Below, piece after piece: positions 1-64,000 of a stretch of 64,000 nucleotides of DNA. The notes beneath the pieces are model-generated. The model did no database searches and had not been told where the DNA came from. It worked only from the letters and a program-made list of their open reading frames with translations. How positions within the stretch are numbered: position 1 is the stretch's first letter; every line of letters starts with the position of its first letter. A program made the translations under genes and the position numbers. Source of the stretch: Afifellaceae bacterium (GTDB lineage: Bacteria > Pseudomonadota > Alphaproteobacteria > Rhizobiales > Afifellaceae); contig OZ244173.1 of assembly GCA_965216515.1 (NCBI GenBank), positions 2,547,588 to 2,611,587 of the forward strand, given 5' to 3'.

Positions 1-1643
1 ACCGGCAGGCCGAGCCGCCTGGCCTCGTCGGGGGTCAGGTGCCGGGACTCAAGCAAGGCCCGCGCCGCGGCCAGATCCGCCTCGCGCCGCCCATGGGCCG
101 CCGCCCGCTCTGCGCCGACACAACCGGCCGCGATACCGGCCGGCGTCAGCCGCTGGTCGGCATTGTCGGCGCGCAACGACAGCCGGTATTCCGCCCGCGA
201 TGTAAACATCCGGTAGGGTTCGCTGACGCCCCGCGTTACCAGATCGTCGATCATGACGCCGAGATAGGCGTCAGTGCGGGCAAACACGACCCCGTCGGCA
301 CCGCCGGCGCGCCGCGCCGCATTGAGGCCGGCGACCAGCCCCTGGGCCGCCGCCTCCTCATAGCCGGTCGTGCCGTTGATCTGGCCGGCGAGATACAGTC
401 CCGGCAGCCTCTTGCATGCCAGCGTCGCGTCGAGTTCGCGCGGATCCACATGGTCGTATTCGATGGCATAGCCCGGCCGCAGGATTCGCGCCTGCTCAAG
501 GCCAGGAATGGTCCGCACCATTGCCTCCTGCACCGTTTCCGGCAGCGACGTGGAAATGCCGTTGGGATATACGGTCGGATCGTCCAGCCCCTCCGGTTCC
601 AGAAAAATCTGGTGGCTCGTGCGGTCGGCAAATCGCACGACCTTGTCTTCAATCGACGGGCAGTAGCGCGGGCCGGTGCTTTCGATCCGGCCGGAATAGA
701 TCGCCGACTTATCGAGATTGCGGGAAATCAGGTCGTGGGTGTGTCCCGTCGTCCGGGTGATATGGCAATCGATCTGTGGCGTTGTGATGGTGTCGGTCCG
801 CGTCGAAAACGGTTCCGGCGGATTGTCTCCCGGTTGCCGGTCAAGTCCCTCTCTGTCGATGGTTCGCCCGTCAAGCCGCGGCGGCGTGCCGGTCTTGAGC
901 CGCGACAGCCGAAATCCGAAGCGCGCCAGCGTCTTCGACAGGCCCAATGCCGGCGCTTCGCCGGCGCGCCCGGCCGGGATCTGCTTTTCCCCGATATGGA
1001 TCAGGCCACGCAGGAACGTGCCGGTCGTCAGCACGACCGCGCTGGCGCGAATTGTCCGCCCGTCGCCAAGCCGCACCCCGCTCACCCGCGCCTTCCGCCC
1101 CTCATCTTCCTGTTGTCCATCCGCACCCGATTCGCGGCCCGATTCCGTTTTCGCCGGCGCACCGTCAACGACCAGATCCTCAACCGCCGCTTCCACGACC
1201 GACAAATTCGGTACCGAATCGATTTCCGCCTGCATTGCCCGTCGGTAGAGCGCCCGGTCTGCCTGAGCGCGCGGGCCGCGGACCGCTGGCCCCTTGCGGC
1301 GATTGAGCACCCGGAATTGAATACCCGCCCGATCGATCGCCCGGCCCATCAATCCGTCAAGCGCATCCACTTCGCGGACAAGATGCCCCTTGCCCAGCCC
1401 GCCGATCGCCGGATTGCATGACATTTCACCGATTGTCGCCCGCTTGTGAGTCACCAGAATCGTATCGGCCCCGAATCGAGCCGCGGCCGCCGCAGCCTCA
1501 ACGCCTGCATGGCCGCCCCCGACGACGACAATGTCCGCCCGATCGGGGATCGCTGCAAGGGGGCGCACGCCGCTGTCGCCACCGGCTATTGCTGTACTGG
1601 TCGGGGCAGCGGTCGATGGGTTGGTGGTTCTGACAGTGGTCAT
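1..1643 (-). CDS. mnmG: tRNA uridine 5-carboxymethylaminomethyl modification enzyme MnmG (GidA), N-terminal ~547 aa; C-terminus runs off the window start
   Basis: Minus-strand translation from ATG at 1643..1641 gives MTTVRTTNP...[17 protein letters not shown] (FAD dinucleotide-binding motif) with no in-window stop. It is not in the ORF track because it is truncated at the edge. The plus-strand ORF 39..1421 is its antisense shadow. Confidence 0.9.
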
Positions 1644-1682
1644 GGCTGCGCTTTAACGGAATTTCCCGGCTTTGAGAACCGA

Positions 1683-1698
1683 TGTTTCACGTGAAACA
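1683..1698. repeat. Perfect 16-bp palindrome TGTTTCACGTGAAACA (copy 1), about 40 bp upstream of the mnmG start
   Basis: Read directly in the sequence. An identical copy lies at 1890..1905. Confidence 0.9.
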
Positions 1699-1889
1699 CG
1701 GTGGCAGGCCAATTCGAGATCTGGGGCTTGGGCGTCGCACTCTGCCGCCCCGCCTTTCCGGATCCGGCACCCGTGCCGGCAAATAGCCCGGACCCGACAT
1801 CGTGCAATGTGCCGCGATTGCGCGATTCCCCGGCGACTTCAAATAGCGTTGATCGCGGCGCTGATGTAAGGCGTCGCCGGCAGGTTCCC

Positions 1890-1905
1890 TGTTTCACGTG
1901 AAACA
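1890..1905. repeat. Perfect 16-bp palindrome TGTTTCACGTGAAACA (copy 2), 6 bp before the mnmE stop codon
   Basis: Read directly in the sequence. Centres of the two copies are 207 bp apart. The flanks extend the inverted symmetry (GATGTTTCACGTGAAACA in copy 1 and in the reverse complement of copy 2). Confidence 0.9.
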
Positions 1906-1911
1906 TCCGCC

Positions 1912-3252
1912 TCACTTGCCGATGCAGAACTCGCCGAACAATCGGTCAAGCACGCGCTCGACATCGACCCTGCCGGTGATCACCCCCACTTCATGAAGCG
2001 CAGCGCGTATGTGCTCCGCCGTTATCTCGAGCGGCTGCTCTGGCACCTTCGCCTTCGCCACCGCATCCCGGCATCGATCCAGCGCGTCCCGTTGCCGTTG
2101 CCGCGCGATTACGCCGCTGTCGCCCGTTGCCATTCTGGACCGCGCGAATGCTCCAAGTCGCGTGCGCAAGGCCGCCAGGCCCTCTCCGGACTGCGCCGAG
2201 ATATACACGTCATAGGCCGTACCGATCCGGTTCCTGTTATGATCGTCAACCAGGTCGGTTTTGGTTCGCACCCGCCACGTACATACGCCGCACAATTCCT
2301 CCCCATCGACCACCCATTCATCGTCTTCCAAACTGCCTGAACCATCATCCAGCACCAGCACCAGGTCGCTGGCTCCAGCGGCCCGCCGGGCACGCCGCAT
2401 CCCTTCCTGCTCCACCGCGCCGCCACCGGCCCGCATCCCCGCCGTGTCGAAAACATGCACCGGGTATCCGAAGATATCCAGGCGCGCCTCAAGCACGTCC
2501 CGCGTCGTTCCCGGCGTGTCATGCACAATCGCCACATCCCGCGCTGCCAATGTGTTGACCAGCGTCGACTTCCCGACGTTCGGCGGCCCGATCAGCGCTA
2601 CGCGCAGGCCGCTGCGCACCCGCTCCGCCGCTTCCGCCGACCCCAGCAGCTCCCGGACCTGTCCGTCGATTTCCCTCAGCGCCGCGTCAAGGCTAAAAGT
2701 ACCCTCATCCACATCATCTTCATCGGAAAAATCAATCCGCGCTTCAACCTGCGCCAACACGCCAATCAGCCTGTCGCGCAGGCCCGCTATCTCTCGCGCC
2801 ACCGAGCCTTCTGCAATGGCCAGCGCCTGCCGCCGCTGCGCTTCAGTTTCGGCACCGATTAGATCCGCGAGACCCTCCACTTGCGTCAGATCCAGCCGAC
2901 CATTGTCAAATGCCCGACGCGTGAATTCGCCCGCATCCGCCATTCTCAGTGCACGCTGTTTCGCTAACGAATCAATGACCGCCTGCACAGTCGCAACGCC
3001 CCCGTGACAGTGAAACTCCGCGCAATCATCTCCCGTGAAGCTCGCCGGTTTTGCCATCCAGTAGACCAGCGCCCGATCAAGAAACAATCCCGTACCCGGA
3101 TCACGCAGCGCCCGCAAAACCATCCGACGCTCCGGGGGTATCGCAGTCCCGGTCATTTCGGCGAGCACACCTCGCACATCCGGACCCGACAACCGGATCA
3201 CCGCGACCCCGGCCGGCAACCCGCCGCTCGAAAGCGCAAATATGGTGTCCAT
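1912..3252 (-). CDS. mnmE: tRNA modification GTPase MnmE (TrmE)
   Basis: 446-aa ORF with G-domain GPPNVGKSTLVNTLA and a C-terminal CIGK tetrapeptide. It lies immediately upstream of mnmG, the classic mnmE-mnmG arrangement. Confidence 0.9.
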   Translation of the reverse strand: MDTIFALSSGGLPAGVAVIRLSGPDVRGVLAEMTGTAIPPERRMVLRALRDPGTGLFLDRALVYWMAKPASFTGDDCAEFHCHGGVATVQAVIDSLAKQRALRMADAGEFTRRAFDNGRLDLTQVEGLADLIGAETEAQRRQALAIAEGSVAREIAGLRDRLIGVLAQVEARIDFSDEDDVDEGTFSLDAALREIDGQVRELLGSAEAAERVRSGLRVALIGPPNVGKSTLVNTLAARDVAIVHDTPGTTRDVLEARLDIFGYPVHVFDTAGMRAGGGAVEQEGMRRARRAAGASDLVLVLDDGSGSLEDDEWVVDGEELCGVCTWRVRTKTDLVDDHNRNRIGTAYDVYISAQSGEGLAALRTRLGAFARSRMATGDSGVIARQRQRDALDRCRDAVAKAKVPEQPLEITAEHIRAALHEVGVITGRVDVERVLDRLFGEFCIGK

Positions 3253-3363
3253 ACCACCTCCCTGGACACTGTCGCTCCGCCGTCAACATTACAGCCGAAC
3301 CTTAACCGAACCCGTTCCGCCAAGGCGACATTCCTCAATCGGATATCTGCATGTTTAATTTCG

Positions 3364-3378
3364 TTAACGAATCGTTAA
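3364..3378. promoter_or_regulatory. CtrA-box-like motif TTAA-N7-TTAA with an embedded GANTC (GAATC) in an AT-rich patch about 110 bp upstream of mnmE
   Basis: The sequence is gTTAAcgaatcgTTAAaa. A third TTAA sits 5 bp upstream (3355..3358). Local AT-richness (3330-3385) contrasts with ~65% GC elsewhere. Confidence 0.35.
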
Positions 3379-3704
3379 AACACTACGGAAGCGAATCGAT
3401 ACCCGGTCATCAGCCCACCTGAGCCGATCAGATCCTTCCTGGATCAAACGCCGCCGTCCCCAACGGTTTCGCTACCGACTCAATCCGCTTCCGGGTCGCG
3501 CGGCGCAGGCCCTGTCAAACCAATTCGATCGCCGGTTTCGGTATAACCTCCGGCGCCGGTTTCTCAGAATCCTCAAAATGCCGGACGCAGGTTCCGGGCA
3601 CACCGCTATTCGGCTCATCCCGTTCCGTTGGGCGATTCCAAATATCATATCGCCGATGATCGGGGCGGACTGCTCCGTTGATCCGGCCCGCCGAACCGCG
3701 CCGA

Positions 3705-4970
3705 TCAGGTATTCATCGAATCGAAAAATTCACTGTTCGATTTGGTCTGCTTCAGCTTGTCGAGCAGGAACTCGATCGCATCGACCACGCCCATCGACGA
3801 CAGGATTCTGCGCAGCACAAACACCTTCTGCAAATCGCCTTTCGGCACCAGAAGCTCTTCCTTCCGTGTCCCGGACTTCAGGATATCCATGGATGGGAAC
3901 ACCCGTTTGTCGGCGACCTTGCGATCCAGCACGATCTCCGAATTGCCCGTCCCCTTGAACTCCTCGAAAATCACCTCGTCCATCCGGCTCCCGGTATCGA
4001 TCAGCGCTGTCGCGATGATCGTCATCGACCCGCCTTCCTCGATATTCCGCGCCGCGCCGAAAAACCGTTTTGGCCGCTGCAGGGCGTTGGCATCCACACC
4101 GCCCGTCAGCACCTTGCCCGAGGACGGCACCACCGTGTTGTAGGCCCGGCCCAGCCTGGTTATGGAGTCCAGCAGGATCACCACGTCGCGCCCGTGCTCC
4201 ACCAGCCGCTTGGCTTTCTCGATCACCATTTCCGCGACCTGCACATGCCGCGCCGCCGGCTCGTCGAACGTCGAAGATATTACTTCGCCGCGCACCGTCC
4301 TTTGCATGTCCGTCACCTCTTCGGGACGTTCATCGATCAACAGCACGATCAGGTAGGCCTCCGGATGATTGCTGGTTATCGACTTGGCAATATTCTGCAA
4401 CAGCACCGTCTTGCCGGTCCTTGGCGGTGCGACGATCAATCCCCGCTGGCCCTTCCCCAGCGGTGCGACCAGATCGATCACCCGCGCCGACATATCCTTC
4501 ACGGTCGGATCGTCGGTCTCCATATTGAACCGCTCATCGGGGTAGAGCGGCGTCAGATTGTCAAAGTGGACCTTGTGCCTTGCTTTTTCCGGGTCCTCGA
4601 AATTGATACTGTTGACCTTCAGCAACGCAAAATACCGCTCGCCCTCCTTGGGGCTGCGGATCTGCCCTTCGACCGTATCGCCGGTCCGCAGCGAAAACCG
4701 GCGGATTTGCGAAGGTGATACATAGATATCATCCGGTCCCGGCAGATAGTTGGCGTCGGGAGATCGCAGAAAACCGAATCCGTCCTGCAACACCTCCACC
4801 ACGCCTTCGCCGATGATGTCGATATCCTGTTCCGCCAGGTTCTTGAGTATGGCAAACATCAATTCCTGTTTGCGCAAAGTGCTGGCGTTTTCCACCTCGT
4901 GTTCCTCGGCAAAGGCGAGCAACTCCGTCGGCGACTTCGCTTTCAATTCCTGTAATTTCATTTCAGACAT
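3705..4970 (-). CDS. rho: Transcription termination factor Rho
   Basis: The ORF 3705..5132 contains the full Rho (RNA-binding domain, Walker [10 protein letters not shown]-terminal ...FFDSMNT). The start is placed at the internal Met [10 protein letters not shown] (ATG 4970..4968), giving ~421 aa, typical of Rho. The 54-aa track extension upstream is Ser/Gly/Arg-rich and unlikely to be coding. Confidence 0.9.
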
Positions 4971-5210
4971 GGTCTCAATTCCGGAAGGACGGCAAAATGC
5001 GGGTATTGGGTGCAGCGGCGCTGTGCGATCGTCGCGAGGCTCGATGGTTCGTCGTATTTCGGAAAACCGGAGGAAAAGCCGCTCGGATCCTGAAGACCCA
5101 TTCGCAGACCCCGCCCCGGAAAAGGGCTTCACACAGCGTCGGAAACGCTAGGATTGCCTTTAAGATAATCCCACATCGCCGATTCGACAAGTGGCAATTC
5201 CGGCACCCCG

Positions 5211-5633
5211 TTAAAACGGTTTCACCACCACCATCACGACGATCCCGATCATCAGCACCGTCGGCACCTCATTGACGATCCTGTAGTACCGCGCCGGCCG
5301 CGTATTGCCATCCCGGGCAAACGTCTTCACCCAGCCCGCCAGCATCCCATGAAATGCGCTCAGGCCCACCACCAGCACCGCCTTGACGTGAAACCAGCCT
5401 TCCGTCCAGCCGCCCGATTCCACCGCCAGCCATACCCCAAACACCCAACTGCCGATCATCGCCGGCGTCGCGATCCCCTTCAGCAGCCGACGCTCCATGA
5501 TCTTGAACGTTTCCGACTGGACCGATCCCGCATCCGCATCCGCGTGATACACCATCAGCCGCGGCAGATAGAGCAGGGCGGCCATCCAGGAGATTACCGC
5601 CAAAATATGCGCTGCTTTCACCCACACCATCAC
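5211..5633 (-). CDS. hemJ: Protoporphyrinogen IX oxidase HemJ family (UPF0093/TIGR00701-like membrane protein)
   Basis: 140-aa polytopic membrane protein ([31 protein letters not shown]...). Its start overlaps the hemE stop by 4 nt. The hemE-hemJ pairing is common in alpha-proteobacteria. Confidence 0.75.
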
Positions 5634-6679
5634 AATCCGCGCACCCGGCGAACCAGTGCCCCGACGTGCTCAGGCGGCGTATCCGGCTGTATTCCGTGAC
5701 CAAGGTTGAAGATATGCGGATGCCCGTCCATCGCGCCCAGTATGCGTTCGACGCCGTCCTCCATTGACCGCCCGCCCGTCATCAGCCGCAACGGATCGAG
5801 ATTTCCCTGCAATGCCTTGTCCGTCGCTTGTCGGGCCGCCGCCAGCGGCATTGTCCAGTCGATACCATACCCGTCCCCCCCGGTTGCCGCCGCATAGGCC
5901 GCCAGCCTTTGCCCGCATCCCTTGGCAAACAATATGATCCGCGCATCCGGCCGCCGGCTCCGGACACCGGCCACGATCGCCGCCACCGGCGCAACCGCCC
6001 ACCGCTCAAACAAATCATCATCCAGTACCCCGGCCCAGCTGTCGAATATCTGCACCGCATCCACCCCGGCATCGATCTGCCCCACCAGATAATCGATCGA
6101 AGCTCCCACGAGTATCTCGATCAGCGTCCCGAACCCTTCCGGATCCGCAAGTGCCAACAACCGCGCCGGCCTCTGGTCCGGCGTCCCCCGACCCGCAACC
6201 ATATAGGTCGCCACCGTCCAGGGCGCCCCGCAAAACCCGATCAGCGCCTTTTCGCCATCCAGATTTTCGCGCACCCGCGACACGGTTTCCAGCACCGGCG
6301 CCAGATGCCTCATCACCCGCGCCGGCTTCAGCCCCGATACCGCACCCGGCGACAACATCATCCCATTCCCCTGCGAAACGGCGAGCGCATCCAGGACCGG
6401 GCCTTCACCGGCTTCAAACCGCACCTTCTGTCCCAGACCGTCCGGGATCACCAGAATGTCGGAAAACAAAATCGCGCAATCGACATCGAACCGATGCACC
6501 GGTTGCAACGTCACCTCTGCTGCCAGCTTTGGCGAATAGCAAAGATCAAGAAACGATCCCGCCGCCGCGCGGACCTTTCGGTATTCGGGTAGATACCGTC
6601 CCGCCTGACGCATGAGCCAGACCGGTGGCGGCGTAACGGCTTCGCCCGCCAGCACACGCGCAAGACTGGTTTTCCTCAT
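5630..6679 (-). CDS. hemE: Uroporphyrinogen decarboxylase
   Basis: 349 aa with the N-terminal signature [16 protein letters not shown] and full-length similarity to HemE. Confidence 0.9.
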
Positions 6680-7077
6680 ATCGACTTCAACCCTTCTTTT
6701 TCAAAACCGTCTAGATTCTTTATGTTGATTCTTTTGGGCCGGGGATAAGAAGGATTATGCCTTGCCCACATTTTGCGCCTGCCGCCGCCCTGGCATTGCG
6801 GCGCACCCCACGCCCCGGCATTATGTGGACGAATTTCGGGATAAATCGGAATTTCCATTTATTTTCAAGGTATTAATGATTTCTGGAAATCACGATATCC
6901 ACGCAATTGAGCCAGCTTCTTTTGTACAATCCGGTTGTCACCAGCCTTCCGATCACCATCTGCATCTTGTCCCCGTTGCATTCAACTGTTGATCTGGATT
7001 GAAAAGCGGGCGACATCAACCGCCATGACGCCTCACCGGCGCGATTTGTCCGACCAACACACACAGTCTTCGACAGC
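6680..7077. other. Putative chromosomal replication origin (oriC / Cori-like) in the hemE <-> DUF299 divergent spacer
   Basis: The flanks follow the conserved alpha-proteobacterial origin gene order (hemE | ori | DUF299-maf-aroE-coaE-dnaQ). An AT-rich ~60-bp stretch lies at 6841-6900 (about 35% GC). Three 7/9 DnaA-box-like 9-mers: cGGGGATAA at 6740-6748, TGTGGAcgA at 6824-6832, aTATCCACg at 6895-6903. Two GANTC sites sit in a GATTCTTT direct repeat (6714-6721, 6727-6734). An inverted repeat GATTTC-tg-GAAATC lies at 6878-6891. Confidence 0.5.
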
Positions 7078-7908
7078 TTGTCCAAACGCCGCTTCTTCCA
7101 TCTTCACCTTGTCTCCGACGCCACCGGCGAGACCCTCGTCAGCGTGGCCCGGGCCGCGGCGGCGCAGTATGCCGCCATCAACGCCATCGAACATATTCAT
7201 TCCCTGGTCCGCACCCGCGCCCAGGCCGAGGCCGTTGCCCGCAAGATCGAGGATGCGCCGGGGATCGTTCTTTATACCCTTGTCGACGAGGAGACGGCGG
7301 CGGCGCTGGAGACGGAGTGTACGAAACTTGGCGTCCCCACCGTTTCGGTGCTGGCGCCGGTGCTGAATGCCTTCCAGTCCTATCTCGGTGCACCGTCAAC
7401 CGGCCGCGTCGGCGCCCAGCATGCGCTCGATGCCGACTATTTCCGCCGCATCGATGCGCTCAATTTCACGCTGGCCCACGACGATGGCGCTTTGCCGGAA
7501 AACATGGACGACGCCGATGTCGTCATCGTTGGCGTCAGCCGGACATCCAAGACGCCGACATCGATCTATCTTGCCAACCGTGGTGTGCGGACCACCAACA
7601 TGCCGCTTGTTCCGGGTGTCGAACTGCCTGAAAAGATTGTCAGCGCCCGCAAGCCGCTGGTCATCGGTTTGGTCGCCAGCCCCGACCGGATTGTTCAGAT
7701 TCGCGAACATCGCGTCCTCGCCATGAATGCCGACGAGCGCGTCGATTCCTACACCGACCGCACCGCCGTCGCCGAAGAGGTTGCCGCCAGCCGCAAACTG
7801 TGCGCACGCAACGGCTGGCCGGTGATTGATGTCACACGCCGCTCCATCGAGGAGATTGCCGCCGCGATCCTCGGCCTTCTTGCCCAACGCCGGGCGGCCG
7901 GCCCATGA
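7078..7908 (+). CDS. DUF299 family protein (putative pyruvate,phosphate dikinase / PEP synthetase regulatory kinase-phosphorylase; homolog of the first ORF after Caulobacter Cori)
   Basis: 276 aa beginning MSKRRFFHLHLVSDATGETL with P-loop-like GVSRTSKTPTS. It has a TTG start at 7078. An in-frame stop lies just upstream, so no ATG alternative exists. Confidence 0.8.
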   Translation: MSKRRFFHLHLVSDATGETLVSVARAAAAQYAAINAIEHIHSLVRTRAQAEAVARKIEDAPGIVLYTLVDEETAAALETECTKLGVPTVSVLAPVLNAFQSYLGAPSTGRVGAQHALDADYFRRIDALNFTLAHDDGALPENMDDADVVIVGVSRTSKTPTSIYLANRGVRTTNMPLVPGVELPEKIVSARKPLVIGLVASPDRIVQIREHRVLAMNADERVDSYTDRTAVAEEVAASRKLCARNGWPVIDVTRRSIEEIAAAILGLLAQRRAAGP

Positions 7909-8495
7909 ACCTCGTTCTGGCATCGGCGAGCCGCACCCGGCAGGCATTGCTGAAGGCCGCCGGGCTCGAATTTGTCAGCGAACCCGCCGGTATCGACGAA
8001 CGCCAGGCCGAAGCGCCGCTGATCGCCGCCGGCGCCAGCGTTGCCGATCTTGCCCAGGCCCTGGCCATGGTCAAGGCGTCGACCGTGTCCGAACGACGGC
8101 CCGGCGATCTCGTCATCGGTGCCGACCAAACCCTGGACCTTGAAGGCGAACGCCTGACCAAGCCCGCCGACATGGAGGCGGCCCGCCGGCAGCTGCGCGC
8201 CCTGTCCGGCCGCACCCACCGGCTTCACTCCGCGCTTGCCTGCGCCCGCGACGGCACTGTCGTGTGGCAGACCGGCGAAACCGCGCACATGACGATGCGC
8301 GATCTCTCGCCGCACCAGATCGGCCGCTATCTGGCCGATGTCGGCGCCCTGGCCCTGCAGAGCGTCGGCGCCTACCAGATCGAGGGGCGGGGTATCCGTT
8401 TGTTCGACCGCATCGAAGGCAGTCACTTCGCCATTCTCGGCCTGCCGATGCTGCCGCTGCTGGCTTTCCTGCGCGGACAAGGGGCGATCGGGTGA
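7905..8495 (+). CDS. maf: Maf-like nucleoside triphosphate pyrophosphatase (septum formation protein Maf)
   Basis: 196 aa beginning MNLVLASASRTRQALLKAAGL. Its ATG overlaps the upstream stop (ATGA). Confidence 0.85.
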   Translation: MNLVLASASRTRQALLKAAGLEFVSEPAGIDERQAEAPLIAAGASVADLAQALAMVKASTVSERRPGDLVIGADQTLDLEGERLTKPADMEAARRQLRALSGRTHRLHSALACARDGTVVWQTGETAHMTMRDLSPHQIGRYLADVGALALQSVGAYQIEGRGIRLFDRIEGSHFAILGLPMLPLLAFLRGQGAIG

Positions 8496-9334
8496 TCGGC
8501 GCGCAACCGCGCGCCTGCGTCGTCGGCTGGCCGATCGCCCATTCACGCTCGCCGCTGATCCATGGCCACTGGCTGGAACGGTACGGGCTGTCCGGTTCCT
8601 ATGGCCGCCATGCCCTGGCACCCGATGACGCAGAGCGGTTTTTTGCCGACCTCGGCGGTCATGGCTATGTTGGCTGCAATGTCACCCTGCCGCACAAGGA
8701 GACCGCCTGGCGGGCGCTGGATCGGGCGACGCCGATCGCCGATCGGCTGCGCGCCGCCAACACCTTGTGGCTGGAAGACGGGATCCTGTGTGGCGACAAC
8801 ACCGATGTTTACGGTTTTCTTGCCAATCTCGACGACCGGGCAGGCGGCTGGGACAGCGGCGGCCCGGCGCTGGTGATCGGTGCCGGCGGTTCCGCCCGCG
8901 CGGTTGTCCATGCCCTGGTCGATCGCGGCCTTGGTCCCATCCATGTCTTGAACCGCACGCGCGATCGCGCTGTCGCGCTGGCCGCCGACATCGACGGGCC
9001 GATCTCGCCGGCCGGCCTCGATACGGTCAATGACGCGATCGCGCATGCGACCCTTGTCGTCAACACGACATCGGCGGCCCTGAAGGGTGAAGGCGATCCG
9101 CTGGCCATCGACTGGCGGCGGGCAAGTTCCGCGGCCCTTGCCGCCGACATCACCTATGTGCCCCTGATGACCCCGTTCCTGGCGGCTGCCGCCCAGGCCG
9201 GACTGCCCGTGTGCGACGGCCTCGGCATGCTGCTGCACCAGGCGGTGCCGGGATTTGAGCGCTGGTTCGGGCGCCGGCCGGAGGTCGACAACGCCCTGCG
9301 TGAACGGGTGATCGCCGACCTGGAGGCCGGCTGA
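8492..9334 (+). CDS. aroE: Shikimate dehydrogenase
   Basis: The ORF 8264..9334 contains AroE (GWPIAHSRSPLIHGHWL..., NVTLPHK, GAGGSARAV). The start is placed at GTG 8492 (VIGAQPRACVVGW), overlapping the maf stop (GTGA). The upstream track extension is Arg/Pro-rich. Confidence 0.85.
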   Translation: MIGAQPRACVVGWPIAHSRSPLIHGHWLERYGLSGSYGRHALAPDDAERFFADLGGHGYVGCNVTLPHKETAWRALDRATPIADRLRAANTLWLEDGILCGDNTDVYGFLANLDDRAGGWDSGGPALVIGAGGSARAVVHALVDRGLGPIHVLNRTRDRAVALAADIDGPISPAGLDTVNDAIAHATLVVNTTSAALKGEGDPLAIDWRRASSAALAADITYVPLMTPFLAAAAQAGLPVCDGLGMLLHQAVPGFERWFGRRPEVDNALRERVIADLEAG

Positions 9335-9921
9335 TGCGGATCATCGGCCTCACCGGCGTCATCGGCGCCGGCAAGACCACCACCGCCGGGTTGTTCGCGC
9401 AACGCGGTATCCCGGCTCACGACGCCGATCGCAGCGTCCACACCCTTTACCGGGGCGCCGCCGCGCCGGCGATCGAGGCCGCCTTTCCCGGCACGACATC
9501 CGATGGTGTCGTCGATCGCGACCGGTTGGCAGCGGCGGTCCTCGATGACCGCGCGGCGCTCCGGCGGCTCGAATCGATCGTTCATCCGCTCGTGATCGAT
9601 GATCGAAATCAATTCATTGCGAAAGCGAAACAAAACCTGTGTCGCGCGGTTGTGCTGGATATTCCGTTGCTGTTTGAGATCAATGCCGATCGTTTCGTCG
9701 ACGTTATAATTACCGCGACGGCCGCCCCCGAGATCCTGCGGGACCGGGTCATGAAGCGGCCGCGGATGACGGACCGGAAATACCGGGCGCTCCTTGACCG
9801 TCAGATGTCCGACTCCGAAAAGCGCCGGCGTGCCCATTTCACGGTCGATACGGGGCAGGGGTTGGCGGCCGCCGGGCGGCGGGTTCACGGGCTGGTGCGG
9901 GCGCTCGCTTTCACCGTTTAG
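9334..9921 (+). CDS. coaE: Dephospho-CoA kinase
   Basis: 195 aa beginning MRIIGLTGVIGAGKTT (P-loop). Its ATG overlaps the aroE stop (TGATG). Confidence 0.85.
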   Translation: MRIIGLTGVIGAGKTTTAGLFAQRGIPAHDADRSVHTLYRGAAAPAIEAAFPGTTSDGVVDRDRLAAAVLDDRAALRRLESIVHPLVIDDRNQFIAKAKQNLCRAVVLDIPLLFEINADRFVDVIITATAAPEILRDRVMKRPRMTDRKYRALLDRQMSDSEKRRRAHFTVDTGQGLAAAGRRVHGLVRALAFTV

Positions 9922-10065
9922 GTCGCCGGTCTCTTCCCGGGCTTGTGCGCATGCCGGTTTCGCGCATGTTCCGGGGCCGGACAATGCACGCGGCCGCCCG
10001 CAGGATTCCGGGGATGGCCACATCACGCACTTGCGCCGATCCGGCCGAATGCCGAAAGTGCCGCC

Positions 10066-10752
10066 ATGCGGGAGATCGTCTTCGACACCGAATCGACAGG
10101 GCTGAATCCGGCCGGCGGCGACCGGCTGGTGGAAATCGGTTGTGTGGAATTGCTGAACCACATCCCCACCGGCCGCACGTTTCATCAGTATATCAATCCC
10201 GAACGCGCCATGTCCGCCGATGCCGAAGCCGTGCACGGTCTCGGTGATGCGTTCCTGCGTGACAAGCCGCTCTTCGCCGCCGTCGCCGGACCGTTTCTGG
10301 CCTTTGTCGCCGACAGCAAGCTGGTTGCCCACAATGCGTCCTTCGATCGCGGCTTCATCAACATGGAGCTTGAGCGGGCCGGCCATGCGGGCCTTCCCCC
10401 GATGCGCTTCACCGATACGCTGGCGCTTGCCCGCCGCCGCCACCCCGGCGGTTCCAACAGCCTCGACGCCCTGTGCGCCCGCTACGGCATCGACAACTCC
10501 GCCCGCACCAAGCACGGCGCCCTTCTTGATGCGGAAATTCTCGCCGAGGTCTATATCGAGCTCCTCGGCGGCCGTCAGGCGTCGCTTTCGCTGCGGACCG
10601 TCACGGGCGGTGATGCGGCGGCCGGCGGATCGGCCGCCCTGCCGCCACGGCCGGAGCCGCTCGCCCCGCGGCTGACCGGCGATATGCGTGCCCGCCATGC
10701 CGCCTTTGTCGGAACCTTCCCCGTTCCGGCGCTGTGGAACGCCGGCGACTGA
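10066..10752 (+). CDS. dnaQ: DNA polymerase III epsilon subunit (3'-5' proofreading exonuclease)
   Basis: Start at the internal ATG 10066 (MREIVFDTESTGL, Exo I motif), with HNASFDRGF (Exo II) and GALLDAEILAEVY (Exo III). The 41-aa track extension upstream is Cys/Arg-rich. Confidence 0.85.
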   Translation: MREIVFDTESTGLNPAGGDRLVEIGCVELLNHIPTGRTFHQYINPERAMSADAEAVHGLGDAFLRDKPLFAAVAGPFLAFVADSKLVAHNASFDRGFINMELERAGHAGLPPMRFTDTLALARRRHPGGSNSLDALCARYGIDNSARTKHGALLDAEILAEVYIELLGGRQASLSLRTVTGGDAAAGGSAALPPRPEPLAPRLTGDMRARHAAFVGTFPVPALWNAGD

Positions 10753-10791
10753 TCGGCGTCCCGCAACCGCAAGGGCCCGCCGGCCGCCCGT

Positions 10792-11409
10792 TCAGGCGCT
10801 CGGTGCCGCGTCGGCGGGATTGGTTTGCTGCGCGGCCATCTGCGCGGCCCGCTGACGGTAAAGGGCCACGAAGTCGACCGGATCGACCATTAGCGGCGGG
10901 AACCCGCCCTGCCGGGTCGCGTCAGCCAGTATCTGCCGGGCAAACGGAAACAGCAGCCGGGGACACTCGATCAGCAAGATCGGATGCAGGTGTTCCTGGG
11001 GCGTGTTCTGGATTTGAAACACCCCGGCATAGGTGACCTCGGCGAGGAACATCTGCTGTTCGCCCCTTTTGGCATCGGCCTCCAGCTTCAGTTCGACCTC
11101 ATAGTCATTGCCGGAAAGCGGGTGGACGTTGACGTTGACATTGACGCTGAGGTTCGGTGTCGTCTCGCTCGGAGCCAGCGATTGCGGCGCCGCCGGATTT
11201 TCAAACGAAAGATCCTTGATATATTGGCCAAGCACGCGGATACCGGCCTGGGCCGGTGTGGCCTGCCCGGGCTCCGCCCCGCCAGCCGCCTGTTCCGGCG
11301 CGGCCGCGCCGGAGGCCTGGCCGTTGCCGCCGCCGTTGCCGGAGTCATTGCCGGCGCCGCCGGAACCGTCGCTCGCTTTGTTGTCGGGAGTGTCGTTGGA
11401 TTGGGTCAT
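10792..11409 (-). CDS. secB: Protein-export chaperone SecB with a ~55-aa low-complexity N-terminal extension
   Basis: The core IRVLGQYIKDLSFENPAAPQ...FLAEVTYAGVF...PLMVDPVDFVALY matches SecB. The start is placed at ATG 11409 (MTQSNDTPDNK...), preceded by a Gly/Ser/Asn/Ala-rich segment. Confidence 0.85.
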   Translation of the reverse strand: MTQSNDTPDNKASDGSGGAGNDSGNGGGNGQASGAAAPEQAAGGAEPGQATPAQAGIRVLGQYIKDLSFENPAAPQSLAPSETTPNLSVNVNVNVHPLSGNDYEVELKLEADAKRGEQQMFLAEVTYAGVFQIQNTPQEHLHPILLIECPRLLFPFARQILADATRQGGFPPLMVDPVDFVALYRQRAAQMAAQQTNPADAAPSA

Positions 11410-11536
11410 GTCGGGTCCGTCCGTTCGCTGTGGGGTGCCGCCTACCATGCCCGTCCCTGCGTCACAATCCCGGCAATCGTTCCAGCGGTTGCATCTGGCC
11501 GCATTTCATCGTCGCCAGGGGCGGGCCACCGCCGGC

Positions 11537-12052
11537 CTATCGATCCTCCGGTTCCCGCCACGGGCTGTCGGGATCGGGCCGCGCGGTGTAGTCGTCGGTG
11601 TCGAGATCGATCACCTCCGGTCTTTTTGCCCTGCCGGTCGCCGGACCCTGTCCGCCTCGATGCGGCGCGCCGCGGATGTCGCCATCGGCATGTCCGGCCG
11701 CCCGCACATCCAGATGCCGGCCGATCAGGCGCCACAGGAACGTCCGCACCGGCGGCGCAAACAGCGCAAAGCCGATCGTGTCGGTGATGAAGCCGGGCGT
11801 CAGGAGCAAAAGACCGGCGGCGGCGATCATCGCGCCTTCCACCAGCGGCTTTGCCGGCATGCGCCGGGCGTCAAGGTCGGCGCGGATGCGGCCGAGCACC
11901 GCCAGCCCCTGATGGCGCAGCAGGAACGTGCCGGCGAATGCGGTTAACACTATCAGCGCCATGGTCGCGCCAATCCCGATTTCGCCGCCTATAAGGATAA
12001 AGGCGGCGATTTCCAGGAGCGGGATTGCGAGAAACAGGAGAAAAAGCGGCAT
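11537..12052 (-). CDS. fxsA: FxsA family cytoplasmic membrane protein
   Basis: Start at the internal ATG 12052 (MPLFLLFLAIPLLEIAAFILIGGEIG), followed by a long basic/acidic C-terminal tail. Confidence 0.7.
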   Translation of the reverse strand: MPLFLLFLAIPLLEIAAFILIGGEIGIGATMALIVLTAFAGTFLLRHQGLAVLGRIRADLDARRMPAKPLVEGAMIAAAGLLLLTPGFITDTIGFALFAPPVRTFLWRLIGRHLDVRAAGHADGDIRGAPHRGGQGPATGRAKRPEVIDLDTDDYTARPDPDSPWREPEDR

Positions 12053-12205
12053 GAACAACTCCGGATGCCTCCAATATGGGTTTCCGGCCTCCGGCCGCAA
12101 CACAATTCCGGCCTTTTGCTGGACAATGCCGCATTCCTGCTTACATTGGACTCAAGATACCGCACGGTGGTATTCCCTCCCGATCCCCAAGGGCCGAGAC
12201 GGCGT

Positions 12206-12910
12206 ATGAGTGGTTTGTTCGACATATATTCGATCATCTTTCTGGTGATCGCGGTTGTAATTTTCATGCGCCTGGGAAACGTTCTCGGCCGTCGCACCGG
12301 CAACGAGCCGACTCCGTTTGAGCGGCGAATCGAAAAATCGCCCGCCGGTGCCGGGAACGACAACGTTGTCTCCCTGCCCAAGCGCGAAGCCGGGTCGGCG
12401 GCTGGCACCGGCCCGTCCGTCACGCCGGAGATCCTTGCCAAATATGCCGAGCAGGGCAGCCCGGCCCATGACGGTCTCCTCGCCATCGCCGGTGCCTCGT
12501 CCGATTTCGATCCGGAGCATTTCCTGACCGGCGCCAGGATGGCCTATGAAATGATCGTCACAGCCTTTGCCGATGGCGACCGCGACACGTTGAAGAACCT
12601 TCTCGATCCCGATGTCTTCGACGGCTTCGTCTCCGCCATCGCCGATCGCGAATCCCGCGGCGAGCATGTGGAATCGACCTTTGTCGGCATTGAAAGCGCG
12701 AATATTACGGGCGCCGGGCTGGAAGGCCGTGTCGCCCGCGTCTCGGTGCGCTTTGTCAGCGAACTGATCTCCGCCACCAAAAACACCGACGGCGCCGTCA
12801 TCGATGGCGATCCCACCGCGGTGCAGACCGTGCGCGACGTTTGGACCTTTGCTCGCGACCTGAAGGCGCGCGATCCGAACTGGAAACTGGTGGCGACCGA
12901 ATCGGTCTAG
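12206..12910 (+). CDS. Tim44-like domain protein (alpha-proteobacterial homolog of mitochondrial Tim44)
   Basis: Start at ATG 12206 (MSGLFDIYSIIFLVIAVVIF, N-terminal TM helix), with a Tim44-like C-terminal domain. It sits in the conserved secB/fxsA-Tim44-mltA-smr neighbourhood. Confidence 0.75.
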   Translation: MSGLFDIYSIIFLVIAVVIFMRLGNVLGRRTGNEPTPFERRIEKSPAGAGNDNVVSLPKREAGSAAGTGPSVTPEILAKYAEQGSPAHDGLLAIAGASSDFDPEHFLTGARMAYEMIVTAFADGDRDTLKNLLDPDVFDGFVSAIADRESRGEHVESTFVGIESANITGAGLEGRVARVSVRFVSELISATKNTDGAVIDGDPTAVQTVRDVWTFARDLKARDPNWKLVATESV

Positions 12911-12954
12911 GCCGGCCCCGCCGGTCATTGCTTTCAAGCTAGGCGGGCAAGCCC

Positions 12955-14214
12955 ATGGCCCCCGATGATCGCCGCAACACGACGGCCAGTTCCGATCCAG
13001 GTCCGGCTTCTCCCGCCTCCCGAGGAACAGACACCTTGCGTGCCGTGTCATTTTCGGCCCTCCGCGGCTGGGCGCAAGATGATCATTGTGCCGCTTTTGC
13101 CGCCTTTCTGAAGAGCGCGGAACATATTGGCGCCGCGCCCCGAAATGCCGCCGGTGCCGGCCAGCCCGGCAATGCGCCGAAAACCCGCGCCCACGGGATC
13201 AGCGGTTCCGGCCTTTGTGCCGTCGCCCGCAGCGCCCTGGCCGCGAAAGGCCAGGGGCTTGCGTCCGATCCCGGCCGGGCGCGCGCGTTTTTTGAGCGCT
13301 GGTTCCGTCCCATGCGTATCGTCGCTGACGGATTTTTCACCGCCTATTTCGAGCCGGAGGCACCGGCCAGCCGGACGCCGACCTCGGCGTTTCCCGTTCC
13401 CCTTTACCGCCGGCCCGCCGATCTGGTCGACGTCGGTGACCACAACCGCCCCGCCGGCTGGGATCCGGACATCCGGTTCGCTGCAAAGTCGGCCAACGGC
13501 CTTGAACCCTACGCCGACCGCGCCGCGATCGAAGGCGGCGCGCTTGAAGGTCGCGGGCTGGAACTCGCCTATGTCGCCGATCCGGTGACCGCCTTTTTTA
13601 TCCACGTTCAGGGGTCGGCCCGCCTGCGCTTCTCCGACGGCACCACCCTGCGGATCGCCTATGCGGGCAAATCCGGGCATCCCTACACCTCGATCGGCAA
13701 GCGGGCGGTCGCCTGCGGCTATCTCCATCCCGACCGATGCGGCAAGACGGAGCTGCAGGCCTGGCTTGCCGCCAATCCCGGACCCGGCCGCGACCTGATG
13801 CACGAAAACCGGTCGTTCATCTTTTTTCGCCCGGTCAACGGGCTTTCGGAATCCGACGGTCCCGTGGGCGCCGGCGCCGTCAGCCTCACACCCGGCCGCA
13901 GCCTGGCGGTCGACCGGCGGTGGACGACGTTTCACACCCCCGTCTGGATCGATGCGGCCGGAGTTCCGGATCCCGATGACCGGCCGCGTGAGACCCGCAA
14001 CGATGCGCCGGTCGGTGTGCCCGACGACATTCAAGGCGCTTCGCGCGGCGGCCGCTTCGCCCGGCTGATGGTCGCCCAGGACACCGGCTCGGCCATCGTC
14101 GGCCCGGCCCGCGGCGATCTTTTCTTCGGCGCCGGCGAGCGGGCAGGTGATCTTGCCGGTACGGTCCGCGCCCCCGGCGAAATGACGTTGCTCGTCCCGG
14201 TTCCGGAAGGATGA
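12955..14214 (+). CDS. mltA: Membrane-bound lytic murein transglycosylase A
   Basis: 419 aa with the MltA-type core (...AYFEPEA..., ...GKSGHPYTSIGKRAV...) and a 3D-domain-like C-terminus. It follows the Tim44-like gene, as in other alpha-proteobacteria. Confidence 0.75.
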   Translation: MAPDDRRNTTASSDPGPASPASRGTDTLRAVSFSALRGWAQDDHCAAFAAFLKSAEHIGAAPRNAAGAGQPGNAPKTRAHGISGSGLCAVARSALAAKGQGLASDPGRARAFFERWFRPMRIVADGFFTAYFEPEAPASRTPTSAFPVPLYRRPADLVDVGDHNRPAGWDPDIRFAAKSANGLEPYADRAAIEGGALEGRGLELAYVADPVTAFFIHVQGSARLRFSDGTTLRIAYAGKSGHPYTSIGKRAVACGYLHPDRCGKTELQAWLAANPGPGRDLMHENRSFIFFRPVNGLSESDGPVGAGAVSLTPGRSLAVDRRWTTFHTPVWIDAAGVPDPDDRPRETRNDAPVGVPDDIQGASRGGRFARLMVAQDTGSAIVGPARGDLFFGAGERAGDLAGTVRAPGEMTLLVPVPEG

Positions 14215-14218
14215 AGCG

Positions 14219-14788
14219 ATGGCCCGCCGCAAGCTGACGCCGGAGGAGCTGGCCCTGTGGCGCAAGGTCCAGGAGACGGTGACCCCGCTCGCCGCGCCGA
14301 TCCGCAAGGCGGCGACACCGGTTCCGTCCCGTCCCGGACCGAAAAAACCGGATTCGGCAGGGCCCGGTTTGGCCGCTTCTGGATCGTCCGGGCCCGGACA
14401 ATTCCGGACCGCAAGCCAGCCGCAACCAAAGCGCGCGCCATCGGCCGGGTCGCCCCTGGAACCCAGGCTGCGCCGCCGGCTTGCCCGCGGATCGCGCCAG
14501 GTCGATGCCCGTATCGACCTCCATGGCATGCGCCAGGCCGAAGCCCGCGCGGCGCTTGAACGGTTTCTGCGCGATGCCCGGGGCCGCGACGCCCGGCTGG
14601 TGCTGGTGATCACCGGCAAGGGGCGAAGCGGCGAGGCGGGTGGCGGCGTGTTGCGCGGCGCGCTGCCGCGTTGGCTTGCCTTGCCGGAATTTCACGGGCT
14701 GGTGGTGGGATTTGAAGAGGCCAGCCGCCGTCATGGCGGCGCCGGTGCCTTCTATGTCAGGTTGCGGCGATCGCGCGGCGCGGCGTGA
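14219..14788 (+). CDS. Smr domain-containing protein
   Basis: The C-terminal Smr domain reads IDLHGMRQAEARAALERFLRDARGRDARLVLVITGKG. Confidence 0.75.
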   Translation: MARRKLTPEELALWRKVQETVTPLAAPIRKAATPVPSRPGPKKPDSAGPGLAASGSSGPGQFRTASQPQPKRAPSAGSPLEPRLRRRLARGSRQVDARIDLHGMRQAEARAALERFLRDARGRDARLVLVITGKGRSGEAGGGVLRGALPRWLALPEFHGLVVGFEEASRRHGGAGAFYVRLRRSRGAA

Positions 14789-15747
14789 CGGCTGGCATCG
14801 GCGCCGTAGTAGGTGACGTAGCGCGGATTGATCGCGCTGACCGGCAGCACCATCATCACGTCGGTGGTATTGAACTGGTCGTCGACCACCGCACCGTCGC
14901 CGACATAGGCGCCGAGCCGCAGATACCCCTTGATCAGCGGCGGCAGGGCGCGCAGCGCCGCGCGCTGGTCGATCTTGTCGGCGGCCACCCGGTTCATGTC
15001 GACATATCGGTGATCCAGCGCCCGCACGTTCCAGCCGTCCGGTGCGCCGTGGAAATGGTGAAGATAACTGAGCGCCATGGCGAGCCTGTCCGGGTCGGTA
15101 CCCTCCAGGCTTGCACAACCGAACATTGCGTCGATCCGGTGCATCAGCACATAGGACCAGTTGCCGTGCCACAAAAGTTCGACCGTCCGCTTGTTGCGGT
15201 AGGGCGCCAGCACGCAGGACCGGCCCAGTTCCAGGAAGTTGATGTCGCGATGGCCCTCGATCAGCGGTGCGATGTCATATTCATCGGCGCTGTAGAATCC
15301 CCCGTTCGGTTCCGCCACGTCCTGGCGCAACAGCCGGTAGGTGCCGACGATCTTCGGTTTCTGGCCGGTCAGCGTGCGCCGTCGGCTGCCATGGTCGAAC
15401 ACCAGCAGATGGTCGCAGATGGCGTCGAAGGAATCGATGTCGCGGCGCTTGTGCTGCGCCCGCGCATCCGCAATTGCCGCCAGTTCCTCGTAGAAAACCT
15501 GGTACCGCAGCGCCTGGGCGCGACGCACTTCCGAACGGCTGCGCGCCAGACGCACCTCAAGGTCGCCGATTCGGCCCAGCGTGCCGATCGTCCGGTGGGC
15601 GCCGTGAAACCTTCTTCCGCCGGGAAACGTTCGCTGGCCGGGAAATCGCCGGGCCCGGCCCGCCGGCAATGCCTGCCGGCCAAGCAGAAAGCTTGGCGAG
15701 AAGCGGCGCGCCAGTTTGCGGGGAGAAAATCGTTGCCGGCCTTGCAT
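14752..15747 (-). CDS. OlsB-like GNAT N-acyltransferase (ornithine lipid / aminolipid synthesis family, COG3176); start uncertain
   Basis: The core reads LEVRLARSRSEVRRAQALRYQVFYEELAA...GTYRLL.... The first ATG is at 15747 (MQGRQ...); the track M at 15756 is TTG. The R-rich N-terminal ~60 aa may not be translated. The 3' end overlaps smr convergently by 37 nt. Confidence 0.6.
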   Translation of the reverse strand: MQGRQRFSPRKLARRFSPSFLLGRQALPAGRARRFPGQRTFPGGRRFHGAHRTIGTLGRIGDLEVRLARSRSEVRRAQALRYQVFYEELAAIADARAQHKRRDIDSFDAICDHLLVFDHGSRRRTLTGQKPKIVGTYRLLRQDVAEPNGGFYSADEYDIAPLIEGHRDINFLELGRSCVLAPYRNKRTVELLWHGNWSYVLMHRIDAMFGCASLEGTDPDRLAMALSYLHHFHGAPDGWNVRALDHRYVDMNRVAADKIDQRAALRALPPLIKGYLRLGAYVGDGAVVDDQFNTTDVMMVLPVSAINPRYVTYYGADASRHAAPRDRRNLT

Positions 15748-16074
15748 GGGTTCCAATCGGATCGCCGAGAAAATTCAACGGCCAGAAACCGGATTATACA
15801 GTGATTTGCGATCCGGAGGAACCGCCGTCTTCGGCGCGGCGCCGGAAACGCGCGATCTGTGGAAAGCCGACAGGCAGGCAGGACGCGGTCGAAATGCCCG
15901 CGCCCCTTTGCGGCGCGGCGATCGTGACATCCCGATTGCGGGACCGGCCGCCGCGCGTTCCGTCGGCCGGCCGGTTCATTGCCGCCGGCGCCTTGAGTTC
16001 GCCGGTTGGCCATGACCGCCGGGCACGCCGTGCCCGTGCGACCGGGAATTCGTCCAGGATCCGCCCGGGCGGCC

Positions 16075-17607
16075 CTAGGCGGCAAGCGACAGTTGCGGCC
16101 CGGCGGCCCGGCTGGCCAGCGCTTCGGCGATGTGCAGCCGCCGCACCCCGTCCGATCCGTCAAGATCGGCAAGTGTCCGCGCCACCTTCAGCACCCGGTG
16201 ATAACCCCGCGCCGACAGCGCCAGCGATTCCGCCGCTTCGCGCAGGAGCGACTGGCCGGACGCATCCGGTGCGGCTTCCGCCTCGATCATCGCCGCCGGC
16301 GCGTGGGCGTTGCAGGTGATACCTTCGCCGGCCAGGTCCCGATACCGCGCCGCCTGGATGGCCCGCGCCCGCGCCACCCGTTCGGCGACCCCGGCGCTCG
16401 GTTCCGCCGCTGCCGGCTGGATCAGGTCCGCCGCGGTCACCGCCGGCACCGCAATGCGAATATCGATACGGTCCAAAAGCGGCCCGGAGATCCGCGCCTG
16501 ATAGTCGGCCGCACAGCGCGCGCCGCGCCGGCACGTATGGCCCGGTTCGCCCGCCATGCCGCAGCGGCACGGATTCATCGCCGCCACCAGCTGGATGCGC
16601 GAGGGATAGCACACCCGGTGATTGGCCCGGGCGATAACCGTCTGGCCGCTCTCCAGCGGTTGCCGCAGCGAATCCAGCACATTCGGCGCGAATTCCGGAA
16701 ATTCGTCGAGGAACAGCACACCATTGTGCGCCAGCGAGACCTCGCCCGGTAACGCCCGCGTGCCGCCGCCGACCATCGCCGCCATCGATGCCGAATGATG
16801 CGGCGCACGAAATGGCCGCCGGTCCGACAGCCGCCCGCCGCCGAGCATGCCGGCGATCGAGGCGATCATCGACACGTCCAGGAGTTCGCGTGGCGCCAAC
16901 GGCGGCAGGATCGAAGGCAATCGGCTCGCCAGCATCGACTTGCCGGCGCCCGGTGGTCCGACCATCAGCATGTTGTGGCCGCCGGCCGCGGCGATCTCCA
17001 GCGCCCGGCGGGCGCTTTCCTGGCCGCGGATATCGGAAAGGTCCGGCTGTCCGGCCGCCGCCGGTTTGAGCGCGGGTTTCGGTGCTGAAAGCACCTGTGT
17101 GCCGCGGAAATGGTTGGCGAGCGCGACCAGGCTCTCCGGCGCCAGAATGGTCATGTCGCCGCCGGCCCAGGCCGCCTCCGCCCCGCACTTCGCCGGGCAG
17201 ATCAGCCCCTTGTCCAGGGCGTTGGCGCCGATCGCCGCCGGCAGCACGCCGGCCACGGCGGCAATCCGGCCATCCAGGCCCAGTTCGCCAAGCACGACAT
17301 GGCCGGCCACGGCGTCGACCGGAATGGCGCCCACCGCCACCATGACCCCCAGCGCGATCGGCAGATCGTAATGGCTGCCCTCCTTGGGCAGGTCGGCGGG
17401 CGCCAGGTTGACCGTGATCCGCTTCGCCGGCAGCGACAAACCCGAAGCGTGAAGCGCCGCATGCACCCGCTCTCGGCTTTCCGCCACCGCCTTGTCCGGC
17501 AGGCCGACGATCTGGAAGGAGACCTTGCCCGGCGCGATCAGCACCTGCACGTCGACCGGCACGGCCTCGATGCCCTGGAATGCAACGGTGGTGATGCGCG
17601 CGACCAT
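16075..17607 (-). CDS. comM: YifB/ComM family Mg-chelatase-like AAA+ ATPase
   Basis: 510 aa beginning MVARITTVAFQGIEAVPVDVQV, with Walker A MLMVGPPGAGKSML and NGVLFLDEFPEF. Confidence 0.85.
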   Translation of the reverse strand: MVARITTVAFQGIEAVPVDVQVLIAPGKVSFQIVGLPDKAVAESRERVHAALHASGLSLPAKRITVNLAPADLPKEGSHYDLPIALGVMVAVGAIPVDAVAGHVVLGELGLDGRIAAVAGVLPAAIGANALDKGLICPAKCGAEAAWAGGDMTILAPESLVALANHFRGTQVLSAPKPALKPAAAGQPDLSDIRGQESARRALEIAAAGGHNMLMVGPPGAGKSMLASRLPSILPPLAPRELLDVSMIASIAGMLGGGRLSDRRPFRAPHHSASMAAMVGGGTRALPGEVSLAHNGVLFLDEFPEFAPNVLDSLRQPLESGQTVIARANHRVCYPSRIQLVAAMNPCRCGMAGEPGHTCRRGARCAADYQARISGPLLDRIDIRIAVPAVTAADLIQPAAAEPSAGVAERVARARAIQAARYRDLAGEGITCNAHAPAAMIEAEAAPDASGQSLLREAAESLALSARGYHRVLKVARTLADLDGSDGVRRLHIAEALASRAAGPQLSLAA

Positions 17608-17873
17608 CGGTCTCCCCCTGCGCTGCGGCAGGCACCGGCGAACCGGTGCGAATTGTGGTTCCGAAGCCGATTCAGCCGGCCGCCACCGGCCCCGACCCGA
17701 TCCGGATCCTGGGCGTCAAGCCTAGCGCGGACGGGTGGCAGGGGCAAGAACAAAAATGGAACAAATTGCACCGCGGCGGGAATGCCCGGCGGGCGGCCCG
17801 GATGGAACATGTCGGCGCTTTGGCCAATGCGCCCGATTTGCCCGATGGGGCCGGGCGGGCGGCCCGGCATGCG

Positions 17874-18668
17874 CTAGCGGAAGGGCACAATGCCGCTGCG
17901 CTCCCCGCGCAGGGGGTCGAGCGCCAGCCGGCTGATCCACAGCCAGCGTTTCTTCACCGATACGATCTGGCGCTGTACGAACCGGCTTGTGCCCGCCGTG
18001 CGCTGTGAGCGGGTGATGCTGATGTCGCTGGGAAGCTTCCCGATTCCGCGAGCGAACCGGTTTGCCTGCATGAACATGGCCGGACAGGACTGGTACACAG
18101 GGCCGTGAGGCATCCGGCCGCGCCGGTCCGCCTTGTAAAGAAAGACGTCGATGTCTGTCGTGATTTTTTTGCTGCGCGCCAGGAGCCGGCGGGCCATGTT
18201 GCGGTCGATCACATAGGCCGCCGATCCCCACTGCAATCGCCGCATGAGATGAAACGAGCGGCCGAACGCTTCAAAGGCGATGTCAGGGTCCCAGCAGGTG
18301 CGCATGCCGAAAGTCTCCAGTCTCACGATGCCCGCCGGGATCGGCTCCGGTATCCAGCGGTCGCTGGCGAGAAACTGCGCCGCATCCTCGCCGAAAACCA
18401 CGTCGTCCTCCAGGATGCAGGCGCGGTGATCGCCGCTGGCGATCAGATGTTCCCATGCCTTGCGATGGCTGAGAAAGCAGGCGACGGAGCCGGAATCCAG
18501 GGGCGTTCCCCCATCGCCGCCGTTGACTGACCGGATGTCGGCGTCGCTCAGCGTGACCCGATCGATTGCGGAAATGCGTTCAAACGACAGGTTCCGCCGG
18601 CCGAGTTCCGCCGACATATGCGAAAGTCGGTCGCTGGCCCGGTCGAGGTTTATGAGGAGAATGCGCAT
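17874..18668 (-). CDS. Glycosyltransferase family 25 (LPS/LOS biosynthesis-type)
   Basis: 264 aa with the N-terminal signature MRILLINLDRASDRLSHM typical of GT25 proteins. Confidence 0.7.
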   Translation of the reverse strand: MRILLINLDRASDRLSHMSAELGRRNLSFERISAIDRVTLSDADIRSVNGGDGGTPLDSGSVACFLSHRKAWEHLIASGDHRACILEDDVVFGEDAAQFLASDRWIPEPIPAGIVRLETFGMRTCWDPDIAFEAFGRSFHLMRRLQWGSAAYVIDRNMARRLLARSKKITTDIDVFLYKADRRGRMPHGPVYQSCPAMFMQANRFARGIGKLPSDISITRSQRTAGTSRFVQRQIVSVKKRWLWISRLALDPLRGERSGIVPFR

Positions 18669-18753
18669 GGTGTGATCCGGATTCTGCGACAGGTGTCCGC
18701 GGCGTGTTGGTGTGTCGGCCCGGATTGGGGCATCCGTGGGGCCGGTATGGTCT

Positions 18754-20136
18754 TCAACGAACGCGTCCCCTCGGTTCTTCGTCGGGCGACGGTGTGTTGC
18801 CGCCGCGTTCTTCCGTCTCTCCGCCGGCTTCGCCCGCTGTGCCGTCGCCCGACGCGTCCGCCGGTCCGGCCCGTCCGGCCCGTCCGGATCTGGCGGCCCT
18901 TGCCCGGGCGGACACCCAACGCGCGCCGCCGACGATATGCCGGGGTGCCCGCAGGGCGTACTCGGTGATCACGACCAGCCAGCGCGCACCCGACAGTTGC
19001 CGGGAGGAGAAGAGCCACAGGGGGCTGGCGATCAGCGACAGGGCGATAACGGTCACCAGCAGCCGGTAGTCGGAATACGACAGAACGCCTGCCGACAGGC
19101 CTGTCGCGCCGAGAATGAACGAGAACTCGCCGATCTGCGGCAGCACGGTCGCCACCCGGATGGAGCGCACCCATGGCTGTCCCAGGCCGTGGATGATCAC
19201 CAGGTTACCGACCGTCTTGAGGATCAACACCAGGACGACCAGCGGAACCAGAACCAGCGCATTGTCAATGAGGAACCGGATGTCGATCAGCAATCCGATC
19301 GACAGGAAGAAGACCATCAGCAGGATGTCCCGCACCGGCAGGGTTGCGGCGATGAACTGCGGCCGCTGCTGGGAGTTGCCGATCAGCAGCCCGGCGACGA
19401 AGGCCCCGAACGCCACCGAGACGCCGAGAAACCCGGAGATCGTCGAGAACAGGAAGCACAGGGTCAGCGCCGCCAGTGCTGTCACCCCCGTTCCCTCTCC
19501 CAGCCCGCCGTCGAACGGCAGGCTGATCCGCTTGCGCCGGCTCATGAAGATGACGAACCAGATAAGAAAGCCCACAGCCGCAGTCAGCTTGACGAGTGTC
19601 CAGGGATCGATGGTGTTGTCGCCGCCCAGCGATCCGATGATGACCAGCATCGGGATAACCGCCAGGTCCTGTGCAATCAGGACGCCGACGGCGAGGCGGC
19701 CCACCGAGCCGCGCAGTTCGCCCACTTCCTCCAGCAGATTGATGCCGACGGCGGTGCTGCTGATGGCGAAGGCGAAGCCGAGCGCCAGGCTCAGCCCCGC
19801 CGACCAGCCGAAGATCAGCCCGAGCCCGAACGTGATCGCCAGACCGAAGGCGACCTGCAGGGCGACGATGCCCAGGGTGAGGCGGTAGACCCTCCTGAAT
19901 CCGCGCAGCGAAAGCTCCATGCCGACGACGAACATCAGCAGGATCGCGCCCAATTCGGCCAGGAACTGGATCGCCTCCTGGTTCGACAGCAGACCCAGCG
20001 CCGACGGGCCCAGAAGGATGCCGGCGACAATGTAGCCGACGAGCGGCGGCTGGCGCAGTTTCTGCATCACAAGCCCGCAGCCGAGTGCGGCCAGGAAGAC
20101 CGTCGTCAGTTCGACAAGTTGGACCTGATGTTCCAC
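18754..20136 (-). CDS. Cation:proton antiporter (CPA2 / Kef-type membrane domain, no KTN domain)
   Basis: 460 aa polytopic membrane protein (GYIVAGILLGPSALGLL..., MFVVGMELSL...). Its C-terminal tail is encoded by a 9-bp tandem repeat (18865-18888). The 616-aa plus-strand ORF 18712..20562 is an antisense artefact. Confidence 0.75.
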   Translation of the reverse strand: MEHQVQLVELTTVFLAALGCGLVMQKLRQPPLVGYIVAGILLGPSALGLLSNQEAIQFLAELGAILLMFVVGMELSLRGFRRVYRLTLGIVALQVAFGLAITFGLGLIFGWSAGLSLALGFAFAISSTAVGINLLEEVGELRGSVGRLAVGVLIAQDLAVIPMLVIIGSLGGDNTIDPWTLVKLTAAVGFLIWFVIFMSRRKRISLPFDGGLGEGTGVTALAALTLCFLFSTISGFLGVSVAFGAFVAGLLIGNSQQRPQFIAATLPVRDILLMVFFLSIGLLIDIRFLIDNALVLVPLVVLVLILKTVGNLVIIHGLGQPWVRSIRVATVLPQIGEFSFILGATGLSAGVLSYSDYRLLVTVIALSLIASPLWLFSSRQLSGARWLVVITEYALRAPRHIVGGARWVSARARAARSGRAGRAGPADASGDGTAGEAGGETEERGGNTPSPDEEPRGRVR

Positions 20137-20256
20137 ACCCGCTCCCGTTTGGACCCGCCTGCCGGCGCCGGATACAATGCCGGGATGTCCGCCCGCCCGC
20201 CGGCTGCGTCGTCCGATCGCGGCCCTCGGGTTGCACGGTCATCCGGCCGTCGGCCG

Positions 20257-21117
20257 CTAGCCGTCGATCGCCTTGCCAATGATGGCGATCGCCTTCTGGT
20301 AGACGCTGGCGGCATTCCATGCTTTCAGCGCCCGAAAATTTCGGTCCCCCGGTTGAAAACCGGCGCCGCGCCGCCAGCCATGGCTGCGCAGGAAATTGGC
20401 CGTGGAGGCCAGGGCGTCAGCCTTGGTGCGCAGATCCAGCCGGCCGTTGCCATCTCCGTCGCGGCCAAATTTCAGGACATTGCCCGGCAGAAACTGGGTT
20501 TGGCCCACCTCGCCGTGCTTGGCGCCGACGGTCTTGCCCGACAGCACCCCGTGATCGACTAGTTGCAGCGCGGCGTAGAGATGGCCGGTGAAGAACGCTG
20601 GCCGGCGGCAGTCGTAGGCGAGGGTCGCGGTTGCCGACAACAGATTGGAATCGCCCATGAAACGCCCGAACGCCGTTTCCATGCCCCAGATCGCGATCAG
20701 CGGCCCGGCCGGCACGCCGTATTGCCGTTCCAGGCTGGCAAACAGGCCGGCGTTGGATTTCTTCAGCTTCCGGCCCTGGGCGATGATCGTCTTGGCGCCG
20801 CGCACCCGCATGAATTTCTCGAGTGAATATTTAAAGCTCTTCTGGCCTCGGTCGGCACGGATTGTGGCGTTGGCATAGCGCGTGCCGGCGAGCGCCGACA
20901 GCCCCCGCTTCCCGATTCCCCGCCGTTTGGCCTCAACGGCGAATTCGCGCTTCCATGTATCGAATCCGGAGGCGTTGTTGCCGCATCGCGCCGCCGCCTC
21001 GCCGGCCGGCAGGACGAGGAAGACCGCCAGGCAGACCGTGGCGAGTCGCGGATGGGGGCGGAGAAGGGCCGCAGCCGGGAATCTGCAGCGGGACAGGACG
21101 GGATGGGCTTTGCGCAT
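20257..21117 (-). CDS. Lytic murein transglycosylase (MltB / SLT_2 family) with signal peptide
   Basis: The C-terminal 286 aa of ORF 20257..22356 carry the domain, beginning MRKAHPVLSR...LAVFLVLPAGEAAARC (signal peptide), with IWGMETAFG and YDCRRPAFFTG motifs. The start is placed at ATG 21117. The upstream part of the track ORF overlaps gshB on another frame. Confidence 0.75.
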   Translation of the reverse strand: MRKAHPVLSRCRFPAAALLRPHPRLATVCLAVFLVLPAGEAAARCGNNASGFDTWKREFAVEAKRRGIGKRGLSALAGTRYANATIRADRGQKSFKYSLEKFMRVRGAKTIIAQGRKLKKSNAGLFASLERQYGVPAGPLIAIWGMETAFGRFMGDSNLLSATATLAYDCRRPAFFTGHLYAALQLVDHGVLSGKTVGAKHGEVGQTQFLPGNVLKFGRDGDGNGRLDLRTKADALASTANFLRSHGWRRGAGFQPGDRNFRALKAWNAASVYQKAIAIIGKAIDG

Positions 21118-21245
21118 GGTGGGTTCCTGTTCGATTCGCCCTTCGGGCGTTTCGGCGGAGACTATTTCGGCCTCGGGCGTTCCGCAATCGGGCGTTTGCC
21201 GGCGCACAGCCTTTTGAAGCCGGCCCGATCGCCGAACCGGCCCGC

Positions 21246-22190
21246 TTATCCGCTGCGCCGGGCTTCGACCGTGTCCCAGACCATGGCGGCGACGTCCCTG
21301 CCGCCGAACCGGGCGACTTCGCGCACGCCGGTTGGCGAGGTCACGTTGATTTCCGTCAGCCGGTCGCCGATCACGTCGATGCCGACCAGGATGAAACCCC
21401 GGCGTTTCAGCTCCGGTTTGAGCCGTTCGCAGATCTCGATGTCGTGATCGGTCAGGTCGCACGGTTCCGCCCGCCCGCCCGCGTGCATGTTGGAGCGGGC
21501 GTCCCCCAGCGCCGGTACCCGGTTGATGGCGCCGGCCACTTCGCCGTCGACGAGAAGGATGCGTTTGTCGCCCGCCCGCACCGCCGGCAGATAGCGCTGG
21601 ATGATGAACGGTTCGCGGAACGTCGTCTCGAACAGTTCCAGCAGTGCGGAAAGGTTCTCGTCCCCCTCCCGCAGGCGAAACACCGCCGCCCCGCCATTGC
21701 CGTAGAGCGGCTTGATGATGATGTCGCCATGGGCCTCGCGGAATTCGCGGATCGTTGCGGTATCGCGGGTGATCACGGTCTCCGGCATCAGGTCGGCATA
21801 GTCCATCACGAACAGTTTTTCCGGCGCATTGCGCACATGGGCCGGATCGTTGACGACCAGGGTCCGCGGGTGAATGCGCTCCAGGAGGTGGGTCGTGGAG
21901 ATGTAGGACATGTCGAACGGCGGATCCTGGCGCAGGAACACCACATCGCATTCGCCGAGATCCATCGCCCGCCGGTCTTCCAGCGCGTAGTGCCGCCCGG
22001 CCTTGTCGGCCACCTTCACCGGCTCCACGCCGGCCTCCACCCGCTTGCCGTTGAGCGACAGCCGGTCCGGCGTGAAATGCAACAGCCTGTGGCCGCGTCG
22101 CTGCCCTTCCAGCATCAGCGCGAACGTGGTGTCGCCGGCAATGTCGATGCCGGAAATATGGTCCATCTGAAAGGCGGCGATTAAGGCCAT
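21246..22190 (-). CDS. gshB: Glutathione synthetase
   Basis: 314 aa ATP-grasp protein ([47 protein letters not shown]). Confidence 0.9.
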
Positions 22191-22261
22191 GTTTCAAGTG
22201 CGCCCCGTGTGTTGTCCGGTCTGTTCCGCCCGGCCGTTTCGTCGCCGTGCAATCGCACAGC

Positions 22262-22636
22262 TCACCAGCCGCTGCCAGAAAAAACATTCTCCACATGGAC
22301 CGGCAGGCGAAACGGCGCAACAAGGACCTGATCGAACCGCAACACATGATCGCCAATGGTCGACAGGTGTCGGCTCGCCCAGATGTCGGCCGCTGCCTCG
22401 ATCCGCCGCTCGCCTGTCCATGTCAGCGCCTGCGCCGCCGCGTCCAGGTTTCTGCGCGCCTTGACCTCCACAAAGGCGATGGTGGCGCCGCGCCGGACAA
22501 CAATGTCGATCTCGCCGGCCGGCGTCCGGTAGCGGCGGGACAGCACCCGATAGCCCTTGGCGACAAGCAGGGCCATCGCCACATGCTCCGCTCTCAGGCC
22601 GTAGCGATAGGCGCGCCGGCGCCCGCTCATGTCCAC
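22262..22636 (-). CDS. yraN: YraN family (UPF0102) putative endonuclease
   Basis: 124 aa (...AEHVAMALLVAKGYRVLSRRYRTPAGEIDIVV...). It lies between rsmI and gshB on the same strand. Confidence 0.75.
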   Translation of the reverse strand: MDMSGRRRAYRYGLRAEHVAMALLVAKGYRVLSRRYRTPAGEIDIVVRRGATIAFVEVKARRNLDAAAQALTWTGERRIEAAADIWASRHLSTIGDHVLRFDQVLVAPFRLPVHVENVFSGSGW

Positions 22637-22654
22637 CCGGCCATGTCAATCCGG

Positions 22655-23596
22655 TTACGGCGCATCCCCGCCCGTCCCGTCTGCCGCCCTCAGCGCCAGC
22701 GCCCGCTTGTAGACCAGGCGCCGCGGCCGGCCCGATGATACGCTCACTGCATCGGCGGCATCGCGCAGGCTCATCGACGAAAGCGCCCTGGCAAGCTGTC
22801 GATCGACTTCCTGGTCGTCGGCCTGGTCCGGTTCCCGGTCCGGCGGCCCGATGACCAGCACGATTTCGCCGCGCGCCTTGTCGGCGTCCGGCCCGTCATT
22901 GCCATATCGCGCCGCCAGCCTGCCGAGCGTGTCGCGGTCGAATGTTTCGTGGCGCTTGGTCAGTTCCCGGCACAGTGCCGCAGGCCGGTCGTTGCCCAGC
23001 CCCGCGGCGAGATCGCCAAGCGCCCCGCCAAGCCGCTGCGGCGCCTCAAACAGCACCAGCGTCGCCGCCACCGGCGCCAGACCGGCGATCGCCTTTTGCC
23101 GGGCCACCGGCTTGTTCGGCAGGAAACCGGCAAACAGAAATCGGTTGGTCGGCAGGCCGGCGCCGGCCAGCGCGGCCAATACGGCGGACGGACCGGGAAC
23201 CGGAAAGACGGGCACGTCTGCCGCGATCGCGGCGCCGACCAGCCGATAGCCGGGATCGGAGACAAGCGGGGTTCCGGCATCCGAAGCAAGCGCTGCCGAC
23301 CCGCCGGCCTGCAGCGATGCCACGATGCGCTCCCGGTCCCGTTCGGTGCTGTGGTCGTTGTAGGTGATCAGCGGCCGGCGGATTCCGTAATGGCGCAGCA
23401 GTTTCTGCGTGACCCGCCGATCCTCGCACACGATAGTGTCGGCGGCTGCAAGCGTTTCCGCCGCCCGCACCGTCAGATCGCCCAAATGGCCGATCGGCGT
23501 GGCCACGAGATAGAGCCCCGGCGCCAGGCCCGCGCCGACGATTTCCGTCCCCCGGATGCTGAAGGTCCGCCGGTTGTCATCTCGCCGGTTCGCCAT
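22655..23596 (-). CDS. rsmI: 16S rRNA (cytidine1402-2'-O)-methyltransferase RsmI
   Basis: 313 aa tetrapyrrole-methylase fold (LYLVATPIGHLGDLTVRAAETLAAADTIVCEDRRVT) with an acidic C-terminal tail. Confidence 0.85.
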   Translation of the reverse strand: MANRRDDNRRTFSIRGTEIVGAGLAPGLYLVATPIGHLGDLTVRAAETLAAADTIVCEDRRVTQKLLRHYGIRRPLITYNDHSTERDRERIVASLQAGGSAALASDAGTPLVSDPGYRLVGAAIAADVPVFPVPGPSAVLAALAGAGLPTNRFLFAGFLPNKPVARQKAIAGLAPVAATLVLFEAPQRLGGALGDLAAGLGNDRPAALCRELTKRHETFDRDTLGRLAARYGNDGPDADKARGEIVLVIGPPDREPDQADDQEVDRQLARALSSMSLRDAADAVSVSSGRPRRLVYKRALALRAADGTGGDAP

Positions 23597-23764
23597 GGCC
23601 GTGCCTTTTTTATTGGCAATTCCGATATCGGGCGCGCGATTGCTTGCCGCCCGGTTCGTTTGTCCTTAGATTTCGACCCGTTGGGGCAGGGTCCGGGTAT
23701 GATTATCCCCAAGGCGATACAGGGAATCCATAGGCCGGGACCGAATTTTGAAAAGGAGAGGTGT

Positions 23765-24967
23765 GTGAACGCCCGTATATCCGCCAGTCTTCGCGGTATC
23801 CGCCCTGGCGCGTTTTTTGTCGTGCTGGTGACGATTTTCCTCGCCGCCTGCATTCAGGTCCCGCTCGGCGGTCGCGGCCCCCAGCTGACAACACCCGGTC
23901 AGCCCAGCGGCGAAGTGTTGGGTTCCGGTTCCGTCCGTGTGGCCCTGCTTCTTCCCACCAGCGCCACCGGCAACGCCGGAACCACCGCCCGCGCCTTCCG
24001 CAATGCCGCCGATCTGGCGCTGCGCGATTTCCCCCAGGCCGGTATCCAGGTCGTTGTCCATGATACCGGCGGCACCGCCGAGGGCGCCCGCCAGGCGACC
24101 AGCGTTGCCCTGCGCGAGGGCGCCGAGTTGATTCTCGGACCGCTATTTTCCAGTTCGGTGAAGGCGATGGCGCCCCAGGCGCGCCGCGCCGGCGTGCCGG
24201 TGGTCGCCTTCTCCTCCGATCCCTCGGCCGCCTCGCCGGGCGTATATCTGCTGTCGTTCACGCCCGGCAACGATATCCGCCGCATCATCGCCTATTCGGC
24301 CGCCCAGGGCCGTCGCTCCTTTGCCGGCCTGTTGCCGAACATCGCCCAGGGCGCCATCGCCGAAGCGGCCTTTCGCGAGACCGCGACCCGGGTCGGTGGC
24401 CGCATTGTCGCCATCGAGCGTTACGAACTCGACCAGCAGGACATTCGCACCAAGGCGACCACGATCGCCGGCCTGGCGGACCAGATCGACGCCCTGCTGA
24501 TCGCCGACGCCGGCGATGCGGTGCCGCTGATCGGCGACATCGTCGCCAACGCATCCGCCAATGTCTCCCAGCAGAAGGTCAAGCTGCTCGGCAATGGCCA
24601 GTGGGACGATCAACGTGTTCTGAACGATGCCAACCTGCGTGGCGGCTGGTTTGCCGGACCCGACAACAGCGGTTTTTCGGCATTTGCCGGCCGCTATTCC
24701 AGCGCCTTCGGCGGCCAGCCCCCGCGCCAGGCCACGCTTGCCTATGATGCCACGGTGCTCGCTGTCGGCCTTGTCCGGCAGTTCGGCGCCGAGCGGTTTT
24801 CCCGTTCCGTGCTGACCAATCCCAACGGCTTTTCCGGCGTTGATGGCGTATTCCGCTTCCGCAGCAACGGCATCACCGAGCGGCAGCTCGCCGTCTACGA
24901 GGTGACCGGTTCGGGTGCCCGTGTGGTCGATCCGGCGCCGCGCAGCTTTGCGTCCGGCGGCACCTGA
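23765..24967 (+). CDS. LpoA/LppC-family lipoprotein (penicillin-binding protein activator-like, periplasmic-binding fold)
   Basis: RBS AAGGAG at 23753-58, then GTG 23765 (MNARISASLRG...). The lipobox LAAC (FLAACIQ) is followed by a PBP-fold domain. It is divergent from rsmI, as lpoA/yraM is from rsmI/yraL in enterics. The track ORF's N-terminal 272 aa are antisense to rsmI. Confidence 0.65.
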   Translation: MNARISASLRGIRPGAFFVVLVTIFLAACIQVPLGGRGPQLTTPGQPSGEVLGSGSVRVALLLPTSATGNAGTTARAFRNAADLALRDFPQAGIQVVVHDTGGTAEGARQATSVALREGAELILGPLFSSSVKAMAPQARRAGVPVVAFSSDPSAASPGVYLLSFTPGNDIRRIIAYSAAQGRRSFAGLLPNIAQGAIAEAAFRETATRVGGRIVAIERYELDQQDIRTKATTIAGLADQIDALLIADAGDAVPLIGDIVANASANVSQQKVKLLGNGQWDDQRVLNDANLRGGWFAGPDNSGFSAFAGRYSSAFGGQPPRQATLAYDATVLAVGLVRQFGAERFSRSVLTNPNGFSGVDGVFRFRSNGITERQLAVYEVTGSGARVVDPAPRSFASGGT

Positions 24968-25017
24968 ACGGCGGCTGTACGATTGCGTGCATGAGGGCGT
25001 ATGCGCGGTCCGGGCGT

Positions 25018-25464
25018 TCAGCTTGCGGCCTGCCGCGCACCGATGCCGGGATCCGGATCGCCGGCGAACCGCTCCGCGGCGACCATGCCGGCCACCATCG
25101 CCGCGACGAAGAGCGCTGTTTCCCAGCGCCCCCACGCAAGACCGGCGATTGCCGGACCGGGACAGAAACCCGAAAGCCCCCAGCCGATGCCGAACAGCGC
25201 CGAACCGCCGATCAGCTTGGCGTCGAGGCGCGTCGCGTCCGGCAGCACGAACCGGTCGGCGTAAAGCGGTTTGCCTCGCGCCTGGACGATGCGAAAGCCG
25301 AGGAAGGCGACCACCGATGCGCCGGCCATCACCAGGATCAGGCTAGGGTCCCACCCGCCGGCGAGGTCGAGGAAGCCGGCGATCTTGGCCGGGTTGGTCA
25401 TGTCGGCGATCACAAGCCCGACACTGAAGACGAATCCGGAAAGGAAGGAAAACAGCGTCCGCAT
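25018..25464 (-). CDS. YeeE/YedE family membrane protein (second of a split pair; putative thiosulfate/sulfur-compound transporter component)
   Basis: Start at ATG 25464 (MRTLFSFLSGFVFSVGLVIADMTNPAKIAGFLD). It lies 2 nt downstream of the preceding paralog's stop. Confidence 0.7.
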   Translation of the reverse strand: MRTLFSFLSGFVFSVGLVIADMTNPAKIAGFLDLAGGWDPSLILVMAGASVVAFLGFRIVQARGKPLYADRFVLPDATRLDAKLIGGSALFGIGWGLSGFCPGPAIAGLAWGRWETALFVAAMVAGMVAAERFAGDPDPGIGARQAAS

Positions 25465-25466
25465 GG

Positions 25467-25901
25467 TCAGGCGCCCGGGATCATGTGCCGGGTAACGAAA
25501 ACGGTAAGCGCCGCCACGCCGACAAATACGCCGGTCGCAACCAGCGAACGCCGTGAAAGCCGGGCGATGCCGCACACCCCGTGGCCGCTTGTGCAGCCCG
25601 ATCCGATGACCGTTCCGACCCCGACCATCGCTCCGGCGGCGGCGAGCGTCACCGGTCCGGCGATGAGCGTTTGCTCCGGCAGGCCGGCGCGCGCCGACAA
25701 GGCGAGCGGCCCGGCCAGCATCCCCACCAGAAAGGCGCCGCGCTCGCCGCGAAATCCCTGCGGATTGAGACTGACGAGCGTCTTCAGGATCGTGCTGATC
25801 CCGGCAAGCCGCCCGTTGGCAAGCAGCAGCAGCACAGCCGCCAACCCGATTACGATTCCGCCCGACAGCGCCGCCACCGGTGTAAATTGCGTTTCAAGCA
25901 C
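25467..25901 (-). CDS. YeeE/YedE family membrane protein (first of a split pair)
   Basis: 144 aa (...GSGCTSGHGVCGIARLS...), the conserved Cys-containing motif of YeeE/YedE. Confidence 0.7.
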   Translation of the reverse strand: MLETQFTPVAALSGGIVIGLAAVLLLLANGRLAGISTILKTLVSLNPQGFRGERGAFLVGMLAGPLALSARAGLPEQTLIAGPVTLAAAGAMVGVGTVIGSGCTSGHGVCGIARLSRRSLVATGVFVGVAALTVFVTRHMIPGA

Positions 25902-26002
25902 TGGAGTCTCCCGAACTGTCTCTCACTGCCGCCGGCCACCGGTCGTCACTCCGGCAATGAACGCCGGGGGGAGGCTGCCGGGACAGGATTGCTCATATCG
26001 GT

Positions 26003-27205
26003 CTAGGCGGCGAGATCCGCAACCACGGAATCCAGAACCGCCGCGCCGGCCGGCGTCGCCCTCAGCCGGTCGCCGTCGGCCGCCTCCAGCATGCCGTGTT
26101 CGCGCAACGCCGCGATCCGCGCCGGATCGATCGCCCGTCCGCTGAGCGCCGCGTAGCGCGCCTGCGAGATGCCTTCCGTCAGCCGCATGCCCATCAGCAG
26201 ATATTCGTCGCCGCATTCTTCAAGGCTGAGAACCGTGTCGGCCAGCCAGCCGGCACCTGTCTGCTCGACCCGTTCAAGCCAGTCGTCCGGCGCGGCTGTG
26301 CAGACGGTTGCCACCTTGGTTCCCGCTTCCGAAAACCGGCCGTGGGCGCCGGGTCCGACGCCGACATAGTCGTTGTAGCGCCAGTAGGTCATGTTGTGCC
26401 GGCTTTCGTCGCCGGGCCGGGCATAGTTGGAGATTTCGTAGCGGCGAAACCCCGCGTCCTGGCATAGCGACACCGTGGCGGCGTCGAAATCGGCAAGACG
26501 CGCCGGCGCCGGCACGGCGAGTTTCCCGGCCCGGTGGAGCGCGTGATACGGCGTCCCCGGCTCGATGGTCAGCTGGTAGAGCGACAGGTGTCCGCCGGCA
26601 AACGCGAAGGCTTCGGCGAGTTCCGCCTCCCACGCGGGAAGTGATTGGCCGGGCCGGGCATAGATCAGGTCGAAGGAAAACCGGTCGAATGTCGACGCCG
26701 CCACATCCACGGCCTGCCGCGCCGCGGCGACATCGTGCAGACGCCCCAGGGTTTTCAGATCCGCGTCGTTGAGGGCCTGGACCCCGATCGACACCCGGTT
26801 GACGCCGGCCGCGCGATAACCGGCGAAGCGCCCGGCCTCGACACTCGACGGATTGGCCTCGAGCGTGATCTCGGCATCCCCGGCAACGGTCCAGCCCGCG
26901 CCGACGGCATCGAGGATCGCCGCCACCGTCGCCGGCGCCATCAATGACGGCGTGCCGCCGCCCAGAAAGACGCTGGTGACCGTGCGCCCCGGTGTGCGCG
27001 CCGCAGTCGCCGAAAGCTCGCGGGCGAAGGCTTGCGCGAAAGCGGCCTCGTCGACCGGTGCGTGGCTGACATGGGAATTGAAATCGCAATAGGGACACTT
27101 GGCGGCACAGAATGGCCAGTGAATATAGACCCCGAACGCGGTCTGCGCCTGCGGCGGCAGCGGCGGCGCCGGAATGCCGGCCCCGCCGCCGGTCGCGCTA
27201 CCCAT
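26003..27205 (-). CDS. hemW: Radical SAM heme chaperone HemW (coproporphyrinogen III oxidase-like)
   Basis: The track ORF 26003..27625 contains HemW. The start is placed at ATG 27205 (MGSATGG...[22 protein letters not shown], radical SAM CxxxCxxC). The upstream 140 aa are Arg-rich and overlap rdgB. Confidence 0.85.
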
Positions 27206-27839
27206 CGCCGGCGCCGAGGCAGGCCGCGGCAAATCGTGCAAACGCCCGCGCCCGGTGCGAAAGGCCCGGTCCGTCGCCGGTGCCATGCTTTTCGGCTGGC
27301 GCCATCTCGCCGAAGGTGCGCGCATGGCCGTCGGGCCGGAACATCGGATCGTAGCCGAAGCCCTTCCCGCCCTGCGGCGGCCAGACGAGCACGCCCTCCA
27401 CACCGCCCTTGAAATAGGCCGGCGCCGCGCCCGGCACGACCAGTGCCAGCACGCACACGAACGCCGCACGCCGGTCCTGCGGGCGGGTCGCACCGGCGGC
27501 CTGCAGTTTCTCCTCCAGATTGCGCATCGCTTGCGCGAAATCGCGCGCCGGTCCCGCCCACCGCGCCGAATGGATGCCGGGTGCGCCGTCGAGCGCATCC
27601 ACGGCCAGCCCGGAATCGTCGGCAAGCGCGGCGAGCCCCGTCGCCCTGGCCGCCGCGTCCGCCTTCAAGAACGCGTTCTGCGCGAATGTCGCGCCGGTCT
27701 CCTCCGGTTCCGGCAGATCGAGTTCGGCGGCCGAAACCACCGTGACGCCGAACGGATCGACGAGATCGCGGATTTCGCGAAGCTTGCCGGCATTGTGGCT
27801 GGCCAGCACCAGCCGCCGGCCGTCCAGTCGCGTCGCCAT
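27198..27839 (-). CDS. rdgB: Non-canonical purine NTP pyrophosphatase RdgB (dITP/XTP pyrophosphatase)
   Basis: Start at ATG 27839 ([23 protein letters not shown]), with the Ham1 motif FGYDPMF. Its 3' end overlaps the hemW start by 8 nt. Confidence 0.85.
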
Positions 27840-27885
27840 CGGCGATTTCGGCGAAGAGGTCGGGTTGTCGCGCACCGGCGGGTCC

Positions 27886-28608
27886 TCAGGCGACAGCCAT
27901 CTTCTGCAGATCGACGAGGCGGCCGATCCCCGCCTTGGCAAAGGACAGCAACTCCAGGAATGCCTCCTGGCTGAACGGCTCGCCCTCTGCGGTTCCCTGG
28001 ATTTCGACAATCCCGCCGGCGCCGGTCATGACGAAATTGGCGTCGGTCTCCGCTGCCGAATCCTCCTCATAGTCCAGGTCCATCACGGCCGCCCCATTGA
28101 AGATGCCGCAGGAGATTGCCGCGACATGGTCGTTCAGCACCCCCTCGCCGATCATCTCGCGGGTCCGCATCCAGGCGAGCGCATCGTGCAGCGCCACCCA
28201 GGCGCCGGTGATCGCCGCCGTCCGCGTCCCGCCGTCGGCCTGGATGACATCGCAATCGACAGCGATCTGTCGTTCGCCGAGCGCCCGCCGGTCGACCACC
28301 GCCCGCAGCGAGCGGCCGATCAGGCGCTGGATTTCCAGCGTCCGGCCGCCCTGCTTGCCGATCGCCGCTTCCCGGCGCATCCGCTCGCCGGTTGCCCGCG
28401 GCAGCATGCCGTATTCCGCTGTCACCCAGCCCGCACCGCCGCCACGCAGCCAGTGCGGCACCTGATCCGCGACACTGGCGGTACACAAGACGTGGGTGTC
28501 GCCGAAACGGACCAGGCACGAACCCTCTGCATGTTTGGATACGTTGCGCTCCAGAGATATGGCGCGCATTTCATCGGCGTCCCGTCCGGATGGTCGCAAG
28601 CTCGCCAT
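27886..28608 (-). CDS. rph: Ribonuclease PH
   Basis: Start at ATG 28608 ([30 protein letters not shown], compare E. coli [27 protein letters not shown]). An AGGAG RBS lies upstream. Confidence 0.9.
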
Positions 28609-28691
28609 CGGCACTCCTGATCCTGACCGGTTTGGTCGCATTTTTCCCAGCCATCGGCTTATCGGTCCGGCCCGCCGCCGTAAAGCCACAT

Positions 28692-28720
28692 CTTGCCTTT
28701 GCCGGCCCGACGATCAATAT
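28692..28720 (+). promoter_or_regulatory. Putative sigma32(RpoH)-like promoter upstream of hrcA: CTTG-N18-TCAATAT
   Basis: Its architecture parallels the dnaK (42881-42909) and grpE (30026-30055) upstream elements. Its -10 is weaker than the CTTG-N17/18-CYTATNT consensus. Confidence 0.3.
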
Positions 28721-28756
28721 GGGAGGGGGCATATTTTACGCGTTGGAGAATCTGGC

Positions 28757-29821
28757 TTGCGTCCCCTCGACCACAACAGCCTTGCCGCACTGGACGACCG
28801 GTCGCGGGAAATTTTCCGCCGGATCGTCGATGCCTATCTGAAGACCGGCACCCCGGTCGGCTCGCGCAATGTCAGCCGCATCCTGTCGGCGGCGCTGTCG
28901 CCGGCCTCGGTACGCAATGTCATGGCCGATCTGGAGGCACTTGGCCTGATCTATGCGCCCCACACCAGTGCCGGCCGGATGCCGACGGAACTGGGCCTGC
29001 GCTTTTTCATCGATTCCATGATGGAAGTGGGTGATCTCAGCGCCGAGGTCCGCAAGGCCATCGATTCGGAAGTGCGGGCAGCCGGCGAAAGCCCGCCCGA
29101 CACGTTTTTGGCCGATGCCAGCCAGATGCTTTCCGGCCTCTCCCACGGCGCCGGCGTCGTGTTGGCCTCCAGCCAGGACATGCGGCTGAAGCATATCGAA
29201 TTTGTCCGCATCGAGGCGGAGCGTGCGCTGGTCGTGCTGGTCGACGAATCCGGTCACGTCGAAAACCGCATCATCACCATTCCAAAGGGCCTGCCGACGG
29301 CGGCACTGGTGGAAGCATCGAATTTTCTGAATGACCATCTGCGCGGCCGCACCCTGGCGGAAGCGCGGGCCGAGCTTCAAGCCCGGTCCGATGCGCAGCG
29401 CCGGGAGCTCGACAGCCTTACCAAGCGGCTGGTCGATGAGGGTTTGGCGGCCTGGTCGGGGGCCCGCGACGACGCGGCGACCCTGATCGTGCGCGGCCGT
29501 TCCAATCTCCTCGATGACGTCACCGAGACCGAGGATATGGAGCGCATCCGGCTGCTCTTCGACGATCTGGAGGCCAAGAAGGATATCATCCAGCTCCTGG
29601 GTCTGACCGAAGGCGGCGAAGGTGTGCGCATTTTCATCGGTTCGGAGAACAAGCTGTTTTCGCTGTCCGGGTCGTCGCTGGTGGTGGCGCCCTTCCGCGA
29701 TACCGCCGATCGTGTCGTCGGCGTCCTCGGTGTCATCGGCCCGACCCGGCTCAACTATGCCAAGGTGGTGCCGGCGGTGAACTACACCGCCCAGCTCGTC
29801 AGCCAGATTTTCGGGCGCTAG
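28757..29821 (+). CDS. hrcA: Heat-inducible transcription repressor HrcA
   Basis: Start at TTG 28757 ([41 protein letters not shown]), with a GGAGA RBS 7 nt upstream. This gives 354 aa. The track ORF start at 28496 would overlap divergent rph by about 110 bp. Confidence 0.8.
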
Positions 29822-29824
29822 CGC

Positions 29825-29926
29825 GAGGACCGAAAAGTGGGAACCGGTTTTCGGATCGGCTCCGAGCGCCGGGCAAATGCGAGGACCGAAAAGTGGGAAC
29901 CGGTTTTCGGATCGGCTCCGAGCGCC
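29825..29926. repeat. Exact tandem duplication of a 46-bp unit (GAGGACCGAAAAGTGGGAACCGGTTTTCGGATCGGCTCCGAGCGCC) separated by a 10-bp spacer, in the hrcA-grpE spacer
   Basis: Read directly in the sequence: unit 1 is 29825-29870 and unit 2 is 29881-29926, 100% identical. Each contains the hairpin CCGAAAA-N11-TTTTCGG and the palindrome AACCGGTT. Confidence 0.9.
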
Positions 29927-30025
29927 CACCCGGACAGCGTGCCGGATTTCGATCCGGCGTGAAAAGTCCGATGCGGCCCGATGGCTGCGCCAACCGGCCG
30001 ATCGGCCCGTATTGTCGAACTCGGT

Positions 30026-30055
30026 CTTGATTTTGTCGGCAAAAGTTTCGATATG
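30026..30055 (+). promoter_or_regulatory. Putative sigma32-like promoter upstream of grpE: CTTG-N18-TCGATAT
   Basis: It shows the same spacing and ATAT -10 core as the hrcA and dnaK elements. It lies 26 bp upstream of the grpE ATG. Confidence 0.3.
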
Positions 30056-30080
30056 CCGTGCAACGAAGAGGGCAATCCCG

Positions 30081-31010
30081 ATGCACGACAATGGTAAGAA
30101 GGGCCGTGGCGCTGACGCGGCCGACGACAGACATTCGCCGGACGCGTCGGCAGACGCGCCCGACCGCCCGGTCTGGGCGAAGCCGGATGGCGACATCGAG
30201 ACTGACTTCGACAAGGTGGCCGAACGCGCCGCCGCCATGGCCGGAGAGGATCCCGCCGGGGAGCCGGATGACTGGACCGAGATGGAGATTGACGCCGAGC
30301 TGGACCGCCTCGATGCCGCCGAGGCGGATCGGTCGGCGCCCGGAGAGGCCGACATTGCCGGCGACCCTGATCCTGCCGAAGTCATTGCCCGTCTGGAGGC
30401 GGAGAAGGACGATCTCACCGACCGGCTGTTGCGGGTCGTTGCTGACATGGACAATCTGCGCAAGCGCACCGAGCGCGACCTCGCCGACACGCGCAAATAC
30501 GGATTGTCGAAGTTTGCCGGCGACCTGCTCACTGTCGGCGACAATCTCCAGCGCGCGCTCCAGGCGGTCAGCGAAGAGGCGCTGGACGCTGACACCGGGC
30601 CGCTGAAGGGGCTGCTCGACGGTGTGGAAATGACCGCCCGCGAACTCGACAAGGTGCTGGAAAAGCACGGTGTCACCCGCATCGACCCGGCCGGCGAAAA
30701 GTTCGATCCCCACCGCCATCAGGCCATGTACCAGGCCGATAATCCCGACGTGCCGAACGGCACCGTCACCGAGGTGATACAGGCCGGCTATCTGATCGGC
30801 GACCGCGTGCTGCGCGCCGCCATGGTTGGCGTTGCCCGCAGCAGCCGTTCCGCCGACGGGCAGGGCGCTGCGGCCGGGTCAGATACCGGACCGGCCGCGT
30901 CCGGCGAAACGGCCGCCGGCGATCCCGACGCAAAACCCGGGGCCGACGGGGAGTCCGGCGTCGATGCTGCCGGCGATCCGGCCGAGCCGAAGGCCGGCGA
31001 CGCCGCTTGA
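30081..31010 (+). CDS. grpE: Nucleotide exchange factor GrpE (with acidic N-terminal and Gly/Asp/Ala-rich C-terminal extensions)
   Basis: Start at ATG 30081 (MHDNGKKGRG...). The core reads LEAEKDDLTDRLLRVVADMDNLRKRTERD...DPHRHQAM. This gives 309 aa. Confidence 0.85.
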   Translation: MHDNGKKGRGADAADDRHSPDASADAPDRPVWAKPDGDIETDFDKVAERAAAMAGEDPAGEPDDWTEMEIDAELDRLDAAEADRSAPGEADIAGDPDPAEVIARLEAEKDDLTDRLLRVVADMDNLRKRTERDLADTRKYGLSKFAGDLLTVGDNLQRALQAVSEEALDADTGPLKGLLDGVEMTARELDKVLEKHGVTRIDPAGEKFDPHRHQAMYQADNPDVPNGTVTEVIQAGYLIGDRVLRAAMVGVARSSRSADGQGAAAGSDTGPAASGETAAGDPDAKPGADGESGVDAAGDPAEPKAGDAA

Positions 31011-31124
31011 GGCCATGTGGGCGGCCATGATTGGGTCGCGCCGCCAATTCCGCTTCGGCGACCGGCGGACGGTCCGGCAGCCTGCCTGACCGTTCAGATC
31101 GACCGTGTATTTCGCGGACCGGCG

Positions 31125-32876
31125 CTAGTTCGTCTTCGGCTGTGGATTGCGCGCCGTTTCGCCGAAGTTCTGGCCGAAGATGGCCGCCGCACCCGCCAGG
31201 CCCGATGAGCCGCCGACCACCGTGTTGGGCACCAGCTTGCCGACCAGGCCGACCAGTTCCGGCTTGCGCTCCAGCGACACCAGCAATTTCTCAAGCGCCT
31301 GCAGCAGCGCCACCCGGTCCTGGCCCAGCACTTCGGCCTGGGCCCGCTGGCCGCGCGCCAGCTCTTCCAGATATTGCCGTTCGGCGCGGCCCAGCGCGGC
31401 GCGCTCTTCCTCGCGCTGGTTGGCGACCTTCACGGCGATCTGCGCCTGCACCAGCCGCGGCTGCTCGTTGGCCGTGGCGCGGGCCTGCTCGGTCTCGATG
31501 CGTTGTTCCTGGGCCTGGGTTTCGCGCTGATAGGCCTTGGTCAGCTGGTCGGCGAGCTGTTCGCGCAGCCGCTGCACCAGCAGTTCCGGCGGCACGGCCG
31601 GCTCGCCGAGGCGGATCTCGCGAATATCGACACCGGCCTTTCGGCCTTCCTGCTTGACCAGGTCTTCGATATTGTCCTCCAGTGCGCCGCGGCTCTCGAT
31701 GAGGTCGAGCACCCGGGTCGGCCGGCGGATCATCTGGCCGGGATTTTCCGGATCCGGCAGCGTGATGTCGGAGCCGGCGACATTGCGCACGATGGAGCGG
31801 ATCGCCGGGGTGAGAATGCGGTTCTCGATTTCCTCAAGGCCGCCGACGGCGCCGACCACGATCGGCGCATTTTCCGGAGAGACCTGTACCAGCGCCCGCA
31901 ATTCCTGCGGCACGTCCCAGCCTTCCACCTTGACGAAGATCGCCTGGTCGGCGGCGCCGGGCGGCGTCGACAGCGCTTCGGAACGCTCCGACTGCTTGAT
32001 ATTGCCTTCCTGGTCGACCGACAGGTCGATAATCCGCTTGGTGAAGCCACCCTTGTATTCCCAGGTTTGCACCCGTGTGTCGACGAGCGTCACCTGATAG
32101 GCGTGGCGGTTGAGATAGTAGGCGCCGGGGAACAGCGGCTGTCGCCAGATGCCCACACAGCCCTGCGGCACCAGCGGCACCGACAGCGCGCCGGCCAGCG
32201 CACCGGCCTCGGCCGCCGTCACTTCCTGCTCCACGCATTGCGCGGCCGGCTGCCGGACGTTGGATTTCACCACCCCGACATGGCCGGCGGGGATGATTGT
32301 CGCCTGGGTCTGGTCGGAGACCGTGACCTTGTAGAGATAGCGGTTGATCCGGTAACTGCCGGGCTTCAGCACGGTCTCCTGCGGACCGCGATGGCCGGCG
32401 GAGGTGAGGAAGGTCTCCGCGTTCAGCATGTCGGCGACCTGGTCATCGGGGATGGCCGGGGCGATGAACATGCCCGCCGGCATCGGCGCCCCGTCCAGCG
32501 TCGTGATCTGCCCGTAATAGCCTTCAGGAACCGTGATGACCGGGAATTCCTCGAAATCATAGAGGATCCGCACCAGCGGAATGACATGGAAGCCCGGCCC
32601 CAGGATCCGCGCCTGCGGTCCCTTCTCGCCGTCCAGCGCGATGATCCGGCCCTCTGGCAGTTCCTTGAACGCGTAGATGCGTTTCAGATGGCCGACGGAG
32701 TTGGCGTCGACGAAGACGAAGGACGAGCTGGCCAGCGCCAGAACACCGAGCACCATGGCCGCCAGACCGGCGGCCCGGCGCCCGACCTGCCGCATGGCGG
32801 ATTTCGGTTTTCCCGGCCGAACGACCAGATAGAGCCCGACAAGTAAAAACAGAAAGCCGACAAGTACGCTGATCAT
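31125..32876 (-). CDS. SPFH/band-7 domain membrane protein, flotillin-like (YqiK-type) with C-terminal coiled-coil
   Basis: Start at ATG 32876 (MISVLVGFLFLLVGLYLVV, TM helix). An SPFH-type segment (ILGPGFHVIPLVRILYDFEEFPVITVP) is followed by Glu/Gln/Arg/Ala-rich coiled-coil repeats. No NfeD-like partner gene is adjacent. Confidence 0.55.
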   Translation of the reverse strand: MISVLVGFLFLLVGLYLVVRPGKPKSAMRQVGRRAAGLAAMVLGVLALASSSFVFVDANSVGHLKRIYAFKELPEGRIIALDGEKGPQARILGPGFHVIPLVRILYDFEEFPVITVPEGYYGQITTLDGAPMPAGMFIAPAIPDDQVADMLNAETFLTSAGHRGPQETVLKPGSYRINRYLYKVTVSDQTQATIIPAGHVGVVKSNVRQPAAQCVEQEVTAAEAGALAGALSVPLVPQGCVGIWRQPLFPGAYYLNRHAYQVTLVDTRVQTWEYKGGFTKRIIDLSVDQEGNIKQSERSEALSTPPGAADQAIFVKVEGWDVPQELRALVQVSPENAPIVVGAVGGLEEIENRILTPAIRSIVRNVAGSDITLPDPENPGQMIRRPTRVLDLIESRGALEDNIEDLVKQEGRKAGVDIREIRLGEPAVPPELLVQRLREQLADQLTKAYQRETQAQEQRIETEQARATANEQPRLVQAQIAVKVANQREEERAALGRAERQYLEELARGQRAQAEVLGQDRVALLQALEKLLVSLERKPELVGLVGKLVPNTVVGGSSGLAGAAAIFGQNFGETARNPQPKTN

Positions 32877-33056
32877 CGATGGTCTCCCCGAGTGCCGCAG
32901 CAACCGTCACTGTTCCACAGCCGGCGGACGGCAAGAAAATTGTCCCGGCCCCCGTGTATCGCACCAGTATTGAATTATCGTATCGTTGGCGATCAATGCC
33001 GATTATGGTGAAAGAACCGTAAATCGGCCGTTTGGCGGCAATCACCGGAGGCGAGC

Positions 33057-33446
33057 ATGACGGAACACGGTCATTTTCATTGGAACGAATTGATGACCCG
33101 CGACGCGGAAGCTGCGAAAACGTTCTATTCGGAGACCCTCGGCTGGACCTTCGAAAGCTGGGACATGGGCGAGGGCGGCATGTATTGGGTGGCGATGGCG
33201 GGTGACAAGCCGGTCGGCGGCGTGTTCGAGATGAAGGGTCCGGATTTCGAGGGCGTGCCGGAGAACTGGGCTGCCTATATTGCCGTCGACGATATCGATG
33301 CCCGGCTGGACAAGGCCCGGGCCCACGGCATTGCCGTCATTCGCGAGCCCTTCGATGTGCCGCAGGTCGGCCGCATAGCCAGATTCAGGGAGCCGGGCGG
33401 CGCCGTCATCGGCTGGATGACGCCGGCTGAAACCCCGCAGGGTTGA
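33057..33446 (+). CDS. VOC family protein (glyoxalase/bleomycin-resistance/dioxygenase fold)
   Basis: 129 aa (MTEHGHFHWNELMTRDAEAAKTFYSETLGWTFE...). A GGAGG RBS lies upstream. Confidence 0.7.
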   Translation: MTEHGHFHWNELMTRDAEAAKTFYSETLGWTFESWDMGEGGMYWVAMAGDKPVGGVFEMKGPDFEGVPENWAAYIAVDDIDARLDKARAHGIAVIREPFDVPQVGRIARFREPGGAVIGWMTPAETPQG

Positions 33447-33485
33447 TCGCGCACCATCCTGCGGTTGCGGTGCCCTGGCCGCCGT

Positions 33486-34700
33486 TCACGCGGCGACGGT
33501 GTCGCGGCGGCGGATGGTGACAAACAGCGAACCGACGATGATCAAGTTGATGATCCCGGCGAATGCGGCGTTGGCGAAGCTCATCGTGTAGGCCCCGGTC
33601 AGATCGAAGAAGAACCCGCCCTGCCAGCCGCCCAGGCCGTGGCCCAGCCAGCCGAAGGCCAGGATGATCCCGGTTGCCGCGCCGCGCTGCGAGGCCGGCG
33701 TCAGCGCCCGTGTCGTGATCAGCAAGGTCGTCATCACGCCGGCATAGCCGAAACCGTAGATCGGCGCGAAGGCGTAAAAGTGGTCGAGATTGTCGATGCG
33801 GGTGAAGACGAAGACGAGCACGGTTTGCCACGCCGAGGCGGTCAGGTAGGCGGGGATTGCCCCGATCATGTCGGCCAGCTTGCCGAACGCCACCCGCCCG
33901 GCAATGGCGGTCAGAAGGACAAGAAACAGCACGCTGCTCGCCTCCGGCGCTGAAATGCCCCGGCCCTGGATCAGCGGCACCAGGTGCATCAGCGGCACCG
34001 CCATGCAGGTGCAGCAGAACAGCACCGCGGCACTGAGCCAAATAACGACGATATTGGTCGGCAGCGGCACCGGTGTGTCGATTTCACCGCCGCCAGGTCC
34101 GGCCGCCGGCGGTGTGCGCACGAGAAACGCCAGCGGTACCAGGCTCGCCAGCGAGATTACGCCCAACGCCGCCATGGCGCCGCGCCATCCCAGCGCATCA
34201 ATCAGAAGGGCCGTGCCGAACGGCACGCCACCCTGTCCGACCGCCTGGCCGGCCGAGGCGATGCCGATGGCTAGCCCGGCCCCGGCCCGGAACCAGTTGC
34301 CGACAAGCGTGATCAGCGGCGCAAACAGCGATCCGCCGCCCAGCGCGCCGGCGATGAAAAACAGCGCTTGAAGCTGCCACAGCCGGGTGGCCTGCGACGC
34401 CGCCAGCACACACACGCCCAGCGCCACCGCGCCGAACAGGCACACCGTGCGGACAGGAACACGGTCGGCGATCGCGCCCATCGTGATACCGCCGATCGCC
34501 AGGCCGATCAGGCCGATCGTGTTGATGAGGGCGATCGAGCCGCGCGCCCAGCCGAACTCCGCTTCCAGCGGGATGAAGAAAACAGACAGCCCGTTGACCA
34601 GTTGGCCCATGGCGATCGCCAGCATGGTTGCGGCGACAAACACGATAACCCAGCGATAGGCAGGCTGGCTGTCCCGGCCGGTCGTCATATCGGTCGTCAC
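33486..34700 (-). CDS. MFS transporter
   Basis: 404 aa with 12 predicted TM segments and an MFS-type loop motif (...AIADRVPVRTV...). Confidence 0.75.
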   Translation of the reverse strand: MTTDMTTGRDSQPAYRWVIVFVAATMLAIAMGQLVNGLSVFFIPLEAEFGWARGSIALINTIGLIGLAIGGITMGAIADRVPVRTVCLFGAVALGVCVLAASQATRLWQLQALFFIAGALGGGSLFAPLITLVGNWFRAGAGLAIGIASAGQAVGQGGVPFGTALLIDALGWRGAMAALGVISLASLVPLAFLVRTPPAAGPGGGEIDTPVPLPTNIVVIWLSAAVLFCCTCMAVPLMHLVPLIQGRGISAPEASSVLFLVLLTAIAGRVAFGKLADMIGAIPAYLTASAWQTVLVFVFTRIDNLDHFYAFAPIYGFGYAGVMTTLLITTRALTPASQRGAATGIILAFGWLGHGLGGWQGGFFFDLTGAYTMSFANAAFAGIINLIIVGSLFVTIRRRDTVAA

Positions 34701-34841
34701 GTATCCATTTCCTTTGCGGCGGTTTGTCGCGGCTGGCCACCCTGCACCGATTTGTCGGCGATGAAAACCCGGCCCGGCAACATTCCGGCGTCCGGTTTGC
34801 GCCGTTCGCCGGCGGCGTTCGGGGGCTGCCGGTGATCCGTG

Positions 34842-36908
34842 TCAGTCGCCGGATGCTGGCGGGTCCGGCTTCTTGTGCGGCCCGGTGTTCGGCGCGCTGG
34901 TTTTCCGGCGCTCCACCAGCGAAAGGGCGCGCTGCAACACCCCGGCGGCATCGCGCACCTGGTCCGCGGTCATGGTGTCCACGTCCAGTTCCAGGTTCAG
35001 CCCCGGCCCGTCGGCGCTGAGCCGCTGCTGCTGCCGCGCTGCTGTTTTCAGGTCAAGCGCCTCATATGTGGCCAGCGGATAGGCGATTCCCTTGACCTCG
35101 ATCTTGCCCATCTCGCGGCAATCGATGGCGTCGCGGACCAGCGCGTGCGTTTCATATGAAATCAGGATCTGGCCCGGATCGGCGGCGGTCTGGATTCGCG
35201 ATGCCGCATTCACCGTCCCGCCGATGATCGTATAGTCCATCCGCGCGTCGCTGCCGAAGTTCCCCACCGTGCAGTATCCGGTGTGGATGCCGAACCGGCA
35301 GTTCAGCGGCCGTTCGATCCCGGCCCCGCGCCACTTGCCCGCCAGATCGTTCAGCCGGTCGCGCATGGCGATCGCCATCGTCACGCAGGCCAGCGCATCG
35401 GCTTTCGCCCCGTTGGTCTCCGGATCCCCGAAAAAGATCATGATCGCGTCGCCGATATACTTGTCGATCGTCGCGCCATGCGCCAGCGCAATCTGCGTCA
35501 TCTCGTTGAGATAGTCGTTCAGGAGCCCGGTCAGTTCTTCCGATTCCATTCGGTCGGCGGTTTCCGTGAAGCTGACGATATCGGAGAAGAAGACGGTCAG
35601 TTTCTTGCGGGTGCTGGCGACCTCGACCGCCTGCCGGCCGGAAAAGATCGATTCGTAGACCTGTGGCGAGAGATATCTGGACAATTGGCCCGAAAGCCGC
35701 TGAAGCCAGTCCGTCTGTTTCTGCAGCTCCGCCTCGCGCGCATCGATCTCGTCCATATATCCCGATAGCGCCTGGGCGATGTCGCCGATTTCGTCGCGGC
35801 GCCTGTCGGCAAGGTCGCGCCGGCGATCCTGCGAATAGGCGCGCAGGGCGGCGCGTACCCTGTCCAGCCGCCGCAGCACCAGGCGCTGCAGCAGGATCCA
35901 GAGCACCACGCTGCCGGCCAGGGTTGCGGCGACGACCGCCGTCATCACCACGATATTGTTGCGGGTCGCGGAGGCGACGAGCTGTGTTTCCGCGGTGAGT
36001 TCGGCACTGGCGCGCGAAAATTCGGTGGTTGCGGTGCTGATGAGCCGGTTTGCGATCAGCGAGTTTTCCTCGACCAGCGCCTTGATCTTGAACGCGTTGG
36101 TCAGTTCGGTGGATTTGTCCCGGAAGATATTGTCCTTCTGCGATGCCCAATATTCAAAAAACGCCGCGCCCTCCCGACCATCCGCAGCCGCCGCGCCCTC
36201 CGGTGTTGGCGCCGACACGATATCTTGCAGTCGGGCAACGCTTGCCTCGACCTGCTTCCTGTTGCGGGAAAACCGGGCGCGATTGGTATCGAGAATGGTC
36301 GCCAGAAGCCGCTGGATGGTGGCCGCCATCTGAAGCGGCGCCTGTTCCGCCTCGCTGCCGGCGGCATCCTGCCGCGCAATGTCGCGGGCCATCCGCCGGA
36401 ACGCCTCGATATGCTTTTCCAGTCGCTTGCGGACATCGATCTGCCGGCGCACGACCGTCGTCAGGCTGGTCTGGTTTGCCGCCAGCGCGGCGGCATTGTT
36501 CTTCAGCTTTTCGATGGCATCGGTATCGGTGACGAGTGCGCTGATATCGGCGATCAGCGCGTCTTGCGACCCGGTCTTGTCCTTGATCCGCGACAGCAGG
36601 GTCTCGAATTCGTAGCGGGTCGGATTGGTGCTCAGCGCCGGCGCGATGGCGATGCTGGCCGACGCTTCCTGGGAGAGCTGCGACAGCTTCACCAGCCGGG
36701 GCAGCGATTGGTCCCTGAGCGCGGTGATTTCGGTGCCCACGCGGCCCAACTGTTCGGCGACCACAAGCAGGCCCGCCAGAATCAGCACCGCGACACCGGC
36801 CAGGGCGGAGAACAACAGGGTCGAAATCCGGTAGCGTGTCCTGATCCGCCCGGCATTTTGCTCGCCGGTCGCAGGTGGCCCGGTTTTTCCCGCCGGCCCC
36901 GCCCTCAT
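34842..36908 (-). CDS. Membrane-bound class III adenylate/guanylate cyclase with periplasmic helical sensor domain and HAMP linker
   Basis: TM1 (ISTLLFSALAGVAVLILAGLLVV), a ~270-aa helical periplasmic region, TM2 and a HAMP are followed by the cyclase homology domain (KLTVFFSDIVSFTE...IGDAIMIFFG...GTVNAASRIQ). The ATG at 36908..36906 overlaps the TGA of the upstream SBP gene (TGATG); the track M at 36911 is TTG. Confidence 0.8.
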   Translation of the reverse strand: MRAGPAGKTGPPATGEQNAGRIRTRYRISTLLFSALAGVAVLILAGLLVVAEQLGRVGTEITALRDQSLPRLVKLSQLSQEASASIAIAPALSTNPTRYEFETLLSRIKDKTGSQDALIADISALVTDTDAIEKLKNNAAALAANQTSLTTVVRRQIDVRKRLEKHIEAFRRMARDIARQDAAGSEAEQAPLQMAATIQRLLATILDTNRARFSRNRKQVEASVARLQDIVSAPTPEGAAAADGREGAAFFEYWASQKDNIFRDKSTELTNAFKIKALVEENSLIANRLISTATTEFSRASAELTAETQLVASATRNNIVVMTAVVAATLAGSVVLWILLQRLVLRRLDRVRAALRAYSQDRRRDLADRRRDEIGDIAQALSGYMDEIDAREAELQKQTDWLQRLSGQLSRYLSPQVYESIFSGRQAVEVASTRKKLTVFFSDIVSFTETADRMESEELTGLLNDYLNEMTQIALAHGATIDKYIGDAIMIFFGDPETNGAKADALACVTMAIAMRDRLNDLAGKWRGAGIERPLNCRFGIHTGYCTVGNFGSDARMDYTIIGGTVNAASRIQTAADPGQILISYETHALVRDAIDCREMGKIEVKGIAYPLATYEALDLKTAARQQQRLSADGPGLNLELDVDTMTADQVRDAAGVLQRALSLVERRKTSAPNTGPHKKPDPPASGD

Positions 36909-37930
36909 CAACGGAAGGGCGGGCTGTACTGCAACCCGCCGTCACGCCACAGCCTGTTCAGGCCCCGCTTGACGTTGATGGCGCTCTCTTTGCCCAGGTA
37001 GCGATCGAAGATTTCGCCGTAGTTCCCGGAATTGGCGATAATCCGCAATGCCCAGTCCGCCTCCAGGCCCAGTTCCTTGCTGCTGTCCATCGGTTCGGCC
37101 CCGAGCAGACGCCGCACGGAGGGATCGCGGCTTTCAAGATGTTGCCGGTAGTTGTCCCGTGTGATGCCCCTTTCCTCCGCAAAGATGGTCGCGAAGATCG
37201 CCCAGCGGACGAGCGTCGCCCATTTCATGTCCCGGGTGTGCACATAGGCGACCAGCGGCTCCTTGGAGATGATCTCGTCGTGGAGCACGTAGTTGTCGGC
37301 GTCATCGACACCGGTCGTGCGGACGGAGGCGAGCACCAGCCGGTCGGTGGTCAGAAGATCGCATTTGCGGGCGAAAAACGCGGCATCGCGCCCCTCCGAC
37401 GATTCAAACGGCAGGACTTCCCAGTCCAGATTGTTGAAATTGATGAAATCCTCGAGGTTGGAGATCGTCGTCGTGGAGTGGGAGACGCAAACCTTGGCTG
37501 ATTTCAAATCCGACAGCGCGCCGGGCGCCGATCCCTTGTGGGAGAGGAATCCCTGGCCGTCATAGTAGAGGACGGCGGCCGGGATCAGGCTGCGGCTGAC
37601 GTCGCGGGAGAGGGTCCACGTCACATTCGAGACATAGATGTCGACATCGCCTTCGTGGATGCTTTGCAGCCCGTGCCGGATATCCACCGGCGAAAGCTCC
37701 ACCGCATCGCGGTCCCCGAACAGGCCGAGCGCGACGACGCGGCAGAATTCCGGGAAAAAGCCCTCATACCCGGTTTCCCCGATCCGCGTGTCACCGACCG
37801 ACCGGTTGCCGATGGCGCATCTGACATAGCCGCGATCGACAACCGCCTCCAGCACCTCGCCGGCATGCGCCGAAGTGCCGAGCCTGGCTCCGGTCGGGCC
37901 GGCAAGGATCAGGCCGGCGCACAGGGCCAT
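36908..37930 (-). CDS. Orphan periplasmic amino-acid-binding protein, AapJ-like (general L-amino acid ABC transporter SBP family) with signal peptide
   Basis: The start is placed at ATG 37930 (MALCAGLILAGPTGARLGTSAHA|GEVL, signal peptide). The mature part matches AapJ-type SBPs (TWTLSRD, YYDGQGF, IISKEPL). No permease or ATPase genes are in the window. The track ORF start at 38329 adds 133 non-protein-like residues. Confidence 0.7.
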   Translation of the reverse strand: MALCAGLILAGPTGARLGTSAHAGEVLEAVVDRGYVRCAIGNRSVGDTRIGETGYEGFFPEFCRVVALGLFGDRDAVELSPVDIRHGLQSIHEGDVDIYVSNVTWTLSRDVSRSLIPAAVLYYDGQGFLSHKGSAPGALSDLKSAKVCVSHSTTTISNLEDFINFNNLDWEVLPFESSEGRDAAFFARKCDLLTTDRLVLASVRTTGVDDADNYVLHDEIISKEPLVAYVHTRDMKWATLVRWAIFATIFAEERGITRDNYRQHLESRDPSVRRLLGAEPMDSSKELGLEADWALRIIANSGNYGEIFDRYLGKESAINVKRGLNRLWRDGGLQYSPPFR

Positions 37931-38337
37931 GGCGACCGGGCGGCAGTCTGACGCGATGCCGGCCAGCGCCGTCTGAACCACGGGCCGCCGGTCGGCCGGG
38001 CACCGGTTTTCATGGCGCCGGTCCGCCGGGCACCCGTTATCTGGATGGCCGGACGAGGCCGCGCCGCATTGCAAATTGCAGGCGCGCCGGATGATGCCAG
38101 CCATCGGACCTGACATCCGCAATGTCTGTGGGACCGCCCTTGCTTTGCCCCCGAACCGCAGGTTCGCCATCATTAACATCCCCTGCCGAGTATAGCATTT
38201 GTCGCCGGCCTGTGCACGCGGCCGGTTGCCGCCCCGCCGGGGCCTGATGTCGCGCGCCGGCGACCGCCCCGCCGCCTGCCGGGCGGCCCGAAAACGAACG
38301 GCCTTGACCGCGCGCCGCGCCGGGGCCATGGAGTGGC

Positions 38338-38949
38338 ATGGCCATAGACCCCGCGCCGCTGGACGATCGCCAGCGCCTGTTCGACATCATTGCCGCCCGA
38401 TCCTTTCGGCAGGGAGAGACATTCACGCTCGTTTCCGGGCGTCGGAGCACGATCTATTTCAACCTCAAGCCGACCATGCTCTATCCCGAGGGTGCCCGGT
38501 TGATCGGCGCCCTTGTCGCCTGTCAGGCCAGGCATCTGGGCGCGACCCATGTCGGCGGGCTGGAAATGGGCGCGGTGCCCATCGTCACGGCGGTCGCCGC
38601 CATGAGCGCCGTTGCGCAAGATCCGGTCAGTGCCTTTTTCATCCGCAAGCAGGCCAAGGGTCATGGCACCCGGAACCTGATCGAGGGGCTGGCCGACGGC
38701 GCCGGGCTCACCGGCGCGTCCGTCGTCGTGGTCGAGGATGTCACCACGACCGGCGGTTCGGCCCTGAAGGCCGTCGAGGTGATCCGTGCCGCCGGCGCGC
38801 GGGTCGAACATCTGATCACCATCGTCGATCGGGAGGAGGGCGCCACTGCCGCCTTTGCCGAGGCTGGCATCACCTTGCACGCGCTTTTTCGAAAGGGCGA
38901 ATTCGCCGAAGATCACGTATCCGAAACAGTTACGGAAACGAATCCTTAA
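38338..38949 (+). CDS. pyrE: Orotate phosphoribosyltransferase
   Basis: 203 aa with the PRPP-binding motif VVVVEDVTTTGGS. Confidence 0.85.
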   Translation: MAIDPAPLDDRQRLFDIIAARSFRQGETFTLVSGRRSTIYFNLKPTMLYPEGARLIGALVACQARHLGATHVGGLEMGAVPIVTAVAAMSAVAQDPVSAFFIRKQAKGHGTRNLIEGLADGAGLTGASVVVVEDVTTTGGSALKAVEVIRAAGARVEHLITIVDREEGATAAFAEAGITLHALFRKGEFAEDHVSETVTETNP

Positions 38950-39039
38950 CGAGGCGGCCCGTTCATTTCGAATACGAAATGAGCAAATTGGCCGGTTCAT
39001 GCGCCGGGCGGTGCTTCGGATTGTCCGGCCGGTTGGCGG

Positions 39040-40568
39040 TTAGACGAGGCCGTTCAGATGATCGGCCAGCCGCAGCGTCAGCTGGGTCAGCGGCAGCGTC
39101 GGATTGACCTGCCCGTAGGTCGGGAAAATGCTGGATCCGGCTATATAAAGATTTGAAATACCATGCACTTTTGCGTTTCTGTCGACAACGCCCTGCTTGG
39201 CATCGTCGGCCATGCGGGTGGTTCCCATATGGTGGTTCCCGGCCACCTCATCCTCACCTGGACCCGGGAACGGGCGTTCGGATGAATAGACCCAGCGGGC
39301 GATCTTCATGCGCCCCAGATCCTGGCGGGCGAAGCGCGCCGCGATATGCGTCGCCGCCGCCGCGATCGTCCGCCGGTCAAGCGCTGACATCCGCCAGTCG
39401 AGTGCAATCCGCTGCCAGCCGAAAATGTCGGTTTGATCGGTGAGCCGGACCCGGCTGTCCGGGTTGGGTGCCTGGTCCGTTGTGACGTGAAGATGACCTT
39501 CGGCGCAGTAGGGATATTGCCGAAACCGAACCAGATCGATGCCCTTGCTCAGCCAGTCGGGGCTGCAAACGGCCTGCCGCAACCGGCCCGAAAAATCACG
39601 CGCCGCCGGCTTGATGTCCGGCAGGACACGCAATCCGAAATTCAGGACTTTGTGTTCCTCGACAAAATTCTCGCGCGCCCCGTAAAACAGATAATAATGC
39701 GGTTTCTCCGTCATTTCCTTGTAGGACAGCGCCTGTGTGATCCGGTCCCGGATCTTGTCCTCAAACACAATCTGACCGACAAAATGATGGGGATGTTCGG
39801 CGAAAAACCGGCCGACAAGGTCGTTTTGATTGCCGATACCCGCCGCCATCTGCGAATTGCAATTCAACAATATCCGCGGATTCTCCAGCCCGCCGGCTGC
39901 CAGAACAATGCGATCCGCCTGGAATTCCCGCCGTTCACCCGCAAAGCCGCGCACGACCAGCGTCCGCACGGCGTTGCGATCGTCGTCAAGCCGCAAGTCC
40001 GTCAAATTGGCATTCGTCAGGCAGGTGATGTTTCCGCGCGCGCAATCGCATCATGATATTTCTCCCCCAGCCGCGTCGGCTGGCTCCACAAAAACCGGTG
40101 CGGCTTCAGGCCAGCAGGCGAGACCAGCGCATCATCGAAGTCGCTCCGGTAGGGCGCTTCGATCCGCGCCTCCAGGTCGATATCGAGTATCTCCGCGGCA
40201 CGTTCCAGATAGGCGGACAGATCGCTGTGGCCGATCGGCCAGCCGCTAAACGGCACATGATCCCGTTTGACGAAATCCATCGGTTCAAGCGCCTGGCACC
40301 AGCCGGACCAGACGTTGGACGTTCCGCCAAAGAACCGCATCCGGCATTCGTCGAGCGGGAAATAGGCCCGCCCGGTGATCTCGCCGGAATACAGATCCTG
40401 CGATTCACCGGTGAAGTCGGTGTCGCCACCCTCCAGAAGCAGGACCTGCACGGTCCTGGATAGCGCCAGCGCCAGGGTGATTCCGGCAATCCCGGCGCCG
40501 ACGATGGCAACGTCGAATGTCCGGCCATCAAAGGCGCCGGTCTCCAGATCATGGAGATTGGCCAGCAT
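39040..40568 (-). pseudogene. GMC-family FAD-dependent oxidoreductase (choline dehydrogenase-like), split by a frameshift near 40020-40050
   Basis: The N-terminal fragment 40017..40568 (FDVAIVGAGIAGITLALA, FAD-binding) stops at ...ETSPA*. The C-terminal fragment 39040..40005 begins only with a TTG. Its frame read upstream gives ...GNITCLTNANLTDLRL, the expected GMC continuation (NLTVLT-like motif). It ends with HHMGTTRM...NLYIAGSSIFPT (GMC C-terminal motif). Confidence 0.6.
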
Positions 40569-40830
40569 GCGCTCAGACCCGGTCGGTGGGCTTCAGGAAC
40601 CAACCGTCCCGGTAGACGATGTCGCCCTCGGTCCGGTCCCCGCCGTGGCGTCGATGCCCCGCGCGGCGATCGCGGTCGCCGAAAACGCCGGCAAGGGCAC
40701 AAAATATGGCCGCAAATGAATATCCGGCAAAGATCCGTCTGCTTATCATGATCAGCCGCCCGAACTGCGGAATTTCCGTCCGCAATTCAATAGAGGGGCG
40801 GGGTAAATCGACTGTAAAGAACCCCGCGGC

Positions 40831-41463
40831 CTAGTCGCTGCCGAATGCCGACACCCGCCGGAGCGTCAGATTGATGCGGCCGGCTGTTCCCAACAGGGTC
40901 GATGTGCCCGGATAAATCCGGTCGATCCCGTGAAAGGCCAGTCGCGATCGGCCGCCCATCACCACGACATCCCCGGACGACAGCCGGAACGACCGGGTCG
41001 GACCCTTGCGTGTCGACCCGCCAATTCGGAAGCGGGCCTGATCGCCGAGCGAAACCGAAACGATCGGCGCCTCAAACGTTTCTTCGTCGCGATCCTGGTG
41101 CAGCCCCATTTTCGCCTCCGGGCCATACCAATTGACAAGACTGACTTCCGGTTCCACGGGACAGCGCGACACATCGGCCCAAAGCGAAAGCAGCATTGGT
41201 GGAATCGCCGGCCAGGCACGGCCCGTTTCCGGGTGCACGGGCTGGTAGCGGTAGCCGGCCCGGTCGGACACCCAGCCAAGTGTGCCGCAATTGGTCATGC
41301 GGACGGAAAACGGACGGCCGGTTCCGGGCATTGTCGGCCGATAAAACGGGGCCTTGCAACCGACCGATCGAATATCCGCAATCAGCCGTTCTTGTGCGGC
41401 GGGACCGAAATATCCCGCCAGAACCCGAAGTCCTTCAGACACAGGCACTCCATTTCGACCCAT
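40831..41463 (-). CDS. alkB: Alpha-ketoglutarate-dependent dioxygenase AlkB (DNA/RNA alkylation repair)
   Basis: 210 aa (...RMTNCGTLGWVSDRAGYRY..., NWYGPEAKMGLHQDRDEETFEAPIVSVSLG). It is collinear with E. coli AlkB. Confidence 0.8.
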   Translation of the reverse strand: MGRNGVPVSEGLRVLAGYFGPAAQERLIADIRSVGCKAPFYRPTMPGTGRPFSVRMTNCGTLGWVSDRAGYRYQPVHPETGRAWPAIPPMLLSLWADVSRCPVEPEVSLVNWYGPEAKMGLHQDRDEETFEAPIVSVSLGDQARFRIGGSTRKGPTRSFRLSSGDVVVMGGRSRLAFHGIDRIYPGTSTLLGTAGRINLTLRRVSAFGSD

Positions 41464-41509
41464 TGCCCATTAGCCCAGCTTTAACGCTGTTGTGCCAAAG
41501 GATCGAGCC

Positions 41510-42814
41510 ATGGATACAGCGACAGAACCAGTTTCGGAGCCAACCGCGGCGGCCCCGGCCGGCAGTTCCAACGCCGGTCAGCCCGCCGCCCGGCCGGCGT
41601 GGCGCGACATCGGGCTGAAAGGCGCCGTCGCATCGGGCCTCATGCTGATCCTCTATCTCGCATTCGTCGACTGGCAATGGCCATTCCCCCGCGACACGAT
41701 CGGATATGTGCTGGGACGGGATTTTCTGAATTTCTGGACGATGGGCTGGGAAGCGTGGAGTGACGATCCGGGACGCTTCTACAGCATGGCCGACTATGTC
41801 GCCTTTCTCCACGGCATGTTGGGGAGCGATTATCCCTATCAGCAATGGTCCTATCCGCCATCGGTCATGCTGCCGGCGGCGGTATTCGGGCAATTGGCTT
41901 ATCTTCCGGCCTACCTCGTCTGGACGGCGCTTGGCATCGCGATATTCCTTTTCGCCGCCAAACACGGCAGCGGTTCGGCCTGGAAGACAGATCCGAAATC
42001 CGCTGCCCTTGTCCTGACCGTTGCCCCGGCTGCGCTCGTCTGTCTTGTGTCCGGCCAAAATTCGTTTTTCACCGCCGCCATATTCGTTGCAGCGTTTCGA
42101 TGGTGGGACAGGCGGCCCGTCCTCGCCGGTATTTTGATCGGGCTTCTCACGTTGAAGCCCCAGCTTGGCTTGCTTTTTCCGGTCCTCCTGCTGGTGTCTC
42201 GGCGGTGGACCGTGTTCGCTTCGGCGGCCATCACGGCGATCGTGGTCGCCGGCCTCACCGAATGGTTTTTCGGGCCGGGCATCTGGCTCCGTTATCTGAC
42301 AATCGGGGTCACGGCGCAGGAGGGCGTTCTCGACGACCCAAGCCCCATCATCATGGGGCTTATGCCGACGATATTCATGGACATCCGTCTGTTGGGTGGA
42401 TCCGCAAGCCTTGCCTACGTCGTCCAGATCGTTGCCGGTCTGGGCGCTGTGGCGGCGGTGGCGTGGGCGTACTGGCGGCCGCGCGATCCGGTATATTCCT
42501 ATGCATTGTTTCTCACCGCATCGCTCGTCGCCACGCCCTACCTGATGAGCTACGACATGGTGGTATTCGGCTGGGTGCTCCTCGTCGTCGCGGGATCGCG
42601 CGCTGTCTCCGGACGGGCGCGGATTGTGCTGACCGGCATGTATTGGCTGCCGCTGATCGCATTGCCGTTGGGTGTCTCGGGCATACCCGGCGCCGCGCTT
42701 GTGCCGCTGGCATTCGCCGCATATCTGCTGGCGAGCCTTCACGCGGAAGACAGAACCGAAAGCCGTGTCGGCAGATCCCTGCCATCCGGATCTTCGTCGC
42801 TCGCGGTGCGCTGA
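41510..42814 (+). CDS. DUF2029 / GT87-like polytopic membrane protein (putative glycosyltransferase)
   Basis: Start at ATG 41510 (MDTATEP...) after an AAGGA RBS. It has multiple TM helices and the LKPQLGLLFPVLLL motif typical of DUF2029. The 654-aa minus ORF 41435..43399 is an antisense artefact. Confidence 0.7.
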   Translation: MDTATEPVSEPTAAAPAGSSNAGQPAARPAWRDIGLKGAVASGLMLILYLAFVDWQWPFPRDTIGYVLGRDFLNFWTMGWEAWSDDPGRFYSMADYVAFLHGMLGSDYPYQQWSYPPSVMLPAAVFGQLAYLPAYLVWTALGIAIFLFAAKHGSGSAWKTDPKSAALVLTVAPAALVCLVSGQNSFFTAAIFVAAFRWWDRRPVLAGILIGLLTLKPQLGLLFPVLLLVSRRWTVFASAAITAIVVAGLTEWFFGPGIWLRYLTIGVTAQEGVLDDPSPIIMGLMPTIFMDIRLLGGSASLAYVVQIVAGLGAVAAVAWAYWRPRDPVYSYALFLTASLVATPYLMSYDMVVFGWVLLVVAGSRAVSGRARIVLTGMYWLPLIALPLGVSGIPGAALVPLAFAAYLLASLHAEDRTESRVGRSLPSGSSSLAVR

Positions 42815-42880
42815 CCCGGCGGCGATAATGACAGGCGGCTGGCGGCGGACACTTTTATTCGCCGTCATGTCAACACCGCG

Positions 42881-42909
42881 CTTGCGGCTATCCGCCGACC
42901 TTCTTATAT
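42881..42909 (+). promoter_or_regulatory. Putative sigma32 (RpoH) heat-shock promoter of dnaK: CTTG-N18-CTTATAT
   Basis: It matches the alpha-proteobacterial RpoH consensus CTTG-N17/18-CYTATNT. It lies about 140 bp upstream of the dnaK ATG. Confidence 0.45.
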
Positions 42910-43046
42910 GAGCGGCAACGTGTGCGTCGTCCGATGGACAGGCAGCACTTTTTGACGACCAGGGGCCGGATGGGGGCCGGGAAGGTCTTCCTTCCAGCGC
43001 AGAACGCCTGAGGGGTTCGGCCGGCCTGCCGGAAAAGGAGCAGACA

Positions 43047-44978
<1,932 letters not shown>

Positions 44979-44989
44979 CTATTTTAGGC

Positions 44990-45014
44990 GGCCGCCGGAT
45001 CAATCCCGGCGGCC
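44990..45014 (+). terminator. GC-rich stem-loop in the dnaK-dnaJ spacer (GGCCGCCGG-atcaatc-CCGGCGGCC), possible attenuator or partial terminator
   Basis: 9-bp perfect stem with a 7-nt loop. There is no U-tract, so it is not a canonical intrinsic terminator. Confidence 0.3.
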
Positions 45015-45048
45015 CTTCCCTTCCGTCGTCTGAATGAACAATCCGAAC

Positions 45049-46179
45049 ATGGCAAAGCGCGACTACTACGAGATTCTCGGGGTTCCGCGGAATGCCGACG
45101 AAAGAGCTCTCAAGAGCGCTTTTCGCAAGCTTGCCATGAGCCTTCATCCCGACCGCAATCCCGACGATCCCGACGCCGAACAGAAATTCAAGGAAGCCGG
45201 CGAGGCGTATGAGGTCCTGAAGGATCCGCAAAAACGTGCCGCCTACGACCGCTTCGGCCATCAGGCGTTCGATGGTGGCGGCTTTGGGGGCGGTAGCTCT
45301 GGAGGCTATTCCTCGTTCGCCGACATCTTTGACGATATCTTCGGTGAGTTCATGGGCGGCGGCCGCGGCGGCGGCACCCGGCGTGAGCGTGGCAGCGATC
45401 TTCGCTACAATCTTGAGATCACGCTTGAGGAGGCGTTTGCCGGCAAGAGCGTCGAGATCGAGGTGCCGACCAACATCGCCTGCGAGACCTGTTCCGGTTC
45501 CGGTGCAAAACCCGGATCCTCGCCGCAGGCATGCAGCACGTGCGGCGGCGCTGGCCGCGTGCGCGCCAGCCAGGGCGGTTTCTTTCATATCGAGCGCACC
45601 TGTCCGGCATGTCAGGGGCGGGGCGAAATGATCTCAGACCCATGCGACGATTGCGCCGGCGCCGGGCGGGTAAGCCGCACCCGGGCGCTGTCGGTCAACA
45701 TTCCCGCCGGGATCGAGGAAGGCACGCGCATCCGGCTCGCCGGGGAGGGAGAGTCCGGCCTTCGCGGTGGTCCGGCCGGCGACCTGTACATTTTTATCGC
45801 CATCAAGCCCCATGCGTTTTTTCAGCGCGACGGCGCCGACATTTTCTGCCGCGTTCCGATTGCCATGACGACGGCGACGCTGGGCGGCCAGTTTGAGGTG
45901 CCGACCGTCGACGGCGGGCGCACCCGGGTCAAGGTTCCCGAAGGCACGCAGACCGGCAAGCAGTTCCGGCTGCGCGACAAGGGAATGCCGGTGATGCGGT
46001 CGCGGGATCGCGGCGACATGTATGTTCAGATCGTCGTCGAAACACCGACCCGGCTGACCCGACGCCAGCGCGAGTTGCTGCGGGAGTTCGAGGAAAAGTC
46101 CTCGCTTGAGAACAGTCCCGAATCGAGCGGCTTTTTTTCCCGTGTCCGCGAGTTCCTCGACACGATTTCCGAACGCTGA
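45049..46179 (+). CDS. dnaJ: Molecular chaperone DnaJ
   Basis: Start at ATG 45049 ([13 protein letters not shown]-domain HPD), with a G/F region and four CxxCxG zinc-finger repeats. An alternative ATG lies at 45034. Confidence 0.9.
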
Positions 46180-46321
46180 CAAACTGGCCAGCCGATTGGG
46201 GCACCGCGCCGGCCGCGTGGAATATCCGCCTGCCGCGAATTGCCGCCACTTGAAACCGGGTGCGGAAATCACCTTGCCGTGAAGATGACGACCGCCGCTT
46301 TCCATGGATCGGGAGACTATG

Positions 46322-46894
46322 ATGACGCCGAAAATCCTGCTCTTGCCCGGCTCGAACCGGTCCGGTTCGTACAATGGGAAACTGGCCACCGTCGCCGCCG
46401 GTTCTCCGGCACTCGCCGACACCGAGGTGACGAAGATTTCCCTCGCCGACTATGAAATGCCGTTGTTCGATGCGGATCTCGAAAGGGCAAATGGCCAGCC
46501 GGATGCGGCCTGGGCGCTCGCCCGGAAGTTTTCGCAAAGCCACGGCATCCTCATCGTATCGCCGGAATACAATGCCGGCGTTTCGCCCTTGCTGAAGAAC
46601 ACGCTCGACTGGATGAGCCGCGTGCGCGATCCGGATTTGGCGCCGTTCAGAAACCCGGTCTTCGCCCTCGCCGCCGCCGCACCCGGAAACTTTGGTGGCA
46701 TGAGGAACCTGATGATGTTGCGCCAGATCCTGCAACTGGGGTTGGGTGCGCTGGTTATCCCCGAGCAATTGGTTTTGCCCCGCGCCGGCGACGCGTTCAC
46801 CGACGACGGCGCCCTTGCCGATCCCGACACCCGGGCACGGCTCGACGCGGTGTTGGCCGCCTTGCGCGCGCGCATTGCGCCGGATGCGTCCTGA
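46322..46894 (+). CDS. NAD(P)H-dependent FMN reductase family oxidoreductase
   Basis: MTPKILLLPGSNRSGSYNGKLA (flavodoxin-like fold). The start is uncertain among ATG 46304, 46319 and 46322. Confidence 0.7.
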   Translation: MTPKILLLPGSNRSGSYNGKLATVAAGSPALADTEVTKISLADYEMPLFDADLERANGQPDAAWALARKFSQSHGILIVSPEYNAGVSPLLKNTLDWMSRVRDPDLAPFRNPVFALAAAAPGNFGGMRNLMMLRQILQLGLGALVIPEQLVLPRAGDAFTDDGALADPDTRARLDAVLAALRARIAPDAS

Positions 46895-47127
46895 TGACCC
46901 GGCGGCCGGCCGGATACGATCGACACCGCGCGCCGGCCGGCGCGAAGCCGGATTTCGATGCAACATATAAAGAATTCCTTATATCCCCTTGCGCATCGTC
47001 TGCGGCCGTGATAGGCGCGCTGGCGGATCCACAGCGAAACCGAAGACAGCGATACCGAAGACAGGGAAACTGAAACCTGACGATCGGCGAGAACCGGCAG
47101 TCCGGGCTTGGGAAATTGGAAAAACCG

Positions 47128-48528
47128 ATGACGAACGAACGGGACTTTGAAGTCAAGGACCTCATGCTGGCCGATTGGGGCCGCAAGGAAATCGTGATTG
47201 CCGAAACGGAAATGCCCGGCTTGATGGCATTGCGCGAGGAATATTCCGGCAGCAAGCCGTTGGCGGGCGCGCGGATTGCCGGATCGCTGCACATGACGAT
47301 CCAGACCGCCGTGCTGATCGAGACGCTGGTTGCGCTTGGCGCGGAAGTGCGATGGGCATCCTGCAACATCTTCTCGACACAGGATCATGCCGCCGCCGCG
47401 ATCGCTGCTGCCGGCATCCCGGTTTTCGCGCACAAAGGCGAGAGCCTCACCGAGTACTGGGATTTTGCCGACCGCATATTCGAATGGCCCGAAGGCGAGA
47501 CTGCCAATCTCATTTTGGATGACGGCGGCGATGCGACATTGCTGGTGTTGCTCGGCGCACAGGCGGAGGCCGATCCGTCGGTGCTCGACAATCCGGGCAA
47601 TGAGGAAGAGGAGGCCCTGTATGCGACAATTCGCGATCGGCTCGCCCGCAACCCCGGCTGGTACTCGAAAATCAGGTCGGCGCTGAAGGGCGTATCGGAG
47701 GAGACCACGACCGGTGTCATGCGCCTCTATGAACGCCACAGGGCCGGCGAATTGCCGTTCCCGGCATTCAACGTCAACGACTCCGTGACCAAATCGAAGT
47801 TCGACAACAAATATGGCTGTCGTGAAAGCCTGGTTGACGGAATCCGGCGAGCCACCGACGTGATGATGGCTGGCAAGGTGGCCGTTGTGTGCGGTTATGG
47901 CGATGTCGGAAAGGGCTCCGCCCAGTCCCTGCGCGGTGCCGGTGCCAGGGTGGTCGTGACCGAAATCGACCCGATCTGTGCGTTGCAGGCGTCCATGGAC
48001 GGTTTCCAGGTGCAGCGATTGGAAGATGTTGCGCCGACCGCGGATATTTTTGTCTCCGCGACAGGCAACAAAGACGTCATCACCATCGATCACATGCGGG
48101 CCATGAAGGATATGGCAATCGTCGGCAACATTGGCCATTTCGACAACGAAATTCAGGTCGCCGCCCTGTCCAACCTGAAATGGGACAACATCAAGCCCCA
48201 GGTCGACATGATCGAGTTCCCCGACGGCAAGCGAATGCTGCTTCTGTCGGAGGGCCGGTTGCTCAACCTTGGCAACGCGACCGGTCACCCGAGTTTCGTC
48301 ATGTCTGCCTCGTTCACAAATCAGGTGCTGGCGCAGATGGAGCTTTGGATCCGCGCCGACGAGTACGAGGTCGGCGTCCATGTTCTGCCCAAACACCTCG
48401 ACGAGAAGGTCGCCGCCCTGCATCTGGACAAGCTTGGGGCTCGCCTTACCGAGCTGACGGCCCAGCAGGCCGATTATATTGGTGTCGACAGGGCCGGACC
48501 GTACAAGCCGGACCACTACCGGTATTGA
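47128..48528 (+). CDS. ahcY: Adenosylhomocysteinase
   Basis: Start at ATG 47128 ([22 protein letters not shown]...), with the NAD-binding motif [15 protein letters not shown]. The 714-aa minus ORF 46450..48594 is an antisense artefact. Confidence 0.9.
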
Positions 48529-49059
48529 ATTCCGGCATACGGAATCATTCCCGGCGCTCCCGAGGAATCCGGCCGCCTGCGTCGCCGTTTCCACGTCCGC
48601 TCGCGCCTGCGACGATTGCGCGGGCGGCTTGCCGCTTTTCCCGATTCGGTGAAACCGGTATTGTCCAATTGATTCGGGCCGGCGGCGGTGAGGGCCGGTC
48701 AGGGCAGGGGCAATCGCAAGGACGCCATGGACGTCCCGCGGAGATTGCGATCGGTCGGCGCTGTATCGAAGATTCGGCGACAGCGACAGCCTGATCGCAG
48801 CGGATCGGGAATTGGCGAGGCGGTTTGGCTTTGGGATATCCGAACTGACCAGGCGGCGGAGACAGGATTGAAATTGGAGGCCGGCCGGAAACCGCGGAAT
48901 TTGCGTCGGCGGCTCACCGTCCGGACAGGGCGTTGCGGTGTCCGGGTTTTCCGGATTTTGGCAATTTCTGGACGGGTTGCCGTGCCGGTTGTTTGCGCGG
49001 CTCCGGCATTTGCCCTTGATCTGCCGCTACCCGATATCAATTCGCTGAAAGTGGGCGCC

Positions 49060-51426
49060 ATGGAGGTTGGCGGCATTCGGATCGATCTGCCCGACCTTCT
49101 CCTTCTTTCCGTGACGATCGGCTTTGCCATGGCCGCGGCGCTGGCGTTTCGCCAGACCATACGGATGAAGGCCGATGACAGCCTCGCCCGAGCCAGTGCG
49201 CGAGTCTCGGAACTGGAATTTGCGCTCGACCGGAGCAGCGCGATTCTGTCCGCCGACGACCAGAAAAGCATCGTGTGGGATTCCGCCGATTCCAGTCCAC
49301 AGGTTTTCGGCAGCCTGCCGGAAAACATTGGCGCACCATTTGAGCGCCGCGCCTTCCTCAATATCGGCCACTGGCTCCAGGAGGACTCCAGCCGCCGCCT
49401 GGAAGACCTCGTGATCCGGCTGCGCCGCGCCGGAGAAGGCTTCAGGATCCCGGTTCGCACCCGCACCAACGAAATGCTGGAAGTGACCGGGCGGACGGCA
49501 GGCAAGCGGGCGGTGGTCCGGTTCCGGGAGATTACGGGCGAACAGAAGTCTCTTGCCGAGTTGAAGGAGCAGGCGGCGTTTGTGATTTCCGAGATGGATG
49601 CGCTGCGCGCCCTTGCCGACCGGTTGCCGTTTCCCCTGTGGCGCCGGGACAGGACCGGCCGCCTCACATGGGCGAACAATGCCTATGCGGAGGCAGTGGG
49701 AACGTCCTCGCCCGACAGTGCAATCATGGCCGGCAGGGACCTTCTGGAGCCTCAAATCCGCGACGCCGTCGCCGATGAGCACCGGATCGGGAAGCCCTTC
49801 TCCAATATCGTCTCCATCAATGTGAACGAAACCCGGTATCGCATGCAGGTCATCGATCTGCCGGTCGACACAGGCTCGATCGGGATCGCCATCGACCGGA
49901 CGGAAGTGGAAACGATCCGCCGGGAGCTGAAGAGCGTGGCCGATTCAAATGCCCGTACGCTTGACCAGTTGACGGCGGCGGTTGCCGCGTTCGATGCCAC
50001 CGGCGGGCTTCTGTTCTCCAACGCCGCGTTTCGCGATCTGTGGTCGTTACCTCCGAGATTCTGCGAGCCCGGTGCCAGCGAAGGCGCCATACTCGATCAT
50101 CTGCGTGCCGAGCGGAAGCTGCCCGAACAGGCGAATTACCGCGAATGGCGCGACAATCATCTGGCCGCCTATGGTGATCCAGGACCGCGTGAGGAATGGT
50201 GGCACCTGCCTGACGGGCGGACCCTGCGCATGGTCGCAACGCCCAATTCCGAGAACGGTCTCACCTACATTTTCGAAAACGTCACCGAGCAATTGTCGCT
50301 GGAGAGCCGCGTCATCGCCCTGTCCCGTATCCAGGGCAAAACCCTCGATCATCTGAGCGAAGGCGTTGCCGTGTTCGGGTCCGATGGCCGCCTGCGCCTG
50401 TTCAATCCGGTATTTGCCGAAATCTGGCGGATGTCGCCGGACATGCTGCAAACCGAGCCCCACGTTTCGGAGATCATCAAGAACTGCTCTGCGATCCATG
50501 ACGACAAGGCGACGTGGGACAATATTCGCGGCGCCGTAACCGGTCTCCATGGCAGCGACCCGGTCGACGGCCGCATGGAAAGGCCGGACGGCAGCGTGAT
50601 CGACTACGCCACCGTTGCCCTGCCGGAAGGCATGGCCATGATCGCCTTTGTCGATGTCACCGATACGGTGCGCGTCCAGAAGGCACTGAGCGAACGAAAC
50701 GAGGCGCTGGTGGCCGCCGACCGGCTGAAGTCGGATTTTATCCAGCACGTATCCTACGAACTGCGGTCACCGCTGACATCGATCATCGGCTTTACCGAAA
50801 TGCTGTCCGACAAGGCGATCGGATCGCTGAACGACCAGCAGCGGGAATATATGGATCATATTGCCTCCTCCTCGTCCGCGCTTCTGGCCATCATCAACGA
50901 CATTCTCGATCTGGCGACTGTCGACGCCGGAATTATGGAGCTCGAAATCGGCGAGGTCGATATCGCCAAAACGGTTCGCTCCGCCGTCGAAGGTTTGCGG
51001 GATCGGCTGGAAGAGCAGTCCATCACGCTTGAACTCAATATCCCGGACGACATCGGCAGCTTCCGGGCCGATGAAAACCGCATCCGCCAGATGCTCTTCA
51101 ATCTTGCCGCCAACGCCATACGATTCTCCGACGCCGGTGGCAGAATCGAGATATCCGGCCGCAAGGACGGCGGCTGGGTCGAATTCAATGTTATCGACAA
51201 GGGTGTCGGCATTCCCCAGGAGATCCTGCCCAGCGTCTTTCAACCGTTCGAAAGCCACAGCCGGTCGGGTCATCGCAAGGGCGCCGGGCTGGGACTGTCC
51301 ATCGTGAAAAGTCTGGTGGAACTGCACAGCGGATATATCGACATCGAGTCGGAAACCGGCGCCGGCACGATCGTCACGATCCGGCTTCCCGAGGACCCCG
51401 CGCTGGCGGCCGTGGCGGCGGAATAA
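49060..51426 (+). CDS. divL: DivL-type PAS-domain sensor kinase homolog (tyrosine in place of the phospho-accepting histidine)
   Basis: An N-terminal TM helix and PAS domains are followed by a DHp H-box reading DFIQHVSYELRSPLTSIIGF (Tyr codon at 50755-50757, where canonical kinases have S-H-E-L-R). A full HATPase domain follows (NLAANAIRF, IDKGVGIP, GAGLGLSIV) and there is no receiver domain. The start is placed at ATG 49060. The upstream 124 codons of the track ORF have non-coding-like codon usage. Confidence 0.7.
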   Translation: MEVGGIRIDLPDLLLLSVTIGFAMAAALAFRQTIRMKADDSLARASARVSELEFALDRSSAILSADDQKSIVWDSADSSPQVFGSLPENIGAPFERRAFLNIGHWLQEDSSRRLEDLVIRLRRAGEGFRIPVRTRTNEMLEVTGRTAGKRAVVRFREITGEQKSLAELKEQAAFVISEMDALRALADRLPFPLWRRDRTGRLTWANNAYAEAVGTSSPDSAIMAGRDLLEPQIRDAVADEHRIGKPFSNIVSINVNETRYRMQVIDLPVDTGSIGIAIDRTEVETIRRELKSVADSNARTLDQLTAAVAAFDATGGLLFSNAAFRDLWSLPPRFCEPGASEGAILDHLRAERKLPEQANYREWRDNHLAAYGDPGPREEWWHLPDGRTLRMVATPNSENGLTYIFENVTEQLSLESRVIALSRIQGKTLDHLSEGVAVFGSDGRLRLFNPVFAEIWRMSPDMLQTEPHVSEIIKNCSAIHDDKATWDNIRGAVTGLHGSDPVDGRMERPDGSVIDYATVALPEGMAMIAFVDVTDTVRVQKALSERNEALVAADRLKSDFIQHVSYELRSPLTSIIGFTEMLSDKAIGSLNDQQREYMDHIASSSSALLAIINDILDLATVDAGIMELEIGEVDIAKTVRSAVEGLRDRLEEQSITLELNIPDDIGSFRADENRIRQMLFNLAANAIRFSDAGGRIEISGRKDGGWVEFNVIDKGVGIPQEILPSVFQPFESHSRSGHRKGAGLGLSIVKSLVELHSGYIDIESETGAGTIVTIRLPEDPALAAVAAE

Positions 51427-51478
51427 CCGAGCGCGCCATGGCCCCGTCCGCCGCGGACATGCCGGACCCCTATCAACA

Positions 51479-53041
51479 ATGACCGGAGCGCGACGCAACG
51501 GCGATCCGGTGGCAATCACCGTCGAAAGCGAGGCTGAGACCCGCCGCCTCGCCCAGGACATCGCCGCGCTTCTGCGTGCCGGTGATCTGGTGACGCTTTC
51601 AGGTGATCTGGGCGTCGGGAAATCCGCGCTGGCGCGCGGCATCATCCGCTACTGGGCCGGTGATCCGGATTTCGAAGTGCCAAGCCCGACATTCGCCGTC
51701 CGCATCGACTACGACCTGCCCGGTCTTCAGATCGCCCACGCCGATCTCTACCGGCTTCTGGATGTCGACGACATCGCCGAAATCGGTCTGGACGATGCGC
51801 TGTCGGTCGGCGCGGTGCTGGTCGAGTGGCCGGAACGGCTTGTACCGGCAGAGGGAACGGCGCGACTGGACATATCGATTGCCGAAACAGCCGGCGGAAC
51901 CGCCTCACCGGAAACCGACCAGTTGAACCGCCGGGTCGTAACACTGGCGCCGGGATTTGACTGGCGCCCGCGGCTTCAGCGCCTCGTGGCCATGCGTCGC
52001 TTCATGGCGAAGGCGGGATGGGAAGATGCCGAGCGCCGCCATGTGGCCGGCGATGTCTCCGGCCGGGCTTACCGGCGCCTTGTCCGCAACGCCGAGACAC
52101 GCATCGTTATGGATTCACCGCCGCGTGTCGAAAGCCCGCCGGATCAGGGCGGATTGTCATTTGAGGCGGCCACCCGGCGGGCCATGGACATCAGGCCCTT
52201 CATCGCGATTGACGAGGCCCTGCGCACAAGCGGCTTCCGGGCGCCGGAAATCCACACAGCCGATGTCGAAAACGGCCTTCTGGTCCTGGAAGATCTGGGA
52301 TCCGACGCGATCGTGGATGCCGCCGGCAATCCGATTCCGGAACGGTATGAGGCGGCGATCGATGTGCTTGCGGCTCTGCATACCCGGACTTGGCCGCGCA
52401 GTTTGACCCTCGTGGACGGCAGCTCGTATTCCCTTCCACCCTATGACCTGCGCGCATTTCTGGCCGAGATTGCCCTGTTCGCCGACTGGCACGCCGGACG
52501 CTTTGGCCGCCCGGAAATGGCGGACCGGACCCGCGCGGGGTTCTTGGGCGCCTGGTCTGAGCTCCTGGCACCCTACGCCGATATGCGCGAAAGTTGGGTG
52601 CTTCTGGACTACCACTCGCCCAATCTCCTTTGGCTTCCACCGCGATCCGGGCGGAAAGCGGGGTCGCATTCGGGCGTGCAGCGGATTGGCATCCTGGATT
52701 TTCAGGATACGCTTCTGGGGTGCTGCGCCTATGACGTCGCTTCGCTCGCCCAGGACGCGCGCGCACCGGTCTCCGTCGAGCTGCAGGCGGCCTTGCGGGC
52801 GCGTTATGTCACGAACCGGAAATCTCAGGACTCTTTGTTTGACTCTGATGCATTCCATCGTGCATTCACGGTCCTTGGCACACAAAGATTGACCAAGGTG
52901 ATCGGCGCATTCTCACGCCTGCAATGCCATGGAAATCAAGGCTATGAGAGATATATCCCTATCGCGCAGGCAGCTCTGATGCAAAACCTGGAGCAGCCCG
53001 TCATGGCGCCAATTCGCGGATACTATAATGCGTATTTTTGA
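51479..53041 (+). CDS. tsaE: Fusion protein: tRNA t6A biosynthesis ATPase TsaE (N-terminal ~150 aa) + aminoglycoside-phosphotransferase-fold kinase (AmgK-like, C-terminal ~370 aa)
   Basis: The N-terminal TsaE P-loop reads SGDLGVGKSALARGI. The APH-fold region has GDVSGRAYRRL and HxD-like motifs (LLDYHSPNLLW, ILDFQD). It is a continuous ORF with no internal stop or frameshift. Confidence 0.7.
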   Translation: MTGARRNGDPVAITVESEAETRRLAQDIAALLRAGDLVTLSGDLGVGKSALARGIIRYWAGDPDFEVPSPTFAVRIDYDLPGLQIAHADLYRLLDVDDIAEIGLDDALSVGAVLVEWPERLVPAEGTARLDISIAETAGGTASPETDQLNRRVVTLAPGFDWRPRLQRLVAMRRFMAKAGWEDAERRHVAGDVSGRAYRRLVRNAETRIVMDSPPRVESPPDQGGLSFEAATRRAMDIRPFIAIDEALRTSGFRAPEIHTADVENGLLVLEDLGSDAIVDAAGNPIPERYEAAIDVLAALHTRTWPRSLTLVDGSSYSLPPYDLRAFLAEIALFADWHAGRFGRPEMADRTRAGFLGAWSELLAPYADMRESWVLLDYHSPNLLWLPPRSGRKAGSHSGVQRIGILDFQDTLLGCCAYDVASLAQDARAPVSVELQAALRARYVTNRKSQDSLFDSDAFHRAFTVLGTQRLTKVIGAFSRLQCHGNQGYERYIPIAQAALMQNLEQPVMAPIRGYYNAYF

Positions 53042-53157
53042 GCCGGTCGGTGGTGGCTGCCGAGCCTGTCCGGGGCCGGGACGGATATAATCTGATGCGG
53101 TCTTCCCAACCAGCCGGAACGCTTCGCTCCACCGGGTGCGCCTGGCCCGAAGCGGCA

Positions 53158-53868
53158 ATGGTGCTTGCCGCCGGGCTCGGCAGGCGCATGCGCCCGTTGT
53201 CAACCACGGTCCCCAAGCCGCTGGTCACGGTCGCCGGCAAGGCATTGCTCGATCATTGTCTTGACGATCTGGTATCTGTCGGCATCGACCGTATCGTCGT
53301 CAATGTCCATTATCTCGCCGACAGCATCGAGTCCCATGTGGCCGATTGGGCCGCCGGCGGCCGGAGCCGGCCGGCGGTCATCATCTCCGATGAACGCGAG
53401 CAACTTCTCGATACCGGCGGCGGTATAGCCGCTGCCTTGCCGCATCTGGGTGAACGCCCGTTTTTTCTGCGAAACTCCGATTCCTTCTGGTTGAACGGGG
53501 TCCGATCGAATCTCGACTGGTTGTGCCGCATGTGGGATCCGGCGAAGATGGATGCACTCCTGCTGCTTGCGCCGTCGGTTCGTTCGATCGGTTATCGGGG
53601 CCGAGGGGACTTCATGCTGTCGAAAGCCGGATGCCTTTCCCGGCGCCCGGAACGTGTCGTTGCGCCCTTTGTCTATGCCGGCGCGGCAATTCTCGACCCG
53701 GTATTGTTCGCCGATTGCCCCGACGGCCCGTTCTCGCTCAATATGCTCTTTGACCGGGCGATCGGCGCCGGGCGGCTCTACGGCGTGCCCATGGAGGGTC
53801 TGTGGATAAATGTGGAAAACCCGGATGCGGTGAGGCAGGCCGAATCGTTGCTGGCTGGTTTGATTTGA
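53158..53868 (+). CDS. murU: Nucleotidyltransferase family protein (MurU-like N-acetylmuramate-1-phosphate uridylyltransferase)
   Basis: Start at the internal ATG 53158 (MVLAAGLGRRMRPLSTTVPKPLV, nucleotidyltransferase G-rich loop). It follows the kinase gene as in amgK-murU pairs. Confidence 0.7.
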   Translation: MVLAAGLGRRMRPLSTTVPKPLVTVAGKALLDHCLDDLVSVGIDRIVVNVHYLADSIESHVADWAAGGRSRPAVIISDEREQLLDTGGGIAAALPHLGERPFFLRNSDSFWLNGVRSNLDWLCRMWDPAKMDALLLLAPSVRSIGYRGRGDFMLSKAGCLSRRPERVVAPFVYAGAAILDPVLFADCPDGPFSLNMLFDRAIGAGRLYGVPMEGLWINVENPDAVRQAESLLAGLI

Positions 53869-53962
53869 TCGTGGAGGGAGGCCCGGCCGGCGCCGAAAGC
53901 GCGATTGCCTGCGTCGACTGGCGGTCACTTCGCCGAATGCGGTTATTAATCGGGCATGCGCG

Positions 53963-56900
53963 ATGACGTCTCGGCACGGCGCCGGGCCGTCTGTATTCAC
54001 AATCCCGCCGGGTGTGCCCTTTCTCGACACGCTCGTTGAAGCTCTCGCCGGCGGACGGCTCGTCCACGGCTTCCCCGATCCCGGCGATCCGCTGGCCTGG
54101 GCCGACCTGACGCTTTACCTGCCGACACGTCGCGCGGCGCGCGCCGCGCGCCAGGCCATTGTCGATCGCGCGGGCGGCGCGGCCCTGCTGCCGCGGATTC
54201 GCCCCCTCGGCGATCTTGACGAACAGGATCTTCCCGGCGAAATCGATGAAACCGGATCTGCGCTGCCGCCCGCCATATCGGCGCTCAGGCGCCGGTTTCT
54301 TCTGACCCGTCTCGTGCTGAAATGGTCCCGGGTTGCGGCCGCTTCCGGCATCGGGGGAGACGCATTCCGGCAGGATGGGGCGATTCCCGCCTCCCCCGCC
54401 GATGCCGTTCATCTTGCAACCGAACTGGCAAATCTCCTGGATCAGATGTCAGCGGAAGGCGGCGCCTGGGACGACCTCGATGGGGCGATTTCCGGAGATC
54501 TTGCCAGCCATTGGCAGCTCACCGGCGATTTCCTGAAAATCATCCGGGAGACCTGGCCGGCGATCAAGAATGAGCTCGCCGTAATGGATCCCGGCGAACG
54601 TCGTGACGCACTGCTTCGCCACCAGGCGGCGCGGCTGGCGCGCCAGGGTTCACCGGCGCCGGTGATTGCCGCCGGATCCACCGGCACCAGCCCCGCAACG
54701 CTCGAACTTCTCGTTGCCATCGCGCATCTGGAAAACGGCGCGCTGGTGCTTCCGGGGCTGGATCAGAATTTGCACGCCGATGCCTGGAAGCAAGTTGGCA
54801 ATACGGCTGTTCCCGCCTTGCCGGCCGAGGGCGAGCGGCCAACGACGGGCCAGCATCGCCCGACAAACAGCGCCGGTATCGGCGATGCCGCCGCCGGTCA
54901 TCCGCAATACGGCTTGAAGCGCCTGTTGAATGCTTTGCGGATCGAGCGCGAAGCGGTTGTCCCGCTCGCCGATCCGCCACCGCCGCTGGAGGCCCGCACC
55001 CGCATTCTCTCTGAGGCCCTCCGGCCGCCGGCGGCAACCGCAGCCCTGCCGGCGCGGCCGGATCCGGGCCCGGGGCATGCATCTTCGCCAGGTTCGGGCC
55101 TCGAACGCGTCGGGTTGATCGAGGCCGCAAACGAGAGAGAGGAAGCGTGTGCCACAGCGCTGGTCCTGCGTCAGGCGATCGAGGAACCCGGCCGGGTTGC
55201 GGCGCTGATTACACCCGATCGGGCACTTGCGCAGCGTGTAACCGTGGAACTGCATCGGTGGGGCATCGACGTCGACGATTCAGCCGGCCGGCCCCTGCTT
55301 CAAACGCCTGCCGCCATCCGTGCCGACCTTGTCGCACGGATCGGCTTTCTGCACCGCGATCCCCACGCCATTCTTGGATTGTGCAAGGCTGGGATCGTCG
55401 TGCCGGGCGTCGATCCCGAATTGGCCGGGCAGGCGGCGGCGGCCCTGGAACGCATCATCTTCCGTGGCCGGTCGCTGCCGTCGACCCGAACTGCGATGAC
55501 AGATCGGCTGGCGGACAGGAAGCGCAGTTTCGGCCCCGTTTCGCCATCCGACAATGCAGGCGGGGATCGGCCGACCTCCCGACCGCCGCAGGCCCTTGCC
55601 GGCCTGACAGATCGCGACTGGCGGCTGGCGGAGGCGCTCGTGGCCGGGCTCGATGCGGCCTTGGCGCCGATGGAGGATGTAGCCGGCGACGGCGCGCCGA
55701 CCGTCCCCTTCAAACACCTCCTCGCCAGCCACCGGCAGGCGCTTTCCCGGCTCGACCTGCCGCCGACGGCCGCCGGTGCCGGGGGAAACGGTATTGCTGA
55801 TGCCGACCACCGACGCGCCTTCGACGAAGCCCTGGCGCTGATCCTCGCCGACGCCGATGCCGCTCCCGATATCGCGCCGTCCCGCTACCCGGAGATGTTC
55901 CGCGCCCTCCTGTCCGGCGAAGTGGTGCGCGCCACCGGCATACGCGACAACCGCATCCACGTCTGGGGAACGCTGGAAGCGCGTTTGCAACATGCCGATG
56001 TGGCGGTGCTGGCCGGCCTGAATGAAAACGTCTGGCCGGCCCAGATTCGCCTTGATCCGTTTCTGTCGCGCGGCATGCGCGCCGCATTGGGGCTCCAGCC
56101 CCCGGAGCGCCGGATCGGCCTTTCCGCCCACGACTTCACACAAGCCCTGGGGCACCCGGACGTCTGGCTCTCCCGCTCAGCCCGCCGGGGCAATGCGCCC
56201 CAGGTGCCGTCACGATGGCTTCAGCGTCTGGTCGCGGCAATTGGCAGGGACGGCCATGCTGCGATATCCGCCCGCGGCGACGAAATCCTGGCCTTGTCCC
56301 GGTCAATCGATCGGCCCAGGAGGGCGACCAGATCCGCCGGGCGGCCTGCGCCCCGCCCGCGTGTCGGTCTCCGGCCCCGGCGTCTTTCGGTCACCGAGAT
56401 CGAGACCCTGATCCGCGATCCGTATGCGATCTACGCCCGCCATGTCCTCAAGCTGCGCCCCCTGGAGCCTTTGGCCGTCGGACCGGACATGCGGGATCGC
56501 GGGACGCTGCTCCACGACATCCTGAACGATTTCATCGCCGCCCGCCCCGCCGGACCGTTCGACGAGGCTGCTCTTGACGCGCTCATGGCGTTCGGCCGCG
56601 CCCGGTTTGCCGGGTTTTCCGATGAACCCTTGGTGCAGACGCTCTGGTGGCCACGGTTTGCCGGGATGGCGCGCTGGTTTGTCGACAAAGAACGGAACCG
56701 CGACGACGTTGCCGGGCGGCATCCCGAATGCGCCGGCTCGCTTGAACTGCCATCCGGATTTCGCCTCACCGTCCGCGCCGACCGCATCGACCGCCTGAAT
56801 ACGGGCGGCATCGCCATCGTCGACTACAAGACCGGCGCGCCGCCCAGCAATCAGCAGGTCGTCGCGCTGCTTTCGCCGCAATTGCCGCTGGAGGCGGTGA

Positions 56901-57223
56901 TTGTCGCCGCCGGCGGAATTGCCGGGATCGATGCGTTGCCGGTGGAGCGGCTGGAATACTACCGGCTCGCCGGCCGCCCCGCCGATTGCCGGATTTTTTC
57001 GGTCGGCGCGGCGAAGGCCGACGCGAAGAGTGGAAAGCCGGCCGTCAGCACAGCCAACACAATCGCCCGGTCAGAAGACATGCTGGCCGGGTTGGTGGCG
57101 GCCTACGAAAATCCGGAACAGGCTTACATCTCCCGGCGCATTCCGGAGACCGGGCGCGGCTTCACCGGCGACTACGACCATCTGGCGCGCATCGCCGAAT
57201 GGTCGGTGGACGGTGCCGAATGA
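53963..57223 (+). CDS. addB: Double-strand break repair protein AddB (alpha-proteobacterial type)
   Basis: 1086 aa with a C-terminal PD-(D/E)xK-like nuclease motif (IVDYKTGAPPS). Its stop overlaps the addA start (ATGA). Confidence 0.85.
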   Translation: MTSRHGAGPSVFTIPPGVPFLDTLVEALAGGRLVHGFPDPGDPLAWADLTLYLPTRRAARAARQAIVDRAGGAALLPRIRPLGDLDEQDLPGEIDETGSALPPAISALRRRFLLTRLVLKWSRVAAASGIGGDAFRQDGAIPASPADAVHLATELANLLDQMSAEGGAWDDLDGAISGDLASHWQLTGDFLKIIRETWPAIKNELAVMDPGERRDALLRHQAARLARQGSPAPVIAAGSTGTSPATLELLVAIAHLENGALVLPGLDQNLHADAWKQVGNTAVPALPAEGERPTTGQHRPTNSAGIGDAAAGHPQYGLKRLLNALRIEREAVVPLADPPPPLEARTRILSEALRPPAATAALPARPDPGPGHASSPGSGLERVGLIEAANEREEACATALVLRQAIEEPGRVAALITPDRALAQRVTVELHRWGIDVDDSAGRPLLQTPAAIRADLVARIGFLHRDPHAILGLCKAGIVVPGVDPELAGQAAAALERIIFRGRSLPSTRTAMTDRLADRKRSFGPVSPSDNAGGDRPTSRPPQALAGLTDRDWRLAEALVAGLDAALAPMEDVAGDGAPTVPFKHLLASHRQALSRLDLPPTAAGAGGNGIADADHRRAFDEALALILADADAAPDIAPSRYPEMFRALLSGEVVRATGIRDNRIHVWGTLEARLQHADVAVLAGLNENVWPAQIRLDPFLSRGMRAALGLQPPERRIGLSAHDFTQALGHPDVWLSRSARRGNAPQVPSRWLQRLVAAIGRDGHAAISARGDEILALSRSIDRPRRATRSAGRPAPRPRVGLRPRRLSVTEIETLIRDPYAIYARHVLKLRPLEPLAVGPDMRDRGTLLHDILNDFIAARPAGPFDEAALDALMAFGRARFAGFSDEPLVQTLWWPRFAGMARWFVDKERNRDDVAGRHPECAGSLELPSGFRLTVRADRIDRLNTGGIAIVDYKTGAPPSNQQVVALLSPQLPLEAVIVAAGGIAGIDALPVERLEYYRLAGRPADCRIFSVGAAKADAKSGKPAVSTANTIARSEDMLAGLVAAYENPEQAYISRRIPETGRGFTGDYDHLARIAEWSVDGAE

Positions 57224-60200
57224 CCAGCCCCCCCGGAGCCGATCCGGCCCGCGCGGCCGATACCTTCGAACGGCAGTGGCAAGCCTCCGATCCAGACGCA
57301 TCGGCCTGGGTCGTCGCCAATGCCGGCTCCGGCAAGACCCATGTTCTGACCCAGAGGGTCTTGCGCCTTCTTCTCGCCGGCGCCGACCCGGCATCCATCT
57401 TGTGCCTGACTTACACCAAGGCCGCGGCATCGGAGATGGCGAACCGCATTTTCAAGGAACTGGCCATCTGGGCCTGGTCGGAAGATCCGGCACTCGACCG
57501 TCATATCGAGGCGTTGCAGGGCGCGTTGCCGCGGCCCGGCCAGCGCGCCGCGGCGCGTGCGCTGTTTGCCAAGGCGCTGGACACGCCCGGCGGCCTGCGG
57601 GTTCAGACCATTCACGCCTTCTGCGAGCGCCTGCTCCACCAGTTTCCGATCGAGGCCAACGTTCCCGGCCGCTTCGAGGTTCTCGAAGGACCGGCACAGG
57701 AGGCCTTGATGACGGCGGCCCGCGAAAAGGTCATGCGCCGGGCCGCCAACGAGGCCGGCGTGGCCGAGGCGTTGCAGACCATGGCCGAGTTGGCGGCCGA
57801 TAGCGATATATTCGGCGCGTTGCAGGCCATGCTTGCCAAGCGCGAAGCGCTGGCGGACTGGAAACGCCGCGTCGGCAATGCCGACGGTCCCGGTTCGCTT
57901 GCCGGCCTGATCGACGATCTTGATGCCGCATTCCAGTTGCAGCCGGGCGACAACGAGGAAACAGTCGCCGAGCGGTTTCTTGGCGATCAGCCCCTGACGC
58001 TGATCGGCGCACACGGTGCGGAACTGCTGCGACAATTGGAGGCGCATCCCGGTGCCACGAACGACACAATGGCAGATTGGGTTCGGCAGTATCTCGGCGC
58101 ACGAAGCGCCGCGGAAAAGGCCGCCGCCGCATTGTCGTTTTATTTGAAGGCTGATGGCAGCCCGAAATCGCCGGGCCGCGCGCTCACCAAGGCGGTGCAG
58201 GGATCCTATCAAAACTATTACGACCAGTTTGACTCCGATGCACAGCTGTGCCTGACGCTCCGCAACGACTTGCTCGCCGTTCGCACCGTGGCGGCGACAA
58301 CCGCCCTGCTGACCGTGGCCGATCGTGTTCTGGCGGAATATGCCAAGGCCAAGAAAGCGTCCGGTGCGCTGGATTTCGACGACCTGGTCTTCCGGACCCG
58401 CAATCTCCTTTCCCGGTCCGCCATGCGGGACTGGGTGCTCTACAAGCTGGATTCGGGGATCGCCCATATTCTGGTTGACGAGGCGCAGGATACGAATCCG
58501 GCGCAATGGGAAATTGTCCAGGCTCTGGCGGAGGACTTCTTTTCCGGCGATACGGCGCGCACCGGCGTCCGGTCGTTGTTTGCCGTCGGCGATGACAAAC
58601 AGTCGATCTATTCCTTCCAGGGCGCCGTTCCGGCCAAGCTCGCCGAAATGCGCGACAGGTTCCGGTCGGATATCGAGGGCGCGGGATTGCGGTTTGCGGA
58701 AAAGCCGCTGTTTCTGTCGTTCCGCTCCGCGCAGGCGGTCCTGGCGGCCGTCGACCGCGTTTTCAGCGGCGATCTGGAACAGCGGATCACCCGGTTGGGT
58801 TACGAAGCCCATGCGGCCTATCATACGGACAGGCCTGGCGATGTCGTGATCTGGGATCGGGTCGTGCGCCGGAAGGGCGATCCGCCGGAGAACTGGACCG
58901 ACCCGTACGATGCGCCGTCAATCGCCGATATTGCCCTGGCGGACCGGATTGTCGACGAGATTGCAAATCTGTTGGAGCGGCGCGAGGACTTTCCGGCACC
59001 GATGCCCGCCGAACCGGGCGAAATCCTTGTCCTTACCCGGAAGCGCGATGCCTTTTTCCGGGCCGTCAACAGTGCGCTCAAGGCGCGCCGGATCCCCGCG
59101 GTCGGCGCCGACCGGATCGAGGTGGCCAAACATATCATCGTCCAGGATTTGCTCGCGCTTTCCGATGTCATCGGCCTCCCTGAAGACGACCTCCAGCTGG
59201 CGGCCTGCCTGAAGAGCCCGTTATTCGGACTGACCGACGAAGACATCCTGGAATTTGCGCCGCAACGTGGACGAATGAGCCTCTTGTCCGCGCTGCAGGC
59301 CCGGGACAGCGAAAAGGCGCGTCGGGCAAGCACGAAACTAAGCCGGTGGCGGCAACAGGCTCAGCTGCTGACCCCGTTTGCATTTTTTGCCCGTCTGCTG
59401 GCTGTCGATGGCGGCTATCGCGACTTCCATAGCCGCTTCGGCGCCGAGGCCGACGACGTCCTCGACATGTTCCTGACCGAGGCCCGGGTATACGAGGAAC
59501 GCAACCCGCCGACCTTGCAGGGATTTGCAGCCTACCTGCGCGCCGGCGCCGGCGACATAAAACGCGACCACGAAGGGCCGGCGGGCGGCGTCCGGGTGAT
59601 GACCGTTCATGGCGCCAAGGGCCTGGAAGCCGATTTTGTGTTTCTGGTCGATACCGGCGGCGCCGTTTCGAGCGCATGTCATCGCGAGCCGGTCCTGGCA
59701 CTCGCCGAGCACTCCGCCGATTTCGGCTGGTTCGGCGCGCCGCCTCTGGTCTGGCGTCGGAAGGCCGCCGAGGCGACGGGCCGGCAAGGCGAGGCTGACC
59801 GGATCGCCGATGCCGCCGCAGAGGCCGAATATGCACGGCTGCTTTACGTTGCCATGACCCGCGCCCGCCGCCGCCTGTATGTTTGCGGCATCAGGGGCCC
59901 GATGACGCCGGCGGACTGCTGGTACGGCCTCGTGGAACGGAAACTGGTTCCCTCCGAGGCCGCCCGCGACGACGACGGCGAGCTGGCGGAACCGTTTTGG
60001 TGGCCGCCGCGCACCCCTGGCCAGAACGACCCGGTGCGGAAGCCTGCCGCACGGAGCGGGATCCCCGATCCCGCGGTGGCGGGACGCACATTGCCCGAAT
60101 GGATGGTCAAACCGGTCCCCTCACCCGGCCTCCTGCCGATACCCCTGCGCCCGTCGCGGGCGCTCGCCGAACCGGATCCGGTACAGCCTGACGGCGACCG

Positions 60201-60807
60201 GATGGCGTCCGGCGCGATGCCAGACGCCACCGTGGACATGGCGGCGGCATTGCGGGGCACGGTGATTCACGGCCTGTTGCAAAAGTTGCCGGATGTCGAT
60301 CCGGAAATGCGTGAGGCCGCGGCCCGCGATCATTTGCGGTCGCTGATCCCGGACGATGCGGCGCAGGCGGAGGCATTGGCGCGCGAAGCACTGAATGTCG
60401 TCGCCGCTGCGGATTTCGCCCGCTTTTTCGGGCCGCGAAGCCGTGCCGAAGTGGAGATCGGCGAAGAGCTGACGATTGTCACCGGCAAGGAAGGGCGCGG
60501 CCGGAAAACGCGCACATGTTCGGTCAGCGGCAGGATCGACCGCCTCGCCATCCACGATGACCGGATCGATATCGTCGACTTCAAGACCGGCCGCCAAATT
60601 CCCCGGCGTGCCGATGAGATCGATCCGGCGATCGTCGGGCAACTGGCGCTTTATCGGCATGCGGTATCGCGGATCCTGCCCGGCCGGCCGGTCGTCGCCC
60701 ATATCATTTGGACCGCGAAACCGAGCGCCATGACCGTGCCGGCGCGGGCCCTGGACTCCGCGCTTGCACGATTGGGAATCGAAACAGCCGGCGCGGTTGT
60801 TGATTGA
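57220..60807 (+). CDS. addA: Double-strand break repair helicase-nuclease AddA
   Basis: Start at ATG 57220 (MTSPPGADPARAADTFERQWQASD...), with UvrD-like helicase motifs (ANAGSGKTHVLTQRV, LVDEAQDT) and a C-terminal nuclease (IVDFKTGRQIP). Confidence 0.9.
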   Translation: MTSPPGADPARAADTFERQWQASDPDASAWVVANAGSGKTHVLTQRVLRLLLAGADPASILCLTYTKAAASEMANRIFKELAIWAWSEDPALDRHIEALQGALPRPGQRAAARALFAKALDTPGGLRVQTIHAFCERLLHQFPIEANVPGRFEVLEGPAQEALMTAAREKVMRRAANEAGVAEALQTMAELAADSDIFGALQAMLAKREALADWKRRVGNADGPGSLAGLIDDLDAAFQLQPGDNEETVAERFLGDQPLTLIGAHGAELLRQLEAHPGATNDTMADWVRQYLGARSAAEKAAAALSFYLKADGSPKSPGRALTKAVQGSYQNYYDQFDSDAQLCLTLRNDLLAVRTVAATTALLTVADRVLAEYAKAKKASGALDFDDLVFRTRNLLSRSAMRDWVLYKLDSGIAHILVDEAQDTNPAQWEIVQALAEDFFSGDTARTGVRSLFAVGDDKQSIYSFQGAVPAKLAEMRDRFRSDIEGAGLRFAEKPLFLSFRSAQAVLAAVDRVFSGDLEQRITRLGYEAHAAYHTDRPGDVVIWDRVVRRKGDPPENWTDPYDAPSIADIALADRIVDEIANLLERREDFPAPMPAEPGEILVLTRKRDAFFRAVNSALKARRIPAVGADRIEVAKHIIVQDLLALSDVIGLPEDDLQLAACLKSPLFGLTDEDILEFAPQRGRMSLLSALQARDSEKARRASTKLSRWRQQAQLLTPFAFFARLLAVDGGYRDFHSRFGAEADDVLDMFLTEARVYEERNPPTLQGFAAYLRAGAGDIKRDHEGPAGGVRVMTVHGAKGLEADFVFLVDTGGAVSSACHREPVLALAEHSADFGWFGAPPLVWRRKAAEATGRQGEADRIADAAAEAEYARLLYVAMTRARRRLYVCGIRGPMTPADCWYGLVERKLVPSEAARDDDGELAEPFWWPPRTPGQNDPVRKPAARSGIPDPAVAGRTLPEWMVKPVPSPGLLPIPLRPSRALAEPDPVQPDGDRMASGAMPDATVDMAAALRGTVIHGLLQKLPDVDPEMREAAARDHLRSLIPDDAAQAEALAREALNVVAAADFARFFGPRSRAEVEIGEELTIVTGKEGRGRKTRTCSVSGRIDRLAIHDDRIDIVDFKTGRQIPRRADEIDPAIVGQLALYRHAVSRILPGRPVVAHIIWTAKPSAMTVPARALDSALARLGIETAGAVVD

Positions 60808-60942
60808 GCCGGATTGGCGGGCCGGATTGGCAGGATTGTGAACCCGCCGATAGCCGGCGTTGCTTGACCCTGGCCGATGCCGTTCCTACTTTCCGGGCGA
60901 CCCGTTGACGAATCGCGGACATTTGCCGCTCAGGAGAAATTC

Positions 60943-61263
60943 ATGACCACCAAAACCGTAACCGATGCCAGTTTTGAATCGGATGTGCTGAATGCACCCG
61001 AGCCCGTAGTTGTGGATTTTTGGGCGGAATGGTGTGGCCCCTGCAAGATGATCGGCCCGCATCTGGAGCAGCTGTCGGACGAGATGGCAGGCAAGGTGAA
61101 AATCGTCAAACTGAATGTCGACGAGAATCAGAACACGGCCATCAAATATGGTGTGCGCTCGATTCCGACCCTGATCATGTTCAAGAATGGCGAACCGTCC
61201 GACATGAAGATCGGCGCGGTGCCGAAAAGCGATCTCCAGAAATGGGTTGAAAACGCCGCCTGA
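60943..61263 (+). CDS. trxA: Thioredoxin
   Basis: Start at ATG 60943 with an AGGAGA RBS (MTTKTVTDASFESDVL...DFWAEWCGPCKMI). Confidence 0.9.
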   Translation: MTTKTVTDASFESDVLNAPEPVVVDFWAEWCGPCKMIGPHLEQLSDEMAGKVKIVKLNVDENQNTAIKYGVRSIPTLIMFKNGEPSDMKIGAVPKSDLQKWVENAA

Positions 61264-61371
61264 TCCCGGTCGCGGCCATCGGCGGACTTGTACGGCGGTG
61301 GTCTGCCGGTCCGGCGGGCCGGGGGATTGGCGCTGTCGGCGCGGCGCGCGGATTTTCGGCCGTTGCCGGCG

Positions 61372-62685
61372 TTAGGCCGGCATAAGGCCATTGTCCCGGA
61401 GCACGGCGCCGGCGAGGTAAAGGGAGCCGCAGATCAGCACACGCGGGGCCGGGCCGGCATCCTGGCGCGTCACTTCCGCGCACGCCGCCTCGAAGCTTTC
61501 CATCGCCCGGGCCGGAAGGTCGACGCTCATGGCCGCGGCAGCCAGGTCGTCCGGCGCATAGCCGGATTCGGTATCGGGAACCGGAACGGTCAGCGCCTGC
61601 CGCGCAATTCCGGCAAATGGTGCAAAAAAGCCTGCCGGGTCCTTCGTGGTCATCAATCCGACGATCAGGACGAGCGGCCGCGGATTGCGTTCTTCCAGGT
61701 CCCCCATGGTTTCGGCAAGCGCGATGCCGGCCGACGGATTATGGCCGCCATCGATCCAGATTTCCGCCCCCGCAGGGAGCTTCGACGTCAACGGACCGCT
61801 GCCCACATTCTGCAGCCGGGCCGGCCATTGCGCGTTTGTCAGGCCGGCTCCGATGTCTTTGTCGGCGGTCCCGATACCGCTCGCCCGCAGCGTGGCGATC
61901 GCCGTTCCCGCATTGACAACCTGGTGGTTGCCGATCAGCCGTGGCAGGGGCAGGTCGAGCAACCCGTTGTCATCCTGATAGACCAGGCGTCCGCGCTCGG
62001 CGGAAACCATCCAGTCCTCGCCATGACGAAACAGTTGCGCGCCGGCTGCTTCCGCCTCCAACGCGATCATCGCCATGGCATGCTCGTTCTGGGGCGCGAC
62101 GATGCCGATGGATCCCCGTTTGAGGATTCCGGCCTTTTCCGCGGCGATTCCGGCGAGATCGGAACCCAAAAACTCCGGGTGATCGTGGGACACGGGCGTA
62201 ATCACGCTGGCCAGTGGTTTGTCGACCACATTGGTGGCGTCGAAACGCCCGCCGAGGCCGACCTCCAGGAGGCAATAGTCGGCCGGATGCGCGGCGAACA
62301 GGTCAAATGCGATCGCCGTGGTGATCTCAAAATAGGTGATCGCGTCGCCCTCGTTGATTGCTCGCACCCGCTCGATCGCGGCGATCAATGTAGCGTCGTC
62401 GACGATCTGGCCGCCACCGGACCGCCCCAGCCGGATCCTTTCGTTGAAGCGCACCAGATGCGGTGATGTATAGGCGTGAACACGCGCGCCCGCCGCTTCA
62501 AGCATGGCGCGCAGAAATGCAAGGGTCGAACCTTTGCCATTCGTGCCGGCGATATGGATGATCGGCGGCAGGCGGTCCTGGGGCCGTCCCAGCCGTTCCA
62601 GCAATATCTCGATCCGGTCGAGCGAAAGATCGATCCGTTTGGGATGAAGCGCGGTCAGCGCTTCAAGGCTCGCGGGTACGGTCAC
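61372..62685 (-). CDS. folC: Bifunctional folylpolyglutamate synthase / dihydrofolate synthase
   Basis: The start is placed at GTG 62685 (VTVPASLEAL...IIHIAGTNGKGST), 6 nt after the accD stop, giving 437 aa. The track ORF start at 63012 would overlap accD by 320 nt. Confidence 0.8.
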   Translation of the reverse strand: MTVPASLEALTALHPKRIDLSLDRIEILLERLGRPQDRLPPIIHIAGTNGKGSTLAFLRAMLEAAGARVHAYTSPHLVRFNERIRLGRSGGGQIVDDATLIAAIERVRAINEGDAITYFEITTAIAFDLFAAHPADYCLLEVGLGGRFDATNVVDKPLASVITPVSHDHPEFLGSDLAGIAAEKAGILKRGSIGIVAPQNEHAMAMIALEAEAAGAQLFRHGEDWMVSAERGRLVYQDDNGLLDLPLPRLIGNHQVVNAGTAIATLRASGIGTADKDIGAGLTNAQWPARLQNVGSGPLTSKLPAGAEIWIDGGHNPSAGIALAETMGDLEERNPRPLVLIVGLMTTKDPAGFFAPFAGIARQALTVPVPDTESGYAPDDLAAAAMSVDLPARAMESFEAACAEVTRQDAGPAPRVLICGSLYLAGAVLRDNGLMPA

Positions 62686-62690
62686 GGCGA

Positions 62691-63836
62691 TCAGTCCTTG
62701 TTCGTGGACACGGCTTCGGCGGTCTTCGGCGCCTGCCCTGAATTGGATTTCCCGGCACTGGCGGCATCGCCGCCATCGGCTTTCGGCGTTGACCGGTTTT
62801 TGCCCGCGCCCGCGATTTTCATCGCGGGGTCCCTGCCGGTCGCGTCCGCTTCCGGGCTGTCCCTGGCGTCGGGTTCGTCGGCGGCGTCCGGCAAATCCTC
62901 GCTCGCGCCGCTTTCGGCGTGTTCCGGATCCTGGTCGCCGGGAATTGCGATGCGTGTCGCGACCTCCTGCACGCTGATCGGCAATTCCCCTTGCCCGGTC
63001 AAAATGCGGCACAGTTGCGCCAGCGTCGGCCGCAATTCGTGGCGATGCACGACCAGGTCGACCATGCCATGTTCACGCAGATACTCCGCCCGCTGGAAGC
63101 CGTCCGGCAGCTTTTCCCGGATCGTCTGTTCTATGACCCTCGGGCCGGCAAAACCGATCAGCGCGCCCGGTTCGGCGATATGGATGTCGCCAAGCATCGC
63201 ATAGGATGCGGTCACGCCTCCGGTTGTCGGATTTGTGAGCACCACAAGATAGGGCAGCCGGGCATTCTTGAGCCGCCCCACGGCGGCGGTCGTGCGCGGC
63301 AGCTGCATGAGCGACAGGATGCCCTCCTGCATGCGCGCGCCACCGGATGCGGCGACCATGATGAACGGCAGCTTCTGTTCGACAGCATGCGTTGCTGCGG
63401 TGATGAATGCCTCCCCGGCCGCCATGCCGAGTGAACCGCCCATGAAATCGAAATCCTGCACGGCGACCACCACCTCGGTGTCCAGGATCTTGCCCGCGCC
63501 GGCGATGATGGCGTCATCGTGGCCTGTTTTGGCCTTGGCGGCCTTCAGCCGTTCCGAATAGCGGCGCTCGTCGCGAAACCGCAGGGGATCGATCGCTGCG
63601 GCAGGCATCTCGACCGGCGTCCACTGGCCATCGTCGAACAACAGCCTGAGCCTGGTCTGCGCATCGATCCGCTGATGGTATCCGGAACCCGGAAAGACGA
63701 ACTGGTTCGCCTCCAGATCCTTGTGAAAGACCATCTCGCCGGTTTCCGGGCACTTGACCCAGAGATTTTCCGGCGCATCCCGCTTGGTGAGGAGACCCCT
63801 GATTTTCGGGCGAACGACGTTGGAAATCCAGTTCAC
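62691..63836 (-). CDS. accD: Acetyl-CoA carboxylase carboxyltransferase beta subunit, with a ~90-aa acidic low-complexity C-terminal tail
   Basis: GTG start at 63836 ([13 protein letters not shown], compare E. coli MSWIERIKSN), with the carboxyltransferase core ([18 protein letters not shown]). The N-terminal region has only one Cys where enteric AccD has a C4 zinc finger. Confidence 0.9.
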
Positions 63837-63851
63837 GAGACTTGACCTGTC

Positions 63852-64000
63852 CTATTCCGCGGCGATCTGGCGCGAGGCTCGCACACCTTGTGCGAGCGCT
63901 TTGACCAGTTCGCCAACCGCACCGACCGTATCACCGGCTGCCCGGCCCTGGTCATCCAGGTGGCTGTGGATCGTGCCGACAACGGCTGAGCCGACGACGA
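63852..64000 (-). CDS. trpA: Tryptophan synthase alpha subunit, C-terminal ~49 codons (5' part beyond the window end)
   Basis: The minus-strand frame ending at TAG (63852-63854) reads ...VVGSAVVGTIHSHLDDQGRAAGDTVGAVGELVKALAQGVRASRQIAAE*, consistent with a TrpA C-terminus. This matches the conserved trpA-accD-folC order. Confidence 0.5.
   Translation of the reverse strand, partial: VVGSAVVGTIHSHLDDQGRAAGDTVGAVGELVKALAQGVRASRQIAAE

Follow-up and report, generated by a model that had tools for sequence, protein, structure and literature searches.

Sequence analysis of a hemE-linked spacer that probably contains the chromosomal replication origin of an Afifellaceae bacterium

We analysed a 64-kb stretch of DNA (64,000 nucleotides; hereafter the window, numbered from its first letter) from an Afifellaceae bacterium, and found that the spacer between hemE and a DUF299 gene, at positions 6680-7077, is probably the chromosomal oriC and an orthologue of the origins linked to hemE in Caulobacter, Rickettsia and Sinorhizobium; we give this reading a probability of roughly 0.8. 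An initial annotation of the window had already called the spacer a probable chromosomal origin, and this proposal gains support from the conservation of the arrangement at 144 related loci, from an enrichment of DnaA-box-like motifs, from orthology, from conserved islands inside the spacer, and from the literature. The locus has the location, the box cluster, the AT-richness and the orthology that characterize the hemE-linked oriC family. The CtrA sites that mark the Caulobacter subtype of the family are absent from the spacer.

Genes were called with a dynamic-programming gene finder, and the calls were checked against Pfam. As can be seen from the list below (all gene names as assigned by Pfam), the order is mnmG-mnmE-rho-hemJ-hemE, then the spacer, then DUF299-maf-aroE-coaE-dnaQ, in agreement with the order that had been read from the sequence initially.

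3-1643, minus strand: mnmG
1912-3252, minus strand: mnmE
3705-5132, minus strand: rho
5211-5633, minus strand: hemJ/UPF0093
5630..6679, minus strand: hemE (uroporphyrinogen decarboxylase), the left boundary gene (Pfam URO-D, E=1e-110)
6680..7077, no strand: candidate oriC, the divergent hemE-DUF299 spacer (398 bp; GC 0.49, against 0.65 for the window)
7078..7908, plus strand: DUF299 / PpsR-type kinase-pyrophosphorylase (Kinase-PPPase), the right boundary gene (Pfam PF03618, E=2.5e-90)
7905-8495, plus strand: maf
to 9334, plus strand: aroE
9334-9921, plus strand: coaE
to 10752, plus strand: dnaQ

Rightward of dnaQ, Pfam identified secB, fxsA, a Tim44-like gene, mltA and smr. The housekeeping genes in the remainder of the window are gshB, yraN, rsmI, hemW, rdgB, rph, hrcA, grpE, dnaK, dnaJ, ahcY, a PAS histidine kinase gene, tsaE, murU, addB, addA, trx, folC and accD; we take this set, from gshB to accD, to be the one typically found near the origin in Rhizobiales. 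No dnaA was found within the 64-kb window in the Pfam survey of its genes, and no Rfam family, tRNAs and riboswitches included, reached its gathering score anywhere in the 64 kb. A protein search returned an identical 276-aa DUF299 protein (P0001) on a contig of 3,889,465 bp. We also noted that a GMC-type oxidoreductase gene appears to be split at 39040-40568 (minus strand) into two adjacent ORFs, one of 183 aa with a DAO/FAD N-terminal part and one of 321 aa with a GMC_oxred_C part; a frameshift or a pseudogene is probable here.

The spacer has the lowest GC content (0.49) among the intergenic regions of the window, and its composition is uneven. Its main compositional and repeat features are as follows.

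6714-6721 and 6727-6734, plus strand: direct repeat GATTCTTT, which carries two GANTC sites and overlaps TGTTGAT at 6723-6729
6773..6822, no strand: GC-rich segment (GC about 0.75) with the direct repeat CGCCC(T/C)GGCATT, poorly conserved
6832..6898, no strand: AT-rich block, a candidate DNA-unwinding element, with the lowest GC and the least stable duplex in the window
6877-6883 and 6886-6892: inverted repeat TGATTTC/GAAATCA

A 60-bp AT-rich block, a direct repeat with two GANTC sites and a GATTTC inverted repeat had all been described in the initial annotation, and all three were recovered here. The GC content of 6832-6891 is 0.28, and the least stable 60-bp duplex of the 64 kb lies at 6839-6898, with a dG of -70.1 (mean -96.1, sd 5.4); the second least stable one (6675-6734, dG -73.0) is in the spacer too. 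The block at 6832-6898 contains GAATTTC twice. Its AT-richness, rather than its exact sequence, is kept in the related loci L161-L163 and in L082 and L083, and conservation in the closest relatives does not extend to the GATTTC palindrome. The direct repeat at 6714-6734 is probably in the promoter region of hemE; within it, TGATTCTT (6726-6733) is invariant in the four members of the clade formed by the window and L161-L163, and is part of a conserved island at 6720-6757. A scan for consensus sigma-70 promoters found none in the spacer.

We scored DnaA-box-like motifs by the number of mismatches to the consensus TTATCCACA, so that a 7/9 motif has two mismatches. Five 7/9 motifs are present in the 398 bp of the spacer, against 1.22±1.03 expected from 2000 dinucleotide-preserving shuffles (P=0.005), and no motif within the spacer comes closer to the consensus than 7/9. 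In sliding 398-bp windows the spacer is the densest DnaA-box cluster of the 64 kb, and every other intergenic region in the window has at most one motif. The three 7/9 boxes listed initially (6740-6748, 6824-6832 and 6895-6903) are where they had been placed, and the motif scan added two which had been missed (6762-6770 and 6836-6844). The sites, together with weaker ones at positions that are conserved among relatives, are listed below.

6740-6748, minus strand: site A, TTATCCCCG, 7/9
6762-6770, plus strand: site B, TTGCCCACA, 7/9, inverted partner of site A
6824-6832, minus strand: site C, TCGTCCACA, 7/9, with an intact TCCACA core
6836-6844, minus strand: site C', TTATCCCGA, 7/9, within the conserved motif GAATTTCGGGA (6830-6842)
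6895-6903, plus strand: site D, ATATCCACG, 7/9
6967-6975, plus strand: site E, TTGTCCCCG, 6/9, weak DnaA-box/W-box-like site with invariant CC.C columns
6987-6995, minus strand: site F, AGATCAACA (plus strand CTGTTGATC), a DnaA-box variant in a positionally conserved slot
7013-7021, plus strand: ACATCAACC, inverted partner of site F (ATCAAC/GTTGAT), conserved in the clade
7045-7053, plus strand: degenerate site G, TTTGTCCGA, aligned with TTTTCCCG of relatives
7057-7065, plus strand: degenerate site H, ACACACACA, aligned with xxxTCCACAG of relatives, with an invariant ACA
7078-7086: a sixth 7/9 box, TTGTCCAAA, covering the DUF299 start codon

The DUF299 start codon is a TTG that lies inside this last box, and it is kept throughout the clade alignment (the window and L161-L163). 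We noted that TTGTC(C/T) occurs at 6967, 7046, 7078 and 7106, always on the plus strand. We also noted a 20-nt direct repeat of 85% identity (CCATCTGCATCTTGTCCCCG at 6956-6975 and CCATCTTCACCTTGTCTCCG at 7098-7117), which may be due to chance, and which puts a second site E context into the DUF299 coding sequence, inside its first 40 nt.

We compared the spacer with those of relatives. Genome and metagenome collections were scanned with the DUF299 protein, which gave 160 loci, of up to 71% identity, and in nearly all of them rho-hemJ-hemE is divergent from DUF299-maf. The hemE-DUF299 spacer could be delimited at 144 related alphaproteobacterial loci (median length 439 bp). The most widespread and over-represented 8- and 9-mers in these 144 spacers are DnaA boxes, TGTGGATAA being present in 34 and TCATCCACA in 33. 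Boxes with at most two mismatches number 719 against 141 expected from shuffles (5-fold), and those with at most one mismatch 237 against 9.3 (25-fold). The five boxes of the window spacer at the two-mismatch threshold equal the median of the relatives, and 26% of the relatives, like the window spacer, have no box at one mismatch or fewer.

Three closer relatives (L161-L163; 76-84% DUF299 identity) were found by protein search, and in the closest of them, L161, parA and rsmG lie further to the left. A profile built from the spacers of these three only had a single nhmmer match in the window, at 6698-7076 (E=7e-45), and the window spacer also matched that of L082 (E=2.8e-5). Neighbouring intergenic regions, for example 3253-3704, showed no similarity to the same relatives that nhmmer could detect. 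Overall identity of the spacer to L161-L163 (0.58, 0.56 and 0.48) equals that of the third codon positions of DUF299 (0.60, 0.56 and 0.48). Four islands of at least 80% conservation, at 6720-6757, 6830-6842, 6980-7017 and 7053-7068, coincide with box positions, which argues for ongoing selection on them.

The invariant columns of the wider alignment are the cores of boxes A, B, E, F and H, and across relatives the box slots hold fixed positions relative to the DUF299 start. Site A aligns with GTGGAT(T/A)A of relatives, with invariant columns G/GAT/A (core GGAT.A), and is the only one of the three initially described boxes that is strongly conserved in the clade. Site B aligns with the invariant CCACA/TCCACAAT of relatives. 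Site C is kept, within the clade, by the window and L161 only, and aligns with TGGACAAG/TGGATAAG in L082 and L083. The clade alignment shows no conservation of site D among the closest relatives. Site E aligns with TGTCCCCAG/AGTCCACAG of relatives, in which TCCCCA and TCCACA accumulate 100-160 bp upstream of DUF299. The GTTGA of site F is invariant in both alignments and falls in the island 6980-7017; since relatives have TGTGGAT or TGTTGAT 80-120 bp upstream of DUF299, CTGTTGATC of the window occupies a DnaA-box slot. Closest to the gene, where TCCACA accumulates in relatives at 0-40 bp upstream of DUF299, the segment of sites G and H (7045-7065) includes ACACACAC, which is invariant in the clade. 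We also refined a DnaA-box weight matrix by EM; it was discarded as too permissive, as it called about 14 sites per spacer.

We analysed the spacer for sites of other regulators of replication. As had been stated initially, it contains no CtrA site (TTAA-N7-TTAA), and none was found even when one mismatch was allowed. The spacers of L161 and L162 also have no CtrA site, and that of L163 has one, where the window reads TCTAGATTCTTTAT, so that presence of the site varies within the clade. Across the spacers of relatives TTAA-N7-TTAA is about 76-fold enriched, yet it is present in only 26% of them and absent from 74%. The initial suggestion that origin control may differ from that in Caulobacter is reasonable but describes something already known, as the origin of S. 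meliloti has no CtrA motifs (PMC4433202). The lack of a CtrA site makes direct occlusion of the spacer by CtrA unlikely, so that any CtrA gating would be indirect, as in S. meliloti. The two GANTC (CcrM-type) sites, at 6714-6718 and 6727-6731, are about what is expected by chance for a spacer of this length; that at 6727-6731 does not vary among the clade members, and GANTC is 2.2-fold enriched across the spacers of relatives. An IHF-like site with one mismatch, TTTCAAGGTATTA, lies in the AT block at 6863-6875; with 9 such sites in the whole window against 12 expected, the match does not exceed chance.

Two other intergenic regions of the window drew attention during these scans. The mnmE-rho intergenic region (3253-3704; 452 bp) contains a perfect CtrA-type box, TTAACGAATCGTTAA, at 3364-3378, a near-palindrome centred on a GANTC; five GANTC sites are present in the region, as is the block that ranks third in AT-richness within the window. 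L161 has the identical 15-mer at the same place and 40 other relatives lack it, while in L002 it lies inside the hemE-DUF299 spacer. The region between ahcY and the gene for a 912-aa multi-PAS histidine kinase (48529-48981; 453 bp) also has five GANTC sites, equalling the mnmE-rho region, and this load hints at regulation of the CcrM/GcrA type.

The initial annotation had predicted that the minimum of the cumulative GC skew over the whole replicon would fall at about 6.7-7.1 kb of the window. Such a minimum was not seen within the window, where the raw curve drops steeply to about 8 kb and then declines slowly to a minimum at about 42-43 kb. We separated the contributions to strand composition, treating the plus-strand GC3 skew of each gene as the sum of an orientation term and a positional term. 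The best single change point of the orientation-corrected skew is at 6.5-8 kb, where it goes from -0.35 to -0.05, the largest step and in the expected direction, but with no reversal of sign; a fit with two change points gave -0.375 (1-6.9 kb), -0.093 (6.9-41 kb) and +0.017 (41-64 kb). The coding GC3 skew of minus-strand genes is between +0.10 and +0.49 on the left and averages -0.03 on the right (n=23; p=2e-5), a step of the kind expected at an origin. Among the genes on the right, those on the plus strand (-0.14) are richer in C3 than those on the minus strand (p=0.001), which is the opposite of what is predicted for a plus-strand leading arm. The polarity of the KOPS-like GGGNAGGG (five on the plus and three on the minus strand to the right, one on the minus strand to the left) was not above chance. 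We noted that the coding GC3 skew of hemE, hemJ, rho and mnmE (+0.2 to +0.49) is more extreme than that in essentially all of more than 100 relatives.

These data bear on the alternative that the spacer is a remnant of an ancestral origin, or a divergent promoter regulated by DnaA, and that replication initiates elsewhere, either at about 41-43 kb or beyond the window, perhaps close to dnaA. We consider this unlikely. The position of the skew minimum, the negative orientation-corrected skew between 7 and 41 kb, and the change at about 41.4 kb, where minus-strand genes give way to a long series on the plus strand, would all agree with an origin further to the right, but the largest skew step is at the spacer, and no other region of the window resembles an origin, 41272-41509 having one weak box and a GC content of 0.58. 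The C3-rich plus-strand genes on the right would also fit initiation elsewhere, as would L161, whose plus strand is likewise C-rich on both sides of the spacer. However, among 41 relatives used for calibration the median of the right-flank term is -0.024, with positive values in only 34%, while the step at the spacer is positive in 93%; relatives from families with accepted hemE-linked origins, among them Neorhizobium, Mesorhizobium, Nitratireductor and Hoeflea, share this near-zero or negative skew on the right flank. Given this weak right-flank signal in relatives, the local skew test has little power. GC skew also failed to place the origin precisely in several alphaproteobacteria (PMC1914354). 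The absence of any spacer box better than 7/9 might likewise speak for an origin elsewhere, but it is matched by the 26% of relatives noted above; the only perfect box of the window (53801) is inside a coding sequence, and the conserved islands on the box positions suggest that selection is continuing.

A related reading, which we also regard as doubtful, is that the spacer is no longer the site, or the sole site, of fork divergence, the active origin having shifted and the cluster of weak boxes having been kept for DnaA-dependent regulation or titration. It is based on the C-rich third codon positions of the plus strand on both sides of the spacer, seen at 1-14000 of the window and at 1-17000 of L161, and on the flattening of polarity about 35 kb to the right. 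The tandem DnaA boxes in murU at 53.8 kb, described below, may have a role similar to that of such a retained cluster.

A further reading, which reduces the spacer to the divergent promoters and 5'-UTRs of hemE and DUF299, with motifs and AT-richness as by-products of promoter composition, is very improbable. In its favour, divergent intergenic regions are generally AT-rich, the GANTC count is that of chance, and the palindrome and box D are not conserved; the empty sigma-70 scan leaves this reading unaffected. Against it, the boxes exceed composition-matched shuffles (P=0.005; 5- to 25-fold in the 144 relatives), none of the seven other divergent intergenic regions called in the window has more than one box, the box slots are positionally conserved across families, and the orthologous site is where Cori has been mapped by experiment (PMC6393856).

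Two places in the window were considered as alternative origins and rejected: the orientation switch at 41.3-41.5 kb, which is not AT-rich and has no intergenic box cluster, and the DnaA boxes at 53.8 kb, which are not in AT-rich DNA and lie within coding sequence. At 53801-53819 (minus strand), the only perfect DnaA box of the window, TTATCCACA, is accompanied by a second box of like orientation, TTTTCCACA, at a distance of 10 bp. Both are inside a murU-like coding sequence (53158-53868, plus strand), about 95 bp upstream of an addB-like gene (53963). WINVE is encoded by the two boxes, with ATA, a rare codon (5.3% of Ile codons here), for Ile. In three relatives with 66-75% protein identity the DNA of the pair is nearly invariant, including the synonymous positions of AAT, GTG and GAA. 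The pair, which lies about 47 kb from the putative origin, may thus form a conserved cluster for DnaA binding.

Returning to the spacer as the chromosomal oriC, we infer DnaA binding, duplex unwinding and origin activity there, and the arrangement of its sites suggests how it might work. DnaA-ATP would cooperatively fill about 8-10 individually weak boxes, none of them closer than 7/9 to TTATCCACA. The array would have three parts: the inverted pair at 6740-6770 beside the hemE promoter, the tandem pair at 6824-6844 abutting the AT block, and the same-orientation series of TTGTCC-type sites at 6967-7086, adjoining and running over the DUF299 start. The DnaA oligomer would then melt the AT-rich block at 6832-6898, where the helicase would be loaded. 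It is possible that divergent transcription from the hemE and DUF299 promoters and CcrM methylation of the invariant GANTC at 6727-6731 modulate firing, as proposed for Cori (PMC6393856). Cell-cycle gating by CtrA, if there is any, would act indirectly, as in S. meliloti.

If this reading is correct, it fixes the origin, and with it the layout of the replichores, in the 3.89-Mb chromosome of an uncultured, Hyphomicrobiales-like alphaproteobacterium without a close sequenced relative, and gives a further example of an origin composed wholly of sub-consensus DnaA boxes and devoid of CtrA sites. It would fit the idea of strategically weak DnaA binding, and of indirect control of replication by CtrA outside Caulobacter. 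The type of locus, the genes that bound it and the absence of CtrA sites from Rhizobiales-type origins are already established, and the finding thus opens no new question. Only two aspects are out of the ordinary: the boxes are sub-consensus throughout, a notion described earlier for Cori, and the strand skew around the spacer is one-sided. Of the two, the skew alone is of wider interest.

The best studied counterpart is Cori of Caulobacter crescentus, which has been mapped experimentally between hemE and DUF299 (PMC1914354, PMC6393856). The window shares with it this location and the order of the flanking genes. Both have weak or moderate DnaA boxes rather than those of the E. coli-type consensus, and TCCCC(A/G) W-box-like cores; an AT-rich region and GANTC sites are present in both, and divergent promoters of hemE and DUF299 lie inside Cori and probably inside the spacer as well (PMC6393856, PMC1914354). 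The differences are that Cori has five CtrA TTAA-N7-TTAA sites and five GANTC sites, against none and two in the window spacer; that the spacer, unlike Cori, contains no G-box (TGATCCACA, at most one mismatch) and, for IHF, only a one-mismatch candidate; and that the main AT-rich block is central in the spacer, whereas in Cori it is next to hemE.

The predicted origins of Rickettsia prowazekii and Rickettsia typhi (hemE-COG1806) have the same boundary genes and a similar length (about 384 bp, against 398 bp), but are about 82% AT with predicted CtrA and IHF sites, in contrast to the spacer of the window, which is 51% AT and has no CtrA site (PMC1914354). The DUF299 protein of the window is about 58-65% identical to those of the Hyphomicrobiales relatives that were retrieved, a set which excludes S. 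meliloti itself (Neorhizobium L016, 58%), and at this distance the spacers are alignable only in short, box-centred blocks. Many relatives commonly have boxes of the TGTGGATAA type, and those of the window spacer are weaker. Sibley et al., in 2006, reportedly placed the chromosomal oriC of S. meliloti next to hemE. The likeness of the window to S. meliloti extends to secB, fxsA, tim44, mltA, rph, hrcA, grpE, dnaK/J, ahcY and addAB, which are gene families that lie close to the origin in Rhizobiales.

Follow-up and report, generated by a model that had tools for sequence, protein, structure and literature searches.

E. coli and Vibrio parahaemolyticus sense TMAO through the TorT–TorS system (PDB 3O1H, 3I9W), in which TorT is the binding protein and TorS the membrane sensor. 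Control of a class III cyclase across the membrane by an extracellular periplasmic-binding-protein fold is known from the receptor adenylate cyclases of trypanosomes and from the natriuretic-peptide receptor guanylate cyclases of animals, and we know of a natural ligand for almost no bacterial membrane class III cyclase. CyaB of P. aeruginosa is held in the membrane by a polytopic MASE2 anchor and has, to our knowledge, neither a periplasmic TorS-type domain nor a HAMP domain nor a partner binding protein. In the GlnH–GlnX–PknG system of Mycobacterium and Corynebacterium, an SBP_bac_3 protein signals, without an importer, via a membrane protein with periplasmic four-helix-bundle modules (PMC8050422). 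Reviews of 2021 and 2023 name chemoreceptors, sensor kinases, Ser/Thr kinases and c-di-GMP enzymes as receptors stimulated by solute-binding proteins; adenylate cyclases are absent from both, and in our literature search we came across no publication that pairs a binding protein with an adenylate cyclase, in agreement with the original prediction, which did not recognise such a pairing with a class III cyclase as a described system.

Here we analyse two adjacent genes in a 64-kb window (the whole stretch of DNA under study) that encode an AapJ-like binding protein and a membrane cyclase. By analogy with TorT–TorS, the binding protein probably docks on a TorS-type sensor of the cyclase and gates cAMP synthesis, the two genes making up a dedicated sensory cassette.

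Results

An AapJ-like binding protein is encoded directly upstream of the cyclase

The upstream gene and its surroundings comprise the following features:

36908..37930, minus strand: AapJ-like solute-binding protein gene, product predicted to be periplasmic (ATG at 37930, TGA at 36910-36908, 340 aa)
37862..37930, minus strand: signal peptide of the binding protein, as read from the sequence, MALCAGLILAGPTGARLGTSAHA then GEV...
36906..36910, minus strand: TGATG junction, in which the binding-protein stop and the cyclase start share one base (minus strand CCG TTG ATG AGG)
38189..38216, minus strand: candidate sigma-70-like promoter, TGCACA-16-TATACT with TG, weakly indicated by a consensus scan alone

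The candidate promoter lies ~260 nt 5' of the binding-protein start, which is itself slightly uncertain given an alternative in-frame GTG at 37981; the public 421-aa gene model looks too long. Orthologs of ~343 aa (65-78% identity) carry a typical Sec signal peptide with an AxA end, followed by the conserved mature start (V/I)L(E/D)xV(R/V)DRGY, and as the signal peptide has no in-register lipobox cysteine, a soluble periplasmic protein is predicted. The protein matches PDB 4Z9N, a Brucella amino-acid-binding protein, over its full length (E 2e-70), and JGI labels its orthologs 'general L-amino acid transport system substrate-binding protein'; the scores are 25.8 bits vs a cut-off of 26.4 for Pfam SBP_bac_3 and 77.5 vs 256 bits for TIGR01096. 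The protein appears to be AapJ-like and to have a signal peptide, as stated at the outset, and the TGATG overlap is real: it recurs in loci L001, L004 and L013, with TAATG in L002 and gaps of ~10-50 nt in the remaining loci.

R109 (in TWTxSR), D196 (in TTD) and a TTT loop are invariant across the clade of cyclase-linked binding proteins and are common to 4Z9N. We take R109 to correspond to the α-carboxylate-binding Arg, and D196 to the α-ammonium-binding Asp, of HisJ/LAO-type sites; judged from sequence, the invariance of these α-amino-acid-binding Arg, Asp and Thr residues argues for retained ligand binding. Four cysteines are invariant among the cyclase-linked proteins and represent a family feature, since the importer-type 4Z9N has them too. 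The mean pairwise distance of the binding protein (0.28, against 0.24 for the catalytic domain of the cyclase) makes it unusually conserved for proteins of this kind. The AapJ/BztA proteins of aapJQMP importers are of the same family and length and have in common with it a C-terminal extension ending GGLxYxPPxR, the cysteines and the Arg/Asp/Thr ligand-binding motifs, at 37-41% identity; their operons run binding protein, permease, permease and usually ATPase, whereas in the cyclase-linked clade the cyclase follows. The cyclase-linked proteins form a tight clade of their own, apart from the importer-linked AapJ relatives.

The pair is conserved as a unit, without importer genes

Loss of co-conservation had been set beforehand as the test that could refute the pairing, which withstood it: the two genes keep their order, strand and adjacency in both collections of loci. 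The binding-protein gene is directly upstream of the cyclase in 14/14 genome loci centred on the cyclase (from several alphaproteobacterial families and other bins), at spacings from a one-base overlap to ~50 nt, and of the metagenome loci with the binding protein at their centre, 41 were testable and 39 have the cyclase directly downstream. Adjacency in 53 of 55 testable independent loci with unrelated flanks speaks against chance. A conserved binding-protein gene beside the receptor gene, free of transporter genes, is the arrangement expected of binding-protein-dependent receptors of the TorT–TorS, LuxP–LuxQ and GlnH–GlnX type. Binding protein and cyclase are the only genes common between the loci: no conserved third gene, for example a cAMP receptor, was seen across the compared loci, and no cNMP-binding protein among the scanned ORFs of the window. 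Divergence of the binding protein follows that of the periplasmic domain of the cyclase more than that of its catalytic domain (partial r 0.74 vs 0.34, 33 pairs), a correlation possibly inflated by the wider divergence range in the periplasmic domain. Two carriers of the pair are in culture, Sedimentitalea sp. HM32M-2 and Primorskyibacter sp. S87.

The absence of ABC transporter genes nearby, remarked on in the original prediction, holds. No ABC permease or ATPase domain is present in the scanned neighbours, and no ORF of the 64-kb window has both Walker A and LSGGQ. Of the 14 genome loci, 11 are free of ABC ATPases, and across 15 loci no importer gene recurs beside the pair. Nor does the pair belong to an aapQMP-type operon: the window contains no such permease or ATPase genes, and none is conserved at any of the loci. 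Individual candidates were rejected as partners: (i) in L001, two unrelated genes intervene between the pair and an ABC importer, which comes with a binding protein of its own and is not conserved; (ii) the ABC ATPase-like ORF of L002 is ~4 kb upstream and not conserved; (iii) that of L008 is ~8 kb away, on the opposite strand and not conserved. Elsewhere in the genome, beyond the window, there may be an importer that lacks a binding protein of its own.

A membrane-anchored cyclase with intact catalytic motifs

Sequence, Pfam and an AlphaFold2 model agree with the proposed order of TM1, helical periplasmic domain, TM2, HAMP and cyclase domain in the product of the downstream gene:

34842..36908, minus strand: membrane adenylate cyclase gene, activity predicted (688 aa; ATG 36908-36906, stop 34842-34844)
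36756..36830, minus strand: TM1, residues ~27-51, from sequence, within continuous helix 18-93 of the AlphaFold2 model
35958..36755, minus strand: predicted periplasmic TorS-type sensor domain, residues 52-317 (266 aa), stacked double four-helix bundle
35889..35957, minus strand: TM2, residues ~318-340, a hydrophobic stretch within long helix 244-360 of the AlphaFold2 model
35709..35888, minus strand: probable HAMP domain, residues 341-400, helix, 12-residue connector and helix, with a DEIGxI motif
35613..35708, minus strand: helical linker between HAMP and catalytic domain, residues 401-432, mean column conservation 0.86 over 120 orthologs
35079..35612, minus strand: class IIIb cyclase homology domain, CyaB-like, residues 433-610, from Pfam and PDB matches
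34845..35078, minus strand: C-terminal tail, residues 611-688, poorly conserved (0.44), no family match

Cyclase homologs make up at least 176 protein clusters and, among the matches listed, the cyclase domain is present in 120 of 120, nearly all of them 620-700 aa long. A basic cytoplasmic N-terminus (RIRTRYR) precedes TM1. The model of residues 1-400 is all-helical (pLDDT 79.5), with TM1 at ~27-51, the periplasmic part at 52-317 and TM2 at ~318-340, and its HAMP region consists of a helix to 360, a loop at 361-372 and a helix at 373-399. Pfam HAMP matches residues 340-381 weakly (20.6 bits vs a 25-bit cut-off), and JGI labels the cyclase orthologs 'HAMP domain-containing'. The helical linker at 401-432 is presumably a cyclase-transducer element, going by what is known of the family.

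Residues 433-609 match Guanylate_cyc (PF00211) with E 6e-28 and 98.1 bits, well above the cut-off of 21.9, and the catalytic domain matches that of P. aeruginosa CyaB (PDB 3R5G) with E 1e-73. The motifs FFSDI, IDK(Y/F), IGD/VGD, DYTIIG and VNxASR all align with 3R5G; FFSDI, IDKYIGD and DYTIIGGTVNAASR of the cyclase fall on identical or equivalent CyaB residues. The alignment takes in the Asp residues that bind metal, the Lys/Thr pair for the substrate, and Asn and Arg within VNxASR. We assume for these residues the roles familiar from the family, namely two metal-binding Asp, Lys plus Thr as the IIIb signature and Asn/Arg for the transition state. The catalytic motifs are thus intact, and by sequence the enzyme is a subclass IIIb adenylate cyclase, predicted to convert ATP to cAMP; we discarded a guanylate cyclase on account of the Lys/Thr substrate pair, which CyaB also has.

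The periplasmic domain is related to the TorS sensor

In the AlphaFold2 model the periplasmic domain is predicted to fold as two stacked four-helix bundles between the two transmembrane helices. Its best-conserved patches (residues 64-112, 151-166, 206-217 and 264-298) reach a column conservation of 0.80-0.88, as compared to 0.84 for the catalytic domain. PF21689 (TorS sensor) scores below its 27-bit cut-off both with the full-length cyclase (16.3 bits) and with the isolated periplasmic domain (19.4 bits). It is matched by 14/14 orthologs, all under the cut-off (best E 1.1e-5), and one ortholog, P0027, has a precomputed PF21689 match. A reciprocal profile search of 1.84 billion representative proteins led back to the same family: the 10 scanned non-family matches, which were the ten longest of 20 matches beyond E 1e-7, were 10/10 histidine kinases with a TorS_sensor_domain, PF21689 scoring 26.9-51.6 bits in them and 9 of the 10 lying at or above the cut-off. 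When the sensor profile was compared with PDB sequences nothing significant was found (best E 0.03, unrelated helical proteins), so it is fold comparison and profile searches that tie the domain to TorS. On these two grounds we place the predicted sensor in the TorS sensor fold, as a divergent member, and the resemblance to TorT–TorS, put forward originally as an analogy, goes further than that.

The TorS-domain histidine kinases themselves adjoin a binding-protein gene in 7 of the 8 cases with readable context, six of these binding proteins being AapJ-like and one TorT-like. No binding-protein gene was seen beside P0275 on the short contig available. P0266 lies at a contig end, where the context is uninformative.

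Discussion

We propose that the pair would constitute a self-contained two-gene sensory cassette, with a secreted AapJ-type protein that would be dedicated to signalling rather than to an adjacent importer, and a cyclase that would be a dimeric membrane enzyme with a divergent TorS-type periplasmic double four-helix bundle. The binding protein would capture a small ligand with free α-amino and α-carboxyl groups, i.e. an amino acid or a close derivative, and would then dock on the TorS-type sensor, much as TorT does on TorS. The resulting change might be relayed via TM2, the HAMP domain and the conserved helical linker to the CyaB-like class IIIb catalytic dimer, where cAMP synthesis would be altered. 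Docking, the class of the ligand and the sign of the regulation (activation or inhibition) are parts of this scheme that we infer.

The binding protein could instead serve an ABC importer encoded elsewhere, co-transcription with the cyclase reflecting shared regulation and no contact. Characterised and annotated members of the AapJ family do serve importers and the ligand-binding motifs are intact, and two adjacent binding-protein/sensor-kinase gene pairs of P. aeruginosa do not interact (PMC11113362), so that adjacency alone is no proof of contact. We nevertheless regard a role in transport only as improbable, since the 15 loci have no importer gene in common near the pair, and since the cyclase-linked proteins branch apart from the importer-linked ones and are almost never seen without the cyclase (paired in 39 of 41 loci). 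Other members of the fold family of the partner sensor also adjoin binding-protein genes, and overlap or close spacing of the two genes is in keeping with binding protein and cyclase having to be made in matched amounts. A further consideration is that double bundles of the HBM type bind small ligands by themselves, as the HBM domain of McpS does with malate, and the cyclase sensor might accordingly need no partner: its double four-helix bundle would bind a small molecule itself, with the binding protein buffering, scavenging or delivering the ligand, or being unrelated. However, the nearest scanned profile relatives of the sensor are TorS-domain kinases, not HBM chemoreceptors, and these kinases are flanked by binding-protein genes; a dispensable protein is also hard to square with strict pairing to one tight clade, and we give direct sensing little credence.

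It is equally conceivable that the binding protein has lost its role as an amino-acid receptor and is a constitutive structural subunit or inhibitor of the cyclase, reporting on the state of the envelope or on redox through its four cysteines. The unusual conservation of the binding protein (0.28, next to 0.24 for the catalytic domain) and the invariance of those cysteines are in keeping with such a ligand-independent co-receptor, as is the binding of TorT to TorS even without ligand (reviewed in PMC8050422). The same cysteines are found, however, in the importer-type 4Z9N, and the canonical Arg, Asp and Thr that bind α-amino acids are invariant, which points to retained ligand binding; we consider such a co-receptor quite unlikely. 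Returning to the docking of a ligand-binding protein on the TorS-type sensor, we would add, with slightly less assurance, that the pair may well represent the first family of binding-protein-gated adenylate cyclases and also one variant in output within a broader class of AapJ-like/TorS-type sensor pairs, a class that seems not to have been described and consists mostly of histidine kinases.

The pair suggests that bacteria can convert a binding-protein signal directly into cAMP, and that the TorS-type fold may be a general docking platform for two structural classes of binding proteins with varied outputs, a view that would help to annotate the many orphan AapJ-like proteins that at present count as parts of transporters. 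The cassette is also tractable, with two genes and no other conserved partner, a soluble binding protein that can be screened for ligands, a catalytic domain close to a solved structure, and cultured carriers.

Compared with TorT–TorS, the cyclase sensor matches the TorS sensor family at a score under the curated threshold. TorT belongs to the class I binding proteins of the sugar-binding type (Peripla_BP_1), whereas the protein described here is a class II protein of the SBP_bac_3/AapJ type, and TorS is a hybrid histidine kinase, whereas here the output would be a class IIIb adenylate cyclase reached via HAMP. Akin to GlnH–GlnX–PknG, an amino-acid-binding protein is combined with a helical-bundle membrane sensor in place of an importer, and M. 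tuberculosis GlnH (6H1U) is a weak match of the binding protein (E 4.5e-4); in that system, however, GlnX recruits a cytoplasmic Ser/Thr kinase as a distinct output protein, whereas here sensor and enzyme are one polypeptide with cAMP as the predicted product. NspS–MbaA and ScrB–ScrC of Vibrio likewise have a binding protein, in the case of ScrB also of the SBP_bac_3 type, encoded beside a membrane enzyme that controls a nucleotide second messenger, but their GGDEF/EAL enzymes act on c-di-GMP, and they sense through dCache-like rather than TorS-type domains. CyaB is closely related in its catalytic domain (3R5G, all catalytic motifs aligned); its activation by bicarbonate, according to Topal et al. 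(2012) as cited in PMC8230467, makes a second input of that kind possible for the cassette cyclase. Finally, the PDB comparison also returned matches of the cyclase domain to the trypanosome and natriuretic-peptide receptor cyclases, in which a class I fold is part of the same polypeptide, whereas in the cassette the binding fold is a class II protein on its own, free to diffuse, that would dock on a sensor made of helices.

Organization of the binding-protein and cyclase genes

The cassette consists of two genes on the minus strand, with the following features.

36908–37930, minus strand: AapJ-like binding-protein gene, ATG at 37930 to TGA at 36910–36908, 340 aa
34842–36908, minus strand: membrane cyclase gene, ATG at 36908–36906 to stop codon at 34842–34844, 688 aa
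Cyclase N-terminus: basic, cytoplasmic
Cyclase residues about 27–51: TM1
Cyclase residues 52–317: periplasmic domain, 266 residues
Cyclase residues about 318–340: TM2
Cyclase residues 341–400: HAMP-like helix-loop-helix (Pfam 20.6 bits, under the 25-bit cut-off)
Between the HAMP-like region and the cyclase domain: conserved helical linker, a presumed transducer element
Cyclase residues 433–609: class III cyclase domain (PF00211, E 6e-28)

At the junction the minus strand reads ...CCG TTG ATG AGG..., the TGA of the binding protein and the ATG of the cyclase having one base in common. The start of the binding protein is slightly uncertain, as a GTG lies in frame at 37981. Its orthologs carry a standard Sec signal peptide at the N-terminus, which ends right before a conserved (V/I)L(E/D)xV(R/V)DRGY motif, and the corresponding stretch of the window reads MALCAGLILAGPTGARLGTSAHA (signal peptide) followed by GEVLEAVVDRGY (mature start). 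The public gene model of this protein (P0121) has 421 aa, compared to ~343 aa for the orthologs, and starts ~240 nt upstream of the ortholog-supported start (window 37931–38337). One sigma-70-like site (38216–38189) is found between the binding-protein gene and a divergent phosphoribosyltransferase gene.

The nearest solved relative of the catalytic domain is that of P. aeruginosa CyaB (3R5G, E 1e-73), and the alignment preserves FFSDI, IDK(Y/F), IGD/VGD, DYTIIG and VNxASR, which we take to hold the two metal-binding aspartates, the subclass IIIb Lys/Thr substrate pair and the transition-state Asn/Arg. Because these metal, substrate and transition-state residues are kept, the protein should be an active homodimeric adenylate cyclase. 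Since bicarbonate is reported to activate CyaB (Topal et al., 2012, as cited in PMC8230467), a second input of bicarbonate type is conceivable by analogy.

The cassette is embedded among housekeeping genes, with rho, maf, coaE, secB, rsmI, rph, hrcA, grpE and genes for an SPFH protein, a glyoxalase and an MFS transporter on one flank, and genes for a phosphoribosyltransferase, a split GMC oxidoreductase, AlkB (alkB), a GT87 glycosyltransferase, DnaK and DnaJ (dnaK, dnaJ), AhcY (ahcY) and a PAS histidine kinase on the other. No ABC permease or ATPase domain turned up in the neighbours scanned within the window, and no ORF in the entire 64 kb has both a Walker A motif and an LSGGQ signature; the original prediction, in which the binding protein was an orphan lacking ABC genes, holds for at least 26 kb on each side. 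The GMC-family oxidoreductase is split over two ORFs in different frames (39040–40568, minus strand; N-terminal FAD-binding part 40017–40568, C-terminal GMC_oxred_C part 39040–40005) and is either a frameshifted pseudogene or a sequencing error. Two other ORFs (24991–26145, plus strand, 384 aa; 8543–9238, minus strand, 231 aa) have a coding-like base composition and no Pfam match.

Conservation of the gene pair

A cyclase-centred scan, based on an alignment (A1) of the first 400 residues and covering 185,579 species with one genome each, returned 14 loci, mainly from alphaproteobacterial metagenome-assembled genomes (Aestuariivirgaceae, Hyphomicrobiaceae, Rhodospirillales, Geminicoccaceae), along with two cultured Rhodobacterales (Sedimentitalea sp. 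HM32M-2 and Primorskyibacter sp. S87) and single bins labelled Competibacteraceae, delta proteobacterium and Gemmatimonadota. In all 14, a binding-protein gene (63–75% identity) lies immediately 5' of the cyclase on the same strand; four have a TGATG or TAATG junction, like the window, and the remainder a gap of ~10–50 nt. Conversely, two clade-specific motifs of the binding protein retrieved 53 loci from a metagenome collection, 41 of them testable by virtue of at least 350 nt of downstream sequence, and the cyclase follows directly 3' in 39 of these. Of the other two, one is a truncated gene with unrelated DNA behind it (L058) and one a more distant fragment of 56% identity (L066). The L058 copy (253–1092) is cut off at about residue 258 and continues into unrelated sequence without a cyclase, through either decay of the gene or a chimeric assembly.

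The pair behaves like a mobile module of two genes: across 15 genome-scale loci, an all-against-all ORF comparison showed nothing in common other than these genes and the shadow ORFs antisense to them. Only three loci have ABC ATPase-like ORFs less than 10 kb from the pair. The one examined in detail, in an Aestuariivirgaceae genome (L001), is part of a full importer equipped with a 271-aa binding protein of its own; genes for a glutathione S-transferase and an old yellow enzyme lie between this importer and the pair. In this genome (3770–7087 and 13079–14647) the cassette lies ~2 kb downstream of that independent polar-amino-acid importer, and a CYTH-CHAD protein gene is found 1.1 kb downstream of the cyclase; neither is kept in the other loci. 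Primorskyibacter sp. S87 carries two further class III cyclase-related ORFs less than 10 kb downstream of the cassette (L014 14553–15863 and 20180–21097, minus strand; 35% and 29% identity to the catalytic region). With 14 carriers among 185,579 species genomes and ~176 protein clusters, the family is rare, and it comes mostly from uncultured Alphaproteobacteria.

A divergent TorS-type sensor domain

The periplasmic domain of the cyclase matched the following structures.

Matches of the periplasmic domain (score; residues)
TorS sensor from the TorS-TorT complex, 3O1H_A: 14.8; 227 of 270
McpS HBM domain, 2YFA: 14.0; 216
PilJ, 8WDF: 13.4; 221
E. coli TorS, 3I9W: 12.1; 222

A profile of the domain gave no significant match to PDB sequences. 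The only relevant Pfam match was TorS_sensor_domain, weak for the window protein and returned by 14/14 orthologs (best E 1.1e-5), all under the curated cut-off; the HAMP, TorS and SBP_bac_3 matches of the pair each fall slightly under their thresholds. When the profile was run on 1.84 billion representative proteins, only 45 matches were obtained, ~25 of them from the cyclase family (including fragments). Of the 20 more distant matches the ten longest were scanned, and each proved to be a histidine kinase with a genuine TorS_sensor_domain (27–52 bits). We assign the sensor to the TorS fold family as a divergent member, lying below the Pfam threshold for membership.

Probable ligand site and proposed mode of action of the binding protein

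Over its full length the binding protein matches 4Z9N, a periplasmic amino-acid-binding protein from Brucella (E 2e-70); against the generic SBP_bac_3 model it scores 25.8 bits, just short of the 26.4-bit threshold. The JGI name of many orthologs is 'general L-amino acid transport system substrate-binding protein'. TWTxSR (R109), TTT (153–155) and TTD (D196) are kept in the cyclase-linked clade and in 4Z9N; by homology to HisJ/LAO-type sites, we take these motifs to bind the alpha-carboxylate and alpha-ammonium groups. Their retention points to an amino acid or a closely related compound as the probable ligand, whatever its side chain.

Two observations hint indirectly at contact between the two proteins. 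Across 120 cyclase orthologs, four periplasmic stretches (residues 64–112, 0.88; 151–166, 0.80; 206–217, 0.85; 264–298, 0.86) are as conserved as the catalytic domain (0.84), the rest of the periplasmic domain ranging from 0.36 to 0.66. Pairwise distances of the binding protein in 33 complete pairs correlate with those of the periplasmic domain at r 0.85, versus 0.67 for the catalytic domain (partial r 0.74 versus 0.34), values that the wider range of periplasmic divergence could inflate or itself produce. The correlation fits co-adaptation of binding protein and sensor, as supporting evidence only.

The best supported reading, which we consider probable, is that the secreted binding protein would capture an amino-acid-like ligand and dock on the TorS-type sensor dimer, whereupon the change would be relayed via TM2, the HAMP-like region and the conserved linker to alter cAMP synthesis by the CyaB-like dimer. 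By analogy with TorT-TorS (reviewed in PMC8050422), the binding protein may stay on the sensor and switch its conformation upon ligand arrival. Adjacency calls for caution in any such reading, as no interaction was seen for two adjacent binding-protein/sensor-kinase gene pairs of P. aeruginosa (PMC11113362).

Three other explanations were weighed. That the protein serves transport only, its importer being encoded elsewhere, would agree with its relatives among 72,556 plasmid and chromid records. A protein search there gave 194 matches, all below 60% identity (37–41% among the matches listed); gene context was inspected for two, and in both the binding-protein gene shares an operon with two permease genes, joined in one case by an ATPase gene. 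Simple neighbour-joining, without bootstrap support, groups the cyclase-linked proteins tightly on a long stem branch, with importer-linked and kinase-linked proteins outside, and we regard transport alone as unlikely. Direct sensing of a small molecule by the double bundle appears similarly improbable. To a ligand-independent co-receptor, against which the kept ligand-site motifs weigh, we give equally little credence.

TorS-type kinases and neighbouring binding-protein genes

Gene context was examined for nine of the TorS-domain kinases retrieved above, eight of them informative (P0266 is at a contig end). An SBP_bac_3 gene (328–374 aa) lies immediately upstream on the same strand for P0268, P0276 and P0281; P0269 and P0280 have two divergently transcribed SBP_bac_3 genes each, P0270 has one, and P0271 overlaps a TorT-like Peripla_BP_1/4 gene, while P0275, on a short contig, has no binding-protein gene. 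The finding that 7/8 informative TorS-type sensors adjoin a binding-protein gene supports the idea that binding proteins use this fold as a docking platform and that the cyclase family represents an output variant of the arrangement.

Kinase loci with one or two flanking AapJ-like SBP_bac_3 genes (328–374 aa)
L068: 3869–7304
L070: 1523–7678
L071: 1504–6628
L073: 2858–5890
L077: 2719–7546
L079: 2960–5959

The five SBP_bac_3 neighbours that were aligned (L068, L070, L071) are AapJ-like over their full length (34–42% identity to the window protein) and share its C-terminal GGLxYxPP motif, and no importer genes lie beside the SBP_bac_3 neighbours of these kinases. This pairing was not found in the reviews consulted on signalling by binding proteins and may represent a sizeable uncharacterised class of two-component sensors. 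In three of the loci a pyridoxal-phosphate enzyme gene (PALP, PF00291) adjoins the binding-protein gene (L068 2334–3656; L070 127–1344, beside trpA; L073 205–1185), which may be a clue to the type of amino acid bound or a coincidence.

Relation to known systems

A 2021 review of signalling binding proteins (PMC8050422) lists chemoreceptors, sensor kinases, Ser/Thr kinases and GGDEF/EAL enzymes as partners, as does its 2023 follow-up; adenylate cyclases are absent from both, and full-text literature searches yielded no pair of binding protein and adenylate cyclase, in keeping with the earlier impression that this is not a described class III cyclase system. TorT-TorS shares the sensor fold with the cassette but differs in binding-protein class and output. 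GlnH-GlnX-PknG resembles it in combining what is probably the same binding-protein family with a helical-bundle sensor, NspS-MbaA and ScrB-ScrC in that a binding protein controls a second-messenger enzyme, and the receptor cyclases of trypanosomes and animals in fusing a binding-protein fold to a cyclase. The cassette is a known kind of system in a new form, rather than a new kind.
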